Assembly (NCBI GenBank): GCA_022729235.1
Contig: JALDAJ010000001.1
Location: forward strand, 1 to 64,000
Direction: 5' to 3'
Length of the DNA stretch: 64,000 bases
Source of the DNA: Candidatus Nanohalarchaeota archaeon
GTDB lineage: Archaea; Nanohalarchaeota; Nanosalinia; Nanosalinales; Nanosalinaceae
This document shows positions 1-64,000 of this stretch, in pieces (position 1 is the first letter of the stretch; each line of letters begins with the position of its first letter). The notes beneath the pieces were generated by a model that searched no databases, was not told the origin of the DNA, and saw only the letters and a program-made list of their open reading frames with translations. Position numbers and translations under genes: made by a program.

Positions 1-1
1 G

Positions 2-2002
2 CTCTCCTTCGAGGTTGTCCGTGCCACGGATGTTGTAGAACGTGACGTCGATCTCGGTTCGTGTACCATCGAAGTACGTGCATCCCCATTGCCCTAACGT
101 GTCAATGTATCTCCATGGTTCGTCTCCTTCACAGTTGCCGTAGAAGCCACCGGTGAAAACGTCCTCGTCCTCCGCGATTTTGTCTCCCGTCACTTCACTT
201 ACGACTTCCTCCGACTGTTCACCGGCATTCGCTACACTCCAAGCTTCAAGGTACCCCTCCGGATCCTGATCTTCATAATCCGGCTCATAGCCTTCTACAC
301 CCGTCATACCCAGTGTAGTATAGCTTGCTTCATGGAACAATGATGTTGAACAGGATGTGAAGTACAAACCTGGCTCAATCTCATGTTGTTGACATGTCAA
401 ATATTTTGGAGAATCTGAAGAGTCCTCCTCCTTACCAACATGTGTGCTTCTATAGTACTCTTGCATTGCGCTGCGAAGAGTCTGGTAGTGTTTGTTGTCG
501 AAGCCCTCACCGTCTTCAACGTAGTCAGCAACGTTTTCACCTCCTCCTGTAGGTATGAACTCTTCTGGAGTATAGTATTCTGCTACAGGCATACCGTATA
601 CGTCGTCGCCTCCAAACTCCGGGGGATTGAACTCTTTGTACTCTGAAGAGTCGATGTCGGCACAGGCCGCCTTTCTGTCCTCGTCATCGAGGTAGTCGTT
701 ATGCCGGAAGGAGTCCTCATCTTCATCGTCGTAGTAACACCAGAAGGTTTCTGGTTCTTCGATGTCTAGAGGTTCATCGTCTTGGTCCGGGTAAGTACAT
801 TCATTCGAATCATCCTGGAATCCGTTGTACTTCACGATTTTCTCTCCATTCTCCTCTTCTATGATAGGCTCACAATCTCCGCTTGCTATCTCCATAGGGT
901 GACTTGTAGAGTCGCATTCGGAGTCAGGATTAGCGTCTCCACCGAAGTCTTCATGGTACCAGGATTCACCGTGATCAATCTGTCCGTCCCCGTCATGGTC
1001 AAGTCCTGAGTTGCACTCCTCTACAGTTTTCCAGGAGTCCCAATCACATTGGTAGAGCTGATCATCTGATTCCACAGTGAGAGGTACTTCTTCCCCAAAA
1101 CCGTTGTCCATCGTTACGCCGTCACGGCAGACAAAGAAGTAAGGACCCTGTTCTGAGTAAGCGCTCTCATCTCCGCTACTCTCGTAGTATTCCGGGTATG
1201 AGCCCACAACTATCTCTCCATCAGGAATATAGTCTCCAGAGGAGTGTAGCGGGCTTCTTGTTTCGATATCCCACGCTTCTTCAACGTCACCGTATATTAA
1301 TGGTTGATTTGGTATGCCGAACTCTGTCTCAAGAACATCACAAGTTGGTTCGTCTGAATCTTCACATTTTTCCTGCCACTCAGACTCATCTACGATATCT
1401 CTTAAACTGTTCTCGGCCATTCCTTCCTGTATTTCGAAGTAAACCTTGTCCGAGAACCAGTCCTCATTATGGTGCTGCACCATTATAGCAGGGGATTCAG
1501 AGACCTCAGGCGGAGACCCGAAGAAACCGTCATCTTCCCACTCATCATCCGTCAGCATGAAGTTTCTTAATACAGTCACATCATCATCAGATTCATCATC
1601 ACCATCATCACCAAATTCAATATCCAGATTCATATTCACGAGAAGGTATTCTGACCGGTGCGGATTCATGTTCCCAGCTTCATCAACTGTTAACATACCC
1701 GGTTCAAGCTGTCCGCCTTCACGACTCCAGACAGATATTTCGTGATTACCGTATCCGCACTCAAAGACTTCGGGAACAAGTTTCTCTTCTTCTACGCGGT
1801 ATTCCCCGTTTTCAAGTTCAATCCCTGTTTCAAAATCCCCACATATCTCTATGTCTACTTCATCAGGGCAATCATGGTCGCATGTACCCGTGATAGCGCT
1901 GTCAGAACCGTATTCTACCTGATTAAAAAACCAATCTGCCTGGGCAAATCCTACAAACAAGAAGATACAGATAACAGCTAAGACCGTCTTCTTGTGAAGC
2001 AT
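2..2002 (-). CDS. Large secreted acidic Cys-rich surface protein, partial (C-terminus beyond left edge)
   Basis: Hand-translated from ATG at 2002; not in ORF track. MLHKKTVLAVICIFLFVGFAQA resembles a signal peptide. Asp/Glu- and Cys-rich, with ECNSGLDHDGDGQIDH (DxDxDG Ca-binding-like). No stop seen in the parts I translated. Confidence 0.8.
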   Translation of the reverse strand, partial: MLHKKTVLAVICIFLFVGFAQADWFFNQVEYGSDSAITGTCDHDCPDEVDIEICGDFETGIELENGEYRVEEEKLVPEVFECGYGNHEISVWSREGGQLEPGMLTVDEAGNMNPHRSEYLLVNMNLDIEFGDDGDDESDDDVTVLRNFMLTDDEWEDDGFFGSPPEVSESPAIMVQHHNEDWFSDKVYFEIQEGMAENSLRDIVDESEWQEKCEDSDEPTCDVLETEFGIPNQPLIYGDVEEAWDIETRSPLHSSGDYIPDGEIVVGSYPEYYESSGDESAYSEQGPYFFVCRDGVTMDNGFGEEVPLTVESDDQLYQCDWDSWKTVEECNSGLDHDGDGQIDHGESWYHEDFGGDANPDSECDSTSHPMEIASGDCEPIIEEENGEKIVKYNGFQDDSNECTYPDQDDEPLDIEEPETFWCYYDDEDEDSFRHNDYLDDEDRKAACADIDSSEYKEFNPPEFGGDDVYGMPVAEYYTPEEFIPTGGGENVADYVEDGEGFDNKHYQTLRSAMQEYYRSTHVGKEEDSSDSPKYLTCQQHEIEPGLYFTSCSTSLFHEASYTTLGMTGVEGYEPDYEDQDPEGYLEAWSVANAGEQSEEVVSEVTGDKIAEDEDVFTGGFYGNCEGDEPWRYIDTLGQWGCTYFDGTRTEIDVTFYNIRGTDNLEGE

Positions 2003-2059
2003 AACCAAAACTTGGGATAACCTGTTTTTATTTGTAGTGCAAGAACGGGGAGGAAAAGG

Positions 2060-3325
2060 TTACCGTGCAAGGCTCCAGTAGTAGGAGGCGGCGACTTCTT
2101 CGAGGTGTGACTGGTCGGGTCCGCCCATGATGCTCATGAGCCCCATGTAGGAGACGTCCTCGTCCTCCTGTTCCTCGTATTCCTTCCAGTATTTCTGGAG
2201 CTTGCTGTGGATTCCCGAGGTTTCTCCGCGGTTGTTTCCTACTCCGCAGGTGTTTCCTACACCGATTACCGCGACAGGTCCGTCGAACTCGGACGCGATT
2301 TCCTCGACTTTTTCGACCGCTTCATCCCATGCCTCGTATATCTCTTTCTTCATCGGTTTCGAGGCTTCTGGAGGCGACATCTTGATGACGATGCCTTCGA
2401 GCGGAACATTGTGTGAGGTTGCTGCTTCCTCTATCTTCGATTTTTCTACGCCTGGTCCGCCCATCATGACGCCGACTCCTTCCGAGACCGCGCCTGTTTC
2501 TTCTCCTTCGAACTTGGCTGCCGCGTCTACGGTGATTACTGCTTCGAGGTCATTCTCCTCTGCTACTTCGTCTACAGCGTCACCGTATTTTCCTAGACGT
2601 GCGCCGGGTCCGTTGGATTTGATGACGTGGACTTCCTGTCCGTCCAGGTCCTCTTCTGAATGCATGATGTCCTCCGCGGCTTCTTCCGCGTCGCCTGAAA
2701 TCATCTTCGCGGCAACCATCGGTCCTATCGCGTCGCCGATAGGTGCGCCGTCTACAAATGCACGGGTCGCGTCTTTCTGCGCCTCCGCGATTTCAGAGTA
2801 AATCGGTAGCATCATCTGGATGAGACCGATGAGCTGGAAAGTTCTTGTCTTATTGATAAGCTGTTTGAAGTGTCTTAGTACCTTGTATATCTGGTGAGTC
2901 CCCATGACTCCTTTGAACGCCATGTTGAGGTTGGCGAGTTCTTCTTCATCCTCTGTTTCCGCGTTTTTTTCGACGAACCGGTCGAACTTGTCCTCTGATG
3001 CGTCGAGAACGTTTTCCATCTTGGCGACCATGCCGGCAGGGTCCATAGCGGTCGGTGCGGAGAGTTTGAAGTCTCTCATCGACCTGTATTTCTTCCGGAA
3101 GCCTTCATCCATGCTTTTCCCGAGGTTGTCGAGGAAGTAAGCTTCTGCGTCGTTCCTGTAGGAGTCAAGCTCCACCATCTTGGTCTTGAGTTTTCGGTTG
3201 GTCTGCCAGAGCATCAGTCGCGGGAAGAACAGTATCAGTGCGATGAACAGTAGCGATATCAGTGTTTGCACTATTAGGAACCAGCTGAATTCCTGTCCGC
3301 TTGGAAAGAAGCCTGGTAAGACCAT
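2060..3325 (-). CDS. DUF1512 family protein
   Basis: N-terminal TM helix; PIGDAIGPMVA, GPGARLGK, ITVDAA and GVGNTCGVGN motifs; start reassigned to MVLPG. Confidence 0.75.
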   Translation of the reverse strand: MVLPGFFPSGQEFSWFLIVQTLISLLFIALILFFPRLMLWQTNRKLKTKMVELDSYRNDAEAYFLDNLGKSMDEGFRKKYRSMRDFKLSAPTAMDPAGMVAKMENVLDASEDKFDRFVEKNAETEDEEELANLNMAFKGVMGTHQIYKVLRHFKQLINKTRTFQLIGLIQMMLPIYSEIAEAQKDATRAFVDGAPIGDAIGPMVAAKMISGDAEEAAEDIMHSEEDLDGQEVHVIKSNGPGARLGKYGDAVDEVAEENDLEAVITVDAAAKFEGEETGAVSEGVGVMMGGPGVEKSKIEEAATSHNVPLEGIVIKMSPPEASKPMKKEIYEAWDEAVEKVEEIASEFDGPVAVIGVGNTCGVGNNRGETSGIHSKLQKYWKEYEEQEDEDVSYMGLMSIMGGPDQSHLEEVAASYYWSLAR

Positions 3326-3460
3326 ACGAAATGTAGTCGGTATCCATCTTTTTAACTTCCATTGCCCCGCCGGGTTCATGTCTCATATAACCCTCCAAGA
3401 GTTCCAGAGTACGCCGGGGAACAGGTAATTCTTAAGAACCTGCCAGAAGCAACAATTCAA

Positions 3461-3793
3461 GTGGATTTATCTCAGAAATTAAAGGAAAAATTAACCGAGT
3501 ATAATTCGGATGAATTCCACATAGATGAACATGCGATTCGGAGATGTGAGGATTATCGGAACCTGGACGTGGAGGATGTACTGAACAGGTTAAAGAAATA
3601 CAAGTTCTCTCGTGTTGTGAAGAACGATTCCAAGAAGCATACGTTGCAACAATATGAAAGTTATAAAGTTAGAATACCCAAAAGCAACAAGTATGTTTAC
3701 GAAGCGGTGTTATACCTGACACCGGATAAACCGCTTATAAAAACCGTCTCAAAGCTTAATAATAAGGCTCAAGAAGTGATTGATGATGTCTAA
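3461..3793 (+). CDS. Putative DUF4258/RelE-like RNase toxin
   Basis: FHIDEHAIRRC...IKTV pattern; probable GTG start at 3461; overlaps a DUF2283 gene. Confidence 0.6.
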   Translation: MDLSQKLKEKLTEYNSDEFHIDEHAIRRCEDYRNLDVEDVLNRLKKYKFSRVVKNDSKKHTLQQYESYKVRIPKSNKYVYEAVLYLTPDKPLIKTVSKLNNKAQEVIDDV

Positions 3794-4130
3794 CATGGAA
3801 ACTCGATATGATCTGGATAGTGACTGTCTTACTGTAAAAGAAGAAAAAGACATCAAACAGTCGATTAGTTTGGGAAATATGACGGTAGATCTTGATTCTC
3901 AAGGAAGAGTAATCGGTATACAGCTTTTGAATGCTTCTGAAATAATCCGCTTCTCTGAAGAAGTTACTGATCCTGTTTCCTTCCTGAAAAATATTGATAA
4001 GACCAATCTGGAGCATCGATGGTTCGAGGATGGTAGCCTAGTTGTAACCGTTGAAATCTTCCAAGAAAGAGAAGATATGGTTCAGGAAGGCGTTATCAAC
4101 AGTACAGCACCTGCAGTCGGACTAGCCTAA
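3783..4130 (+). CDS. DUF2283 family putative antitoxin
   Basis: YDLDSDCL...VDLDSQGRVIGIQLLNAS matches the DUF2283 pattern. Confidence 0.75.
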   Translation: MMSNMETRYDLDSDCLTVKEEKDIKQSISLGNMTVDLDSQGRVIGIQLLNASEIIRFSEEVTDPVSFLKNIDKTNLEHRWFEDGSLVVTVEIFQEREDMVQEGVINSTAPAVGLA

Positions 4131-4147
4131 AATTACGGACTGTCCTT

Positions 4148-4717
4148 TTAGCTGTCCAAAAACTCTTTCAGTTCGCCTATGATCCTGTCCATCTTATCCC
4201 TGGAGGGATTACCCTGGATCACTGTTTCGGCAACCGTTTCGGGGAGGGTCTCCTCCAGCTTCTGCTTCTGTCCTTTAGTCATTCCCTCCGACTCCCTGTC
4301 CCTCAGTTCATACATCACTATCGCAGCTGCGTGGCTCTGGTTAAGTGATGCGTACTCTGAGGTGATGATATGTGTGACTGCGTCACAGAGTTCAAGTTGT
4401 TCGTTTGTGAGCCCGGAGCTTTCCGGTCCTATCATTACAGAGGTATTGTCCCGTGGCTCGACCTTTGAGACTTCAACGCCTTTCCCGGGTTTGGTTCCTA
4501 CAACGTAGTCTAGGTCTTCAACCGCTTCTTCCACCGTATCGTATATCCTTGCCTCACGCAGTTTCTCCTGCGCCCGTGACGCGGTTTTCCGGGCTTCTTC
4601 AAGGTTGAACCCGGGTTTGACGATGCGTAGAGAAAAGTCGAAGTTTCCGCAGAGCCTTGCGATGAATCCCGTGTTCTCCGGGTTTTCCGGTTCCACGACT
4701 ACTACAGATCTCATCAC
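4148..4717 (-). CDS. SPOUT RNA methyltransferase, TrmJ/TrmH family
   Basis: VEPENPENTGFIAR, GPESSGLTNEQL, SLNQSHAAAI motifs. Confidence 0.88.
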   Translation of the reverse strand: MMRSVVVVEPENPENTGFIARLCGNFDFSLRIVKPGFNLEEARKTASRAQEKLREARIYDTVEEAVEDLDYVVGTKPGKGVEVSKVEPRDNTSVMIGPESSGLTNEQLELCDAVTHIITSEYASLNQSHAAAIVMYELRDRESEGMTKGQKQKLEETLPETVAETVIQGNPSRDKMDRIIGELKEFLDS

Positions 4718-4770
4718 ACCGAGTGTCTTGTGATTAAACCTTTATATCGGGGCTTCACTCAAGTTTTCTC

Positions 4771-5448
4771 ATGATAGACGGGCGTATAATGGCTGCGGTC
4801 CTGGCTTCACTTGCGGCGGTTGCTGCTGCGATAAGTGGCGGAGGTTTCAGCGCAGACCAGGTGAAGGAGAGCACGGTAAGTGCGCCGGGTGAGTTCTCGT
4901 TCAATGATTTGATGCCGGAGTCCCTGAGTGCTCTTGAACGGTTCTTTGAGAACCCGGAGCCGGAGAGTGAGATGAAAGCAGTTCTTGTTTCAAGTAACCT
5001 TGACGGTGAGAGTTTCAGGGTTACTGATACACGTGTGCATGCCTCTAATTTCTCGCGGATGGAACTGTCCGGGAAAACGCTGGAGTCTGACGACGATATA
5101 GAGCTTTACGGCTTCACCGGCGAAGTTATGCCCGGTAATACCACCGAGTTAAGCGGTATGAGTAACGGGCTGTTGACCAGCGGAGTTAATGTGTCCGGCG
5201 GGTTGAATACTCACCAGGAGCTCGAGACAGGTAGACTGGATCTTGAAGGTGTTGAACGGTCCAGGTTCGAGATGCAGGCATCCGGTGAAATCGAGTCAGC
5301 AGGTAGCTCGACAGAAATCAGGGATGCCCGCAGGGTGAGCATCGATTCTTTCTCGGGTGATATACGGATATATCCAGGAAACTCGACCATCGTCCTCGAT
5401 GGCATGGTACATGAGCTGGAGTCAGGCGACTTCAGTTTCGGCGGTTAG
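4771..5448 (+). CDS. Exported or membrane-anchored hypothetical protein
   Basis: Hydrophobic N-terminus; acidic, beta-rich body; TTTATAT box upstream. Confidence 0.65.
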   Translation: MIDGRIMAAVLASLAAVAAAISGGGFSADQVKESTVSAPGEFSFNDLMPESLSALERFFENPEPESEMKAVLVSSNLDGESFRVTDTRVHASNFSRMELSGKTLESDDDIELYGFTGEVMPGNTTELSGMSNGLLTSGVNVSGGLNTHQELETGRLDLEGVERSRFEMQASGEIESAGSSTEIRDARRVSIDSFSGDIRIYPGNSTIVLDGMVHELESGDFSFGG

Positions 5449-5507
5449 TTGAGGATTTTAGTTTCTGTCTTCACGACAACACGATCTGCGTACAGGGCAA
5501 ATCGCCT

Positions 5508-5558
5508 TATGCGACAGAGAAAGGTTTCAAAGTAGTCAACTAACAAGCATTGCATGAT
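5508..5558 (+). repeat. 51-bp direct repeat, copy 1
   Basis: TATGCGACAGAGAAAGGTTTCAAAGTAGTCAACTAACAAGCATTGCATGAT; 49/51 identical to 6326-6376. Confidence 0.92.
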
Positions 5559-5762
5559 TCAAAATAGTGCGGTCTCCCATCCTGATGTTATTAGGGAGCA
5601 GGCAACTTCTGAGCTTACCAAGCAAGTGGTTGAACGGACGAGTTGTATTACAAAACAGCTAGTATAACCGGATAAACAGGGTTAATGTAATACGATTCTG
5701 TATGTGTGGGTTGAAGTTATAAGTTTGTAGCGTTAAAACCAGACTATTAGGTGAATAGGTTA

Positions 5763-5903
5763 ATGGGTATTGTTGCGTCTGATATTGCTGGTCTTTCAGG
5801 TAGGAAGGAGAAGAATCTTGGTGATAGAATTTATGCTTCAATGGTTGATGAGGATTTAGATTCTGTTGAAGAAGTCCGTAAGTTGAGGGAAAGAAGTGAA
5901 TGA
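5763..5903 (+). CDS. Small VapB-like antitoxin (46 aa, not in ORF track)
   Basis: MGIVASDIAG...DLDSVEEVRKLRERSE; GGTGA SD upstream; stop overlaps vapC start (ATGA). Confidence 0.7.
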   Translation: MGIVASDIAGLSGRKEKNLGDRIYASMVDEDLDSVEEVRKLRERSE

Positions 5904-6295
5904 GGCTGTTCATTGATACAAATGTTTTTGTAGCAGCTGTAGTAGGTGAGGAAGAAAGATCTGGCATTGCGCGAGAACTACTTAATCAGGAAGGAGAGTT
6001 CTACACTTCTGTGCTTAACTTGATGGAGCTTCGGTCCGTTCTTTCGAAAAGTAAAGGTTTCAGTAGAGATAAGTTGGAAGATGTTGAGCAGGAGATAGTT
6101 GAGGGTGTAGACGTTGTTATCCCTGATTCTTCAGATTTTGTAGATGCTAATACTATGCAGGCGGAGAATCTTCTTTATCCTTTTGATGCAGTGATTTTTA
6201 CGCTGTCAGAGGTACATGATGCTGAGTTAGTAAGTTTTGATTCAGAACTTATTGATAAAGGAGCTACAGCTCCTGAAGAATTAGTTGATATCTAG
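5900..6295 (+). CDS. vapC: VapC family PIN-domain toxin
   Basis: FIDTNVF, ME, FDAVI and VSFD acidic PIN residues. Confidence 0.9.
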   Translation: MRLFIDTNVFVAAVVGEEERSGIARELLNQEGEFYTSVLNLMELRSVLSKSKGFSRDKLEDVEQEIVEGVDVVIPDSSDFVDANTMQAENLLYPFDAVIFTLSEVHDAELVSFDSELIDKGATAPEELVDI

Positions 6296-6325
6296 ATTTC
6301 CTCCGATATTAAGCAGCAAATCATG

Positions 6326-6376
6326 TATGCGACAGAGAAAGGTTTCAAAGTAGTCAACTACCAAGCGTTGCATGAT
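6326..6376 (+). repeat. 51-bp direct repeat, copy 2
   Basis: TATGCGACAGAGAAAGGTTTCAAAGTAGTCAACTACCAAGCGTTGCATGAT. Confidence 0.92.
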
Positions 6377-6440
6377 GCAGAATTCCGGTCCTCAAGGATA
6401 GATGATAGTGAGGAAGATAGATGAGAGGGTTTAAGAATTA

Positions 6441-6935
6441 TTAGGTGTTATCCGGTTCATCTTTTTTCCCGACCTTGTCAAGTACGACATCTTTCACGTC
6501 CTTGGGATTCTTATCTTCTCCACCGTGTTCGTCACTGCTACTTCTCTCGCTTGACTCCCTGAGCTTGTAGAGCTTGTATCTTTTTCTAGCGTACCTGTAT
6601 CCTCTCCTGCCCACCGTGACTGGTACTGACACCAGTAACTTGGCGAAGTGGTACGGCACTCCCAGGACAGTTGACGCTATCGAGTATACTGAGGCAAGGA
6701 AGCTGTATGCCATGTAGAGTGTCGCGCCCAGGAATGCGAACAGCAGTACGCGTTCAGCCGTCAGGGGGAACCCGAACAGGTAAACCAGTGAGGTGTAAAA
6801 CGCCGCTGATATCACTGATGCAAGTACTGTTTCGAATACCATCTGCATTATCTTGAACGCGATTACAAACGCAAGGATGAGAAGGATGAGAAGTATTACG
6901 CTCAAAGCCTCGGCTCCAAGCAGTTCCAGGGGCAC
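6441..6935 (-). CDS. Hypothetical membrane protein
   Basis: Three to four hydrophobic helices and a charged tail. Confidence 0.7.
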   Translation of the reverse strand: MPLELLGAEALSVILLILLILAFVIAFKIMQMVFETVLASVISAAFYTSLVYLFGFPLTAERVLLFAFLGATLYMAYSFLASVYSIASTVLGVPYHFAKLLVSVPVTVGRRGYRYARKRYKLYKLRESSERSSSDEHGGEDKNPKDVKDVVLDKVGKKDEPDNT

Positions 6936-6938
6936 GAT

Positions 6939-9635
6939 TCATCCCCCCGAGTTGTAGAGCGGGTCGCCTTCTTCCGGTATTATCGAGGTGTATGCCACGA
7001 ATCCTGCAAGTATCAGTACAAATACCGCGGCTATAATCGGTAGGAAGGGTATCCCTCCTTCAGTTTCACCGTCTCCCGGGCCCCGGGTTATCTGGCTTTC
7101 GATACGGTCAACGTCACCGCTGATCCGGTTGTAAATCTGTTCAGCTTCTTCATAGTTCTCCTGGTTGTATTCAGAGGTTACATCCGAAACTTCTATCTGC
7201 AGAGATTCCAGGTCTGATAGGAGTTCCTCATCATCCGTACTCCTCTCCAGATCCGTTATACGTGTTGAAAGTGTATCCGCCTGCTGAGAGTAGTCTGGTA
7301 CAGGGTCGGCGCTGACTGAGATGTCTTCCTCCACGTCACCGAAGTCAGTTACCGCGGTTACAGTAACCGTCCCGGATTCCGAATCTATGTCCGTGAACGA
7401 TAACTCAACTGACTCGGTCTCTCCGGCTGTTACAGATACTGAGTCGGTACTGACAGAGTATTCAATTGAGGAAACTTCAAGTTCAGTTATCTCAACCTCA
7501 CCCGTATTTTCAACATCGATTTCCCTCGTTTCAGAGCTGCCGGATGGCAGGTAGCCCAGGTCAATCGAGCCGGTAGTATCCAGTCCGGTCTCCGTGGACT
7601 CGACTTCTGACTCCATGTCCGTGTTAAGCCTCAGTTCGTCACCGCCGTTTTCAAACATTATCTCTCCTGTGAAGTTTCCTGGCGCGGTAAACGAGTAGTT
7701 CATCGTTACTTGCTGTGTGTCGTTGACATGGTCCAGGTCGAAGCTTGAAGGTACCAGTTCGAGGTAGGAAGATACGTCTCCTGTTACCTCCGTTGATATA
7801 GAGGTTGTAGTATCGTTTTCACCAAGGTATATCAGGTCCGCGTACCTTGTTATGTGTCCTCTTTCCTCTCTAGTAACGTTAACCCAGGTTTCTTCGCCTG
7901 TGAGGCATAGTGTCCCGTTTCTGACGTCACAGCTAGGCGCATCTATAACTACATCGATGGTATCCTCGTAATCCACATCAGCGTCCATAAGCGTTATTTC
8001 ACCGGTGTAAATATCGACACTGGTTACGTTGAACTCTACTGGGACTTCTAGATCGCCGTCACCAGGAAGTTCGATAACCTCTCCTTCATTAACCTCTACG
8101 ATATCCGAAATGTCCTCCGAGACCTCGGTCTCGATAGTCCTGTCGGAAGAAGAACGGCTCTCCAGGGTCACGTTTCTATTGTATACCGCGGACTTGTTAG
8201 CCTCGAAGTCGATGTCCTCCGTTATGTTGAAAGTAGCCTCGATATCCTCAACCTTGAAGGTCGACCCGAGGGTTTTCCTTTCCAGGTGGTTGTTGTAGGC
8301 GACCACGTCGAGGCTATAGGACCCTGGTTCTGCATCGCTCGGAATATTTACAGGGTTTGTGAACAGCCCCAGGTTTTCGTTGTATTCCATATCATCCAGG
8401 TTGAAAGAATCAAACTGTGATCCGTCAGAGTCATTGATTTCTATGGAAGCATTCTTGAATCTTGTCGAGTTCAGGGATTCACCGGACACATACTTCGAGA
8501 AGAGCAGTCTTACCTCGTAGTCATCTCCCTGGTATGCCTTGGCAGAGCCCCTGTCGTCGAGATCATACGAACGAGAAGTTACGTTCCACGTGGCTATGTC
8601 TTGCCTGTCATCGTTCGTGGCGTTGTACCTAAGTGTGACACGGTCTTTGTACTCCGATACGTTAACATCCGGGAAAGTAAAGCTTCCTTCCCAAATATTT
8701 TCTTCCTCCTCCGATAGCTCGATGCTTTCTTCCTCCACCCATTCCCCTGTTTCTAATTCCTCGAGAATGACGTCAAGTTCGACTTTCTCAGCCTCTGAAG
8801 CTGTTATCTCGAACTCAGTGTCGATCTCCGTATCCCGCTCGCATTCCGTGAAGAACTGTTCTCCGCTTTCAGGATCTTCGCAGCCGGAGCCTGCCTCAAG
8901 AACCGCTATCTCTCCTTCTACGGAAGGGTAAGTTTCAACTATAACGGAAGTAGAGCCGAACGGGTTATCATAGCCACCGTTCGTACCTTCCGCCTCGATG
9001 TGTGCTACATAAGTAGTATTCGATTTTTCAGGCAGGTTAATACTGAGATGGTGTACCTCATCATCCTGCGAATAACCGAGCCGGTGGCTGCTTGAAGTCC
9101 ACGTACCGTTTGTGAAGTAAACATCCACATTTCCGTCTTCTTCATCTACTATACTGTTAAACCATTCATTCATGACTTCGACCCTGAAATCTTTATCGCT
9201 TCCAGCCGTGTGTTTACCGGAAAGGTCCGTCTGGAGGTCGACAGTAAGGTTTCCTATATCGATCTCCTCGGTCTCATTTATAGATGAGTCGTCGAGCCGG
9301 TACATTATCATTCCCGGGTCGTAGACCGGTTCAAAGTCGGCGTACCAGTAACCTTCGACTAGGTGCTCCATTTCACCTTCTATCTCGTCTGCATCCCCGT
9401 CATTTGTGTGGTTGTAGGTGAAGGCAGGATCCAGAGTGCTCTCCTGCATCTCTTGGTTGTCGATAGGTTGGTCGTTGCTGTCAGTGATTTCGACTATCTG
9501 TTTTGTCTCTGTCTCATTAGAAAGCTTGTCAAGGCTTATCGGCTCGTCCTGGATCTCTATACTCCACTGGGCAACCGCCATAGACGATAGGAAAAGTACC
9601 ATACAGAGAAAAATTGCTGCACCTCTGTTTTTCAT
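6939..9635 (-). CDS. Large cell-surface glycoprotein with Ig-like modules and a C-terminal membrane anchor
   Basis: Signal peptide, many N-x-S/T sequons, beta-rich modules (e.g. IDVENTGEVEI), coiled segment, C-terminal TM helix. Confidence 0.8.
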   Translation of the reverse strand: MKNRGAAIFLCMVLFLSSMAVAQWSIEIQDEPISLDKLSNETETKQIVEITDSNDQPIDNQEMQESTLDPAFTYNHTNDGDADEIEGEMEHLVEGYWYADFEPVYDPGMIMYRLDDSSINETEEIDIGNLTVDLQTDLSGKHTAGSDKDFRVEVMNEWFNSIVDEEDGNVDVYFTNGTWTSSSHRLGYSQDDEVHHLSINLPEKSNTTYVAHIEAEGTNGGYDNPFGSTSVIVETYPSVEGEIAVLEAGSGCEDPESGEQFFTECERDTEIDTEFEITASEAEKVELDVILEELETGEWVEEESIELSEEEENIWEGSFTFPDVNVSEYKDRVTLRYNATNDDRQDIATWNVTSRSYDLDDRGSAKAYQGDDYEVRLLFSKYVSGESLNSTRFKNASIEINDSDGSQFDSFNLDDMEYNENLGLFTNPVNIPSDAEPGSYSLDVVAYNNHLERKTLGSTFKVEDIEATFNITEDIDFEANKSAVYNRNVTLESRSSSDRTIETEVSEDISDIVEVNEGEVIELPGDGDLEVPVEFNVTSVDIYTGEITLMDADVDYEDTIDVVIDAPSCDVRNGTLCLTGEETWVNVTREERGHITRYADLIYLGENDTTTSISTEVTGDVSSYLELVPSSFDLDHVNDTQQVTMNYSFTAPGNFTGEIMFENGGDELRLNTDMESEVESTETGLDTTGSIDLGYLPSGSSETREIDVENTGEVEITELEVSSIEYSVSTDSVSVTAGETESVELSFTDIDSESGTVTVTAVTDFGDVEEDISVSADPVPDYSQQADTLSTRITDLERSTDDEELLSDLESLQIEVSDVTSEYNQENYEEAEQIYNRISGDVDRIESQITRGPGDGETEGGIPFLPIIAAVFVLILAGFVAYTSIIPEEGDPLYNSGG

Positions 9636-9667
9636 ACAATTGAAGTTCGCCTCCTCTGTATAAAAAG

Positions 9668-10183
9668 CTAGTCACTTCTGAAGAGGTACAGCGTCTCGAA
9701 CCAGAGTTCTTTCTCACCTATACGGTCTATATCGAAGTCATCTTCAAGCGACTTGAAGTCAGACCGGGAGCTCGCCAGGAAAAGTACTTCTCCATCCTCC
9801 ATAAGGTATGCTCCAGAATCTTCAAGGAACTGTTTCGTCAGCTCTATACCGGTTTCACCGCCGTCCAGCGCACTATATCTTTCACCCGGTAGGTAGGGAG
9901 GGTTGAATACGATAAAATCAAATCGTCCTTCAACGTTCTCGAAAAGATCGGACTCGATAAATTCTATACTGTCCTCGACCCCGGTTTCGCGGGCATTCCT
10001 CCTCGCGTCCTCCAACACTCCAGGATCGATATCTACCGCAGCTACTTCAGCTCCTTCTTTCGCAGCGGTTATAGCGAGGATGCCTGAACCTGTACCCATG
10101 TCAAGGACTTTTCTCTCTTCCAGTTCAAGTTGTTCAAGACGTTCCTTGAGGAAGTAGGAGTCTTCTTCTGGACCGTACGTCAT
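9668..10183 (-). CDS. hemK: HemK2/PrmC-type protein methyltransferase
   Basis: PEEDS, VLDMGTGSG and FNPPY motifs; conserved position near rsmA. Confidence 0.88.
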   Translation of the reverse strand: MTYGPEEDSYFLKERLEQLELEERKVLDMGTGSGILAITAAKEGAEVAAVDIDPGVLEDARRNARETGVEDSIEFIESDLFENVEGRFDFIVFNPPYLPGERYSALDGGETGIELTKQFLEDSGAYLMEDGEVLFLASSRSDFKSLEDDFDIDRIGEKELWFETLYLFRSD

Positions 10184-11754
10184 TTTGTGGCTTCAAGAAA
10201 CGCCAGGTACAGCGGGTTTGGGCTCTGGAACGAGGAGTTGAACTCTGGATGTGCCTGTGTACCGATGAAGAACCGGTGGTCTTCGAGTTCTACGTACTCC
10301 GCGAGTTCTCTATCCTGCATCGTACCTGAGATGCTCAAGCCGTTTTCCTCCAGCTTTTCATGGTACTCCGGGTTGACCTCGTAGCGGTGGCGATGTCTCT
10401 CCGAGGCAGTACTTGAACCGTAGACTTCCTTTACACGACCTTCAAGTTCTGCTGTGTAGGCGCCGAGTCTCATCGTCCCGCCTTTCTCTTCGATACCTTT
10501 CTGCCCGGGCAGTTCCGCGACCACCATCTCTTCATGCCCGTTCCCGAACTCTTCACTGGCTGCTTCTAGCCCGAGAACGTTGCGGGCGTACTCCACCACC
10601 ATCAGCTGGAGCCCGTAACACAGCCCGAGTAGAGGGATGTCGTTTTCACGGCAGTACTCTATCGCATCTATTTTTCCTTCGACACCGCGGGAGCCGAAAC
10701 CGCCGGGTATAACGATGCCGTCCATCTCATCGAGCTCCTCCGGTTCGATACCTTCGGTTGACACGTACTCTATCTCGACTGAACCTCCTAGCTCTGCGGC
10801 GGCGTGCTTCAGTGCTTCCTCAACGGAGGCGTAGGAGTCATCCATGTCGGTATACTTCCCGCATATCGCGACCTTCGCGACCGGTTCTGAGACCAGATTC
10901 CCGACTCTTTCCCGCCAGTCCTTCATCCCGTCATCCCTTTCCGGGAGATCTAGTTCGCGGGCTATCGTCTCGTCGACTCCCTGGTCGTCGAACATCATCG
11001 GTATCCTGTACACCGTATCAAGGTTGGGGTCGGATACTACCTCGTTCTCATCCACATCGCAAAATAGCGCGATTTTTTCTTTTGTCTTCTCATCCAGCTC
11101 TTTCTCACTCCTCCCTACTACCATGTCAGGCTCAAGTCCTACTTCACGCAGAGCCTTGACCGAGTGCTGTGTCGGCTTGGTCTTCTGTTCCCCAGTGGTT
11201 TCCAGGTAAGGCACCAGTGTAGTATGTATAAGATATGTTTCTTCCTCTCCACGCATCTGCCTCGCTGCTTCGAGGTAGAACTGGTTCTCCATATCTCCCA
11301 CAGTCCCACCGACCTCTACTATCACGATATCAGCGTCTTCCTCTGTTGCAATGTTTCTCCACCAGTCCTTGATCTCGTCTGTGACGTGAGGCACCATCTG
11401 GACGGTCTGCCCGAGGTATTCTCCTTTCCGCTCCCTGTCGATTACGCGCTGGAATATCTTGCCGGAGGTCAGGTTCCAGTCGCCCTTGCCTTTCACGTCG
11501 AGAAAGCGCTCGTAGTGACCGAAGTCCATGTCGACCTCAGTCCCGTCTTCAAGCACAAATACTTCGCCGTGTTCGTGAGGGTTCATCGTCCCCGGGTCAA
11601 CGTTCAGGTACCCGTCACATTTTATCGGCACCACTTTCAGGTCACGTTGTTCGAGAAGTTTTGAAACGCTGGCAGATACAAGCCCCTTACCAAGACCGGA
11701 GAGAACTCCGCCGGTGACGAAAATCCATTTAGTAGAACTGTCACGTTCCGGCAT
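10180..11754 (-). CDS. pyrG: CTP synthase
   Basis: TGGVLSGLGKG, KTKPTQHSV, GLCYGLQ, ERHRHRYEVN, QAHPEF. Confidence 0.98.
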   Translation of the reverse strand: MPERDSSTKWIFVTGGVLSGLGKGLVSASVSKLLEQRDLKVVPIKCDGYLNVDPGTMNPHEHGEVFVLEDGTEVDMDFGHYERFLDVKGKGDWNLTSGKIFQRVIDRERKGEYLGQTVQMVPHVTDEIKDWWRNIATEEDADIVIVEVGGTVGDMENQFYLEAARQMRGEEETYLIHTTLVPYLETTGEQKTKPTQHSVKALREVGLEPDMVVGRSEKELDEKTKEKIALFCDVDENEVVSDPNLDTVYRIPMMFDDQGVDETIARELDLPERDDGMKDWRERVGNLVSEPVAKVAICGKYTDMDDSYASVEEALKHAAAELGGSVEIEYVSTEGIEPEELDEMDGIVIPGGFGSRGVEGKIDAIEYCRENDIPLLGLCYGLQLMVVEYARNVLGLEAASEEFGNGHEEMVVAELPGQKGIEEKGGTMRLGAYTAELEGRVKEVYGSSTASERHRHRYEVNPEYHEKLEENGLSISGTMQDRELAEYVELEDHRFFIGTQAHPEFNSSFQSPNPLYLAFLEATK

Positions 11755-11794
11755 AATTCAAACAGACCAACAGCAAATAAATAACCAGCGATGT

Positions 11795-12595
11795 TCACAC
11801 AGGAAGAACATCTTCCAGGAACTCTGCGATCTCTTTCAGCTGGATTACCTGGAGGTTGATAACCCGTTCTTCGCTGTGCGGTATCTCATCCCGCAGTTCC
11901 TTTGCTTCATCTTTTTCCATACCCAGTATATGTCGGGCGTCGACGAACGCGTTCCTCGCTTTCTTCCTCTTGTGGGTGAACAATGCCCTAGAAATCTCGA
12001 AGAACTGTTCCTCGTCCTCTACGCCGTGCCGGTCCCTGTTAGGATATAGCTTGACTATCGCGGTGTCGACTTCAGGCGAAGGGTAGTAGCTTTCACGTGA
12101 GACCGTTCTCAGTTTGACAGGGATGAAGTAGTAGTTCGCAAGCACTGTGAAATGTGAGTAATCGCTCGAACCTGGTTCGGCAACGAGCCTGTCAGCCAGC
12201 TCTTCCTGCAGGATCAGTGAGGACTGCACCTGTTCGCGACCCAGTTTTTCCACCGCTTCACTCGATATCTGGAATGGTAGGTTGGAAACACATCTCTCCA
12301 CTTCATCCAGGATTTCATATTCAAGGAAGTCCTGGTTTATGACCTCCACAGGTGTATCCGAGAATTTATCCTCGAGATGTTCGGAGAGTTTTGTATCGGT
12401 TTCCAGCGCGTAAACCTTCTCCGCTTTTTCTTCGAGCGGTTCTGTTATTGCGCCCGTTCCCGCCCCGATCTCCATAACAGTTGTGCCATCGACTTCTCCT
12501 GCCTCGATTAGGGCGTCTATAACGTTCTCGTCTCTCAAGAAATTCTGTCCTTTAACCGGTTTTATGCCTAGACGTCGGAGTTCTTCCTCAATCAT
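11795..12595 (-). CDS. rsmA: 16S rRNA m6,2A dimethyltransferase KsgA/RsmA
   Basis: GQNFL, EIGAGTG, SNLPFQISS, PSPEVDTA. Confidence 0.95.
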   Translation of the reverse strand: MIEEELRRLGIKPVKGQNFLRDENVIDALIEAGEVDGTTVMEIGAGTGAITEPLEEKAEKVYALETDTKLSEHLEDKFSDTPVEVINQDFLEYEILDEVERCVSNLPFQISSEAVEKLGREQVQSSLILQEELADRLVAEPGSSDYSHFTVLANYYFIPVKLRTVSRESYYPSPEVDTAIVKLYPNRDRHGVEDEEQFFEISRALFTHKRKKARNAFVDARHILGMEKDEAKELRDEIPHSEERVINLQVIQLKEIAEFLEDVLPV

Positions 12596-12599
12596 CTAT

Positions 12600-13139
12600 C
12601 TATGAGGTGAAAAGTTTTCTCTTGGTTTCGCCTTCCAGTTCTTCGATGATACGGTCGATTATGATGTCTTCAGGATCCGAGATTGTGGATACGCGTTCTT
12701 TGACACCTTCAAGACTTTCGAACTCTTCTTTCCCGCGTTCGTCGAGGATGGTCTGCATGTGTTTCTCTCCTACACCAGGCAGTAACTGTAAAGCGTGTCT
12801 TCTCGGTGTTACTGGACCTGATTCGTTGAAGAACTCGACAAATTTTTCTTCGTTATCCTTGACAAGACTCTGCAGCACGTATTTGAGTTCGGCTTTCGCG
12901 TTACCGGTAAGGTCGCCATACTCTATCCTGTCCTTGATGAACTTGACCCTGTCTCGTTCACCCTCTCCTATGTACAGTTCTTCTCCACCTTTAGGGTGCT
13001 CGCTCTCTCTAGTTACAACTTCAAGTAGGTTGAAGTGCTCGGTACCTATCCCCTGGACCATAGGCTCGTCTTTCTCTCCGGCTCTACCGTGCTCCAGGAA
13101 ATCCAGTACCTTGATGTTATCATCTTTTTTGTCGCTCAT
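12600..13139 (-). CDS. DUF655 putative RNA-binding protein
   Basis: VLDFLEHG, FVEFFN, LQLLPGVG; conserved synteny between rpoF and rsmA. Confidence 0.9.
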   Translation of the reverse strand: MSDKKDDNIKVLDFLEHGRAGEKDEPMVQGIGTEHFNLLEVVTRESEHPKGGEELYIGEGERDRVKFIKDRIEYGDLTGNAKAELKYVLQSLVKDNEEKFVEFFNESGPVTPRRHALQLLPGVGEKHMQTILDERGKEEFESLEGVKERVSTISDPEDIIIDRIIEELEGETKRKLFTS

Positions 13140-13194
13140 ATAAAATCACCTTGAGGGCATGGAAAAACAGCGTTTTTAGAAGTTAAAAGCCTTT

Positions 13195-13530
13195 CTAATC
13201 CTCGGTTTCAATACTCTGGCAGATGTCCAGGATATTTTCAATCTCAGAATCATCGAGTTTGATGCGTTCCTTTGAGAATACCGCTCTCACAGTCGATTCA
13301 TGCTGCGGTACTACCTCTAGAAGCTTGTAGATATGACTGTCCTTGAGAGACTCTATCTCGGAGAACTCTTCGTAAAGCTCTTCGAGCGTGTCGAGATCAC
13401 GAACCTTGCAGTGTCTCTTCAGATTCTCCAGCGCGATCTTCTGCTCGTGGGTCAGTTCTTCCTCTTCTCTATCTTCAAGAGTGTTTAAAGCTTCAATCGG
13501 GTACGCCAGTTCTTCGTCTTTAATCTCCAT
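13195..13530 (-). CDS. rpoF: RNA polymerase subunit Rpo4 (RpoF)
   Basis: ELTHEQKIALE and VRAVFSKERI; follows rpl21e. Confidence 0.88.
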   Translation of the reverse strand: MEIKDEELAYPIEALNTLEDREEEELTHEQKIALENLKRHCKVRDLDTLEELYEEFSEIESLKDSHIYKLLEVVPQHESTVRAVFSKERIKLDDSEIENILDICQSIETED

Positions 13531-13535
13531 TCAAA

Positions 13536-13826
13536 TCATTCCTCGACTTTTTTCAGGTGTACCGGCTTCAGGAAAAGAGTTTTCGCCTCGTTACCATCCT
13601 GAACCTCCAGCTTAACAGCATCTCCACGGAAACCAGTTACTTCCGCAGTCCTGCCGTGGAACCGGTGGTGCTGACGTCCTTCCTGGACAGAGGCGTTGTA
13701 CTTGATAAGCACTTTTTCTCCCTCTTCGAACTCCTCCATGTAATCGTTTACAGTTACTTTTTCCTGGGAACCTCTAGCAAGCTTGTGCCGTGAACCCTGC
13801 TGTTTACCACTAGATTTCTGAGCCAT
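13536..13826 (-). CDS. rpl21e: 50S ribosomal protein L21e
   Basis: SVQEGRQHHRFHGRT and KPVHL. Confidence 0.95.
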   Translation of the reverse strand: MAQKSSGKQQGSRHKLARGSQEKVTVNDYMEEFEEGEKVLIKYNASVQEGRQHHRFHGRTAEVTGFRGDAVKLEVQDGNEAKTLFLKPVHLKKVEE

Positions 13827-13976
13827 ACAGATAGTACACCTATACCTAGCCTCGAATCAAACCTTTTTAAACACAGGCGCTCGCCAAACACAAAGATACA
13901 CCTAACCACACATTTCGTCTCGAAACAGACACAACATTTAAAAGAGAAGTATCCAAATCCGTGGATTGTTGATAAC

Positions 13977-14255
13977 ATGGCTGATTTAGAAGACTTAGAT
14001 CTTGAAGAATTAAGCAGAGAGCAGGCAAGGTTCAACGGATTCGAAGTTCTTAATGGAGAATCAGAAACAGCTAGTAGAGTAGAACAAGCAGTAGACGTAA
14101 ATGGAGGTACAATCCTCTACAACAAAGACGAAGAAATTTATGGCGTCCACACTCCGGCTCTAGTTTATAACGGAGACGACAGCGAACCAGACTGTTTAGT
14201 GGGAGTAGATGGCAGTGGAGAAGCAAGACTCCTCTGTGACTTCCGTTACCTCTAA
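13977..14255 (+). CDS. Acidic hypothetical protein (ORFan)
   Basis: Acidic composition; TTTAAAA box upstream; fills the gap on the opposite strand. Confidence 0.55.
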   Translation: MADLEDLDLEELSREQARFNGFEVLNGESETASRVEQAVDVNGGTILYNKDEEIYGVHTPALVYNGDDSEPDCLVGVDGSGEARLLCDFRYL

Positions 14256-14276
14256 TCTCGAACTCTTTCTTACCCT

Positions 14277-15509
14277 TTATTTTTCTATCTCTATAACGTC
14301 AAGCGTCTCGACTTCCGCTTCTGTACCGAGTAGCCCTGCAACGCTCGGCTCTGTTCTACCTTCGTCGCTGGAGACGAGTTCCTTGATGTAGGTACCCGCC
14401 TCTGCCGCGACTTCAAGCTCGATTTCCCCTTCACCCGTCTTCTCCCAGTCAACGCTGTAGACTTCTCGCCTGCGAACCTTGTCGGCGCGTCGCTGGTCCA
14501 CGCGGTGAGGCGTTCTCTGCTCGACCTCTCCAACCAATTCTTCGAGTTTCTCCAGCTCTTCCTCCGCAACATCTTCCTCCAGTTTCACTTTCGCGCGGTA
14601 GGTCTTGTCGGCGTGCTTCTGTTTGATATCTTCGATCTCATCTTTCTCTGCGAACCTCAGGTTGAATATCTCCACATTGTCCTGTGATTCATTAACTTCT
14701 TCCTGTAGTTCTTCAAGGTCGATATCGCGTTCCAGAGGCTCTACAAGTTCAAGTACGAACTCCCGCTTTCCCAAGCAACGGGCGTCAACGTCTTCACGAC
14801 CGCCGCCGTGGAACTTTGCCTCGATCGCGTTTGTTTCCCTTATGAATGGCGGCTGTATCTCTTCCTGCACCGATGTCGGGTACTGTTTTCCTGTCCAGTC
14901 GCACTCCTCACACCCGTTCCCGCGACAGTTACGGCAGTGCCACTCTGTCTGCGGGATTTCGCGTGAATACTTGTTGTACTGACCGTACACGAGCAGAGAG
15001 TTGACCTGCAGTTCCACGCGGTCCTTGCCTTCCCGCATGTCGACTACAGCCATTATATCCGGTCGTTTAAAGTCGACCTTGATGTCCAGCTCTGCCTCCA
15101 TTCTTTTTCCTAGGAGACGTGATAATTCAGTCTTGATAGGTTCCGTCCACTCGATTCCGTGCTCCTCCCATAGCTCTTCCTCCGCCTCTACTACCTCCTC
15201 CGGAGGTCTTATACCAATGAGGAAGGTGGAAAGGTCGTGGCGGTCGAACGCGTTAGTAAGCATCTCTGTGTAGCGGTCAAGTTCCTCGAAAACTCCCTGG
15301 CAGACCTCACATTCACCGCCGACTTCAGCATCCTCCGGAATGTTCTCGCGGACGAAGTCATCCTCATCAAGATCTTCTATTTCACGGGCGATCGCGCCGC
15401 GCTCATAGTTCTCCAGCCCATGCCCTAGCTTTGCAAACTGGCGTCCGAGGCAGTGGTCGCAGAGATCTTCTTCCAATAAGCGGTCGCGCTTTTCTTTTAC
15501 TGTTAGCAT
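14277..15509 (-). CDS. pus10: tRNA pseudouridine(54/55) synthase Pus10
   Basis: CDHCLGR, YNKYSREIPQT, GREDVDAR, QRTP, GTYIKELV. Confidence 0.96.
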   Translation of the reverse strand: MLTVKEKRDRLLEEDLCDHCLGRQFAKLGHGLENYERGAIAREIEDLDEDDFVRENIPEDAEVGGECEVCQGVFEELDRYTEMLTNAFDRHDLSTFLIGIRPPEEVVEAEEELWEEHGIEWTEPIKTELSRLLGKRMEAELDIKVDFKRPDIMAVVDMREGKDRVELQVNSLLVYGQYNKYSREIPQTEWHCRNCRGNGCEECDWTGKQYPTSVQEEIQPPFIRETNAIEAKFHGGGREDVDARCLGKREFVLELVEPLERDIDLEELQEEVNESQDNVEIFNLRFAEKDEIEDIKQKHADKTYRAKVKLEEDVAEEELEKLEELVGEVEQRTPHRVDQRRADKVRRREVYSVDWEKTGEGEIELEVAAEAGTYIKELVSSDEGRTEPSVAGLLGTEAEVETLDVIEIEK

Positions 15510-15587
15510 ATTTAGAGCCTTGCAAGGAACTTTTATGAACTATCTCATAAGGAAACAGATTTAAGCTTTCAATGGTATTCCATTACT

Positions 15588-15827
15588 ATGCCAACAACAA
15601 GTGTTGATCTTCCGGAGGAACTGAAGGAGAGGATTGAAAAAGCAGTAGAAAAAGGTCCCTATATGTCCAATTCAGACTTTATACGCGATGCAGCCAGAAG
15701 ATTACTGGATAAAAGAGATGAAAAGCTTTCAGAACAGGCTATAGAAGAATTAAACCGGAGACTAGACCATAGCGAGGAAGACCTACTTACTCCCGAAGAG
15801 TTCAGAGACCAGGCGAACGGGGAATGA
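15588..15827 (+). CDS. Ribbon-helix-helix antitoxin
   Basis: TSVDLPEELKERI...YMSNSDFIRDAARRLL; overlaps the toxin start (ATGA). Confidence 0.85.
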   Translation: MPTTSVDLPEELKERIEKAVEKGPYMSNSDFIRDAARRLLDKRDEKLSEQAIEELNRRLDHSEEDLLTPEEFRDQANGE

Positions 15828-16129
15828 AGCTAAGGTACAGGAAGGAGGCTCTTAAAGACCAGGAAAACCTCAGTGATGCGCAGTTCGAAGAGATCGAAGA
15901 GGAGATAGAGAAAGCCTGTGAAGAAGGTTTCGACAGACCCAACGTTAAGGTCGTTCCGAACCCGGAGCTTGAACATCCTATCTGGCAGCTGAAAGTTGAT
16001 GGCGAACATACCAACCATAGAATTTTCCTGGACATGGAGAACTCGACCCTGATAGTCATGGCTATATGGAGTTTTGAATTTACACATGAAGGTGATCAGC
16101 ACTGGGAAGAATTAGAAGATAGGATGTAA
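15824..16129 (+). CDS. RelE/ParE family toxin
   Basis: LRYRKEALKD...WQLKV...HRIF; coupled to the RHH gene. Confidence 0.75.
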   Translation: MKLRYRKEALKDQENLSDAQFEEIEEEIEKACEEGFDRPNVKVVPNPELEHPIWQLKVDGEHTNHRIFLDMENSTLIVMAIWSFEFTHEGDQHWEELEDRM

Positions 16130-16146
16130 CTTATACTTCGAAAAGT

Positions 16147-16680
16147 CTAAACCACGAACCTCTCTTCCTCTTTCCTGAGTTCACCGTTTTCAAGGCTAAT
16201 AAGTTCCGCGACAAGTTCACCGTTTTCAACTTCTACCGCCATCATTTTTGGTGCTCCTTGAGACGCACTTAAACCTCCTGCTCCTGTACATGTTCCCGGG
16301 TTGAGCAGCACCTTACTGTCTTTTTCCTGCGCTGTCTGGGTGTGGGTGTGACCATGAAACAAAACCTCTGCTTCCAGCTTGTTCGCAGTCTCTGCTAGCG
16401 TCGGAGGGTGACCTCGCGGCTGTATCCCTGTCCCGTGGTAGACTCCAAAATCTACTCCGTCGTACTCGAACGTTTCCGATACCGGTAACTCGAAGAAGTC
16501 ACAGTTGCCCTTGACCGCGATGAAGTCTTCGTAGCGTTCATCGAGTCTCTTGTAGACCTTCTCTTTTTCAAAGTCGCCGCAGTGTACAACGAGCGAGGCT
16601 TCGTCCATTACTCTGTAGAATTCATCCGGTACCTCCTCGGCGCGACCAGGGATGTGAGAATCGGAGATTACAGCTATCAT
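16147..16680 (-). CDS. YfcE/MJ0936/Vps29-like metallophosphoesterase
   Basis: ISDSH, HCGD, VKGNCD, HG, GHTH, NPG. Confidence 0.92.
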   Translation of the reverse strand: MIAVISDSHIPGRAEEVPDEFYRVMDEASLVVHCGDFEKEKVYKRLDERYEDFIAVKGNCDFFELPVSETFEYDGVDFGVYHGTGIQPRGHPPTLAETANKLEAEVLFHGHTHTQTAQEKDSKVLLNPGTCTGAGGLSASQGAPKMMAVEVENGELVAELISLENGELRKEEERFVV

Positions 16681-16921
16681 ATCCGTCGTGGTGCTTCAAA
16701 GCTTTATATACAGCGTGCTACAAGCCTTTTTACAGCGGGGGAAGCGGGTTCTATGAGGAGTCGCTATGGAAGCAAAAAGAAGAATCTACCGCCCCGTACT
16801 TTTCCTGATGCTAGCCGTAACTAGAGGTTTTAACAGGTTTGACTGGAACCTGCCGACCAAGTGGTACTCTTTTATCGACTCACTCCGTGTCTCTTCAGGC
16901 GTCCTGCATGAACGTATAGGG

Positions 16922-17056
16922 ATGATAGATGAAGAGGTAGAAGAAGAGTTCAGAGAGGTTGAGAAACGGATTGACCGCCGGCTCGGGAACGAAAAGTTTT
17001 ACAGCGAGGAAGAGATAGAGAAGTTACAGAACAAGATAAGCGAGATGAGGGTCTAG
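16922..17056 (+). CDS. Small hypothetical protein (44 aa)
   Basis: Acidic helical tail of track ORF 16766..17056; the upstream part has atypical composition. Confidence 0.35.
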   Translation: MIDEEVEEEFREVEKRIDRRLGNEKFYSEEEIEKLQNKISEMRV

Positions 17057-18348
17057 CCCATACCAAGCTTACCTAGCATGTCCTGCATGTTGCCACGTTT
17101 CATCGATTTCTTGTCGAACTTGTCCATCATGTTCTTGGTCTGGCGGAAGTGCTTGACAAGTTCCCGGACTTCTTCCCGCGAAGTTCCGGAACCCTTGGCG
17201 ATTCTCTCGGTGCGGGACTTGTTGATGACGGAGGGGTCTTCTTTTTCTTCAGCGGTCATAGAGTCCATTATAACCCCGTAGCTACCGATTTTTTCCTCGG
17301 TCATCTGGGATATGTCGTCAGGCAGTTTGTTCTTGGAGAATGGCAGTTGCTGCATTAAATCATCCATCATCCCGCTCCCTGTTACGGACTCTATCTGTTC
17401 GCGGAAGTCTTCCATCGTAAAGTCGCCTTCAAGAAGTTTCTCGGGGTCGGCATCAAGCTCCTCGACTTTCTCCAGTAGTGACTCCAGGTCTGGCTGACCT
17501 ATCATGTCGGAGACGAAGTCCACAGGGTTGTAGATTTCCAGGTCCTGCATCTTCTCTCCTGTACCTATGAACTGTACATCCGCGCCAGAGTGTTCACAGG
17601 CTACGAGTGCGCCCCCTCCCTTCGCGGAGGAGTCCATCTTTGTAACTATGACTCCGGTTATCCCGACTGCGTCATCGAATTTTTCCGCCTGCTTTCTAGC
17701 GGACTGTCCGATGTCCGCGGGGATGACCAGGTATGTCTCTTCAGGTTGAAGAACTGCATGGACATCTGCCAGCTCCTCCCGTAACTGGTCGTTCAGTGAG
17801 TCCCGCCCGGCGGAGTCAACTATCTTCACGTCCGCGTCCATCTCCTCCAGGGCGTTTTCGACCACACGGGAAGGCACTTCTGCATCCTTCTCCCCGTAAA
17901 ACTCTGCGTCCACATCTTCCGATAACTGCTCCAGTTGTTCGTATGCTGCAGGTCTGTCTGTGTCAGCTGCGATAAGTCCGACTTTGAAGCCTCGCTTCCG
18001 GTAAAAGTCAGCGAGTTTTCCTGCAGTCGTGGTTTTACCGGCGCCATAGAGACCGCATAGTAGTATGTCCTGCGGCTTTTCCTCTATATCTGCTTCATCA
18101 CCCAGCAACTCTTCCAGCTTGCTGTAGACTATCTCCAGGACGTGTTCTTTCCTGGAAAGTCCAGAAGGTGCTTCTTCCGATAATGCTTCTTCTCTTATCT
18201 CGTCGCTGAGTTCCGATACCAGTGAGACATCGACATCTGCCTGTATCAGATCGCGCTGGATATCCTTTACCAGTTGCTCGACTGCCTCCTTATCCGCAAC
18301 GCTTTTCGAGGAGAACTTCTCTATCGAGTCCTTTATCCGGTCGAACAT
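17053..18348 (-). CDS. srp54: Signal recognition particle protein SRP54
   Basis: GLYGAGKTTT, DSAGR, TKMD, KGGG, Met-rich M domain with RIAKGSG. Confidence 0.97.
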   Translation of the reverse strand: MFDRIKDSIEKFSSKSVADKEAVEQLVKDIQRDLIQADVDVSLVSELSDEIREEALSEEAPSGLSRKEHVLEIVYSKLEELLGDEADIEEKPQDILLCGLYGAGKTTTAGKLADFYRKRGFKVGLIAADTDRPAAYEQLEQLSEDVDAEFYGEKDAEVPSRVVENALEEMDADVKIVDSAGRDSLNDQLREELADVHAVLQPEETYLVIPADIGQSARKQAEKFDDAVGITGVIVTKMDSSAKGGGALVACEHSGADVQFIGTGEKMQDLEIYNPVDFVSDMIGQPDLESLLEKVEELDADPEKLLEGDFTMEDFREQIESVTGSGMMDDLMQQLPFSKNKLPDDISQMTEEKIGSYGVIMDSMTAEEKEDPSVINKSRTERIAKGSGTSREEVRELVKHFRQTKNMMDKFDKKSMKRGNMQDMLGKLGMG

Positions 18349-18391
18349 ATCCGTTTCTTGGGTGGCAAGGTTTAAGTGGATGGTTTCAGGG

Positions 18392-18721
18392 CTACCAGTA
18401 ATTACTGGAAATCATCGCTATCACTGCACCGATGAATGCCAGTCCCAGGGCTACGATGAGTGCGATACCGAAAGGGCTTCCCTGGATAGCGAGGTATGAG
18501 AACCCGGCAAGGAAGAACAGTAGGGCAGAAGTAGCTGGGTTGAGGAGAAATCCGAATGTGTTCCACGCCCGTTCCCCGGAGGAAAACCTGTGGAACAGCC
18601 ATCCTGATGCCAGGGTCACAAGCAGGGCTGATATAACTGATCCGGACTGGAGATATGTGTAGTATCCTGCGAGTCCTGCCACTATTCCTACAAGTACTGC
18701 TATTACTGCTCTATCTCCCAT
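18392..18721 (-). CDS. Small membrane protein
   Basis: Four hydrophobic segments. Confidence 0.65.
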   Translation of the reverse strand: MGDRAVIAVLVGIVAGLAGYYTYLQSGSVISALLVTLASGWLFHRFSSGERAWNTFGFLLNPATSALLFFLAGFSYLAIQGSPFGIALIVALGLAFIGAVIAMISSNYW

Positions 18722-18774
18722 AGTCGTAACAGAGCGCTAAAGGGATAAAAGATTTCCCGCGCCAAACCAAGAAT

Positions 18775-19560
18775 ATGGATTTTTCCATTGAGAGATTAGA
18801 AGGAGAAAAAATCAGGTACTTTGAATCAGGTCCCGAATCACCTTTACAGGTAGTCTTCCTTCCAGGTATTTTCAACCCTGAGATTTGGCGGCACCAGCTC
18901 AGGTATTTCCGCGGAAACTTCAGAACCATAAGCTACAGTACCGACGCGAAGGACTATCTCACGCAGAAGAGGATAGCAGAAAAGATACTTGAAAAAAGAG
19001 ATTTAGAGAACGCAGTCATAGTCTCACAGGGTCTTGGAAACAGCATATCACAGGAACTGGAGTACAGGGAGAACGTGATCGCAACAGTGATGACTGGGGC
19101 GATAAGAAACCCAAGGTTGTACCCTCAACGGCTATACAACCCTGCGGTCAAACTGCTAAAGAGCGAACCCAAACTTTTCAAGAAAGCATTCTTCTCCAGC
19201 GTCTCCGACTACCGCGTGGTAAGGCAGTTCCTGAAAGACGTAGAGCTTCCCTCACACCGGATTTATAGTTCATTCGTGAACGAACATGCCCTCCGCAGAC
19301 CAGTCAAGAAGTCAATGATCATCCACCCCATGAGCGACCGTTTCTCATCAGTCGACGAGGCGAGAAGACTCCATCCTGAAGCATGTATAAGCGTCATACA
19401 GGACGCAGGCACATTCAGCTTCTACGAGAAGCCAGAGGAATACAACAAAGCATTGCTGGACTTCCTGAATACGCTTGAAGGTTTCGTGGAGACAAGGGAG
19501 GTATCACAGACCCAGCAGGAAAACCGGTCCTTAAAAGACTTCGTCGAGATTACAGAGTAG
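18775..19560 (+). CDS. Alpha/beta-hydrolase-fold protein, probably inactive
   Basis: VVFLPG, IVSQGLG in place of GxSxG, DAGTFSFYEKPEEYN in place of AGH...E.PE.FN. Confidence 0.75.
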   Translation: MDFSIERLEGEKIRYFESGPESPLQVVFLPGIFNPEIWRHQLRYFRGNFRTISYSTDAKDYLTQKRIAEKILEKRDLENAVIVSQGLGNSISQELEYRENVIATVMTGAIRNPRLYPQRLYNPAVKLLKSEPKLFKKAFFSSVSDYRVVRQFLKDVELPSHRIYSSFVNEHALRRPVKKSMIIHPMSDRFSSVDEARRLHPEACISVIQDAGTFSFYEKPEEYNKALLDFLNTLEGFVETREVSQTQQENRSLKDFVEITE

Positions 19561-19568
19561 GTGTCTAG

Positions 19569-20084
19569 ATGAACGCCGGCATCATTATCAAGAACAAAAC
19601 CTCGGAGGACACACAGATAGTGTTTCTCGGGGACGAAGTGTCCTGTCACGCAGTAAGCACCAATGATGAGATAATCGAACTACTGGAGGAAAAAGAACCA
19701 TTAGTGGTAGCGGCAGACGCCGGCACGGAAATAGCCAGAGAAGAATTCAGTAAGAAAGAAGAGGAACTCAGGGAGGAAGGACACGCCTTCACACCGAACT
19801 CACACGAACCCAAGAAGGCGCGGAGACTGGAAGCGCTGAAGGCAAGGCTGTTTGAAGAGATGGGTGCTGAGAGACCAGAAATAATACGGTTCGAACCACA
19901 CATAACCGCAGACGAACTAGCCATCCATGACGATGACGCTTTAAAGTCGTACGGTGTTGACCCGTCCTCTATCGAGACCGCAGAACAGTTCGACGCGATG
20001 CTCGGATCTATCACCGCAAGGTTCTACGAGCAGAACAAAGTCCGTGATCTCGGAGTTATTATCCCTGAGCCACTGGGAGAATGA
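19569..20084 (+). CDS. Divergent DUF429-like (RNase H fold) protein
   Basis: VVAADA, EEELREEG, FEPH and FDAMLGSITA resemble DUF429 motifs. Confidence 0.55.
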   Translation: MNAGIIIKNKTSEDTQIVFLGDEVSCHAVSTNDEIIELLEEKEPLVVAADAGTEIAREEFSKKEEELREEGHAFTPNSHEPKKARRLEALKARLFEEMGAERPEIIRFEPHITADELAIHDDDALKSYGVDPSSIETAEQFDAMLGSITARFYEQNKVRDLGVIIPEPLGE

Positions 20085-20135
20085 GAAAAGCTTAAAAGAG
20101 TTTTACGATGAATTGGTGAATACAGGTTTTAGGCT

Positions 20136-20477
20136 ATGGGAATGGAGAAATTCTACCGCACGGTAAGAAAGACCTTCGGCGTCGAGAAAGAACAGCTCAA
20201 ACAGGAAGTAAAAGAGGAAGCAGTTGAAGAGCTGAGAGACGAACTCGCGGAAGAGATATCCTACATCGAGGCGCAGATGAAGGAGTACGAACAGCTCGTT
20301 GCGGAAATCAACCACCTGCTGTCAACTATGAGAAAGGACCGTATCAAGAAACGTTCATCAGGCGGACAGATCCGTATGGACGAATTCCAGGACGACCTCC
20401 AGCCACTCAAGTCCAAGCTCAAAAAGCTGGAGAAATCGATGGAAGACCGGCTTGAACAGCAGAAGGCTCTTGGATGA
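20136..20477 (+). CDS. Coiled-coil hypothetical protein
   Basis: E/K/L-rich heptads; QIRMDEF motif. Confidence 0.65.
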   Translation: MGMEKFYRTVRKTFGVEKEQLKQEVKEEAVEELRDELAEEISYIEAQMKEYEQLVAEINHLLSTMRKDRIKKRSSGGQIRMDEFQDDLQPLKSKLKKLEKSMEDRLEQQKALG

Positions 20478-20839
20478 TGCAAGAATTAGATACAAGAAAG
20501 GTAGTTGCAGGAACAGTAGGACTATTTCTGTCGTACGCTACATATGAGTGTGCCCGTGAATTCCGGAGAGGTCAGGTAGAGGTTCAAGAGTCAAATCTTG
20601 CTGAAGAAATCTGGGAAATCGAGAATGAAGTTACATGCTATCTTGAAGAAAAAGGATTTAGCACAGGATCTGCTTTGCAATCACTTCCAGAAGTAACTAC
20701 CACCTGTATAAAAGACCGTGGAGAACTATTCTATCAGCTTGGTCGTAATTATGAGTTAGGAAAGAACGCACATATTCCTGGTCAATATATACAAGAACTT
20801 CATAAGCTAGGAGAAAATATAGATGTTGCAACCGACTAG
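20474..20839 (+). CDS. Hypothetical protein with N-terminal hydrophobic segment
   Basis: AT-richer ORF overlapping the preceding stop codon. Confidence 0.5.
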   Translation: MMQELDTRKVVAGTVGLFLSYATYECAREFRRGQVEVQESNLAEEIWEIENEVTCYLEEKGFSTGSALQSLPEVTTTCIKDRGELFYQLGRNYELGKNAHIPGQYIQELHKLGENIDVATD

Positions 20840-21714
20840 ATTATCTTCTCAACAAAACTCTTCTTATCAAACTCTTCTAAATCATCGTATCCCTGACCTG
20901 TGCCGATGAACGCGACCGGTTTTCCGCTTTTCTGCGAGATTGAGATTATCGCGCCACCGTTCTCGTCGACATCCATCTTCGTCACGATTATCGCGTCAAA
21001 CATTCCCTCGTAGGCGTCCGCCTGCTCCAGGACATCGTTTCCGGCGAGCGCGTCGACGACTAGAAACGTGATATCGGGTTCGTTGACCCGCACCATCTTC
21101 TCCAGCTCGTTCATCAGGTTGCGGTCGGCGTGACTTCTACCCGCTGTATCTATCAGCGCGACTTTGTCCTCGTTCTCCGCGTGCTCGACCGCGTCGTAAG
21201 CGACCGCTGCAGGATCTGACTCATATTCATGAGAGATAACCTTGGCGCCGAGGTTGTCACCGTGCTCCTTCAATTGTTCTATAGACGCCGCCCTAAAGGT
21301 GTCGCCAGCTCCCAGGACAACTTCCTGTTCGAGGTAGTCCGCGAGCTTCGCAGCAGTAGTGGTTTTTCCACTTCCGTTGAAGCCGACAAGAAACATCACA
21401 GGAGGTTCTTCTGCATCCTCTAGTTCTTTTTCCAGCGAGAAGCTGTCATCCAGTATATCCATCAAAGTTTTCTTCACTGCCTCGTTTACCCTCTCCCCGG
21501 CACCACCTCTTTTGACCTGTTCACCAAGAAGTTGATCTCTGAGCTCTTCCTCAATCTCCTCCGCAGCTTCAAGAGAGACGTTGTTCTGCAGGAGTTTTAA
21601 CCTGAGATCGCTGAGTAAAGGGTCAATTGTATCCTCATCCAGTTCTTTCTCTGCGACCGCGGATTTAACGTCAGAAGAGAATTCTTTTACCGAATCCTTG
21701 AATTTGTCCAGCAT
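20836..21714 (-). CDS. ftsY: SRP receptor FtsY
   Basis: GFNGSGKTTT, DTFRAAS, DTAGR, TKMD, GTGQGYDDL. Confidence 0.97.
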   Translation of the reverse strand: MLDKFKDSVKEFSSDVKSAVAEKELDEDTIDPLLSDLRLKLLQNNVSLEAAEEIEEELRDQLLGEQVKRGGAGERVNEAVKKTLMDILDDSFSLEKELEDAEEPPVMFLVGFNGSGKTTTAAKLADYLEQEVVLGAGDTFRAASIEQLKEHGDNLGAKVISHEYESDPAAVAYDAVEHAENEDKVALIDTAGRSHADRNLMNELEKMVRVNEPDITFLVVDALAGNDVLEQADAYEGMFDAIIVTKMDVDENGGAIISISQKSGKPVAFIGTGQGYDDLEEFDKKSFVEKII

Positions 21715-21720
21715 CTTCCC

Positions 21721-22146
21721 TTACTGCTGATGTTGTTCTTCCATCTGCATTTTCTGGAGCTGTTGCTGGAGCCGCTGCATCTGCTGTTGAAGCTGTTGTA
21801 GTGTCGAGCCGAGCTCTTCTCGTGTTTCTTCAAGATCGTTTTTTCTTCCTTCAAGCACTTCTTCCGCGCTTTCCAGGTCTCTCTTTTCGAAGTTGTCGCC
21901 GCCGATGTTGGTTATAACCTGGTCGGTCTCTTTGATTTCAGCGATCGCTAGAACGCCTGATCCTAGTCGGGCGAGTATCGGGCTTCCTTCTTCTACGCCT
22001 TCTAGGCTCTGTACAGCATCGATAGTCTCATCAATCTCCTCCGCGTTCTGTTCGACCTGTTCCAGGAACTCCTGTACCTGTTCCATCTGCTGCTGGATCT
22101 GCTGGTACTCCTGCATCATCTGCTGAGGATCCTGTTGCTCGGACAT
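21721..22146 (-). CDS. pfdA: Prefoldin subunit alpha
   Basis: Coiled coils flanking ILARLGSGV...VITNIGGD; lies between rplX and ftsY. Confidence 0.9.
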   Translation of the reverse strand: MSEQQDPQQMMQEYQQIQQQMEQVQEFLEQVEQNAEEIDETIDAVQSLEGVEEGSPILARLGSGVLAIAEIKETDQVITNIGGDNFEKRDLESAEEVLEGRKNDLEETREELGSTLQQLQQQMQRLQQQLQKMQMEEQHQQ

Positions 22147-22150
22147 ATAC

Positions 22151-22327
22151 CTAGACTTCCTCCTCGTCTTCGATGGTAATTTTGCTTCTCGCAACAGAGT
22201 GCTCGCTGCCGAGCTCTGACTTGAGAATGTCGCGGGCGTGGTTGAGCGATTCAGCCTCTACTTCTCTCTCGAAAGGATTTTCACTTCGTCCCTGCTCGAT
22301 TTTACCTGAGAAATTGTACGTTGGCAT
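22151..22327 (-). CDS. rplX: 50S ribosomal protein LX (L18Ae/eL20), not in ORF track
   Basis: MPTYNFSGKI...PFEREVEAESLNHARD...LGSEHSVARSKITI (58 aa); expected synteny. Confidence 0.9.
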   Translation of the reverse strand: MPTYNFSGKIEQGRSENPFEREVEAESLNHARDILKSELGSEHSVARSKITIEDEEEV

Positions 22328-22495
22328 AACCTAAGCGAGGAGTACGAACTTTTTAAACCCTGCTGCAAAGTGGCAAATGGTATACAAAAAACCATGACAG
22401 AAGTAGAGGGTTGGAGAAGAGAAAGTGAAAATGAGGAAGAATATTCAAACAAGAGACCCTGAAACTAGAGAAACAGAATAGCTTGGTTTAGAAAA

Positions 22496-22867
22496 TCAGA
22501 GAGGTTCCACGATGATTTCATCAGCTGATAGTTTCGGAATCTTGCTGTTTCCTTCTCCTTTTTCATAGCCTATGACAGAATGTTTCCAGAGAAGGTCTAG
22601 GTCGTTTGACACGTTTTTTATATCACGGTCGAGTTTCCGCGCCAGGTCCCGCTTCGAACTTACTTCTTCCTCCCTCAAGGTCTCTATAATCCTCATTCTC
22701 TCCTCTGTAAGAACTTCTCTCGCTACTTCTTTCGGCAGGATGTATACACTTTCTTCGTCACTCTCTTCGATTACTCGTTTGATCAGTCCCATCCTGTCTT
22801 CATCCAGCAGGTCCTGGAACTCTTCCTCTCGCGATACTTCACGCTCTACGGTGGAGGTCATTTTCAA
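22496..22867 (-). CDS. HVO_A0114-like HTH protein (putative antitoxin)
   Basis: VLTEERMRIIETL...SKRDLARKLDRDIKNVSNDLDLL...KIPKL. Confidence 0.8.
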   Translation of the reverse strand: MKMTSTVEREVSREEEFQDLLDEDRMGLIKRVIEESDEESVYILPKEVAREVLTEERMRIIETLREEEVSSKRDLARKLDRDIKNVSNDLDLLWKHSVIGYEKGEGNSKIPKLSADEIIVEPL

Positions 22868-22955
22868 TCCCCTGTCAGTTTGTTGTTTGCAAGAACTTAT
22901 AAGCGATGTGGTGGTACACCAACGCTTTTATTCTGGATTGAAAAATCACTGAGTT

Positions 22956-23285
22956 ATGGAAGGTACTGAAATCACGATACCGGTAGGTAAGTGGAGAGGT
23001 AGGACATACAACATGACCGTCCGTCCCGACTACACTAACTTGGAAGATACTGAAAACATAGGAGAGAAGCTCCACGTAAGTATTAACGTCTACTACCGCG
23101 AAAAAGGAGAGAAACACGAGATAGTGCGGATAGATAATAGCCACAGTTACATGCATATTCACCGCCTGTACTCCGCTCAAGAGGAAGACGTAGAAGAAAT
23201 ACAGATGACTTACTGGGAAGCGATGAAGTACATACAGCAGAACTTGGAGAGATTCGCCCGGCTATACGAAGAGAATCATGTATAG
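22956..23285 (+). CDS. Putative TumE/DUF6516-like toxin
   Basis: EIVRIDNSH..MHIHR motif; neighbours the HVO_A0114-like gene. Confidence 0.6.
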   Translation: MEGTEITIPVGKWRGRTYNMTVRPDYTNLEDTENIGEKLHVSINVYYREKGEKHEIVRIDNSHSYMHIHRLYSAQEEDVEEIQMTYWEAMKYIQQNLERFARLYEENHV

Positions 23286-23288
23286 TTA

Positions 23289-23936
23289 TCAGTCCTCTCT
23301 ATGCATCGTTCTGTCGATACGCCCTATCTCCGGACCTGTAGTGTCTTCTCCTAAAAGGAGGTTTTCATCGTTTCCGATAAGTCCGGAGCCGATGTATGGA
23401 GAGCCCAGGTTGACTGTTCCGATATCCACATCCTCAACCTTCAGCGCGTCCCGGATTTTCTCTGCCTCTTCCTCGGTCGCCTCACGATGTAGCAGTACAC
23501 CGTGTGCGTTGGCAGCTCCGCATACGCCCGGGTTTGGGAGTCCAGCGACTTTCCCGATTTCTACCGGTACTTCGAGAGCGTCTTCTATCTCTTCCTTATG
23601 CTCCGACAGTTTATCACTGATAACCGCTCCTTTGTCGTTCGCAAGTATCATGTTGCCGAGCGCGTTCTCCCGGGATTCAAGTACGTGAAAGTTGACCTGT
23701 GAGTCCTCCAGTTTGCTTATTTCGCGGTCTGTTACTGTGTCCGGCACGAGGATGCAGTTGGAGTTACCCGCGGTAAAAAGCCCAACAAGCCTTGTACGTG
23801 CGATATGTGTCTCAGCGTAGTCAGCGTCAAAGAAGTCTTTGCGCTTGAAGTCCGGCGGGTAAATCGCCTGTGAAGGTGTTATAGTGGCGTAGAAACCGAT
23901 ATTCGGTTCTCCGCGATAGTTATATCTCTCGATCAT
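23289..23936 (-). CDS. eif6: Translation initiation factor aIF-6
   Basis: NIGFY, AGNSN, ALGNMILANDKGA, GTVNLGSPYIGSG, TTGPE. Confidence 0.97.
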   Translation of the reverse strand: MIERYNYRGEPNIGFYATITPSQAIYPPDFKRKDFFDADYAETHIARTRLVGLFTAGNSNCILVPDTVTDREISKLEDSQVNFHVLESRENALGNMILANDKGAVISDKLSEHKEEIEDALEVPVEIGKVAGLPNPGVCGAANAHGVLLHREATEEEAEKIRDALKVEDVDIGTVNLGSPYIGSGLIGNDENLLLGEDTTGPEIGRIDRTMHRED

Positions 23937-23945
23937 CAGAAATCC

Positions 23946-24455
23946 TCAGCCCTGGGACTCTATCCATTCTTTCAGGGTCTTGCGGTCCTTATTATCCTCT
24001 TCAGCTTCCAGTGCCTTATCCCAGTCAACATCATCCATCTCCTGCAGCTGTTCTTTTGCCTCACCTACAGTCCCGGAGACGATTTCTTCGTAGTCGATGC
24101 TTTCTGTGGAAGCGCCGTCATCCCCGGTATCTTGCTCTTCTGCTTCCTCCTCTTCGAGCTGTTCTTCTTCAGGTTCTGGTTCCTCTTCGATTTCTTCTGG
24201 TTCAGGTTCTTCGACTTCTGCACCCGGAAGTACGGCTCTCAGTCCGTCGGCGGTTTCGACTACTTCCACCTCAAGCTTTGCAGGCGGTCGCTCGATACCG
24301 CTCTCCCATATCTTGCTGTTTACTTCTGGGGATACAGAGACTTCTTCTCCCTCTCTCTCCTCAAGTTTTTCGCGTAGAATTTTCATAGCCTTCGAGGCTC
24401 GCTTTCTTCTTGAGAATGCGCGTGCGCGCGAAAGGTTGACTGTGTATCTGGGCAT
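23946..24455 (-). CDS. rpl31e: 50S ribosomal protein L31e with C-terminal extension
   Basis: YTVNL...KRASKAMK...VNSKIWESGIERPP; plus an acidic linker and an extra helical domain. Confidence 0.9.
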   Translation of the reverse strand: MPRYTVNLSRARAFSRRKRASKAMKILREKLEEREGEEVSVSPEVNSKIWESGIERPPAKLEVEVVETADGLRAVLPGAEVEEPEPEEIEEEPEPEEEQLEEEEAEEQDTGDDGASTESIDYEEIVSGTVGEAKEQLQEMDDVDWDKALEAEEDNKDRKTLKEWIESQG

Positions 24456-24473
24456 TATGCTGTACCTCTAGAA

Positions 24474-24647
24474 TTATTCGTCCAGATCGTCCCGTCTCCA
24501 GTGACGGTCCTTGCGAGGTTTGATAGTCTTGTGTCTTGCCTTGTCCAGACCGAACGCCTTGAGTGAAACCCATCTAGGGGCTGACCTGGCTGTCTTCGAG
24601 GCTTTTGCCAGCCTCTTCTTCTTACCCTTGGACTTATTCGAGCTCAT
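24474..24647 (-). CDS. rpl39e: 50S ribosomal protein L39e, not in ORF track
   Basis: MSSNKSKGKKKRLAKA...APRWVSLK...RHWRR (57 aa). Confidence 0.93.
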   Translation of the reverse strand: MSSNKSKGKKKRLAKASKTARSAPRWVSLKAFGLDKARHKTIKPRKDRHWRRDDLDE

Positions 24648-24657
24648 GTTTGAATTT

Positions 24658-24978
24658 TCACCTCCTGAATTTTATATCAGTGTCCTCTCCTGAGTTCTGT
24701 ATCTCCTTAAGTATCTTTTTTAACTGGTCGTCATCGATTTTATCGACCTGGCCCATCCTCCCGAGCTGTGCTATCTGGGCTTCGACGGCAGAAGCAAGCT
24801 CTGGTTTCGCCATCCTTACGCTCCCCAGTCTTTCCCTCGCATCCTTTGTGAGGTACTTTGCTGCCAGACTCTTTATCTGGTCACGCTGCCGGTCTACTGC
24901 TTTCTCACCGGACTCTTCATCCTGTAGCTCCTGCCTCCTTTGCTCTCTCAGTTTTTCAAGTTCTTCGTCGTCGACCAT
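24658..24978 (-). CDS. PDCD5/TFAR19-like DNA-binding protein
   Basis: ELEKLREQR, LTKDARERL, KPELA, IKFRR; conserved after rps19e. Confidence 0.92.
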   Translation of the reverse strand: MVDDEELEKLREQRRQELQDEESGEKAVDRQRDQIKSLAAKYLTKDARERLGSVRMAKPELASAVEAQIAQLGRMGQVDKIDDDQLKKILKEIQNSGEDTDIKFRR

Positions 24979-24995
24979 CGATACAGCGTCAAAAT

Positions 24996-25406
24996 TTACG
25001 CGGTAAGTTCAGAGGATTTTTCGTCAAGAAAGCTCTTACCCTCGTCAGTTATGACGCGACCTTCCCCTTCTTCCTCTTCAATGTATCCGGCTTCCTCCAG
25101 GTTCTGGAGCGCAGTCCTGATAACCTTGCCCGAGGCTTTCCTGTGATGCTCAGGTCCGTGACCTTCGTTCTTCCTCCCACCGTAGATAGTGCGTAAACGG
25201 GAAACTCCCAGCGGTCCGTCGAGGTAGATCTTTCTCAGGATTGCTGCCGCGCGGATATGATACCAGTTCTCCTGTTCAGGCGTCCTTTCCTTGTGGACAC
25301 CCGTCTTTGCGAAGTCAGTCCATTCCGGCGCGTCAAATTTATCTTCGAGTTCTTCCGCTACCTCCATGATGAGAGGCTCGGCTTTTACATCGTATACTGT
25401 TGCCAT
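24996..25406 (-). CDS. rps19e: 30S ribosomal protein S19e
   Basis: PEWTDFAKTG, WYHIRAAAILRK, GVSRLRTIYGG. Confidence 0.97.
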   Translation of the reverse strand: MATVYDVKAEPLIMEVAEELEDKFDAPEWTDFAKTGVHKERTPEQENWYHIRAAAILRKIYLDGPLGVSRLRTIYGGRKNEGHGPEHHRKASGKVIRTALQNLEEAGYIEEEEGEGRVITDEGKSFLDEKSSELTA

Positions 25407-25508
25407 ACTTCCCACTCGGAATCAAAATCTTTTAAATGGAAAACCTCTTTTTCCAGTCTTATAGATAATAGTAAGATTCTTAACTGTTAATTACTAATTT
25501 TTCTTACT

Positions 25509-25757
25509 ATGGGAGTTTCCAAGATTACACGTAATTTCCAGGTTACAATACCTAAAGACATCAGAGAATTGAAGGATTTAAACGAAGGAGATGAATTAAT
25601 CTTTATGATAGAAGAAGGAGAAGTTAAACTGGTTAAAAGGGATGAGGACATACTTGAAAAGGCAAAAGGCGTCTGGGATATTGAAGAAGACAGCCTGGAG
25701 TTTGAAAGAGGACTTAGAGAGGAATCGGAAGAAAGAAGAACGAGGGAGCTTGAATGA
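25509..25757 (+). CDS. AbrB/MazE family antitoxin
   Basis: SKITRNFQVTIPKDIRE...EGDEL. Confidence 0.9.
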   Translation: MGVSKITRNFQVTIPKDIRELKDLNEGDELIFMIEEGEVKLVKRDEDILEKAKGVWDIEEDSLEFERGLREESEERRTRELE

Positions 25758-26128
25758 AAGTTCTGGACACCAACATATTCATCGACTACCTGCGAGGTTA
25801 CCAACACGGAGTGAACTACCTTAAATCTCTGGAGGATGAAGAAATAGGATTTTCAGCCATTACTGAGACAGAACTCGTTTCAGGCGAGGAATGCAGGAAA
25901 AAAGAGACTAGAAAAACACTACTGAGGTTTTTACAAAACTGGCAGAAACTGGAAGTGAACAACCCGGTAGCCAGAAAAGCAGGGGATATCAGAAGAAACA
26001 ATCAAATCACTATAAACGACGCTATAATAGCCGCGACAGCTCTCAACAGAGATGCCAAACTTGTTACAAGAAATGTTAAAGACTTTGGAACAGTTGAAGA
26101 ACTAGAAGTAGAAAAGCCGTATGAGTAG
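25754..26128 (+). CDS. vapC: VapC family PIN toxin
   Basis: VLDTNIFID, TETEL, DAIIAATA, LVTRNVKDF. Confidence 0.93.
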   Translation: MKVLDTNIFIDYLRGYQHGVNYLKSLEDEEIGFSAITETELVSGEECRKKETRKTLLRFLQNWQKLEVNNPVARKAGDIRRNNQITINDAIIAATALNRDAKLVTRNVKDFGTVEELEVEKPYE

Positions 26129-26186
26129 ATCAGCTTGGCAAGAGAATCAGCAGTTCCCGGAACTTGAACCGCGAAAAGAGAAGAAG

Positions 26187-28109
26187 TTAACCGAGGAAGT
26201 CCGGCTCTAGCCTCTTCTCCGCGACTTCTTCTTTGAGATGCTCGCGGAACTCTTCGACCGTGAATCCGCGGTCCTCGTTCTCTTCTCTATCACGGACTGA
26301 TATCGTTCCCTCGCTTGCCTCATCGTCGCCGACGATAATCATGTAAGGTACACGGTCGTCGTGCGCCGCCTGTATCTTCTTCCCGACCGTCCAGCTTCTG
26401 TCCTCTATCTCCACTCGGAAGTTGCCGAGCTCTTCCTTTAGCTCGCGGGCGTAGTCGAGGTTTTCGTCGCTGACCGGGAGGATACGTACCTGTTCCGGCG
26501 CTAACCAGAGAGGGAAGTTGCCAGCAAAGTGCTCTATCATGACACCCATAAACCGCTCGATAGAGCCGAGAATCGCCCGGTGAATCATGACAGGGTAGTG
26601 CTCCCTGTTATCCTTCCCGACGTATTTGAGACCATAATTTCTCGGGATAACGAAGTCAAGCTGCACTGTTCCCAGCTGCCATTCTCTACCGATAGCATCC
26701 TCCACTTCTACGCCGATCTTCGGCCCGTAGAACGCCCCTTCTTCCGGCTTGACTTCATATACGTCCACCGTCTCATCCAGCGCGTTTTTGAGCGCGTTCT
26801 CAGCTTCTTCCCAGAGCTCATCCGGTCCCTGGGCTTTTTCCGGCTTCGTTTCGAGGATAAAGTTGACCTCGAACCCGAAGTCCTCGTACATCTCGATGAT
26901 TATTTCCAGGTGTTTCCTGACCTCTTCCCCTATCTGGTCCTTCCGTATATACGCGTGACCGTCGTCTTGCGTCATAGTCCTTACGCGGAGGAGTCCTGAT
27001 AGTTCACCTGACTGCTCGTTGCGGTTGACCGTGCCGAACTCGGAGAGCTTGATGGGTAGTTCGCGGTAGCTGCGCTTGTCGGAGTGGAATATATGGGAGT
27101 GGTTGGCGCAGTTCATCGGCTTCAATCCGTATTCAGTATCGTCCTGTTCCCAGGCAAACATCTCACCGTCTTCCTTGAACGCCTCGTAGTGACCTGTCTT
27201 CTTCCACAGCTCTGCCTTGTTGAGTTCAGGTGTCCATACCTCTTCGTAGCCAAGTTCCTCATTCTTCCCGCGGATATATTCTTCCAGTTCTCTCCTGATC
27301 ACCATGCCTGCTCTATGGTAATGCGGTCCTCCTGGTGCGAAGTCAGGTATCGAGAATAGATTCATCTCTTCACCGATTCTTCGGTGGTCACGTTTCTCCG
27401 CCTCCCTCCGCTGCTCAAGGAACTCTTCAAGTTCTTCTTCAGTTGGGAATGCGGTTCCGTAGACGCGTGTAAGCATCTCGTTTTCCTCATCGCCGCGCCA
27501 GTACGCTCCCGCGATTTCCAGAAGCTTGAAGCCTCCAATTTCTCCGGTAGACTCAACGTGAGGCCCTTTACATAAATCGCGGAATTCGCCCTGTTCATAG
27601 AAGCTGATCTTATCTCCCCCTGCAGCTTCCTGGTCGAGGATTTCCTGTTTGAACCTATTGTCTTCGTAGAATTCTTCTGCATCCTCTCTTGAGACTTCCT
27701 TCCTCTCGATGTCAAGATCTTCCTCAATGATGTTGTGCGCCTCTTCTTCTATCTCTTCCAGGTCTTCCTGGTCGAGTTCCACATTCGCGATGTCGTAGTA
27801 GAAACCTTCCGATGTCCACGGACCGATCGTCAGCTTGGCGTCCGGGAACTTTCTCTTAAGCGCCTGCGCGAAGACGTGCGCCGCGGAGTGTCTTAGAACC
27901 TCCAAGTATTCCTCACTCTGGTCAGTAACTATGACAAGCTGGTCGTCCTGGCTCAGAACGTGCTCCTTCGCCACTAAATCTCCGTTGACCACGCCAGCTA
28001 CAGTGTCGTTTCCGAGTCCTTCACCTATCTCGTATGCTGCGTCTTCCACCGTCGCGTTTTCCCCTACTTCCAGTTTCGAGCCGTCAGGCAGTTCTACTTG
28101 AATACTCAT
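26187..28109 (-). CDS. thrS: Threonine--tRNA ligase (bacterial-type, with TGS and editing domains)
   Basis: [44 protein letters not shown]. Confidence 0.98.
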
Positions 28110-28293
28110 GGAGAACCAAGCGAGGAGAACAGTTTAATGGATTTTGGAATACAGCCGGAACTAGATCTGGAGAAGTTATTCAAGATATACCAGGGTAAAG
28201 CATCCACCTTTCATTGGAGACACGGGCAAAAGTTGTTTACAACCTTTAAAACGGGTTCGGAAAGGGAAAAAAGAAAGAGAAATGAGGGAGTAT

Positions 28294-28896
28294 TTACACC
28301 ATAGCCGCCATCACACCAGCGCCTACTGCCATCACCATCAATGTAATAGCTAGCGCGAAGAGGACAACGTAAGGTAGTGCGATAGATGCCAGTGCTCTCC
28401 CTGTTGAGAGACCCTGGTATGATTCAAGTCCTCTCACCTGGATGTAAATCCCGTAGAACAATAGAGCTAGGTTCACGAGACCTCCAAGTAGAGGTATGAA
28501 AGCCACCAGAGATGTAACTACAGAGAGCGCTGTTACGTACTCAAATACAGACAGTGTCTGTCCGTAGCTGTTCTCTCCTCCAAGCAGGTGTACGAAGAGG
28601 TGAACTATCGCTGCCCCGAGGAAAAGACCTATAACACCGACTATAAAGGTGTATGCTACAGTACCTAGAGCCATAGCTGCTACACCTCCTGCCGGAAAAG
28701 CACCGCCCATTAAGTCCGCCGCAGTTCCAAAGACTCCAGCCCTGACACCGTTGATAACCGCTGCCAATCCTAGAGAAATAAGTGCGAACTTAAGCGGGTA
28801 ACCGAACCCGTCGTTTCTGCCTTCCTCCTGGAAGAACTCCGTAGGTCCGGTTAAAACTCCCTTAAATGTCTCGAGCCAATTCTCGAATAGACTCAT
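28294..28896 (-). CDS. YIP1 family membrane protein
   Basis: VLTGPTEFF start, five TM helices, GLSTGRA motif. Confidence 0.8.
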   Translation of the reverse strand: MSLFENWLETFKGVLTGPTEFFQEEGRNDGFGYPLKFALISLGLAAVINGVRAGVFGTAADLMGGAFPAGGVAAMALGTVAYTFIVGVIGLFLGAAIVHLFVHLLGGENSYGQTLSVFEYVTALSVVTSLVAFIPLLGGLVNLALLFYGIYIQVRGLESYQGLSTGRALASIALPYVVLFALAITLMVMAVGAGVMAAMV

Positions 28897-28980
28897 ATCA
28901 AGTATATTTTCGGCAATATAACTATTAAAACTAATACTGGCTTGATCAGGCTATTTAACAGTTCCAAATAATCCTAAAAC

Positions 28981-29496
28981 ATGATCAAAGTTCTACGACT
29001 AGGCCATAGAGCCGGCAGAGACGACCGGATATCCACCCACGTCGGACTGACCGCAAGGCAGTGGGGTGCCGAAGAGATCGTCTACTCCGGCGAGAGAGAC
29101 ACCAGCATGATGGAGTCCCTAGAGGACATAATCGACCGCTGGGGCGGAGACTTTACGGTAAACTACAGAGAGGACTGGAGACCTGTTATCCGAGACTTCG
29201 ATGGCGTTACTGTTCATTTGACCATGTACGGCGAGCGAATAGACGAAAAACAGGAGGAAATCGAAAAAGCGGTTGAAGGTGAAAACCTGCTGGTAGTTGT
29301 CGGCGCAGAGAAAGTCCCGCGGTGGGTCTACCATAATGTCGACTACAACATATCAGTGGGGACTCAGCCCCATTCAGAGATCGCGGCGCTCGCAGTCTTT
29401 TTAGACCGCGTGAGCGAAATCAAGTCAGAGTTTGAGGACGCGGATATAGAGGTCGTTCCGAGTGAGGATGAGAAATTAACCGAGGAGAAGAACTGA
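28981..29496 (+). CDS. trm56: tRNA (cytidine(56)-2'-O)-methyltransferase
   Basis: LRLGHR..RDDRISTHV, HLTMYG, VGAEKVP, QPHSEIAALAVFLD. Confidence 0.96.
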   Translation: MIKVLRLGHRAGRDDRISTHVGLTARQWGAEEIVYSGERDTSMMESLEDIIDRWGGDFTVNYREDWRPVIRDFDGVTVHLTMYGERIDEKQEEIEKAVEGENLLVVVGAEKVPRWVYHNVDYNISVGTQPHSEIAALAVFLDRVSEIKSEFEDADIEVVPSEDEKLTEEKN

Positions 29497-29546
29497 TATC
29501 TCCAAACCTACACCTTAATATATGTTTTTGATTACATATATTCCCT

Positions 29547-30101
29547 ATGTCCGTCACAGATGAAAGATGGCAGGATGTTCGGGATGAACTTGAGAGTATT
29601 GATAATGAACTCGATGAAAAATTTGAAGGAGGTTCTCCTACCGTAGAAAGAGAGGTCGATGAACTTACCCGCGCATGGGTTAAGAACATTCACGCAACCC
29701 ACCACCGAATCAATGATGAACTGGCAAAAGTAGTCGAGAACCAGATAAGTCCCAGAGAAGCTGTTGAAAACGCCGCCGAAGCAATAGAAAATGATGTCAT
29801 AAACCCCTACAGAAACCTAGGCATTGATGAATTTATAGAAGAGTACAATAACTACGCAGAGGTTTTTTCCGCCGAAAGTTTCAGCTCTCCAGAAGAACTT
29901 CCTCTTGATAGAGGGGACGACCTTCAGTCACAGTTAACTGCGTTCCACCCTAATACAGTAGATTTACTGGATAGATATGAAACTCTCGTTAATTTATACG
30001 GAAACGTAAGCGATGATAGAGAAAAATACTCTTGGAGAAAAAATAGAGAAATTCCCGAAAGAGGACAAACCACCTACGGAAGAACTACTCCGGTCGATTA
30101 G
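29547..30101 (+). CDS. Acidic helical hypothetical protein (ORFan)
   Basis: Acidic, AT-richer; TTAATATA box about 25 nt upstream. Confidence 0.6.
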   Translation: MSVTDERWQDVRDELESIDNELDEKFEGGSPTVEREVDELTRAWVKNIHATHHRINDELAKVVENQISPREAVENAAEAIENDVINPYRNLGIDEFIEEYNNYAEVFSAESFSSPEELPLDRGDDLQSQLTAFHPNTVDLLDRYETLVNLYGNVSDDREKYSWRKNREIPERGQTTYGRTTPVD

Positions 30102-30996
30102 GACTTACCTCGAAGTGTTTCCCGTCTTCACCCAGGACAGTGTTCTCGAAGACCTCTCTTGCTTCTTCAAGCAGTTCTTGCTCTTTTCCGCCGCGGTAAC
30201 GTCGGGAGAAATGCGTTAATACCAGTTTGCCGACCCCGGCTTCTTCCGCGATTTCTGCCGCCTGTTTCGCCGATGTATGGTAACGGCGCTCATCTATAAG
30301 GTCGTGACCGACAGTGGATTCATGGATTAGTATGTCCGCGCCCTCTGCTTTTTCGATAGTATTTTCGCACTTTGCGGTGTCGCCGGCGTAGACGACCTTC
30401 CTGCCCGGCACTTCTTCAATCACCTGCTCCGGCTCGATTGTCTCGCCGTTCCACTCCACGCTTTCTCCCGCCTTCAGCTTCCCTATCTTTGGCGAGGCTT
30501 CCAGCCCGAGTTCCTTCATCTTCTCCTTGTTCGCCTTCACGCTGTCCTCCTCCTCGAATACGTAGCCGAATGCGTTCACGGAGTGGTCGACCTCGAAAGG
30601 TCTTACCTCGTAGCCCTCGCCGACTATCGCGTCACCCTCGACCAGATCCTCCGCGAATATATCATAGTTTCTCTGGAAGTAGCCCAGATTCAGCAGGCGC
30701 TCCGTGAACTCCTCGGTTCTCGGCGGTCCGTAGATGTACAGCGGTTTTTCGCGACCTTCCATCTCCAGCGTCTGGATCAATCCTAGAAGTCCGGAGAAAT
30801 GGTCGGCGTGCCAGTGAGTTATGAAAACCCGGGATATCTTCATCAATCCGAGCTTGTCCATCATCATCCTTCTCTGCGCACCCTCTCCGCAGTCAAACAG
30901 CAGCCGCTCTCCCTCGTAGTTCACCATGTTGCACGGCAGCGACCGCTCCCGCGTAGGTACCGCGCTCGAAGTCCCGATAGTCCAGACATCAACCAT
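30085..30996 (-). CDS. rnz: Ribonuclease Z
   Basis: GTSSAVPT, FDCGEG, THWHADH, GDT, HEST, LTHFSRRY. Confidence 0.96.
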   Translation of the reverse strand: MVDVWTIGTSSAVPTRERSLPCNMVNYEGERLLFDCGEGAQRRMMMDKLGLMKISRVFITHWHADHFSGLLGLIQTLEMEGREKPLYIYGPPRTEEFTERLLNLGYFQRNYDIFAEDLVEGDAIVGEGYEVRPFEVDHSVNAFGYVFEEEDSVKANKEKMKELGLEASPKIGKLKAGESVEWNGETIEPEQVIEEVPGRKVVYAGDTAKCENTIEKAEGADILIHESTVGHDLIDERRYHTSAKQAAEIAEEAGVGKLVLTHFSRRYRGGKEQELLEEAREVFENTVLGEDGKHFEVSPNRPE

Positions 30997-31137
30997 TTCT
31001 AATCACCTTATTGATGTCTGGTCGACACAGAATATCTTTTATTCTGTTTGAGAAACGTCTTTCAACGTTTCGAATGAAACTTGTTTCTTGAGTCCAGACG
31101 TCCATAGAAGGACTTTCTTACCGGAAGCTTTAATCGG

Positions 31138-31398
31138 TTGGCGGTCAGTTGTGGGGAAATGTATCAGCGTTTCCAGAACTATCGCAACGACTTCCTCAAA
31201 GAATACCATTTACGAAGCAACGTAGAAAGCTCATTCAATGTTATCAAAGAGAAGTTCGGGAAAAACCTAAGATGTAAAGACCCTACAGCACTAGAAACCG
31301 AGGTACTAGCAAAAGTACTATGCTACAATATCTGCGCGGTTATTCGGTCAATGCATAAGCTTGAGATAAAAGCTAACTTCTCTAGTAGAACAATCTAA
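31138..31398 (+). pseudogene. C-terminal remnant of a DDE transposase (IS4/IS5-like)
   Basis: YHLRSNVESSFNVIKEKFG...EVLAKVLCYNI (Y-x2-R-x3-E-x6-K signature); N-terminal catalytic Asp region absent. Confidence 0.75.
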
Positions 31399-31450
31399 CT
31401 CTACTAACTTCCAAAGTATACTTTTAAGATTCTGATTACCTAGGCGCACT

Positions 31451-31948
31451 ATGGGGTTGAGAATCGGTATAGATCAATCAGGGACTGTACACAAGACTAA
31501 TGACCATACTGTGATAAGCTGGTGCGATCTTAATACCACAAAAAATAACTCAAGCATATATGTTCCTAAGAAAATCACCTCAAAAGTTCATCAGTATCTC
31601 AAATCTAATTTTAGAAGCGACCCTGATTTACGGCTAAACTCGTTCAATCCTAAGATGTTTTCAGTAACTCTATACTACTTGTTAAGAGATAATATAAACC
31701 GAGTAGATCATATCGTTATAGAAGATGAATATCCTGGAAACATGCCTCAGGTAATCAACGATACATGTAATTGGTTCCGAGCTGAAGGTAAGGATGTTTC
31801 AAATGATTTATTTGAGGTTCAGAATACTGACAGAAAATTTAATGCTCATAGAATAGCGAATCTTGTTAGGGAGCAACCATCTAAGGCTAAACTTGAGTTG
31901 GACTATTGGGATTTCTATAATAAGATGTTGCCTAGTCAGAAGAGGTAA
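31451..31948 (+). CDS. DUF3800-like RNase H-fold protein
   Basis: N-terminal IGIDQSG, central IVIEDEYPG, C-terminal AHRIAN; AT-rich and not acidic. Confidence 0.6.
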   Translation: MGLRIGIDQSGTVHKTNDHTVISWCDLNTTKNNSSIYVPKKITSKVHQYLKSNFRSDPDLRLNSFNPKMFSVTLYYLLRDNINRVDHIVIEDEYPGNMPQVINDTCNWFRAEGKDVSNDLFEVQNTDRKFNAHRIANLVREQPSKAKLELDYWDFYNKMLPSQKR

Positions 31949-31958
31949 TAGTAAGAAT

Positions 31959-32041
31959 GTGGGAGACCCCTCTAGTATTTGAGGAGTCGGTACCTGAGGC
32001 TTGCCTCATTGATTTGATGAGGTCACCTTCAGGGCTCCCAC
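31959..32041 (-). ncRNA. Putative structured ncRNA (three-way junction) convergent with the DUF3800-like gene
   Basis: GUGGGA/UCCCAC closing stem, two internal hairpins, G-U wobble favouring the minus strand, BRE-TATA at the expected distance. Confidence 0.7.
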
Positions 32042-32064
32042 AATAAATCCGTACCAAGCCAACT

Positions 32065-32078
32065 TTATTAAACCTTTC
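32065..32078 (-). promoter_or_regulatory. BRE-TATA promoter of the putative ncRNA
   Basis: Minus strand GAAAGG-TTTAATAA ends 24 nt before the first G of the stem at 32041. Confidence 0.65.
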
Positions 32079-32361
32079 ACTAGAAAAACGCTACTAATCT
32101 GTTAAATAGTCTAGATAGCCTCTGATGAATCAAAAATGCCCTGTGTTCCTCTGTAATGTGTATAATACGGACTTTTAGGCTGCTGTTTAAAGAAAATTGA
32201 AACATATTATAATTAGAAATCGTGTTTTAAAGCTACTGGAAGCGGATTTAAAGCACTTTTAGTGTTTAAAAAATAGAGATTTTGTTTAAAGATTAGTCAA
32301 TTAATAAACACAGCCGCCAGAATCGAAACTATTATATAGTATTACTGAGAAGTAACAATAT

Positions 32362-33153
32362 ATGTCCTCTGGTGTAGGTAAAGGCAGGAACACTACTCTC
32401 AGCGAGTTCGGAGACGATGGAGACGGATACGATTTCAATGACACCGATTACAGGGACACAGATACGCGTTTTGTTTACGGTTCTCTGAATGGCGAACTTT
32501 CTGAAGAACCTGGTTTCAAGAACATTCTTGAGTCTGATGTTAACGTGGTAATCGACCTCAAAGGAGAGGTCGGCTGGCACCGAGACCTTGAACCTGAAGA
32601 ACTCGAAGAAGCAATAAGCCAGGCGAGTGAGTACATTGATCAAAAAGGACTGAATGCAGAAGGATTTAGCTTCAATAGCAGAGAGGCTACGGAATGGAGG
32701 TACATAATAGACGCTGTGTGGAGAGGTCTGGACGATGATCATCGCGGCAGAGAGGGCACAGAAAACTCTCATCCTCAGCCTACATTTGAGAACGCAGAAT
32801 ACAGCATAGATAAGTTCCAACAAGGTTTTCTCTCCAACAAAGACAGGTACATCGCAACCTTTGCGTCCTGGGGATGGATAGAGAATAGAGAGCCTATAGG
32901 GATAACAAACGTCGATAAGAACGTACTATATCATTCTGATAAAGCTCCAGGAGATGAGTTCGTCCTCCAAAAACAGAGGGAGAACAACCCTCGCAACGCA
33001 TCCGTAGACCGGAAAGTAGAAGTACCGGGCGAAGAACTGGCAAGGGCGCTTAATGAAGATAAACACATAGAGCGATTGCTTGAACTCGATGAAGGCCCAG
33101 ATATTAACCCTGATAGCGCTAAAGCAGCTAAAAAAATGCGCAGAACCTACTGA
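32362..33153 (+). CDS. Acidic hypothetical protein
   Basis: 263-aa ORF; TTATATA box upstream. Confidence 0.65.
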   Translation: MSSGVGKGRNTTLSEFGDDGDGYDFNDTDYRDTDTRFVYGSLNGELSEEPGFKNILESDVNVVIDLKGEVGWHRDLEPEELEEAISQASEYIDQKGLNAEGFSFNSREATEWRYIIDAVWRGLDDDHRGREGTENSHPQPTFENAEYSIDKFQQGFLSNKDRYIATFASWGWIENREPIGITNVDKNVLYHSDKAPGDEFVLQKQRENNPRNASVDRKVEVPGEELARALNEDKHIERLLELDEGPDINPDSAKAAKKMRRTY

Positions 33154-34082
33154 AGGAGATACACATACCTAGTAAGGTTCTTGTGGACGTATATCTCGTG
33201 TTCCGGTTCCATGTCGCCGATGTTTTCCCTGTCGCTCATGAAGACTATCCTACCGTTGACTAGTTCTGGAGCGACTTCGAGAAAGTCCTCTACCGGTTCG
33301 CCTTCTACCTTTGACGCCTCTCCATAGGGCAGGTCAGTGACTATAGCATCGAATTTTTGGTCAAAAATCTTTCCTGCATCCCTGACTTCGCCCTCTCGCA
33401 CGTCGTGGACGATGACTCCGTACACCTCCAGGTTCTCTCTCGCTCCCTCAACCATCTCTTCCTGCACATCTAGACCGTGGACGCCTGCACCGCATAGTCC
33501 TGCCTCGATGAGTATGCCTCCGGTACCGCAGAACGGGTCGAGCACGCTTCCTCCAGGCTTGACGCCGGAAAGGTTCACTAGTACGCGCGCCAGTACCGGG
33601 TCGAGTGAAACCGGTGACTGGAAAGGTCTCTCCTCATTACCCCGCTTTTCAAACAGTCCGCGGTCGATATCCTCCATGAGGCGGGCGAGGACATACTCGT
33701 CTTCTAAAAGATATAGCCGGAGCTCTTCGTCCGGGCGTTCAAGGTCTACTTCATTGTCTCCTGTACCAAGTATCTCGCCGACCTTTTCCTGTAACGCAGC
33801 AGTGTCATGCTCTTCATCAGACACCTCTACCGCTCTTACAGCGAAGCTTGAATCCGGGCGGTATTTGAGATCCAGAGCCTCTATACTTCCTCTCTCGATT
33901 ACTTCCGAGACCTCGTGTGTTAATGCCAGCCTTTTCAACTGTCCCTCCATCGGTTCTCCCGCGATAGCTAGCCTTCCCTCGCGTTCCACCCTGGTCTCAA
34001 GTTCCTGTGATTCGAGGAAGCCTCTCAGCTCGTCCTCCGCCAGTTCCAGGTTTTCTCCCGCCAGGAGGTATGCGTAGCTCAT
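33147..34082 (-). CDS. trmG10: tRNA m2G10 methyltransferase (THUMP plus MTase)
   Basis: SFAVR, VDLERPD, RPFQSPVSLDP.LAR, LDPFCGTGG, TDLPYG. Confidence 0.92.
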   Translation of the reverse strand: MSYAYLLAGENLELAEDELRGFLESQELETRVEREGRLAIAGEPMEGQLKRLALTHEVSEVIERGSIEALDLKYRPDSSFAVRAVEVSDEEHDTAALQEKVGEILGTGDNEVDLERPDEELRLYLLEDEYVLARLMEDIDRGLFEKRGNEERPFQSPVSLDPVLARVLVNLSGVKPGGSVLDPFCGTGGILIEAGLCGAGVHGLDVQEEMVEGARENLEVYGVIVHDVREGEVRDAGKIFDQKFDAIVTDLPYGEASKVEGEPVEDFLEVAPELVNGRIVFMSDRENIGDMEPEHEIYVHKNLTRYVYLLQ

Positions 34083-34119
34083 AGTGTTCCAGAAAGTTCT
34101 GAGGCTTATATATGCCCGG

Positions 34120-34407
34120 CTAGAAACCGTACCGGTTCACATTCCCGCACTCCCTGCAGTGGTAGTTAACCGTGGAGTTCTTCGAGTTGATGCGGACGGT
34201 GCAGTTGATGCCGGGCTTCAAGTAACTGCGGCATTCGTGGCAGAACTGTTTCCGTAAATCAGGATGTATTGAAACGTTGTACTTCATCCCTACATCCCTC
34301 GCCAGCTCCACGTACCTGTCAGCGAGTTCCTGACAGTCTTCGTTCATCCGCCTTTCAGCGAGTTCGAAGAGCCTTTCTATCCTTTCCTCTGCTATTTTCC
34401 GGGACAT
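34120..34407 (-). CDS. rnp4: RNase P protein component 4 (Rpp21)
   Basis: IAEERIERLF, RYVELA, FCHEC...CRECG. Confidence 0.93.
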   Translation of the reverse strand: MSRKIAEERIERLFELAERRMNEDCQELADRYVELARDVGMKYNVSIHPDLRKQFCHECRSYLKPGINCTVRINSKNSTVNYHCRECGNVNRYGF

Positions 34408-34459
34408 ACCCTGAAGAAAACTGTCAGCTTATAAGTAAGTTCCCGGGTAAAGAAGAGAT

Positions 34460-34777
34460 ATGGCGACTGAAGAAGACGTTCTCGGGCAGTTGGAGGAAGT
34501 CATCGACCCTGAGCTGAACGTGAACATCGTTGACCTGGGGCTTATCAGAGAGGTAGATGTGGAAGATGACCGCGCAGATATACTCATGACGCTTACTACA
34601 CCCGGATGCCCTCTACACGGTGTTTTCGATGAACTGGTAAGGCGTGAAGTCAAGAAGCTGGAAAGTATCGACGAGGTTGATGTCGAACTTACGTTCGAGC
34701 CGCGTTGGAGTCCTGACGAGATGAGTGATGAGGCACGGAACCAGCTTGGGAACATACCAGGCATGGATATCTTCTAG
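34460..34777 (+). CDS. DUF59/SufT-like Fe-S assembly protein
   Basis: VIDPELNVNIVDLGLI, MTLTTPGCP, TFEPRW. Confidence 0.92.
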   Translation: MATEEDVLGQLEEVIDPELNVNIVDLGLIREVDVEDDRADILMTLTTPGCPLHGVFDELVRREVKKLESIDEVDVELTFEPRWSPDEMSDEARNQLGNIPGMDIF

Positions 34778-35745
34778 CCAGTTATCTTCAAACAGTAACC
34801 TGATTGTACATCTTTCTTGTGTTCTTCTATACGCTCTCTAACTTTCTCGGATACCTCCGAAACTCTTCTCATATCTTCCTCCACCACCTGTGGGTCGACG
34901 AAACGCGCCTTGGTCTTGACCTTGAAATCGTAGTCCTCCTTGTTCCTCTCGATGCGGAAGTCTCCGCAGAGCAGTTCAAGTCTCTCCTCTATCTCCGGGT
35001 CTCCAGATCTTTCCAGCAGATCCATTATCTCCTTATCCGTCCCGAACAGGTCCTCTTCCTCTATCAAGCCTATTTCCATCGCCCTCTTCAAGACGCTGGC
35101 GAATACCTCATAGATTCCGGCTTCTTCGGGCGACGCCCACACCTTTTCGTCAGCCTCGACATACTTGAGTGCGTACAGTTCTGCTGTTTCTTTATCCTTC
35201 AAGACGAACCGGTTATCTTTCACAGTAAGCGAGTTCAGCAGTTTCTCAACTTCACTCTCTCCGAGCTTCCCTGCCTTGAGAGCGTCCCTTAGGAAGTAGT
35301 CAATCCTGTCCGCACATAGATCCGGTGCATCTCTTTCAAGCAGTCTAAAATTGGATTCGTCGAGGATGTAGTCAACGTCAAGCCCATGTTCCTCAAGTAT
35401 CTCCGGTATCTTGGAATCCATGACAACTTCTTCGAAGAAGTTGTCGTGGTACTCGTGCTCGCTATTCTTGAAGACGAAGTCTGCGACGTGTGAAAACGCT
35501 GTGTGAGGCACATCATGCAGCAGTCCTGCTATCTGTTCCTCTATAGACGCGTTAAACTCCCTGAGAAGGAACATCACTCCCAGTGAGTGCTCGAACCTTT
35601 TGGTTTCTGCGCGGTCGGCGAAGAAAGGTGATGGACCTCCCTGGTGTACGTGTTTTAAACGCTGGACAGGACCGGAGTTTATAAGATCCTGGAGAACTTC
35701 TTCCTCCACTTTTTGAGACCCATAGACCGGATCGTCAAATTCCAT
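34774..35745 (-). CDS. HD-domain phosphohydrolase (dNTPase-like)
   Basis: VQRLK, RFEHSLGV, GLLHDVPHTAFSH, ADRIDY. Confidence 0.9.
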   Translation of the reverse strand: MEFDDPVYGSQKVEEEVLQDLINSGPVQRLKHVHQGGPSPFFADRAETKRFEHSLGVMFLLREFNASIEEQIAGLLHDVPHTAFSHVADFVFKNSEHEYHDNFFEEVVMDSKIPEILEEHGLDVDYILDESNFRLLERDAPDLCADRIDYFLRDALKAGKLGESEVEKLLNSLTVKDNRFVLKDKETAELYALKYVEADEKVWASPEEAGIYEVFASVLKRAMEIGLIEEEDLFGTDKEIMDLLERSGDPEIEERLELLCGDFRIERNKEDYDFKVKTKARFVDPQVVEEDMRRVSEVSEKVRERIEEHKKDVQSGYCLKITG

Positions 35746-35777
35746 GGTTAACAGGTAGACAGATAATGCTTAAACCA

Positions 35778-36005
35778 TTAATCGATACCATTTTCCATAA
35801 GTTCTCTCGCCCTTTCGATTGCCCTATCCGGGGCATCCCTGTTCGCTATCAACCTGTCGTTTAGGAAAGTGTCCCATGTTTCATCCTCCTCGAACTCAGA
35901 CACCTCTATACGGTCACCAGTATCCCTGTGCTCCCATGCCCGGTGAAAATCGCTGTTTTTAGAGTCTAAAACGTTCCAAGATTCCTCATAATCCTTCATA
36001 TACAA
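35778..36005 (-). CDS. Small hypothetical protein
   Basis: Acidic, Trp-containing 75-aa ORF. Confidence 0.55.
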   Translation of the reverse strand: MYMKDYEESWNVLDSKNSDFHRAWEHRDTGDRIEVSEFEEDETWDTFLNDRLIANRDAPDRAIERARELMENGID

Positions 36006-36164
36006 ATTAGACGATTTTAAGAACTATTATAAAGATTTCCAATCGTTTAAACTGCTTAAAACCGTAACAACTTCAAGAATTATTGTTTCTTCTTCCTGCT
36101 TTTAAATATTGCTTTACTCCAGTACACTATTCCTGATTTAAGATTGTCCTCTCCCAGGTACCCC

Positions 36165-36581
36165 ATGAACCTCCACAACCTCAAAAAAGGAGACAGAGTA
36201 CTCTTCAACCAGCGAGAAATACCTCTTGAAGTATCTGACGTCGATGAGAACCGGGTACATGTCAAAGGTCCTAGAGGCGGAGAGTACATCCTGTTCCCTG
36301 CTGAAAACGACCCGGAACTTCTGCTGGTGGCGAACAAAGGCTCCCGGGAATACGCGTCAAAGGTCGAGAACCTTAGAGAAGTAGGCGAGTGGAAGAAAAC
36401 GGGTGAAAACAAATGGAGACACTCGAAGTCGAGTTGCGAGATAAATCTCATTAAGAATGATGCAGGCTTCTGGACGATAGAAACAGCGCTCGAGATAGAC
36501 CTCCCTAAATACGGCTATTCAAGTAAAGAAATAGCCGTAGAAGAGATAGAACAGCTTATAGAGAAAAATCCTGAAGGATGA
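36165..36581 (+). CDS. Hypothetical protein
   Basis: GDRVLFNQREIPLEV...GPRGGEY, SH3-like start; TATA upstream. Confidence 0.65.
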   Translation: MNLHNLKKGDRVLFNQREIPLEVSDVDENRVHVKGPRGGEYILFPAENDPELLLVANKGSREYASKVENLREVGEWKKTGENKWRHSKSSCEINLIKNDAGFWTIETALEIDLPKYGYSSKEIAVEEIEQLIEKNPEG

Positions 36582-36606
36582 CAAAAAAGAAAAGCAGAAG
36601 GAAAGA

Positions 36607-36912
36607 TTATTCCTCGGGAACTTCTTCGAAATCCTCGTGTTCCGGTTCGTCTACAGGCTCAGATTCAGTTTCCGTTTCAATCTCTTCTCCTGAAGAACCT
36701 TCTAGAGTATCAACTCCCAGGGCAGAGCAGGCAGGACACTGACGAGTGTAACCTGTCGCCAGCAAGGCTACTGCAACAACCGCAGCAACACCTGCAGCCA
36801 TAGGACTCATACTCAAGTAGTATCCCAGATAACCTGCAACCGAAACCACGACCAGCACTGCTCCGAGCGCCAGTCGCACCATACTGTCTGTAGAACCTAC
36901 GTTGGTTTCCAT
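36607..36912 (-). CDS. DUF2892/YgaP family membrane protein
   Basis: NVGSTDSMVR...two TM helices...CPACSALGVDT. Confidence 0.85.
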   Translation of the reverse strand: METNVGSTDSMVRLALGAVLVVVSVAGYLGYYLSMSPMAAGVAAVVAVALLATGYTRQCPACSALGVDTLEGSSGEEIETETESEPVDEPEHEDFEEVPEE

Positions 36913-37000
36913 AACACCGTTATAGAAGTCTTTGTTTAAAAAACTCCGCGCCAGAACCCGGAAAAACCTTCTAATATCCGCTATCCGTTCCTAATAGAAA

Positions 37001-37972
37001 TTACTCGATATGCTCAGTCAGGTTTTCAGGCACATCTTCGAGTCCTAGCTCCTGCACGAACTCACGGCTCCTCTGCCTTAAAGTAACAGTTGTGACATCC
37101 AAGACATCTGATATCTCTTTCATCGTACGGTCTTCTCCCTCCGCATAAGCTGACAGGTAGAGAGCGCTTGCGGCAAGTCCCTTGGGAGATTTACCGGATA
37201 TAAACTCCTTCTCATGAGCCTGCTCCAGTAACTCCTCTGCCTGTTCACTGGTCTCTTGACTGAGATCTAGCTTTTCCACAAACCAGTCCAGGTACTCTCC
37301 GGGGTGTGGCGGTATTATACGCGCATCTGTATTCCTACCTATGAACCGGTAAGCCTTCCCAAGCTCTCGCTGGGGCGCACCTGTGATCTCAGATATCTCC
37401 TCCAGCGTCCTCGGCTCGTCCTCTTCCCTTGCCACGATATATACCGTTGCGGCAACAACATTCCGCAGTTCTCGCCCTCTCATCAAGTCCCTATCATGCA
37501 GTTCTTCAAGAAGATTTTCCGCCCCTTCCTGGACCTCCTGCGAAAGCTCCAGTTCCGCAACCAGAGTCTGTAGAGCCTGTAACTCATACGTATGCCTGTC
37601 CTTAACCTCCGGAAGCCAGCGCTCTACTCCTTCATACTGTGGACGAGCAAAAACCGTAAGTAACAATCCTGCAACAAGCAGAGGCAGTGAAAGACCGATA
37701 GCAGCGAGCCCTGCGACGGACGCCTCAGCCGGGACAGAAACCTCTCTTATATCTCTCTGCCTGGCTGTCCTAATACTGAAGAAAAGCAGGGAGAAAATAG
37801 CTGAGAAGGCAATGAATTCTGTAGCAAATACCGCACCCGTACTGCTGAAAAATACAGATCCAAAGCTGAAGAACCTGCTGAAAACCATCCCTGCAGCTAG
37901 AGCGATTACACCGTATTGCACGCAGAGACTGCCCATACTCCGCCAAGCCTCAAGCTTGTTGTCATAGCCCAT
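37001..37972 (-). CDS. tfb: Transcription factor B paralog with N-terminal transmembrane domain
   Basis: Two TFIIB cyclin repeats (RGR...AATVYIVAR...PRTLEEI; SGKSPKGLAASALY...VTTVTLRQR); no Zn ribbon; three hydrophobic helices. Confidence 0.85.
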   Translation of the reverse strand: MGYDNKLEAWRSMGSLCVQYGVIALAAGMVFSRFFSFGSVFFSSTGAVFATEFIAFSAIFSLLFFSIRTARQRDIREVSVPAEASVAGLAAIGLSLPLLVAGLLLTVFARPQYEGVERWLPEVKDRHTYELQALQTLVAELELSQEVQEGAENLLEELHDRDLMRGRELRNVVAATVYIVAREEDEPRTLEEISEITGAPQRELGKAYRFIGRNTDARIIPPHPGEYLDWFVEKLDLSQETSEQAEELLEQAHEKEFISGKSPKGLAASALYLSAYAEGEDRTMKEISDVLDVTTVTLRQRSREFVQELGLEDVPENLTEHIE

Positions 37973-38148
37973 AAAGACGCTCTCGGGAAATTAAGCCCCG
38001 TCCAGGCTTTTAACCGAGATTACAGTCAATCGCAACAGTCACAGAGGCTGGAAGAGGTCAAAAACAGGTTTTCAGCTACTAAGTGATATTACTCACCGCA
38101 GAACCATTATCCAGTTTTTTATACTAGTAGGAGCAAATAGATACCATC

Positions 38149-38421
38149 ATGACACTGTACGAGTTCTACGGCGATGGCTGTACTCACTGTAAAACCATGG
38201 CTCCAAAAGTGGAAAAACTCGAGGAAGAAGAAGGCATAGAAGTCGAGAAACTTGAAGTCTGGAACGACGAGGAAAACCAGGAAAAACTCAAGGAACTCGA
38301 CGACGGCAGATGCGGCGGAGTACCGTTCTTCATCAACACGGAAAGCGATGAATGGATTTGCGGAGAAGCAGACTACGAAACACTAAAAGCCTGGGCGAAC
38401 GGCGAAGAAGTCGAGAACTAG
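38149..38421 (+). CDS. Thioredoxin/glutaredoxin-like protein
   Basis: FYGDGCTHC; CGGVPFF. Confidence 0.9.
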   Translation: MTLYEFYGDGCTHCKTMAPKVEKLEEEEGIEVEKLEVWNDEENQEKLKELDDGRCGGVPFFINTESDEWICGEADYETLKAWANGEEVEN

Positions 38422-38434
38422 GAGGTGAACTTTG

Positions 38435-38533
38435 ATGAGCGATAAAGACGAGGAAGACGACAAGGTCTGCAGAACATGCGGACCCGGTCTCGGAGACGAC
38501 GACCTCGAAGAGGATGAAGAAGAGGAAGAGTAA
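38435..38533 (+). CDS. 32-aa acidic CxxC micro-protein, not in ORF track
   Basis: GGAGGTGA SD; MSDKDEEDDKVCRTCGPGLGDDDLEEDEEEEE. Confidence 0.65.
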   Translation: MSDKDEEDDKVCRTCGPGLGDDDLEEDEEEEE

Positions 38534-38577
38534 GTATAAGAAACTAGCCAAGGATTTCTCCACAACGGAGATCACCG

Positions 38578-39939
38578 ATGGAAGAATTTGACCTAATAGT
38601 TATAGGAGCAGGTTCAGGACTGGAAGTCGCAAACGCCTACGCACAGCGCGGTAATGAGGTCGCGGTTGTTGAACCCGGTCCTCTCGGAGGTACATGCCTG
38701 AACAGGGGATGTATACCCTCCAAGATACTTATCCACCGCGCCGACATCATAGAAGAGATTAATGGTTCAGAAGAGTTCCACATCGACGCGGAAGTAAACG
38801 ATATAGAGTTCTCCGAGATAATTGAAGAAGTCAACAAAGAAGTAGCGGAGGACGCTGAAGGTATCGAACGCGGAATCGAGAACTCAGATAACCATGCCTT
38901 ATACCGGACAAAGGCTAAGTTCGTGGACGAGAAAGTCCTGGAAGTCGATGGAGAGGAGATAACCGCGGACAAGATAGTAATCGCCGCAGGTTCAAGACCG
39001 CTCATCCCGCCTATCGACGGGGCTGAAGCTGTTGACTACCTAACCAGCAAGGAGGCGCTGGAACTGGAGGAACAACCCGATGATATGGTGATAGTCGGCG
39101 GAGGATACATCGCTCTGGAACTCGCGCATTTCTACGATGCTGTAGGAACCGAAGTAACGATAATAGAGATGGCTGAACAGCTCCTGTCAAGATCGGATCG
39201 CGACGTCTCGGAAAAGATAACGGAAATCGCCTCGGAAAGATTCGATGTGCACCTGGGGTATGCTGCCTCTGAACTCGGTGAAAGAGACGATGGCCGCATA
39301 GAGGTTACAGCCGAAAATGAGGAAGGTAACGAGAAGTCATTCGAGGCAGACGAGGTATTAATCGCGGCAGGAAGAGTCCCGAATACTGACGAGTTACAGG
39401 TCGAAGAGACCGGTATCGAGACCACGGAACGTGGTTTCGTAAAGACCAACGAGTACCTGGAAACGAATATAGATGGGCTATACGCACTGGGCGATATCGC
39501 GGACAACTGGATGTTCAAGCACTCCGCCAACCTGGAGGCAGAATACGTCTACAAGAACCTCGTGACCGGTAACAACTACAAACTGGAACAAGAAGTCATG
39601 CCGAGCGCCGTTTTCTCCAGTCCGCAAATCGCGGCTGTAGGAAAGACAGAGCAGGAGCTGGAGGAGTCTGATACGGATTACGTCTCCGCAACATACCCTT
39701 ACTCGGATACAGGTATGGGCATGGCGCTAAAAGAAGAAGACGGATTTGTCAAGGTGCTGGCCTCGGAGGACGGCGAAATACTGGGTTGCCACATACTCGG
39801 TCCTGACGCCTCCACGCTCATCCATCAGGTTATCGTGGCGATGACCTCAGGTTCGGGAACTGTCGACGATATCAAGGACACGGTTCACATACATCCTGCA
39901 TTGAACGAAGTAGTAGAGAGAGCGTTCCAGAAGCTGTAA
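38578..39939 (+). CDS. Class I pyridine nucleotide-disulfide oxidoreductase (Lpd/mycothione reductase-like)
   Basis: GAGSG, GGTCLNRGCIPSK, GGGYIALE, HIHPALNE. Confidence 0.93.
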   Translation: MEEFDLIVIGAGSGLEVANAYAQRGNEVAVVEPGPLGGTCLNRGCIPSKILIHRADIIEEINGSEEFHIDAEVNDIEFSEIIEEVNKEVAEDAEGIERGIENSDNHALYRTKAKFVDEKVLEVDGEEITADKIVIAAGSRPLIPPIDGAEAVDYLTSKEALELEEQPDDMVIVGGGYIALELAHFYDAVGTEVTIIEMAEQLLSRSDRDVSEKITEIASERFDVHLGYAASELGERDDGRIEVTAENEEGNEKSFEADEVLIAAGRVPNTDELQVEETGIETTERGFVKTNEYLETNIDGLYALGDIADNWMFKHSANLEAEYVYKNLVTGNNYKLEQEVMPSAVFSSPQIAAVGKTEQELEESDTDYVSATYPYSDTGMGMALKEEDGFVKVLASEDGEILGCHILGPDASTLIHQVIVAMTSGSGTVDDIKDTVHIHPALNEVVERAFQKL

Positions 39940-40383
39940 TCACACCGGCGAGTAACGCCCCTTTAGCTCTACATCATCTACCACGTGACCTGCTATCGCG
40001 TCCTCGATCTCTTCTCTAGAAGCTCCTTCCGGTAACTCCAGCCTGGTGTCGAGAGCGTAGAGCCTGAAAACGTAGGTGTGCTCGCCGTCAGGAGGGTTCG
40101 GACCCCCGTACCCGACCTCCCCATAGTCAGTCTCTCCCTCAGTTCCAGGTGATTCGGCCTCCGAAATCATCTTTGTAGCCGGATCGATATCGAAAACAAT
40201 CCAGTGATCCCAGATCTTTCCCGCAGGCTCCATCGCATCCGGGTCGTCCATGATCAAAACCAGCGACTCCGTGCCCTCCGGAACCTCGGAGATCTCAAGA
40301 GGAGGATTAACGTTTTCCTTCGGGTAACCATATTTTTCCGGTATCTCACCGCCGTCCTCGAACTCCGGGCTGGATAGTCTCAT
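39940..40383 (-). CDS. YbhB/YbcL (PEBP) family protein
   Basis: MDDPDA, WDHW, YGGPNPPDGEH.Y. Confidence 0.93.
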   Translation of the reverse strand: MRLSSPEFEDGGEIPEKYGYPKENVNPPLEISEVPEGTESLVLIMDDPDAMEPAGKIWDHWIVFDIDPATKMISEAESPGTEGETDYGEVGYGGPNPPDGEHTYVFRLYALDTRLELPEGASREEIEDAIAGHVVDDVELKGRYSPV

Positions 40384-40468
40384 ACATCCATCTTATCGTT
40401 TGCGAGATAAAAATCTGATTCAGTTCGATACTTAACCGTATTAAAGAGAGTCAACTTATCCTACAACA

Positions 40469-41323
40469 GTGAAAGAACCTGAATTCATCCAGGCAAGATC
40501 AGGTCTTGGAGGCAACAAAGCAGGTACCGAAAAAGGTCCCAGAGAAATCATCTCCAGGCTCGAAATCGATTCTTCGAGAATAGTGGAAAACAGACTTGAA
40601 AGCACTGACAAACCGGGAGATGCGAAGAATGAAGAGCAGATAGCGGAGTTCTGCCGGGAGCTATCAGACACCGTTTCCAAGACGATAGATGAAGACAAGC
40701 TACCCGTAATCCTCGGCGGAGACCACTCTATCTCAATCGGATCTATAAACGGCGCTGCCGAAAACTACCCTTCACTAGGCGTTATCTGGATAGATGCACA
40801 CGCAGACTTCAACACTCCAGAAACATCTCCGTCCAGCAACATCCACGGCATGCCTGTCGCAACTGCTCTCGGAAAAGGACGCCTTGACTGGGGAGATGCA
40901 GATTTAGAGGAAGAGAACATTGTGATGATAGGGATAAGAGATACGGACGAAGAAGAACAGGAGAACCTCGAGGAAAGTGATATAACCGTCTTCAGGATGG
41001 AAGACGTCCGGGAAAAAGGCATAGAAAAAGTCCTGGAGGAGACTATAGACATCCTTTCGGATGTCAAGAGTATCCACGTCAGCTTCGATCTCGACTTCCT
41101 CGACGCTAAGAAAGCCCCAGGAGTCGGAACACCGGTAGAAAACGGCGGAACAATCGATGAGGTAGTGAAGATAATCCGGAGAGTATCTAAGGAAAGTCAG
41201 CTACGGTCTCTTGACATAGTCGAACTCAACCCTACTCTGGACGAGAACGGGAGAACTGCGGAGAAAGCAGTCGAATTAATAAGAAGGTCTTTTCTGGAGA
41301 TAAAGCCTAAAAAAGAGGTCTAG
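40469..41323 (+). CDS. rocF: Arginase
   Basis: GGDHS, DAHADFN, SSNIHGMP, SFDLDFLD, GVGTPV, VELNP. Confidence 0.92.
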   Translation: MKEPEFIQARSGLGGNKAGTEKGPREIISRLEIDSSRIVENRLESTDKPGDAKNEEQIAEFCRELSDTVSKTIDEDKLPVILGGDHSISIGSINGAAENYPSLGVIWIDAHADFNTPETSPSSNIHGMPVATALGKGRLDWGDADLEEENIVMIGIRDTDEEEQENLEESDITVFRMEDVREKGIEKVLEETIDILSDVKSIHVSFDLDFLDAKKAPGVGTPVENGGTIDEVVKIIRRVSKESQLRSLDIVELNPTLDENGRTAEKAVELIRRSFLEIKPKKEV

Positions 41324-41410
41324 TGCGGCGTCGGGGATTCGAAACTCTAGCGAGTTTCTGCACCTCAGAACTCTGTCGAGTTCTTCAGTTGAAGACAAAT
41401 CCCGGTCCTA
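41324..41410 (-). repeat. Duplicated tRNA-Gly 3' end carrying a palindromic insertion in the T-loop
   Basis: 41324-41343 is 19/20 identical to the tRNA 3' end at 41423-41442; a CCGGG T-stem-like segment resumes near 41401. Confidence 0.75.
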
Positions 41411-41422
41411 GCACATGAAAAA

Positions 41423-41553
41423 TGCGGCGTCGGGGATTTGAACCCCGGTTACGACCATGGCAAGGTCGTGTCTTAGCCACTCCAAAACGTCGGAGACGTT
41501 TTGTGCGAAGCTTGAACTCCGCACAGGAGCTTTAGCCACTGGACCAACGCCGC
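41423..41553 (-). tRNA. tRNA-Gly(GCC) with a 59-nt D-loop intron (41473-41531)
   Basis: GCGGCGT/ACGCCGC acceptor, CGACC-TTGCCAT-GGTCG anticodon arm, CGGGG-TTCAAAT-CCCCG T arm; BHB at the junctions; 72 nt after splicing. Confidence 0.9.
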
Positions 41554-41751
41554 ATCTCATAGAGATGCTGGGAGCTGAAAACTCGTAAGAGTTTTCAACA
41601 CCGCGCAACTGCTGTCAGTTGCATCAACAGAAGCCACATTCGCTGGCGCGAAGTAGCTTTCAGGATAACATGTTGTTTTGAGATTGTTAGTTTCTTAAAT
41701 AGCTCGGGAGGGTGTGCAAGAAATTAAAGGTTGGGCAGGCATCCTGTTAGT

Positions 41752-42192
41752 ATGATGGATGAAGAAGAGTTCGAGGATTATCTTGTGGACAAGGCAAAGG
41801 AGATCCTTAACGAGGATATAACGGAATCTGAAGAGGTTGAACCAGAAACACCTCAGAAAGAAGATGTAGTCGATGAAGACGTCAAGGACAAGTCAGCAGG
41901 AAACATACCGTTTTCCTGGGACCCAAGAGAAGTAGAGCATCTCACCCGTAACAGGAAGAAGATGTCTAATGAAGACCTGAAGAAGTTCTTCGAGCGGGAT
42001 AGCGAGTTCCAGGAAAAATTGCAGGAAGTCGACAACTGGAAGGGTTTCACGCGCTGGGAAGAAAGATTGATGGTACAGCAACACTCCGTCAAGACCCCTG
42101 AGGAAATTGCCATGGATCTCGACCGGGATAAAAAAGAGGTGGAACTAAAAATGCATATGATGGGTTTGATCCCGAAAGATGAGCTACGATAA
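41752..42192 (+). CDS. Hypothetical protein with Myb/HTH-like repeats
   Basis: WDPREVEHL... and FTRWEERLM...EEIAMDLDR..EV..K...MGL; overlaps nop5. Confidence 0.6.
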   Translation: MMDEEEFEDYLVDKAKEILNEDITESEEVEPETPQKEDVVDEDVKDKSAGNIPFSWDPREVEHLTRNRKKMSNEDLKKFFERDSEFQEKLQEVDNWKGFTRWEERLMVQQHSVKTPEEIAMDLDRDKKEVELKMHMMGLIPKDELR

Positions 42193-42922
42193 AAGGGATG
42201 AGGCGCTTGAAAGAGCGCGCGAAGAGTTATCCACGATCGACCGAGATAGACTTGTTGCGAAGGCAGTCATGCAACTTGAACAGGCAGAAAAGAATTTACG
42301 GGAGGAGATGGAGCGTTTCCGTGACTGGTATAGCCTGCACTTTCCTGAACTGGTTGACGAGGTAGAAGACAATGAGAAACTCGTGGAAATCCTGTCAGAA
42401 AACGCGGACCGGGACGAGCTTGACGCGTTCAGTTCGCTGGCGGAAAAAAGTAAAGGTGCAGACCTAAAAGAGGAAGACCTTGAGATAATAGAAGAAGTAG
42501 CCGAGAAACTTGAGAAAGACTTCGACTACCGGGAAAGCCTCGAAGAATACGTATTGGACGTGTGCGAGGAAGAGATGCCTAACCTTTCACAACTGCTTGA
42601 GCCTCTACTCGCCGCGAAACTTGTCGCGCTGGCAGGAAGCCTTGAAGACCTCGCGAAGAGCCCGGCGTCAACCATCCAGATGCTTGGTGCGGAGAAAGCC
42701 CTGTTCCGCTACCTCGGCGGGGAAGGAACTCCTCCGAAGCACGGCGTGCTGTTCGAGCACAGGTTCGTCCGCTCGCTCCCTGAAGGCGAGCGCGGGAAGA
42801 TGGCACGTTTCCTCGCAAATAAAGCTGCGATGGCGGCGAGACTCGACCAGTACGGGGACAAGCAGAAAGGCGGCGAACTCAGAAACGAGGCGCAGGAAAC
42901 GTATCAGGAGCTTAAAGGATAA
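42179..42922 (+). CDS. nop5: Nop5 (Nop56/58) C/D sRNP protein, short form
   Basis: RDWYSLHFPEL, MPNL, PASTIQMLGAEKALF, PKHG, RGKMAR. Confidence 0.93.
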   Translation: MSYDKRDEALERAREELSTIDRDRLVAKAVMQLEQAEKNLREEMERFRDWYSLHFPELVDEVEDNEKLVEILSENADRDELDAFSSLAEKSKGADLKEEDLEIIEEVAEKLEKDFDYRESLEEYVLDVCEEEMPNLSQLLEPLLAAKLVALAGSLEDLAKSPASTIQMLGAEKALFRYLGGEGTPPKHGVLFEHRFVRSLPEGERGKMARFLANKAAMAARLDQYGDKQKGGELRNEAQETYQELKG

Positions 42923-42955
42923 GCAATGAAATAGTTTGTCGACTGTAACTTGGGT

Positions 42956-43606
42956 ATGCAGCAGATCCAGACAGGTATCTTCAGGGAAAACAACAGACTC
43001 TATACAAGAAACGCTGTCCCTGGAGAAGACGTTTATGGGGAGAAACTTGTAGAAAGAAACGGCGAGGAGTACAGAGAATGGATGCCCGGCCGCTCAAAGG
43101 CAGGCGCTGCAGTTTTGAAAGGAGTTAACCTGGAGCTGGAGCCAGGGCATGAGGTGCTGTACCTCGGTGCTGCCTCAGGGACTACTGTTTCCCACTTCTC
43201 GGATATACTCACAGACGGGTTCCTGGTAGCGGTGGAGTACTCGCAGGATGTAGCTAAGAAACTCGTGAAACTGGCGGAGGACAGAGATAATATAGCTCCT
43301 ATAATCGGTGATGCGAGAAAGCCTAGAGAGTACAGCGACTTCGTAGAGCAAGCAGATATAGTGTACCAAGATATATCCCAGAAAGATCAGGCAGAGATAT
43401 TCAAGAAGAACTGCGATCGGTACCTGAAAGAAGACGGAACAGGGTTAATCGCGGTTAAGGCACAGTCAGTCTCATCAACGAGAGACCCAGTAGAAGTCTT
43501 CGAGGAGGTAAAGAATAAGCTTAGACAGAGGTTCGAGGTAGTTGAAGAAACAACACTGGAACCTCACGAGAAAGACCACCTCTTCCTGAAGCTGGAAAAG
43601 AAATAA
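42956..43606 (+). CDS. flpA: Fibrillarin-like 2'-O-methyltransferase
   Basis: VYGE, YREW.P.RSK, VLYLGAASGTTVSH, DARKP. Confidence 0.96.
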   Translation: MQQIQTGIFRENNRLYTRNAVPGEDVYGEKLVERNGEEYREWMPGRSKAGAAVLKGVNLELEPGHEVLYLGAASGTTVSHFSDILTDGFLVAVEYSQDVAKKLVKLAEDRDNIAPIIGDARKPREYSDFVEQADIVYQDISQKDQAEIFKKNCDRYLKEDGTGLIAVKAQSVSSTRDPVEVFEEVKNKLRQRFEVVEETTLEPHEKDHLFLKLEKK

Positions 43607-43612
43607 AGAAGT

Positions 43613-43822
43613 TCAGGCTCTGAGGCCTGGTATGAAGTCCCTGAACGACTGCCCTGCGATGTTCCTGTGGTAACCTCTCATGTCCTCGTAATCCGGGTCC
43701 GCACAGCAGCTGGCGTTCTGGTTGACTATCGGGAGAGTCCCAAGGATAGTGTGTTTTCCAGGCAGCAGGTTTTTCTCCACCCTATTTTCACAATTCAGAC
43801 ATCGAAACTCTATGTTTTCCAT
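43613..43822 (-). CDS. Small Cys-rich (Zn-finger-like) protein
   Basis: FRCLNC...CCADPDY; GAGGTGA SD-like sequence upstream. Confidence 0.65.
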   Translation of the reverse strand: MENIEFRCLNCENRVEKNLLPGKHTILGTLPIVNQNASCCADPDYEDMRGYHRNIAGQSFRDFIPGLRA

Positions 43823-43950
43823 TATTTCCCCTCACCTCGCATCCACGTATTCGCGAGACTTGGTTTATAAAGAAGCGGAGACTGTTCCGGAATTCCGGTA
43901 GACAGATTAGTTTTATATCAAACCGTGCAGAGACTCTTAACGTGGTATAG

Positions 43951-44094
43951 ATGACGAAATGGGAATGCCAGGACTGTGGGAACTCCGTCGAAGCCCCGAC
44001 CGAGCCGGAGCAGTGTCCCTGCGGTTCCGAGAATATCGAAGAGGTTGAAGAGCCGAGTCTTGTCGAGAGATTAAAAACTAAGATAGGGCTCTGA
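43951..44094 (+). CDS. Rubredoxin-like zinc-finger micro-protein (47 aa), not in ORF track
   Basis: MTKWECQDCG...PEQCPCGS. Confidence 0.75.
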   Translation: MTKWECQDCGNSVEAPTEPEQCPCGSENIEEVEEPSLVERLKTKIGL

Positions 44095-44183
44095 TAACCA
44101 ATTAACCTCTCTAAATAAGTATTAGCAGTACTCTCTAGATCAGACTATACTAGCCATTTAAATATTTGAGATAAATTTGCCAT

Positions 44184-44723
44184 ATGAACGTAACAACTTC
44201 AGACATAGATTTTGTGGAATCTTATCCACCTGATGAGAAGGGATCTTTCTGTGAAATATATCTCAGACCCAACTCAGTTTTAAAGAGAACCTCTAAAGTA
44301 ACTGAAAACCAGTTAGAACACAGTATCTCTGAATTACCTCATTTTACTCCCGATACCGGCTATACACGTCCAGACTCTGATTTTCTAATAATCAAACAGG
44401 AAAGAGTCGATCAAGTTTACAGACCTGAAAACAGAGAGGAACTTGATACTTTTCTAGAGGATACTCTTGAAATAGTCAGAGAGTCATTCACAAGAGACCT
44501 AAAATTAGACTATAAACCACCCAACTTTGGTCAATTTAATGGAGAAGCACTCTATATAGATAACCACGATATCGGATCATTTCTGAACACAGAAAACCCT
44601 TTCAGCGAAATGGCTCATCAATTGAAAAGACACCTAGAAAACCAAGATTACTACTCCGCGACGATACCTTCACCAGAGGAAATAAACTCTTACTGGTGCT
44701 CTACATCTCCGCTTGCTCCTTAG
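44184..44723 (+). CDS. Putative minimal protein-kinase-like protein
   Basis: KGSFCEIY, VLK, DYKPPNFG, LYID; AT-rich ORFan. Confidence 0.5.
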   Translation: MNVTTSDIDFVESYPPDEKGSFCEIYLRPNSVLKRTSKVTENQLEHSISELPHFTPDTGYTRPDSDFLIIKQERVDQVYRPENREELDTFLEDTLEIVRESFTRDLKLDYKPPNFGQFNGEALYIDNHDIGSFLNTENPFSEMAHQLKRHLENQDYYSATIPSPEEINSYWCSTSPLAP

Positions 44724-45444
44724 CCCAGTCGTAGCCCTCGTCTTCCAGGCGGTGAGCGAGTTCAGGTCCACCAGACTCGACTATCTTCCCGTCAACCATG
44801 ACGTGGACGTGGTCCGGTTTCACGTAGTCGAGGATGCGCTGGTAGTGGGTTATCATCAGCAGTCCGATTTCCTGCTCCTCGGCGACTGTGTTTATACCCT
44901 CAGAAACAACTTTCAACGCGTCGATATCTAGCCCTGAATCGATTTCATCGAGAACCGTGTATTTCGGCTCCAGAACGGACATCTGGAGTATCTCGTTCCG
45001 CTTCTTTTCTCCACCAGAGAAGCCTTCGTTCAGGTAGCGCCGGGCGTATTCATCGTCCATGTCAAGAAGGTCAAGCTTTTCTCTTAGGTGCTCTCTGAAC
45101 TCGGAGCTTCCCATAGGTTCATCCCGTCTTTCATCAAGAGCCTCTTTCAGGAACTCTGCAACTGTAATTCCTGATATCTCGCTAGGGTACTGGAACGCGA
45201 GGAAAAGTCCTTCTTCAGCTCTTTCATCGGCTTCTTCATCCGTGACCTCTTCACCGTCAATAATGATCTTTCCAGCATCTATCGAGTACTGAGGATTACC
45301 CATAAGCGAGTGCGCAAGTGTCGATTTACCGGAGCCGTTCGGACCCATCAACGCGTGGATCTCACCCGGCTTGACTTCCAGGTTTACGCCTTTGACAATT
45401 TTCTCGCCCTCGATAGAAACCTCCAGATCTTTTATCTCTAACAT
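44701..45444 (-). CDS. sufC: Fe-S assembly ATPase SufC
   Basis: GPNGSGKST, FLAFQYP, GFSGGEKKRNE, LDEIDSGLD, THYQR. Confidence 0.97.
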   Translation of the reverse strand: MLEIKDLEVSIEGEKIVKGVNLEVKPGEIHALMGPNGSGKSTLAHSLMGNPQYSIDAGKIIIDGEEVTDEEADERAEEGLFLAFQYPSEISGITVAEFLKEALDERRDEPMGSSEFREHLREKLDLLDMDDEYARRYLNEGFSGGEKKRNEILQMSVLEPKYTVLDEIDSGLDIDALKVVSEGINTVAEEQEIGLLMITHYQRILDYVKPDHVHVMVDGKIVESGGPELAHRLEDEGYDWAKEQAEM

Positions 45445-45492
45445 AGTGTTTTAGGTAGGCCTAAACTTTCTTAACGTGCCGGGTCCTGAAGT

Positions 45493-46128
45493 TCACTTCT
45501 CTCCCCGCATCTCTTCCTTGAAACGTTCCACGTATCTCTTGACGTACTTGTGGCGGTCCTCCGCAATCTCTCTTCCGGCGTCCGTATACATCCTGTCCTT
45601 GAGACCCAGTATCTTCTTCTGCAGGTGGTTTAGAGAAGTCTCCCCGGAATCGGATTCGTCATGTTCGACAGGCAAGCCAGGGTCTGCGATGACTCCACGG
45701 TTCTCCCCGCCGTACGTGAAAGTCCTTGCGATTCCGGTGGCACCGAGCGCGTCCAGGTTGTCGGCGTCAGATAGGACTTTAGCCTCAAGAGTCCCGGGCT
45801 CAGGTCCTCCCGAATACCGGTGCGAGCGGACGCAGTGCTTTACCTTCTTAATTGTACTTTCACCGTAACCGAGGTCACTCAACACTGTTTCTGCCTCATC
45901 GGCACCCCACTCCGCGTGGTCATTGATTTCTCCATCGTCTTCGAGCCCCCTGCCTATATCATGGAGCAGCGCCGACAGCCTCACTGTCTCGAGGTCTGCC
46001 CCCTCATCTCTCGCGAGCTTCTCCGACAGATTGTAGACTCTCATGACGTGAAACCAGTCGTGGGCAGGATTAACATCGCCAAAATATTCTTTTGCCCTCT
46101 TTTTGACATCTTCAAATCCTGAGTCCAT
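45493..46128 (-). CDS. HD-domain protein
   Basis: AHDWFHVMRV, LLHDIGR, DADNLDALGA. Confidence 0.9.
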   Translation of the reverse strand: MDSGFEDVKKRAKEYFGDVNPAHDWFHVMRVYNLSEKLARDEGADLETVRLSALLHDIGRGLEDDGEINDHAEWGADEAETVLSDLGYGESTIKKVKHCVRSHRYSGGPEPGTLEAKVLSDADNLDALGATGIARTFTYGGENRGVIADPGLPVEHDESDSGETSLNHLQKKILGLKDRMYTDAGREIAEDRHKYVKRYVERFKEEMRGEK

Positions 46129-46154
46129 GAACCAGCTTCAAACTACAACCATTT

Positions 46155-46508
46155 TCAGTCTTTCTCCAGCGCCTCTTGAACAGTCTTTAAACCCAGTACT
46201 GCGCATTTGACTCGCATCGGCGAGATCTCGATACCTAGCTTGTCTATCATCCAGTCTCTGTTAAGTTCCTTGACCCTATCTACATCTACGCCTTCTATCT
46301 CTTCACTCAGTACAGAAGCTCCAGCAGTCGATATAGCGCATCCGTCGGTCTCGTGCCTCATCTCCTTTAGTTCTCCGTCTTCAACGTGGACGTAGACGTG
46401 ACAGTGGTCGCCGCAGCTCGAGTTCTCTCCTTCCGCTTCCAGCGCGTTCTCAAGAGTCCCGAGGTTCCGCGGGTTTTTGTAGTGGTCGAGTATCTCGTCC
46501 CTGTACAC
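46155..46508 (-). CDS. sufU: SufU/IscU-type scaffold
   Basis: ILDHYKNPRN, SCGD, GCAIS, RVKCA. Confidence 0.93.
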   Translation of the reverse strand: MYRDEILDHYKNPRNLGTLENALEAEGENSSCGDHCHVYVHVEDGELKEMRHETDGCAISTAGASVLSEEIEGVDVDRVKELNRDWMIDKLGIEISPMRVKCAVLGLKTVQEALEKD

Positions 46509-47686
46509 TACCGGAACACCTCACGGACTTTTCTTATCGCTTCAAGGAATTTTTCCACGTCCTCCTCAGTGTTGTATAGGTACGGCGAGGCGCGGGCGGT
46601 CGCGGAAACGCCGAGTTTCTCCATAAGCGGCTGGGCGCAGTGGTGACCAGCACGAATCGCCACATCCTCCTGGTTGAGTATCTCGGAGATGTCGTGAGGG
46701 TGCGCCTCCTTCATCGTGAACGAGACAAGACAAGCACTCTCAGGAGAAAGAACTTTGACTCCGTCGATTTTCGCCAGCCCTTGAATCATCTGTTCCGCAA
46801 GTTCTTTCTCGTGTTCCTGGATATTCTCAAGTCCAACGTTTTCAAGGTATTCGATAGCCTCTGCAAGCCCTACTGTTCCGGCGATGTTTGGCGTCCCGGC
46901 TTCGAACTTCTGCGGCGACTCCTCCCACTGTGTCTCATCGCGCTTGACCGTTCTTATCATACCTCCACCTGTCTGGTACGGCTCCATCTCTTCGAGCAGC
47001 TCTTTCCTCGCGTAAAGAACTCCAATTCCTGTCGGTCCGAGCATCTTGTGACCGGAGAACACGAGGAAGTCCACATCGAGTTCTTTCACATCAGTAGGTA
47101 TCCTCGGTACTGACTGCGCGCCGTCGACCATTATGTAAGCATCGTTTTTGTGCGCCAGTTCTGCCAGCTCTTCTACCGGGTTATCGTTGCCGTACACGTT
47201 GGATACGTGAGAAACTGATACCAGTGCCGTATCCTCATCGAACATCTTTTCTGCGGCTTCGAGGTCGATACCGTTTTCGTCCGCAGGTATGAACTCGAAC
47301 TCCAGCCCTTCTTCCTCCGCTTTTCTTCTCCAAGGCAGCTGCTCTGAGTGATGTGCAGTCTCCGGCACCAGTATCTTTCCATCGAGTTCAAGCGAAGAAG
47401 CAACGAGGTTGATAGACTCGGTAGCGTTCCGGGTGAAGACTATCTCGTCCTTTCTCCCGCCGATGAAATCCGCGACTTTTTTCCGCGAGTTCTCGTACGC
47501 CTCCGTCGCGCGGTATCCAAGTTCGTGTAGCGAGCGGCCAATATTCGCGTTCTCCTCCCTGTAAAACCTGTTGACTCTCTCGATTACCCGCTCCGGGGTC
47601 TGCGTGGTCGCAGCGTTGTCAAGATAGGTAAGTTCCGGCTTCTCCTGGAATACAGAGAAGTCTTTCTTCAGTTTTTCCGAATTCAT
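46508..47686 (-). CDS. sufS: Cysteine desulfurase SufS
   Basis: YLDNAATTQ, SGHKMLGP, RAGHHCAQP. Confidence 0.96.
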   Translation of the reverse strand: MNSEKLKKDFSVFQEKPELTYLDNAATTQTPERVIERVNRFYREENANIGRSLHELGYRATEAYENSRKKVADFIGGRKDEIVFTRNATESINLVASSLELDGKILVPETAHHSEQLPWRRKAEEEGLEFEFIPADENGIDLEAAEKMFDEDTALVSVSHVSNVYGNDNPVEELAELAHKNDAYIMVDGAQSVPRIPTDVKELDVDFLVFSGHKMLGPTGIGVLYARKELLEEMEPYQTGGGMIRTVKRDETQWEESPQKFEAGTPNIAGTVGLAEAIEYLENVGLENIQEHEKELAEQMIQGLAKIDGVKVLSPESACLVSFTMKEAHPHDISEILNQEDVAIRAGHHCAQPLMEKLGVSATARASPYLYNTEEDVEKFLEAIRKVREVFR

Positions 47687-47724
47687 AGGACAGGCTTTAC
47701 AGTCAAATCTTTTTAGCTGTTTAA

Positions 47725-48105
47725 CTAGAGCCGGTCCCAGTCAATAACTTCAACGCCTTCAATTCTTTTGAAGTGTTCAGCGTTTGCGGTCAGGATTTTT
47801 TCATTGTATTTCAACGCGGTCGCTGCTATGTATATGTCGTTTATTTCTATTCTTTGACCGGATTCTATAAGATCCGCCATTATTTCTCCTGCTTTATCTG
47901 CTACTTCTTCACCTATAGGTATCACTTCTAGATTCTGGCCTATCCTGTCAAATTTTGAGTCAGGAGCGTTGTTCAGGTATTTTCCCGTCGATAGCTCCAT
48001 GTATGCTGCTGAACTGATAGAGTGTTTTCCCTCCGGCAGTTTCTGAAGCTTCTCAACACCTTTCCCCCGATCAAGATCAACGAGTACAGAAGAATCAATT
48101 ATCAT
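47725..48105 (-). CDS. vapC: VapC family PIN toxin
   Basis: IIDSSVLVD, MEL, DIYIAATA, TANAEHF. Confidence 0.92.
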   Translation of the reverse strand: MIIDSSVLVDLDRGKGVEKLQKLPEGKHSISSAAYMELSTGKYLNNAPDSKFDRIGQNLEVIPIGEEVADKAGEIMADLIESGQRIEINDIYIAATALKYNEKILTANAEHFKRIEGVEVIDWDRL

Positions 48106-48320
48106 GCATGTTCATCCTCTAAACTGTCGAAATTCTCATCTGATGCCTCTTTAACACCTTCTTTAACTTTCTCCCATTCGTACGAGACACCCGTATCCTT
48201 CAGCTCTTCGAAGTCGGTCTCATCCCTCATATCCCGTATCAACTCAGAGAAGCTTCTATCCCCCTTCTTCTTTTTCATCCACTCATACACATCATCAGCG
48301 ACAGAAATCGTCCTCGCCAT
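48102..48320 (-). CDS. vapB: VapB antitoxin (DUF217-like)
   Basis: RTISVADDVYE...SFSELI; overlaps vapC. Confidence 0.88.
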   Translation of the reverse strand: MARTISVADDVYEWMKKKKGDRSFSELIRDMRDETDFEELKDTGVSYEWEKVKEGVKEASDENFDSLEDEHA

Positions 48321-48416
48321 ATATACATATGTGCAAACAGATTTTTAAATAAATTTCTCTGGAGCAGTAGACGCCTAAATCGTCCGAACTGGCTCGAAAA
48401 ATATTTCTGATCAAGA

Positions 48417-49538
48417 CTAATTCTGGAGCTTTTTCTCGACTTCCTCTCTGACTGTTTCTTTGAGCTGTGGTAGTTCGATTTCTTCCATGACGGGCTCGAA
48501 GTAGCCTTTCACAACGAGTCTTCTCGCTTTTTCCTCGCTTATTCCCCGGGACTTCATGTAGTGGAGCTCTTCTTCAGGGACTGTTCCTGACGAGGCGGCG
48601 TGTGACGCCTCGACATCCGGGTCTTCTATCATGAGCTTCGGCGAGGCATCAGATTCTGCCCGGTCAGAGAGCATCAGTGTTTTCTGATCCTGGAAGCTTT
48701 TCGTGTCGTCCGCCGAGTCCTGGACCTGTTGAAGTCCCTCGTAGACACTTCTTGAGGTATCGTCGACAACTGCACGTGAATCCATGTCACAGCTCGTGTT
48801 CTCGCCGATGTGGTATGCCTGGAGCGAGATGTCGATGTGCTGTTCACCGACAGGGTACCATACGCCAGTCTTGTCGACGGAAGAGTTGTCGCCTTTCAAT
48901 ACTGTTTCTATCCTCGTCCTGTTGAGGTCGCCGCCGAACATCGAGTTTAACCAGTCGATCGATGCATCTCTACCGAGGACAGCTTTCCTTATGCTGTAGC
49001 TGAACCCGCTTTCAACAGATTCTACTGCTCCGTAGCTCATCGTAGTGTTATCGCCGAGGTAGAACTCGTTTATCGATGTCTGGATCTCAGGATTTCCGCG
49101 GAACTCCTCCGTCAAGGCGAGCTCGGAGCTCTGCGCGGTGTCAACTACCAGGTGTGCAAAAACAGGAGAGTTTTCCTCGTAAGTTATGTTTACTTCCGCC
49201 TCACCTTCAACCTCAAGGTAAATCAGAGAGTTCATCATCACGGTGTGTAGCGCAGTAATCCTGTTCTCATCTCTTTTCACAGCATCCAGCAGATTTTCTC
49301 CTGCTTTCTCAAACGCCTCCGCGTTCCTGTAGACCTTTACGTCGCCTTCAGACTCAATCTCAGGCTCTACATCCTGTACGGCATCCAGCTCTTCCTCCAG
49401 GTTCTTCGGATAGCGTGTCCACGTCCTTCCTGGCGTCCTGATGCTTTCAGGGAGATTGAGTCTCTCAAAGTCTTCACGCGCCTTCTGCCGTAGTTCAGCA
49501 TCACCGCTGCCGAAACTGTATTTCAGTAGCTGGCTCAT
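48417..49538 (-). CDS. sufD: Fe-S assembly protein SufD
   Basis: SPKLMIEDPDVEASHAA, YMKSRGI; follows sufB. Confidence 0.9.
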   Translation of the reverse strand: MSQLLKYSFGSGDAELRQKAREDFERLNLPESIRTPGRTWTRYPKNLEEELDAVQDVEPEIESEGDVKVYRNAEAFEKAGENLLDAVKRDENRITALHTVMMNSLIYLEVEGEAEVNITYEENSPVFAHLVVDTAQSSELALTEEFRGNPEIQTSINEFYLGDNTTMSYGAVESVESGFSYSIRKAVLGRDASIDWLNSMFGGDLNRTRIETVLKGDNSSVDKTGVWYPVGEQHIDISLQAYHIGENTSCDMDSRAVVDDTSRSVYEGLQQVQDSADDTKSFQDQKTLMLSDRAESDASPKLMIEDPDVEASHAASSGTVPEEELHYMKSRGISEEKARRLVVKGYFEPVMEEIELPQLKETVREEVEKKLQN

Positions 49539-50935
49539 CCGAGAGAGCCCTCCATTTCAAGCTCGATGAGGCGGTTTAGTTCGACCGCGTATTCGAGAGG
49601 CAGTTCTTTTGCGATCGGCTCGATGAATCCGCGGACGATCATCTCCTTCGCTTCTTCTTCCTCTATCCCACGGCTCATAAGGTAGTATATCTCTTCGTCG
49701 CCGATACGCCCGACCGTTGCTTCGTGGGCGATCTCGACGTCGTCCTCCTTGACCTCGATGTAGGGTTCGGTGTCGCTCGTTGCCTCGTCGTCAAACATCA
49801 GGGCATCGCACTCGATAGAGAGTTTACTGCCATGACTTCCTTTAGGGACTCGTACAAGCCCGCGGTAGTTCGTTCTTCCGTCGCCCTGTGATATCGATTT
49901 GGATTCGATGGTTGAGTTGGTGTTCGGCGCGTTGTGGACTACTTTCGCGCCCGTGTCGATGTCCTGTCCGTCTCCTGCGTAGGCGATAGTTATGTGGTTC
50001 GCCTTCGCACCTTCTCCGTTGAGGTGGCTGGAGGGGTAGAGCATCGTTACCTTGGATCCCATGGAGCCTGATACCCATTCCATCGTCCCGTTCTCCTGTA
50101 CCTTGGCACGTTTAGTATTCAGGTTGTATGTGTTCTTCGACCAGTTCTGGACGGTTGAGTACTGGACGTGTGCGCCCTCGCCGACGAAGACTTCGACGCA
50201 ACCCGCGTGAAGATTCGAGCGGGTGTACTGCGGAGCGCTGCACCCCTCGATGTAGTGAACTTTCGAGTTCTCTTCTGCGATTATCAGGGTGTGTTCGAAC
50301 TGCCCCATTCCTTTCTGGTTCATGCGGAAGTACGCCTGTACCGGGATCTCGACTTCCACGCCCTCTGGAACATAGACGAACGAGCCCCCGCTCCAGACCG
50401 CGCCGTGCAGAGCCGCGAACTTGTTGTCCTGCGGAGGGACGCACTTGGTCATGAAGTATTCTTTCACTAGTTCCGGGTGTTCTTGTACTGCTTTATCCAT
50501 GTCGCAGAAGATGACGCCTTTCTCCTCCCATTCCTCTTTCATGTTCTGGTATACTACCTGGGACTCGAACTGCGCTCCCACCCCCGATAATGCCTCGCGT
50601 TCCGCCTCCGGAATCCCGAGCTTGTCGAACGTTTCCTTGATTTCCTCCGGTACTTCTTCCCAGTCGTCGCTCTGTTCGGCGTCCGGTCTCACGTAGTGAG
50701 ATATCTCTTCAAAATCAAGTTCTGAAAGATCTGGTCCCCAGTCCGGCATCTCGCGTTTTTCAAAATGACGGAACGCCTTCAACCGGCGTTTTTTCATCCA
50801 TTCCGGCTCGTCCTTGTCCTCGGAGATAGCTTTTATCGTGTCCTCCGTCAGCCCTTTTCCTGCGTCAAATGCTTTCTCGGTTTCAACGCGGTGCTCGAAA
50901 CGTTCCTGGTTCTTCTCGATATTTTCTTCCGGCAT
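49535..50935 (-). CDS. sufB: Fe-S assembly protein SufB
   Basis: GQFEHTL, YIEGCSAP, VQNWS, CDAL, HEA, ELPLEYAVELN. Confidence 0.97.
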   Translation of the reverse strand: MPEENIEKNQERFEHRVETEKAFDAGKGLTEDTIKAISEDKDEPEWMKKRRLKAFRHFEKREMPDWGPDLSELDFEEISHYVRPDAEQSDDWEEVPEEIKETFDKLGIPEAEREALSGVGAQFESQVVYQNMKEEWEEKGVIFCDMDKAVQEHPELVKEYFMTKCVPPQDNKFAALHGAVWSGGSFVYVPEGVEVEIPVQAYFRMNQKGMGQFEHTLIIAEENSKVHYIEGCSAPQYTRSNLHAGCVEVFVGEGAHVQYSTVQNWSKNTYNLNTKRAKVQENGTMEWVSGSMGSKVTMLYPSSHLNGEGAKANHITIAYAGDGQDIDTGAKVVHNAPNTNSTIESKSISQGDGRTNYRGLVRVPKGSHGSKLSIECDALMFDDEATSDTEPYIEVKEDDVEIAHEATVGRIGDEEIYYLMSRGIEEEEAKEMIVRGFIEPIAKELPLEYAVELNRLIELEMEGSLG

Positions 50936-50984
50936 GTTAGTTTTAGGTACGCCTAAACCTTTAAATCTGCTGAACGTTTCCGGT

Positions 50985-51377
50985 TCAGGACTTGATATCT
51001 GAGGACGAGTAGTCTCCCTTCCCCTCTATCCTGGCTACGTCTACCTCATGACCCGTCGCCTTCTCCGCCATCTCTTTGACTTCTTTCTCATCGTGTCCCT
51101 GGTCGTATCCTAGTGTTATAACGTCCGGGTCCACGCGTTCCACGGTATCATAGATGTTTCCTTCCGTTCCTAGTACTGCCCTGTCAACTGTTTCCAGTGC
51201 CCTGATCATCTCTCTGCGCTCTTCTTCCTCAAATACCAGGTTCTTTTTCTCCGTGATACGCGAGTCGCGGGCTATCACAACTACCAGTCTGTCTCCGAGT
51301 TCTCCTGATTTCTTCAGGTAGTGGAGGTGTCCGGGATGAAGTACATCGAATGTTCCCTGAGCCATAACCGTTTTCAT
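50985..51377 (-). CDS. ribL: FAD synthase (cytidylyltransferase family)
   Basis: GTFDVLHPGH, VVIARD, LGYDQ, YSSS. Confidence 0.85.
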   Translation of the reverse strand: MKTVMAQGTFDVLHPGHLHYLKKSGELGDRLVVVIARDSRITEKKNLVFEEEERREMIRALETVDRAVLGTEGNIYDTVERVDPDVITLGYDQGHDEKEVKEMAEKATGHEVDVARIEGKGDYSSSDIKS

Positions 51378-51401
51378 ACCTAATTATTCTTCTTCAAACT
51401 A

Positions 51402-52001
51402 TTAAGCTAGAGCACTCAGTAGTTCCAGTGCCTCGGGACCTATCGCTGTGAAGAGTAGGGCATTGAAGACGATGTTAAAAACTGAGAACTGGAGATAACG
51501 GGGTACTTTGTCTCTCATTATAAGAGAAGTGCATAAAAGGAACACAGACTGCAACCCGATAGTCATAGCCGACCCCAGGAGAATTATGCCTGTACCGGCG
51601 AACATACCTGCGAGATAGCCTGCAGCAGCATATCCTGGCACCACCCATATTATGTAGACTCCTGGCGGATTCCCTGTAAACAGCTCGGTCAGTATGAACA
51701 GCAGTCCCAGTAAAGCCCCGGTCTCAGGACCGGAAACTACACCCATCAAAACCGTTGAAAACGTTGTGAGTTCTATCCCGAGACTGTTAAGTTCTAGTCT
51801 CGTGGTCATGATAGAAACTGCGGAAATCATGGCAAGTAGGATGATCGGGATCATATAGTCCAGAAGGTAGAAACCTATGGATATCAGCGCCAGTAAGAGA
51901 ATCAGCTTTCCTGCATGTTGGTATAAATGCTCCACGGCGTCTTCGTACAGCATCTCTACCCTAGCCTTGAATGATTCAAGCTCGATATCAATCACGTGCA
52001 A
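51402..52001 (-). CDS. Multi-pass membrane protein
   Basis: About six TM helices; GIELTTFSTV..G...GP..G resembles ECF S components. Confidence 0.7.
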   Translation of the reverse strand: MHVIDIELESFKARVEMLYEDAVEHLYQHAGKLILLLALISIGFYLLDYMIPIILLAMISAVSIMTTRLELNSLGIELTTFSTVLMGVVSGPETGALLGLLFILTELFTGNPPGVYIIWVVPGYAAAGYLAGMFAGTGIILLGSAMTIGLQSVFLLCTSLIMRDKVPRYLQFSVFNIVFNALLFTAIGPEALELLSALA

Positions 52002-52068
52002 AACGATAGATTTTGAAAAGAGATAAAGGTTCGTCAGTTATATAGAGGGGGGTCGAGAAACTTCACCT

Positions 52069-52257
52069 ATGTCGGACCTGATGTCGGAACTCCTGGCTGC
52101 CCTGTTCACAATGGCACTGTCATTTTCAATACTTTTAGCCGCGGTGAGCGCTGATTTTCTCGGTATCTCGGAAGTATTACCAGACACCGCTGTTTTGGTA
52201 ATTTCGCTCGTGTCTGGGATAGCGGTTTTCCTGATTATGCACCTTGATATCCGGTAA
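52069..52257 (+). CDS. Small two-TM membrane protein
   Basis: Hydrophobic 62-aa ORF with TTATATA upstream. Confidence 0.55.
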   Translation: MSDLMSELLAALFTMALSFSILLAAVSADFLGISEVLPDTAVLVISLVSGIAVFLIMHLDIR

Positions 52258-52275
52258 GAACCTATTAAACATGCT

Positions 52276-54141
52276 CTAGTCGAAGAACTCTTCTATATCC
52301 TGCCATGGAGCCCTGGTTTTCTTGAGGTCGAATCCTGGTGGAAAGACTTTCCTGTAGTTCGACCAGTCGTAACGCTCGTCCATGTAAACCATGACCCCGC
52401 GGTCCTCCTTTGAACGTATGACACGTCCGGCAGCCTGTATCGCCCGGTTGACCGCAGGATAGCTGTAGCCATAGTCCCATCCCTTGTTGAACTTGTAGTC
52501 ATAGAAATTGATGAGAGCCTTCGTCTCCAGGTCCGGTTTCTGGAGCGGTAACCCGATGATGAACGCCGCCCTCATGATGTCGCCCGGGTAGTCCACCCCT
52601 TCTCCCAGTGAACCGGCAGCAACCCCGAGAAGCGCTGCGTCACCCTCATCCTTTCGTGAGGCGAACTCTTCAAACAGTCTCTGCTTGCCCTCCTTATTCA
52701 TCGACTGCTTCTCAACGAAGAGATTTCTGTCCGTTTTCTGCTCCATCTCCTCCTTGACACGGTGCATGAAGCTGTAGCTGGGGAAGAACACACCTACATT
52801 CCCGGGAACCGCCTCGAAGCTTTTCGCGAGGTACCACGCGTATTTCTGGTACATCGAGTCGTCACGCTCTGAGTACTTGGTCGTGACTGTCGGGACCATC
52901 AGGTCGAGCTGGTTTTCCTCCGGGAAAGGTGATTTGAACGCTTCCGTTTTCGCGCTAGTTTCCAGGCCAAGAAGATCCTTGTACATCTTCTGCGGTGTTA
53001 GAGTTCCGGACATCAGGATGCTTGCGTGCGCATCATTGAGCGGCTCCTTCGTTGACACCTGTGGGTCGAGGCAGGTGTACTTTATCTCTATGTACCGGTT
53101 GCCGGCGGATGAACGCGACCTCTTGATGCAGCGGAAGAAACCGTTATCATCGCCGTTCCACGCATCCAGAAACTCTGCGACTCCGCCACAGTAAGATTTC
53201 TCCCGTTCATCTCTTACCTCCTCTGCTATCGCTTCCAGGTCTACGATGAACTCTCCGTAGTCCTGGATGTTCTCGACCGCGTCTTTCAGGTCGTCCTTCT
53301 CTATCTTCTCCTCGTGACTTCCACTTGAGAACTCATCCGCGGCGATGGATTTCACCGCACCCATAAGTCTTTCGAGTTTCTCCTCCATCTCGTAGAACCC
53401 GAATTTTTCCGCCTCTGTAATCGCGCGGTCTATCTGAGGTATCGACATCGACTCGGAAAACAAAGAGCGGGTGCGCGATGGAAGGTTATGGGCTTCGTCA
53501 ACTACCAGTATCGTGTCTTCAAGCACGCAGCCCGCTCTCTCGAAAATCGATTCGCGGACACCAGGGTGGAATATGTGGAAGTAGTCTGCGATTATCAGGT
53601 CGCTTCTGCGGGCGAGTTCCATCATCATGTAGTAAGGGCAGAACTGAGGTGTTGAGCGTTTGAAATCCTCCGCGTGTTTCGGGTTACCCTCCAGTGTATC
53701 AAGTTTTTTCTTCGCCTTGTCTTTTAGCTGATGCTCGTCCATGTCGTACATTGCAGTGTAGAAGTCGCATCTCTCCTCATCGCGTAGAGTCTGGCAGTAG
53801 TCCTTGAAGTCGCGGGAGGTCATCTCCTCTACGCCGTTGACGTTGCACAGCCATTTCTTCCCGAGCAGGTCGATAACTGTCAGTTCTTCATCGTGACGTT
53901 CCTGCATCTTCTTCACAGTCTCCACGGCTATACTGTGTTGGGAGTGTCTCGGTGTCAGGAAGAACACCTTCTTGTTGTTCTGCTTCGCGTACTCAAGTGC
54001 CGGCGTCAAAGTTGCTGCGGTCTTGCCCAGTCCCGTGGGTGCGTGGGCGACAAGGCTATTTCCTTCTTCTATCGCCTCCTCGACCGATTTCATGAGATCA
54101 TCCTGTTTTTCCCTGACCTTGGAGAACGGGAATAGCTCCAT
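52276..54141 (-). CDS. xpd: XPD/Rad3/DinG family Fe-S helicase
   Basis: APTGLGKT, four-Cys Fe-S region, DEAHN, SGTL, FFPSY, QAAGRVIR. Confidence 0.93.
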   Translation of the reverse strand: MELFPFSKVREKQDDLMKSVEEAIEEGNSLVAHAPTGLGKTAATLTPALEYAKQNNKKVFFLTPRHSQHSIAVETVKKMQERHDEELTVIDLLGKKWLCNVNGVEEMTSRDFKDYCQTLRDEERCDFYTAMYDMDEHQLKDKAKKKLDTLEGNPKHAEDFKRSTPQFCPYYMMMELARRSDLIIADYFHIFHPGVRESIFERAGCVLEDTILVVDEAHNLPSRTRSLFSESMSIPQIDRAITEAEKFGFYEMEEKLERLMGAVKSIAADEFSSGSHEEKIEKDDLKDAVENIQDYGEFIVDLEAIAEEVRDEREKSYCGGVAEFLDAWNGDDNGFFRCIKRSRSSAGNRYIEIKYTCLDPQVSTKEPLNDAHASILMSGTLTPQKMYKDLLGLETSAKTEAFKSPFPEENQLDLMVPTVTTKYSERDDSMYQKYAWYLAKSFEAVPGNVGVFFPSYSFMHRVKEEMEQKTDRNLFVEKQSMNKEGKQRLFEEFASRKDEGDAALLGVAAGSLGEGVDYPGDIMRAAFIIGLPLQKPDLETKALINFYDYKFNKGWDYGYSYPAVNRAIQAAGRVIRSKEDRGVMVYMDERYDWSNYRKVFPPGFDLKKTRAPWQDIEEFFD

Positions 54142-54265
54142 GTGTTAGGGTGAGGATGAAACAATAAAACTCCTCGGACAAAAGCAGACCACACCTTCAA
54201 GAGAATTTACTACTTTACAATAACAAGATAATATAAGGCTGGAGTTACAATACTCTTTGTAGAAA

Positions 54266-54793
54266 ATGAAAACGGACTGCTCAAAGTTTCAGGGTATCGA
54301 AGCAGGTGTAGTAATCGAAGACCCGACTACAGTAGGATATGACCTAGAGATAGATCCAGAAGCTGTTGAATACATAAGAGAACAGGTAAATATCAGTAAT
54401 GCAGAAAATCCTACAGAGTATGGTATCGATTTAGTTCACGATCTATTGGATGTCAGGACAGAACATTCAGAAAACATGCAATTACTCAGACGAAACAGAA
54501 GAGAAAATGGCGGTGGAAGTGTTCCATTATCACTCGTTCACGATATCGGTTCCGGCGTATGCAAAGATTTCGCCGCAACCGGATGTATAGTGTACGACGA
54601 ACTAGGCCTGGACGCTCAATACGTCCAAGGAACGTTTGACGAAAATGAAGGCGATGACTTTTACGACCGACATGCATGGATAAGAGTAGAATATCAATTA
54701 GTTGATCCTATCTGGAAAAGAAGCGGACCCTATGATGAAATGGCAGATCAGTTCGGATATACTGCTGGAGAAAACCCTGTTAGAAATGCATAG
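54266..54793 (+). CDS. Transglutaminase-like protein (Cys-His-Asp)
   Basis: GVCKDFA, HAWIRV, LVDP. Confidence 0.75.
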   Translation: MKTDCSKFQGIEAGVVIEDPTTVGYDLEIDPEAVEYIREQVNISNAENPTEYGIDLVHDLLDVRTEHSENMQLLRRNRRENGGGSVPLSLVHDIGSGVCKDFAATGCIVYDELGLDAQYVQGTFDENEGDDFYDRHAWIRVEYQLVDPIWKRSGPYDEMADQFGYTAGENPVRNA

Positions 54794-54841
54794 ACCTTGG
54801 ATTCAGAAAGCGTTTAAAATGCTGTCCAAGAAAACTTCTCC

Positions 54842-55831
54842 ATGTCTTGGTACGCTGTAGAGGAACTTGAGAACGCATGGGAGGAGACTAAAGAGGTTCT
54901 CCTACCCTTTGACAGCGGTACCTGGGCGCGTCTTGTAGTCATAGTGATACTGACAGGTCATGGATTTAACTCCTCCGGCATTCCCTCGCCCGGCGGGGAC
55001 GCCGACCTCCTTGAAGACGATTTCGGGGAAAGCAGCAGTTACGATGAAATCTATGGCACCGCACTACAGCCCGATTTAGACGCCGCGCTCGAGAATGTTC
55101 CCGAGAATCTGATGACCGGGGATTACCTGAAATTTGCCCCGACAGATACACCCGCTGACGGTGTTTTGTTTGCGGTATTATCGACCGCGGTAATCCTTGT
55201 GACAGCGTTATTCCTTATCAGCAGCGTCTTCGAGCTCATATACTACCAGTCCCTGCTCGACAAGGATGTCAGGATAAGAAAGAACTTCAAGAAACACCTT
55301 GAAGGCGGGGCGAGGTACTTCGGCTTCCGGATAGGAGTATTCGTCCTGACCGCGCTAGTCCTAGCGGCCGTCGTGGGAGGGTTCATGGTCCACACCGCCG
55401 TAGGGATAATCGGCCTGCTTCTCGTACTTTTTGCGGCGCTTCCGGTCTGGATCTTCCTCGTCTTGACACACAACTTCGTACTGCTAAAGATGATAGAAAC
55501 CGGTCTCGGAGTACTTCCATCATGGAAAGAGCTCTGGCCCGACATCAAGGCAGAATGGAAAGAAGTACTGGTTTATCTACTCGTGAGAATCGGCCTTAAC
55601 ATCGTTTTCGGAATCACGGCGCTGATATGGGCGCTAATCACTTTCATGATCCTTGCTATCCCCGTAGCCATACTGGGTGTTCTACTTTATTTAGCGACAC
55701 CTGCGCTGGCAGCGATACCTCTTGCCCTGGGAGTTATAGCCTGGGTAATCCTCCTACTCGGCGCCCAGGTCGTCTTCCAGACCTACCTCTACAACTACGC
55801 AATCCTGGTCTACCACGACCTTACCACGTGA
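54842..55831 (+). CDS. Multi-pass membrane protein
   Basis: WYAVEELENAWEETK..L.PFD...W start, resembling a haloarchaeal membrane family; several TM helices. Confidence 0.75.
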   Translation: MSWYAVEELENAWEETKEVLLPFDSGTWARLVVIVILTGHGFNSSGIPSPGGDADLLEDDFGESSSYDEIYGTALQPDLDAALENVPENLMTGDYLKFAPTDTPADGVLFAVLSTAVILVTALFLISSVFELIYYQSLLDKDVRIRKNFKKHLEGGARYFGFRIGVFVLTALVLAAVVGGFMVHTAVGIIGLLLVLFAALPVWIFLVLTHNFVLLKMIETGLGVLPSWKELWPDIKAEWKEVLVYLLVRIGLNIVFGITALIWALITFMILAIPVAILGVLLYLATPALAAIPLALGVIAWVILLLGAQVVFQTYLYNYAILVYHDLTT

Positions 55832-55838
55832 TAACATC

Positions 55839-56165
55839 ATGATGTCGATTAAATTCGAAGACAGTCTTATCGACCTGATACTTGAAGGAATGAAGGATAC
55901 CACGTGGAGACTCTGGGACGAGAAAGACGTGTCACCGGACCAGGAAGTTTCGCTTCAGGACACGGACGGCAACGAATTTGCAAGAGCACGCGTTCTATGG
56001 GTAAAAGACACGACTTTCGACAGGCTGACAGAGGAAGATAAAGAAGGCCACGAATCCTACGAGTCCAGAGAGGAGATGTACAGCACCTACGAGAGTTACT
56101 ACGACAGGGATGTCGAATCCGACACAGAGGTCAAGATCATCAAGTTCGAGCTTGTCAAGGAATAA
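55839..56165 (+). CDS. ASCH domain protein
   Basis: LILEGMKDTTWR, LTEED.EG, IIKF. Confidence 0.85.
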   Translation: MMSIKFEDSLIDLILEGMKDTTWRLWDEKDVSPDQEVSLQDTDGNEFARARVLWVKDTTFDRLTEEDKEGHESYESREEMYSTYESYYDRDVESDTEVKIIKFELVKE

Positions 56166-56261
56166 GAAAAAGGAAATGAGGGGAGGGGGAAGGATCAAGT
56201 GAAGCGGGTGAATCCGAAGGAGTCTGCCCTCGCAGAAAACCTCCGGTTTTCGAGTGAGTGA

Positions 56262-56408
56262 TTATAGCTCGTAATCGTCGTATTGCAAGAGTAGCAGGCG
56301 CACGGCTTCGTGGAACGCATCGGTCTTGTCCTTGAACAGTCCCTCTTCCACCATCCGGTCAAGTTCATCGTTCAGTTCGTCGGATAGTCTTACAGAAACC
56401 GTCGCCAT
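56262..56408 (-). CDS. Ribbon-helix-helix micro-protein (48 aa), not in ORF track
   Basis: MATVSVRLSDELNDELDRMVEEGLFKDKTDAFHEAVRLLL; TTTATAAA about 27 nt upstream. Confidence 0.8.
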   Translation of the reverse strand: MATVSVRLSDELNDELDRMVEEGLFKDKTDAFHEAVRLLLLQYDDYEL

Positions 56409-56505
56409 CTCTTTTCTGTACTACAATTCATCGCCAGCTTTTATAAAAGAAACGGTGTTTCGTATTATGTTTCTGGAGAAATCAGGAGTATGTAATACTA
56501 ATGTA

Positions 56506-56979
56506 TTAATCCCACGTTCCAGTACGGTAGTAGTTCTTCAGGTAGTCCGTCCATTTCTCCAGCTCCTCCTCTATCTCCTCACCCGACATGCGTTCGCCGG
56601 AGGCGAGCTTGCCCTGTACTATTCTGGTCGCGCCGTGACCAGCCGACTGCCGGGTTATCCTTATGTCGGTCTCATCCAGGTACTCCGTCTCCGGCGATGC
56701 GATTTCCTCTCTTTCAGGCTCCTCATCAACTTTCTCCTGGAATCCATGGAAGTTGGTGAAACCTTCCGCCGTTTTCGACCAGAGGATTCTCCATGACTCG
56801 TTCAGGTATTTTTCCCTGTCACGCGGCACTTCCTCTACGAGGTCATCTTCCAGAGTGGTGTAACGGTTGCCGGCGGAGTCCTCTACCACGAGAACATCGT
56901 ATCCCGAGCGATCCTCCACTTTTATGCTGACAGGTTCTATGATACGCTCTCTTAGCTGCGATTTTTCTTGATCCGGCAT
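56506..56979 (-). CDS. Hypothetical protein, possible OB-fold ssDNA binder
   Basis: Beta-rich N-domain plus IRITRQSA helix; directly after nreA. Confidence 0.6.
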   Translation of the reverse strand: MPDQEKSQLRERIIEPVSIKVEDRSGYDVLVVEDSAGNRYTTLEDDLVEEVPRDREKYLNESWRILWSKTAEGFTNFHGFQEKVDEEPEREEIASPETEYLDETDIRITRQSAGHGATRIVQGKLASGERMSGEEIEEELEKWTDYLKNYYRTGTWD

Positions 56980-57026
56980 TTTTATCCTCCAAGATGAACT
57001 TGTACCTCAAGGCTTTTGTCTCTTGT

Positions 57027-58223
57027 TCAGAAGTCGGAGAGCGTGAACTGTCTTCCGCCCAGCAAACGGCTCTTATTCTTGATGCGAGAGTAAAGAAGGC
57101 GGAATTCTCTTCCGAGCTTCCAGTGCACGTCCCTGAACTCGTCCAGCTCCGTGGAGTTTCCGGGTTCCGGGTTGTCAAAGGCGTTCCTGACTGTTTCACG
57201 TATCACCCATACGCCGAGCGGAGCCCAGTACTCCGGCGTCACGTCCCGGACTATCAGCACCTTCGCCTGTCTTCCCCGGGACGCGAGGTGTTCGAGCGCG
57301 CCTAACCTTGCGGCGTAGTATGCGCCCGCGGTCTCTTCCGCGTAACCTGTTCTTCCCGAGTACGGCTCGTAGTTTGCAGGGATATAGGTGTCGCTGGCAG
57401 CGTTCCAGGTTGACCCCGGTCTCTTGAGTTCTACGAGTTCGTATTCCCACTTACCCGGAATTAGGAAGATGTGAAAGTAGTTTCCCACATAGCTGTTTTT
57501 GTAGTATTCTATCTGTCCCAGTTCCTGGCAGTCCTTCACCCGTTCCCGGAGCCTCTGGGATATCATGTCATCGCTCGCGGTTATCGACCACCTCGTAGGC
57601 ACTAGCTTCCTGTTCTCGACCTCGCCGAGCATTCCCGCGGATAAAGCCTGCTGGAGCTTGTAATTGTCAACCCCCTTTGTATAGAGTTCTCTCACCGCGC
57701 TCTCTGCTTTCCAGTCCGTATCGTAAAAGGCATCCTCCAGTTTTCTCTCGACCGACGGGTTCTCTCCGAGTATGAACTTTTCGATATCCCCAGAGGCTGA
57801 AACCGGTTTCACACGACCACCGGATATCGAGCTCTGGGGCTGTTTATCAAGCGATACCTCGACTTCAACAGGTTTTCGCGCCATCGCGATTTCCCGCGTG
57901 TTGTCGAGGAACCGATCGCTGTCCTCCACCTTTAGCTTTCTCTTCGAGTTGACAAGCGAGGTCCTTAACTGGGCTATCTTCCTGATATCGTAGCCCTCCC
58001 TGTACCATTCATCCGGCGAGTCAAGGAGTTCGGAACTGCCCGGGTGCTGCGGCGACAGGACGCCGGTATTGACCTTGGGATAGTTGCTGGAGCCTATGAA
58101 AACCGAGGGGGGCGACGTTCCGTGAAAGTCCTTCTTCCGCCGTTGTGAAGGCATCATGACCTCTTCCAGCCGTTTCCTAGCCTCCGCTGCACTCATACCC
58201 TTCGCGAGTTTGCCGTAGGCCAT
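57027..58223 (-). CDS. nreA: DNA repair protein NreA
   Basis: SPPSVFIG..NYP, LVPTRWSITA.D, GAYYAAR, PLGVWVIRETVR, C-terminal PIP QFTLSDF. Confidence 0.93.
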   Translation of the reverse strand: MAYGKLAKGMSAAEARKRLEEVMMPSQRRKKDFHGTSPPSVFIGSSNYPKVNTGVLSPQHPGSSELLDSPDEWYREGYDIRKIAQLRTSLVNSKRKLKVEDSDRFLDNTREIAMARKPVEVEVSLDKQPQSSISGGRVKPVSASGDIEKFILGENPSVERKLEDAFYDTDWKAESAVRELYTKGVDNYKLQQALSAGMLGEVENRKLVPTRWSITASDDMISQRLRERVKDCQELGQIEYYKNSYVGNYFHIFLIPGKWEYELVELKRPGSTWNAASDTYIPANYEPYSGRTGYAEETAGAYYAARLGALEHLASRGRQAKVLIVRDVTPEYWAPLGVWVIRETVRNAFDNPEPGNSTELDEFRDVHWKLGREFRLLYSRIKNKSRLLGGRQFTLSDF

Positions 58224-58298
58224 GGTGTAGAATTAGTGGCGAAAAGACTTGTAACTTTGGAACAGTCTTTTGCATATTCTTTCCTGATAGCTACATAG

Positions 58299-58811
58299 AT
58301 GACAAGCAAGGACGATGTGAGAGCTCTTTACAAGAACTTTCACGATATCTTTGACCTAGAATACGCGGAAGAGGAAAGATGGTGGTCGGATTTAACTAGT
58401 ACGGAAGGTTATGTCGAGACCGCAGAAAACCGATACTATCCTCTACCTGAGGATGCAGACAACATCAGGCACGCAGAGGCGACTTTTGAGATAGGTCGTG
58501 AGATAGCCGATACTATAGACCAAGATAAAAGAGAAATAGAACGATTACGTGAAGAGTTCGAAGAGTTGAGAGGTGAAATGCACGATATGCGTAACCGGAA
58601 TAGATCTGTGTATAAGAAAAATCAACTAGTACAGTACGGCGTTCTATTGGGCATCGTTGCAGAGGATATAGACCCTGAACCCGAGAACTGCTTGCCGGGT
58701 AACCCCTTCACCACCGGCAGAGAAACATATGAGGAAGAGATTCTCGAATTTTCCCAGAACATAGTTGACGCTCTCTCAGATGAAGATGAGAGAAAATTGA
58801 GAGCAGACTAA
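58299..58811 (+). CDS. Acidic hypothetical protein (ORFan)
   Basis: 170-aa acidic helical ORF. Confidence 0.6.
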   Translation: MTSKDDVRALYKNFHDIFDLEYAEEERWWSDLTSTEGYVETAENRYYPLPEDADNIRHAEATFEIGREIADTIDQDKREIERLREEFEELRGEMHDMRNRNRSVYKKNQLVQYGVLLGIVAEDIDPEPENCLPGNPFTTGRETYEEEILEFSQNIVDALSDEDERKLRAD

Positions 58812-60565
58812 CCTATCTTCCAGTGCGGATTTACTGAGTCCTTGATATTGACTATCTCGTCCAGGACGTTTTTCTCACCCTGCCCTATTATATCATCCAG
58901 CTCCTGTAGCCGGCGGTAGTCATCGCTTGTTATATCAGTGTAGAGTGTCTCGCCTTCCTCGAAGTCTCTACCTACCGTTGCACTCGATACTGAGACCGCG
59001 ACCTCGCTTCCTCTCTCCGCCTTATCCAGACTCTCGTTCTCCTCCTGGACCGACTTGACACGACCTACTTTCTCACCTTCAGTATTGAGGAGATATCCTC
59101 CTGGCTTGAGAACTCCTTCCACAACCTTTACCCCGCAAACCGCCGGATTTGACTGTCGGAAGACGTGTCCCTCAAGAACTCTTATCCGGGCAGGTCTCTG
59201 GATTGCTTCAAGAGCCATTTCACGCTGTTGTTGCTCCATCTCCTGCCTCCAGTCGTGATAGTCCTCTATTATCTCGTATATCACCGGGCTCTGGAATACC
59301 TCGACATTCTTGTCACGTGAAGCCTGTGTTCCCTGTTGGTTGATAGAGGTGTTAAAGGCAAGTATCGCGCGGTACTCCGGATCCTCACTGTCGATTTCTA
59401 CTACGTCGTTTTTGGTGACCTGACCGACTTCGGCTTTCTGGACCTGGATCTCCTCTTTCTCCAGCTCACGCATCAATGCCTCGAGGGAGCCGAGAGAGTC
59501 CGCCTTCGCGATGACCCCGTGTTTATGAGTTTCAAACTCTGCTGCCTCCAGCTCATCTTCTACTTCTTTCTTTGCATCTTCAAGCTCATCCACGGATGCA
59601 ACGCGTACAGGGGCGCCGGATATCACGCCTTCCATGTCTTTCCCGACTATCTTCACACCAGAGGCAGGATGTACCTCCTCCACATGGTCGAATTTCCTGT
59701 CGACACGTATCTCCTTCAACGGTTTTGGCTCCAGTAACGCACGTATATCAGTTACCTTGACGCCCTCCGACGTTCCGTACACTAGTTTCTCTTCCTTGGA
59801 TATCGTGCCATCGTAGTGTATCACGTCGATAGTGGTTCCGAGCCCCTCCTCCTGCGAGACCTCTAGGACGGTCCCGCGCCCTATACCTTCCTCTACTTTC
59901 AGACTGTCGGCGAGGTAGCGCTGGGAAAGCCCGGCGACAACCATCAGCAGCTCGGGGATACCTTCGCCTGTCTTCGCGCTCATCGGCACCATAGCTACTT
60001 TTTTACGGAAGTCATCCACTCTGTCAAACCTGTCCGCGACTATGTCGTACTCATTCAGTTCTCCCATCAACTCATAGATACGTTCGTCCAGCTGTTGCTT
60101 GACCTGGTCGGACTGTTTCTGGAGGCACTGCAGGAACGAACCATCAGAAGAGTTCCAGCCGTGCATCTTGTCAACTTTGTTCAGCGCGACGATGAAAGGC
60201 GTCTCCGACTCTTTCAGTATCTCTATAGCCTCCTCTGTCTGCGGCTGCACACCCTCTTCTATATCAATAACAAGAATCGCGATATCGCTTATCGATCCAC
60301 CTCGCTTCCTCAAGGACGAGAAAGCTGCGTGACCCGGCGTGTCTATGAAAAGTACCCCGGGGATAGTCACCTCTATATCTAAACGCTCAAGCAGGTCGCC
60401 GCAAACCTCCTCTACTGTTCCAAGAGGGACTTCTGTCGCGCCAATCATCTGTGTGATGCCTCCTGCCTCTCCCTCAACTATACGGGACTCTCTAATACGG
60501 TCGAGAAGTGTCGTTTTCCCCGAGTCGACGTGACCCAGTACTGAGAGTATCGGCTGGCGCGGCAT
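58808..60565 (-). CDS. infB: Translation initiation factor aIF5B/IF-2
   Basis: LGHVDSGKT, GGITQ.IGA, DTPGH, NKVD, SAKTGEG. Confidence 0.98.
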   Translation of the reverse strand: MPRQPILSVLGHVDSGKTTLLDRIRESRIVEGEAGGITQMIGATEVPLGTVEEVCGDLLERLDIEVTIPGVLFIDTPGHAAFSSLRKRGGSISDIAILVIDIEEGVQPQTEEAIEILKESETPFIVALNKVDKMHGWNSSDGSFLQCLQKQSDQVKQQLDERIYELMGELNEYDIVADRFDRVDDFRKKVAMVPMSAKTGEGIPELLMVVAGLSQRYLADSLKVEEGIGRGTVLEVSQEEGLGTTIDVIHYDGTISKEEKLVYGTSEGVKVTDIRALLEPKPLKEIRVDRKFDHVEEVHPASGVKIVGKDMEGVISGAPVRVASVDELEDAKKEVEDELEAAEFETHKHGVIAKADSLGSLEALMRELEKEEIQVQKAEVGQVTKNDVVEIDSEDPEYRAILAFNTSINQQGTQASRDKNVEVFQSPVIYEIIEDYHDWRQEMEQQQREMALEAIQRPARIRVLEGHVFRQSNPAVCGVKVVEGVLKPGGYLLNTEGEKVGRVKSVQEENESLDKAERGSEVAVSVSSATVGRDFEEGETLYTDITSDDYRRLQELDDIIGQGEKNVLDEIVNIKDSVNPHWKIG

Positions 60566-60612
60566 AGAACATCACTATAACCTCTATCAGCTGGAAATTT
60601 TATAAAATCGAC

Positions 60613-61161
60613 CTAGCTTCGGGCGTCCTCCTCAAATTCAGCCGTCTCTCTATCATACCTTACAGCTTCTTCAATCTCTCCGAAGAAATGATCTAGAATA
60701 TCATCCCCCTCATCTAGACTTTGACGGGTTATTGTAGCAGCTCCGATATCAACTCTGCCTTCACTACTCTGTGTAGGATCAATATCTACGTACTTATCAC
60801 GCTGTTCCATCATCTCCCTGAAAGCGTCAGCAGCTGTACCTGCTTGAATTACTTCCGGCCACACAGCTGCATTTAGGGCAACGAAAACATCTTCATCCTC
60901 AGGAATCCCTTCTCCAGAACCTGAATAATGACCATCGACATATATGAAGATGCTGGCAGTCGTATCTTCGTCTTCATAGACAAACTCAGGATCGGAAACT
61001 TCAACTAAATGTTCCGCTCTGATCGGTTCATGAGTCCATTCATCATCCTCATACCTTCGTTTTCTCCAGCCATAGTCGTTAACTATATCTACAAGCTCCT
61101 CATAACGCTCTTCTGATACACCGTGAAACTCTGCAAACTCCTCTATACGGTTTTGACTCAT
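60613..61161 (-). CDS. Acidic hypothetical protein (ORFan)
   Basis: Acidic ORF; start set at MSQNR with a TATA upstream. Confidence 0.6.
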   Translation of the reverse strand: MSQNRIEEFAEFHGVSEERYEELVDIVNDYGWRKRRYEDDEWTHEPIRAEHLVEVSDPEFVYEDEDTTASIFIYVDGHYSGSGEGIPEDEDVFVALNAAVWPEVIQAGTAADAFREMMEQRDKYVDIDPTQSSEGRVDIGAATITRQSLDEGDDILDHFFGEIEEAVRYDRETAEFEEDARS

Positions 61162-61235
61162 GTGTGATAAAAACATAGCAACTTTTAAAAATCAGCCGAT
61201 ACTCCTCAAGCCACTCAAAGATAATAGAATTTCTT

Positions 61236-61388
61236 CTATTCTTCTTTATCAGGGTAGCTGAGTGAACGTTCATTCAGGTAGTTCTTCTCGCACTTGCTGG
61301 AGCAGAAGTAAAGCTTCTCTCCTGACTGCAGGACAAGCATCTTGCCCTTTGTCTTTTCTACTTCAGTTCCACAGTAGTCGCATTCCAT
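61236..61388 (-). CDS. rpl24e: 50S ribosomal protein L24e, not in ORF track
   Basis: MECDYCG...GKMLV...YFCSSKCEKN (50 aa). Confidence 0.95.
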   Translation of the reverse strand: MECDYCGTEVEKTKGKMLVLQSGEKLYFCSSKCEKNYLNERSLSYPDKEE

Positions 61389-61439
61389 TTTACGAAAACA
61401 CCTCCGTGTTTTCTTGAGTTCCTGAATTCATGAATTCAG

Positions 61440-61616
61440 TCATCCCTCCATCTCCGTCTCCTTGATATGTACTACGTCGTCTTCTCTTACCGGTCCCCGG
61501 ACATTTCTCACAAGGATCTTTCCTTCCTCATCACCTTCTACTATCCTGCAACGCACCTTGCGGACACTGCGGTGTCCCTGTTCTCCGATTACTTCAACTA
61601 TTTTTGCGAGGACCAT
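61440..61616 (-). CDS. rps28e: 30S ribosomal protein S28e, not in ORF track
   Basis: AKIVEVIG...VRCRI...LVRNVRGPVREDD...ETE (58 aa). Confidence 0.95.
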   Translation of the reverse strand: MVLAKIVEVIGEQGHRSVRKVRCRIVEGDEEGKILVRNVRGPVREDDVVHIKETEMEG

Positions 61617-61626
61617 GATACATCAG

Positions 61627-61998
61627 TTATTCTTCTTTTTCCAGGAGTTCAGCTGATTTTTGGGCGATATCTTCGACATCGTTTTCTGCAGATCCGCTCG
61701 CAGTTATCGCGATCGCGGCTGATTGAACTCCGATACCTGCAGCAAGACCTAGTTCCTCTCTTTCAGGTACAAATGTGTACGGGATGTCTCGTTCCTCACA
61801 GAGCGCAGGGATGTGCATCACGATTTCTTCGGGAGAAACATCGCTGGCGATAACAACCAGTTCTGCCTCGTTCCTCTCAATCGCCTTGGTAACTTCGTTG
61901 GTTCCGATAACTACTTTTCCGGAACCTTCTGCTTCTTCAACTGTGTCGTAGGTTTTTTCTGCTAGTGATTCTCCTGGTTCAAATTTTTGGTAAGCCAT
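61627..61998 (-). CDS. rpl7ae: 50S ribosomal protein L7Ae
   Basis: GTNEVTKAIER, DVSPEEIVMHIP.LCEE, LGLAAG. Confidence 0.97.
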   Translation of the reverse strand: MAYQKFEPGESLAEKTYDTVEEAEGSGKVVIGTNEVTKAIERNEAELVVIASDVSPEEIVMHIPALCEERDIPYTFVPEREELGLAAGIGVQSAAIAITASGSAENDVEDIAQKSAELLEKEE

Positions 61999-62175
61999 TA
62001 TTTTTTGCACCTCGATTGCGTCATCGGTTGCAAGCCTTAGCAGGCCTGTGTCACTGAAAGAGGATGAAACTTTTTTATATACCACGCGGACTCGGTGAGA
62101 GCTACAGCTATTGAGAAACACAACCATAGTCATGCCGTTTTACTTATCCCGATAGCTCTAGCTTCATTTCTCTCC

Positions 62176-62781
62176 ATGGACGACTACAGGCTTGTTAACG
62201 CAGCTGTCGACAACGTGAAGAACTATCTCAGGGCGATAGACGCCGACCCCGCCGAAGTGGAGGTATCACTCCAACCTTATTTCGACGAGGAAGGAGATAC
62301 GGTACGGATAGACTACCGCGCCTCGATCTCACAGGGAGAGATAGAGCTAGACCATAGGATTGAGAGAAGCCATGAGTTCCACAACAGCCAGGACTATGAG
62401 CTGGATTATATCCTCTGGGTGGAAGAGTTCCTGCAAGAGTTCCGGGGTGCACGTATCAACTATATGTCCGCCCCTCTGACAGGAGAGATGATAGATACAT
62501 CTGTGGAAAACGTGAAAAATTTTCTCCAAGTGATACGGGAGGAGCCGGAGAACATATCTATACTTGTTGAGCCCGACTATGATGATGAACTGGAGTCATG
62601 GATTATAGAATATTACGTGCGGCCGACAGAACTGGATGTTACTTCCTCAATGAGTATGCAAGAACCGCTGGGAGAAACAGAAGAAGAGTTCAAAGCTGTT
62701 TACACTCTATGGATAGCCCGGTTTAAAGAAGAGTTCCCTGAATCAGAGATGTTCTATCCTGAAATAGAAGACATCCTATAA
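62176..62781 (+). CDS. Hypothetical protein with an internal tandem domain duplication
   Basis: VDNVKNYL...YILWVEEF.QEF and VENVKNFL...YTLWIARF.EEF. Confidence 0.7.
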   Translation: MDDYRLVNAAVDNVKNYLRAIDADPAEVEVSLQPYFDEEGDTVRIDYRASISQGEIELDHRIERSHEFHNSQDYELDYILWVEEFLQEFRGARINYMSAPLTGEMIDTSVENVKNFLQVIREEPENISILVEPDYDDELESWIIEYYVRPTELDVTSSMSMQEPLGETEEEFKAVYTLWIARFKEEFPESEMFYPEIEDIL

Positions 62782-63009
62782 CTATTGCTGTTCCGGGTCG
62801 AATTCCGCCAGTTTGTCGCTTTCGATGTAGTCCAGCTCCTCTTCCAGTTCACGGATGAGAAGGTTGAGATCGTGTCTCTGGCGCTCGGTTGCGGCTTCGT
62901 AACTTTCCAGTTCGTTAACCAGTTTGCTGCTCAGAAGCTCTACAAGTGCGTGTTCAGAGTTTGCATCACGGAATTCGTCGAGAACCTCCAGTACTTCTTC
63001 TCTTTCCAT
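62782..63009 (-). CDS. Small acidic helical hypothetical protein
   Basis: 75-aa ORF in tandem with the next gene. Confidence 0.6.
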   Translation of the reverse strand: MEREEVLEVLDEFRDANSEHALVELLSSKLVNELESYEAATERQRHDLNLLIRELEEELDYIESDKLAEFDPEQQ

Positions 63010-63035
63010 AACAAGTGATTGTAGGAGCCAGTTTT

Positions 63036-63779
63036 TTATTCTTCTCGCGGGGATATTATATCCTCGACCGCTGTCCTGTTATCCTCGAACTCCATAAGGA
63101 TCTCTCTTACATCACGCTCGATACCTTGATCCTCCTGTAAACCTGCTTCAAGATCGTTAACTGTTCTTTCCATATCATCTGCGAGGTAGAGCATATCCTC
63201 TATCATCTGTTTCGCGCGGAGAAACTTCTGCTGTCTGAGAAATAGCGGTCCCCGGTCGATTTCAGGAACATCGATTTCACGTGTCTCGGGCGGTGAAGGA
63301 ACCTCGCTACTCAGTTGGTCGACGTTTCGAGAATCCGTGAGACCTGCCTGTGTAGTCTTAGACCGTTGCTGGTTTGATGGCGGAGTATCCGATGCGGTCT
63401 CGTCAAGCTGCTGTTGCTGGGGCTCCTGTGGAGCCGGCTGTTGACTCTGCTGTCCTTCCTGCCAGGTATCTTGCTGTTCTTCACCGAACTTTTCCTCGAA
63501 CTCGTCAAGTTCCTCCTCCATTTCCCCTCCAGATCCGTTCTGGGAAACTGGGTCGAAAGAGTCTGTACCAGAATTTTCAAAACTCTGGGACTGCTGTGAT
63601 GCGCCAGTACTCTGCTCTGCTCCTTCATCAAAACCTGTTTCAAAATCCTCTCCAAGACCTGCTTCGTCCCCTACTTCTTCTCCCACGGCTTTTCCATCTT
63701 CAACCATCTCTTTTATCTGCTCCATATTCTCCCGGAGCTTCTCCTTGTCATCGTTCCCGAAATCGAACATCCTGTCCAA
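63036..63779 (-). CDS. Hypothetical protein with disordered acidic N-region and C-terminal coiled coil
   Basis: GPLFL motif followed by a coiled coil. Confidence 0.7.
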   Translation of the reverse strand: MDRMFDFGNDDKEKLRENMEQIKEMVEDGKAVGEEVGDEAGLGEDFETGFDEGAEQSTGASQQSQSFENSGTDSFDPVSQNGSGGEMEEELDEFEEKFGEEQQDTWQEGQQSQQPAPQEPQQQQLDETASDTPPSNQQRSKTTQAGLTDSRNVDQLSSEVPSPPETREIDVPEIDRGPLFLRQQKFLRAKQMIEDMLYLADDMERTVNDLEAGLQEDQGIERDVREILMEFEDNRTAVEDIISPREE

Positions 63780-63842
63780 GAATAGCCCGAGCTCGGGTTT
63801 AAATATTCCGGTAGTCTCAAGGCATTCCCGGCAACCAGGAAA

Positions 63843-63998
63843 TCACTGGGATTTTCCTGCATGTTCAACAGCTTCTTCCACGAAATCCTCGAAGCGCTCC
63901 TCGTAGCTCTCATCTATAAGTTCTCCCTCTTCATCGAATACATCCCGAACGTTAGATATCGGAAGATGCGGTCCCGGTTCAGCGTTCAGCGCGAGCGT
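63843..63998 (-). CDS. C-terminus of a probable NADPH-dependent FMN reductase (partial)
   Basis: TLALNAEPGPHLPISNVRDVFDEEGELIDESYEERFEDFVEE; gene extends beyond the right edge. Confidence 0.55.
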   Translation of the reverse strand, partial: TLALNAEPGPHLPISNVRDVFDEEGELIDESYEERFEDFVEEAVEHAGKSQ

Positions 63999-64000
63999 GA

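What the first reader, a model, noticed from the sequence alone, without database searches (positions are those of the whole stretch)
37001..37972. Membrane-tethered transcription factor B
Seen: the C-terminal ~190 aa hold both TFIIB cyclin repeats and a BRE-reading HTH variant (VTTVTLRQR, canonical VTEVTIRNR). The N-terminal ~110 aa have no CxxC zinc ribbon or B-reader and instead three hydrophobic helices (about residues 16-37, 46-67, 84-109). No in-frame Met lies between residue 29 and the cyclin core. Established: the TFB Zn ribbon recruits RNA polymerase and the core binds TBP/BRE. Inference: a membrane-anchored TBP/promoter binder that could sequester TBP, tether DNA to the membrane, or be released by proteolysis on a signal such as host contact.
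Basis: partly seen in the sequence, partly recalled or inferred. Interest (0 to 1): 0.8.

Follow-up and report, generated by a model that had tools for sequence, protein, structure and literature searches.

The report
Membrane-anchored TFB core paralogue
A tiny archaeon from a soda lake carries a third copy of the general transcription factor TFB whose polymerase-recruiting front end is replaced by three conserved membrane helices, an undescribed design that probably holds a promoter/TBP-binding module at the membrane.

Summary
Window 37001-37972 (-) is an intact 323-aa gene. Residues 126-312 are a complete TFB/TFIIB core with two cyclin repeats and the BRE-reading helix-turn-helix. Residues 1-110 carry one Cys, no zinc ribbon and no B-reader, and form three hydrophobic helices.

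It is not an assembly or start-codon artefact. The same architecture occurs in about 20 proteins from independent assemblies and in 7 of 70 genomes of the phylum. The N-terminal part is under purifying selection (dN/dS about 0.16-0.20). No in-frame start codon lies between helix 3 and the core.

On a core-only tree the family is one clade (100/100). It joins a short zinc-ribbon TFB paralogue that already lacks the B-reader. The genome also has two canonical TFBs and one TBP.

Best reading (about 50%): a membrane-held, polymerase-blind TBP/BRE binder that acts as a decoy or tether.

The main unsettled point is topology. The positive-inside rule puts the N-tail and loop 2 in the cytoplasm. A plain three-span reading would then put the core outside, unless helix 3, which breaks at conserved Gly/Pro, is re-entrant.

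No function was tested. No RNA run was listed, and the complex predictor was unavailable. I class it as a new variant of a known kind.

The parts
37001..37972 (-). Whole CDS, 323 aa plus stop: the membrane-anchored TFB core paralogue
   Evidence: ORF list; Pfam and NCBIfam; orthologues
37934..37972 (-). N-tail, residues 1-13. It is K/R-rich across the family and has a conserved Trp (AWR/AWK)
   Evidence: Alignments; K+R count of 52 over 21 members
37862..37933 (-). Hydrophobic helix 1, about residues 14-37; Y20 invariant and G21 nearly invariant at its start
   Evidence: KD profile; AF2 helix 3-40 or 3-35; invariant columns
37841..37861 (-). Loop 1, about residues 38-44. It is almost free of K/R across the family and is predicted to lie outside
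   Evidence: K+R count of 5 over 21 members
37772..37840 (-). Hydrophobic helix 2, about residues 45-67
   Evidence: KD peak 2.05; AF2 helix 45-71
37724..37771 (-). Loop 2, residues 68-83. It is K/R-rich and predicted cytoplasmic, and it ends in the invariant E83
   Evidence: K+R count of 55 over 21 members; E83 invariant in 22 rows
37646..37723 (-). Hydrophobic helix 3, residues 84-109. It breaks at 92-94, carries invariant G93 and G102, and has P97. It is either a full span or a re-entrant hairpin
   Evidence: KD peak 2.36; AF2 helices 80-91 and 95-108; invariant columns
37598..37645 (-). Linker, residues 110-125, with the motif Y-x-G-x-E-[KR]-W. Its Trp aligns with the conserved Trp that ends the canonical B-linker region. 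AF2 models it as disordered
   Evidence: pLDDT below 50 at 111-124; column 268 is W in 89% of canonical rows and 92% of family rows
37331..37597 (-). Cyclin repeat 1, residues 126-214. It holds R167, R182, P187-R188-T189, Y208-R209 and R213
   Evidence: PF00382 match at 37346-37576; alignment to 1D3U/1AIS; conservation table
37046..37303 (-). Cyclin repeat 2, residues 224-309
   Evidence: PF00382 match at 37052-37303; Pfam best stretch 224-307
37070..37096 (-). Recognition helix of the BRE-reading helix-turn-helix, VTTVTLRQR, residues 293-301. T294, T297, R299 and R301 are invariant. The family-specific changes are E295T, N300E/Q and Y302S
   Evidence: Invariant columns; comparison with canonical rows; Sigma70_r4 cross-hit at 276-304

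Best explanation
The gene encodes a real, conserved paralogue of archaeal transcription factor B. The zinc ribbon, B-reader and most of the B-linker have been replaced by a roughly 110-residue integral-membrane domain of three hydrophobic helices. The two-cyclin core, with its TBP-contact and BRE/DNA-contact residues, is kept.

Proposed mechanism (inferred). The N-tail and loop 2 lie in the cytoplasm and helices 1-2 span the membrane. Helix 3 dips into the membrane as a re-entrant, kinked segment, so the core stays in the cytoplasm on a flexible 15-residue linker. There it can join the cell's single TBP on TATA/BRE DNA. Lacking the ribbon, it cannot dock RNA polymerase. It therefore acts as a membrane-held, polymerase-blind competitor of the two canonical TFBs. 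It would sequester TBP or hold a set of promoters at the membrane, damping or partitioning transcription.

What is shown: the architecture, its conservation, purifying selection, monophyly, and retention of canonical core residues.

What is inferred: membrane insertion, cytoplasmic orientation of the core, TBP/DNA binding, and the regulatory outcome.
For: Architecture.
- TFIIB repeats score E 2e-38. The TFB profile matches only from position 126 on.
- The N-terminus has one Cys and no ribbon.
- There are three hydrophobic peaks and three confident helices.
- D+E is 5% in residues 1-110 against 22% in the core.

Real gene.
- 15 family members turned up in the 5.8-billion-protein search, from several sources.
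- About 9 full-length clusters plus fragments turned up among 1.84 billion representatives. Bits drop from 287 to 219 where canonical TFBs begin.
- Full-length matches occur in 7 of 70 genomes of the phylum.
- N-terminal dN/dS is 0.16 and 0.20 in two orthologue pairs.
- No start codon lies between residue 103 and residue 163.

Core still looks functional.
- It aligns to P. woesei TFBc of the TBP-TFBc-DNA crystals 1D3U/1AIS at E 1.4e-37 over residues 128-311, with one 2-residue gap. The same chains top the Foldseek list.
- 27 of 53 columns conserved at 85% or more in 28 canonical TFBs are kept at 85% or more in the 24 family rows. These include R167, R182, P187-R188-T189, E192, Y208-R209, R213, G260, T294, T297, R299 and R301.
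- Full-length human TFIIB aligns to query 132-303 at chain positions 119-290, an offset of 13. On that offset human R169 maps to R182 and human V283/R286 map to V296/R299. That R169 is the TBP contact and V283/R286 are the BRE contacts is recalled from the literature and comes from no call.

Role of the missing parts. The ribbon docks RNAP and the B-linker and B-reader act in the active site (PMC7289017, passages read).

Genome background. There are two canonical ribbon-bearing TFBs and one TBP. No stand-alone TFB-type ribbon scores above the Pfam cut-off.
Against: - Topology. Summed over 21 members, K+R counts are N-tail 52, loop 1 5, loop 2 55, and 23 in the 15 residues after helix 3. With three true spans this puts the core outside the cell. 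My reading needs helix 3 to be re-entrant. That rests only on a 3-residue helix break at conserved G93/P97/G102 and was not tested. Helix 3 is 26 uniformly hydrophobic residues, which also fits an ordinary span.
- Divergence. Half of the canonical conserved columns (26 of 53) are not kept at the 85% level. Among them are a Tyr invariant in canonical rows (Leu at residue 155) and three recognition-helix positions. The family evolves far faster than the phylum's main TFB, with end branches of 0.06-0.61 against 0.06 or less.
- Context and spread. No conserved operon points to a regulatory partner. The gene is patchy: absent from 63 of 70 genomes, including the same-genus genome at 96% completeness.
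- No binding, expression or localisation data exist.
Confidence: 0.5

Rival explanations
1. The core faces outward. The topology would be N-in, three true spans, C-out, displaying the cyclin core on the cell surface. There it would bind extracellular or host DNA, much as membrane-anchored DNA receptors work in competent bacteria. In a cell-attached symbiont it could instead meet host TBP or promoters through a cytoplasmic bridge.
For: - The positive-inside counts (52 / 5 / 55 / 23) favour N-in with loop 2 inside, and so C-out for three spans.
- Helix 3 is 26 residues and uniformly hydrophobic.
- An unrelated representative, P0160, has a Lys-rich tail, one hydrophobic helix and a partial TFB core. 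By the same rule that would also be N-in/C-out.
- The family's recognition helix has changed at three positions.
Against: - Residues that matter only for TBP/BRE work are kept, including R182, which maps to the recalled human TBP-contact R169. That is hard to explain outside the cell, where no TBP exists.
- The K+R density after helix 3 (23 in 315 residues) is four times that of loop 1 (5 in 287).
- The TFB core alone binds DNA poorly without TBP (recalled).
- No signal-peptide-like or surface-protein features were seen.
Confidence: 0.15
2. Signal-released inhibitor. The protein is stored at the membrane. An intramembrane or juxtamembrane protease cuts it on a signal, and the freed ribbon-less core then competes with TFB at promoters. 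This follows the logic of eukaryotic membrane-tethered factors and of bacterial anti-sigma cascades.
For: - A 15-residue disordered linker (pLDDT below 50 at 111-124) lies between helix 3 and the core.
- Helix 3 carries helix-breaking G93, P97 and G102. Such residues are typical of intramembrane protease substrates (recalled).
Against: - No protease gene is linked to the locus here or in the five other loci examined.
- The linker carries a conserved motif (Y113, G115, W119) rather than a variable spacer.
- Nothing was tested.
Confidence: 0.12
3. Neofunctionalised scaffold. The cyclin folds no longer work in transcription and serve as a protein-binding module of a membrane complex.
For: - Evolution is fast relative to TFB1.
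- 26 of 53 canonical conserved columns are lost at the 85% level, including the Tyr that is invariant in canonical rows.
- The distribution is patchy and accessory.
- Cyclins appear among the weaker fold matches.
Against: - The retained columns are the basic and HTH residues that contact DNA and TBP in canonical factors.
- Core dN/dS is about 0.13.
- The best structural and sequence matches are TFBc in the TBP-DNA complex, far above the cyclins (E 5e-11 against about 1e-4).
Confidence: 0.15
4. Artefact: a mis-called start, a frameshift fusion of a membrane gene with a TFB fragment, or an assembly chimera.
For: - The only runs that hold the stretch come from one study, and one may be the source sample.
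- The contigs laid from the second run do not bridge the junction.
Against: - The same fusion appears in 7 of 70 species genomes and in proteins from several sources.
- The N-terminal part is under purifying selection.
- There is a single open frame with no internal start for an intact core.
- The family is monophyletic on core columns alone.
Confidence: 0.02

Closest known systems
Canonical archaeal TFB (NCBIfam NF001658; P. woesei TFB core in PDB 1AIS and 1D3U)
   Same: It has two TFIIB cyclin repeats, the BRE-reading helix-turn-helix, and the conserved basic residues of the core. It aligns at E 1.4e-37 over residues 128-311 and is the top fold match.
   Different: It has no zinc ribbon and no B-reader, and keeps only the last Trp motif of the B-linker. 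NF001658 scores 166.8 bits against a cut-off of 384. The N-terminus is a membrane domain. The recognition helix is changed (E295T, N300E/Q, Y302S) and a Tyr invariant in canonical rows is replaced by Leu.
Short zinc-ribbon TFB paralogue of the same phylum (loci L014-L016, protein P0028)
   Same: It is the nearest relative on the core-only tree (joint clade 100/100). Both share the Y-S/E-G-I/V-E-K/R-W motif before the core, the 3-residue deletion at the start of the core, and loss of the B-reader.
   Different: It keeps a CxxC...CxxC ribbon joined to the core by a low-complexity linker, and has no hydrophobic helices. It was seen only in family f5 of the phylum. Its branches are much shorter.
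Sulfolobus TFB3
   Same: It is a non-canonical TFB paralogue that cannot replace the main TFB and works beside it (PMC7289017, passage read).
   Different: From recall, TFB3 is the mirror image: it keeps the ribbon and lacks a working DNA-binding core. It is soluble and activates transcription. Here the core is kept, the ribbon is lost and the protein is membrane-bound.
ArnR/ArnR1 of Sulfolobus acidocaldarius (membrane-bound one-component transcription factors)
   Same: They are archaeal DNA-binding regulators held in the membrane (PMC6396743, title and start of abstract seen in the listing).
   Different: They are specific regulators with a different DNA-binding fold and C-terminal membrane helices (recalled), and they are not general initiation factors. 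There is no homology. They are an analogy of design only.
Bacterial membrane anti-sigma factors and eukaryotic membrane-tethered factors (SREBP, ATF6)
   Same: The logic is the same: the membrane controls access of an initiation component to promoters, in some cases with proteolytic release (recalled).
   Different: The proteins are unrelated. Here the tethered protein is itself a crippled copy of the initiation factor, not a binder of it. No protease partner was found.

Membership tests
Archaeal TFB / TFIIB family | Two C-terminal cyclin (TFIIB) repeats | tested here: met
   PF00382 scores E 2e-38 with two stretches, at 37346-37576 and 37052-37303. Fold matches are 1AIS_B and 1D3U_B.
Archaeal TFB / TFIIB family | N-terminal zinc ribbon (PF08271) that docks RNA polymerase | tested here: not met
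   Pfam gives no PF08271 hit at E up to 1. Residues 1-125 hold a single Cys. The genome-wide PF08271 scan hits only the two other TFB genes above the cut-off.
Archaeal TFB / TFIIB family | B-reader and B-linker between ribbon and core | tested here: not met
   The NF001658 match starts at profile position 126 of 312, and 166.8 bits is below the 384 cut-off. Only the terminal Trp column is shared.
Archaeal TFB / TFIIB family | BRE-recognising helix-turn-helix in repeat 2 | tested here: met
   T294, T297, R299 and R301 are invariant in the family. Three flanking positions differ from canonical rows. DNA binding itself was not tested.
Archaeal TFB / TFIIB family | Binding to TBP on TATA DNA | not testable with these tools
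   The complex predictor was unavailable. The only indirect evidence is R182, at the position of the recalled TBP-contact Arg of human TFIIB.
Integral membrane protein | Hydrophobic helices of membrane-spanning length, conserved across relatives | tested here: met
   KD 19-residue peaks of 1.7-2.4 here, with hydrophobic windows in 15 of 16 aligned rows; the exception is a 216-aa fragment. AF2 gives confident helices. No dedicated topology predictor was on hand, and membrane insertion was not shown experimentally.
Membrane-tethered transcription factor released by proteolysis | A linked or conserved protease and a cleavage site | tested here: inconclusive
   No protease lies among the neighbours in 6 loci. 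Proteases elsewhere in the genome were not searched.

The most novel reading that the evidence does not exclude
The cyclin core is displayed on the outside of the symbiont's membrane, which is the plain reading of the positive-inside counts. There it would act on something foreign. It could capture extracellular or host DNA for import. Or, where symbiont and host cytoplasm meet, it could clamp host TBP-promoter complexes and so interfere with host transcription. That would make it a general transcription factor turned into a surface effector.
Probability: 0.1. Interest if true: 0.92.

Novelty: new variant of a known kind. Interest (0 to 1): 0.7.

Why it matters
General initiation factors are taken to be soluble. 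I found no description of a TFB or TFIIB fused to membrane helices in five full-text searches of the open-access library. Papers outside that library were not searched.

If the core binds TBP and promoter DNA at the membrane, this is a new way of controlling basal transcription in archaea. A ribbon-less copy of the initiation factor would be anchored in the membrane, in cells that have only one TBP and two working TFBs. That would give a very small genome a global switch.

The family also records a stepwise dismantling of TFB: canonical form, then ribbon plus core without a B-reader, then membrane anchor plus core.

The open topology question matters in itself. An outward-facing TFB core would be unprecedented.

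Tried and rejected
- Expression. No RNA holder was listed for the stretch. The three listed runs are DNA from one soda-lake study, and one may be the source sample.
- Read support across the join. The possible source run laid nothing. The second run gave two short contigs, 37413-37601 and 37672-37882, neither bridging helix 3 to the core.
- TBP binding. The queue was full each time, and the tool was then declared unavailable. Nothing was folded.
- Named relatives. The search for related loci failed on the alignment because it had no conserved stretch. With the single protein it found none in genome contigs. Cluster look-up gave no organism or product names beyond 'hypothetical protein'.
- N-domain relatives. 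A search with residues 1-125 alone found only the closest orthologue. The protein atlas gave no usable hit.
- N-domain fold. The search against 48,161 chains gave a best Z of 6.5, below the level that means more than a generic helical arrangement. It did not settle whether helix 3 is a hairpin.
- Conserved operon. None was found. Only a 145-aa protein of unknown family recurs nearby, in 3 of 6 loci.
- Split TFB. No stand-alone TFB-type ribbon scores above the cut-off in the genome.
- Profile hits starting at position 87-88 in G021 and G035 were inspected. They are ordinary ribbon-bearing TFBs. The third such locus, G022, was fetched but not read.
- Independent origins. Among the other listed representatives (140 scanned) only P0160 has a hydrophobic N-terminal helix without a ribbon.
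- Host-derived core. The family does not nest among the other archaeal TFBs sampled.

Full report
**What is there.**
- The ORF at window 37001-37972 (-) is 323 aa. It starts with ATG and has an in-frame stop 7 codons upstream.
- Pfam finds the TFIIB repeat twice (E 2e-38), plus the usual cross-hit of the C-terminal helix-turn-helix to sigma-70 region 4.
- The NCBIfam TFB model matches only residues 129-312, which are profile positions 126-309 of 312. It scores 166.8 bits against a cut-off of 384. The parts of TFB that precede the core are therefore missing, not just diverged.
- The first 125 residues hold a single Cys and no CxxC.
- They give three Kyte-Doolittle peaks of 1.7, 2.05 and 2.36. 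D+E is 5% there against 22% in the core.
- AlphaFold2 with 16 relatives gives helices 3-40, 45-71 and 80-91+95-108, a disordered stretch at 111-124, and the cyclin core at 126-309. Mean pLDDT is 83.8.
- The N-domain modelled alone with 22 relatives is confident and compact, with pLDDT 84.4 and pTM 0.73.
- The motif VTTVTLRQR is at residues 293-301.

**Not an artefact.**
- The genome is a single contig of 1,027,595 bases, 95% complete.
- A search of 5.8 billion proteins returned 15 relatives with the same build, at 41-68% identity, from several sources, plus one canonical TFB. The alignment shows the hydrophobic N-domain in all full-length rows.
- A profile search of 1.84 billion representatives found about 9 full-length clusters plus fragments. 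Bits then drop from 287 to 219, where matches begin only at profile position 104 or so; these are canonical TFBs.
- In a six-frame scan of the 70 species genomes of the phylum, full-length matches occur in 7: G000, G021, G023 and G024 in family f1, and G014, G019 and G020 in family f5. There are none in the 12 genomes of f2-f4. The same-genus genome, at 96% completeness, has none.
- In two orthologue pairs the N-terminal part has dN/dS 0.16 and 0.20, with pN 0.21 and 0.32 against pS 0.65 and 0.70. The core of one pair gives 0.13. dS is near saturation, so these values are rough.
- In-frame start codons are at residues 1, 13, 18, 29 and 103, then at 163/164 inside cyclin repeat 1. No product with an intact core can start after the helices.

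**Background and origin.**
- The genome has two ribbon-bearing TFBs, of 381 and 317 aa by the listed ORFs, and one TBP.
- I built a maximum-likelihood tree from core columns only, leaving out the trait's own N-terminal columns. It has 56 rows and 191 columns.
- On it the 24 family rows form one clade (100/100). That clade joins, again at 100/100, a small group of paralogues from family f5.
- Those paralogues have a CxxC...CxxC ribbon, a low-complexity linker and the same Y-S-G-I-E-K-W motif before the core, but no B-reader.
- They also share the family's 3-residue deletion at the start of the core.
- The likely history is canonical TFB, then ribbon plus core without a B-reader, then membrane domain plus core. 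The root was not inferred, so the direction is an inference.
- End branches of the family are 0.06-0.61. Those of the phylum's main TFB are 0.06 or less.

**Is the core still a TFB core?**
- It aligns to the P. woesei TFB core of the TBP-TFBc-DNA crystals (1D3U, 1AIS) at E 1.4e-37 over residues 128-311, with one 2-residue gap. These chains also top the Foldseek list.
- Of 53 columns conserved at 85% or more among 28 canonical rows, 27 are kept at 85% or more in the family. These include R167, R182, P187-R188-T189, E192, Y208-R209, R213, G260, T294, T297, R299 and R301.
- The other 26 are not kept at that level. They include a Tyr invariant in canonical rows (Leu at 155) and three recognition-helix positions: E295T, N300E/Q and Y302S.
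- Full-length human TFIIB aligns with a constant offset of 13 at both ends. On that offset R182 matches human R169, and V296/R299 match human V283/R286.
- That those human residues contact TBP and the BRE is recalled from the literature and comes from no call here.
- The ribbon docks RNA polymerase, and the B-linker and B-reader work in its active site (PMC7289017, passages read). A protein without them should bind promoters without recruiting polymerase.

**Topology, the weak point.**
- Over 21 members, K+R sums are N-tail 52, loop 1 5, loop 2 55, and 23 in the 15 residues after helix 3.
- The N-tail and loop 2 are therefore cytoplasmic and loop 1 is outside. With three true spans the core would then be outside the cell.
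- The opposite orientation would put 107 positive charges outside and is very unlikely.
- A cytoplasmic core requires helix 3 to be re-entrant. In favour of that, both models break it for three residues at 92-94. It also carries invariant G93 and G102, a frequent P97, and invariant E83 at its start.
- Against it, helix 3 is 26 uniformly hydrophobic residues, which is a normal span.
The fold search of the N-domain gave only generic helical matches, best Z 6.5.
- I favour a cytoplasmic core because TBP- and DNA-contact positions are kept, but this is unsettled.
It is an AI note, not independent evidence.

**Mechanism and rivals.**
- Best reading (about 0.5): a membrane-held, polymerase-blind TBP/BRE binder that competes with the two working TFBs for the single TBP, or holds promoters at the membrane.
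- Rivals:
  - an outward-facing core (0.15);
  - release by proteolysis (0.12);
  - a scaffold that no longer works in transcription (0.15);
  - an artefact (0.02).
- Neighbours give no help. Here they are a YgaP-like membrane protein downstream, with a thioredoxin-like protein and a pyridine-nucleotide disulphide oxidoreductase upstream. None is conserved next to the orthologues.
- Only a 145-aa protein of no known family recurs nearby, in 3 of 6 loci.
- No stand-alone TFB ribbon that could complement the core in trans was found.

**Comparison with the known.**
- By membership the protein meets the cyclin-repeat and helix-turn-helix criteria of TFB. It fails the ribbon and B-reader/B-linker criteria. 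It is best filed as a derived TFB-core paralogue, not a TFB.
- Sulfolobus TFB3 is a non-canonical paralogue that works beside the main TFB. From recall it keeps the ribbon and lacks a working core, which is the reverse of this protein.
- ArnR/ArnR1 show that archaea do use membrane-bound transcription regulators (PMC6396743, title and start of abstract). They are unrelated specific regulators.
- Five full-text searches found no membrane-fused TFB or TFIIB. Passages checked in PMC8204110, PMC13705601 and PMC9905601 were irrelevant.

**Limits.**
- No RNA run was listed.
- The laid contigs do not bridge the join.
- The complex predictor was unavailable.
- No dedicated topology predictor was on hand.
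- The organism's name was not confirmed by any named record. The runs holding the stretch are labelled soda lake metagenome.

**Verdict.** This is a real, conserved and undescribed variant of a core transcription factor. Its function is inferred and its orientation is open. Interest 0.7.

Noticed in passing
L014:1280-2131 (+), and ORFs in L015 and L016; protein P0028: A short TFB paralogue of about 270-285 aa, seen in family f5 of the phylum. It has a zinc ribbon, a low-complexity linker in place of the B-reader and B-linker, then the Y-S-G-I-E-K-W motif and a well-conserved core. It is the sister group of the membrane family. A ribbon-plus-core TFB without a B-reader is itself unusual.
   Followed up: partly
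window 36144-36581 (+): A 145-aa protein with no Pfam family. Homologues at 42-47% identity lie within about 0.4-2.3 kb of the membrane-TFB gene in G021 and G024 as well, making 3 of 6 loci. Their orientation varies.
   Followed up: partly
protein P0160 (representative library): A 263-aa protein outside this family. It has a Lys-rich N-tail, one hydrophobic helix, a roughly 60-residue spacer, then a truncated first repeat and a full second repeat of TFB, with no ribbon. It may be an independent membrane-TFB fusion or a mis-called gene.
   Followed up: no
L001:655-1800 (+) = G000 contig position about 758.9-760.1 kb: The phylum's main TFB carries a strongly acidic extension of about 80 residues ahead of the zinc ribbon. 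Its core is almost invariant across the phylum, with end branches of 0.06 or less on the tree.
   Followed up: no
G000 contig 742.7-743.2 kb (TBP) and 759.5-760.1 kb (main TFB): TBP and the main TFB lie about 15-16 kb apart. A similar spacing shows in the match coordinates of several other closed genomes: G052, G058, G046, G065, G053 and G050. This suggests long-range conserved linkage.
   Followed up: no
window 36607-36912 (-): A 101-aa YgaP-like membrane protein (PF11127, E 1.1e-14) with a CPAC motif and a very acidic C-terminal tail. It lies 88 bases downstream of the membrane-TFB gene on the same strand. It is not conserved next to the orthologues.
   Followed up: partly
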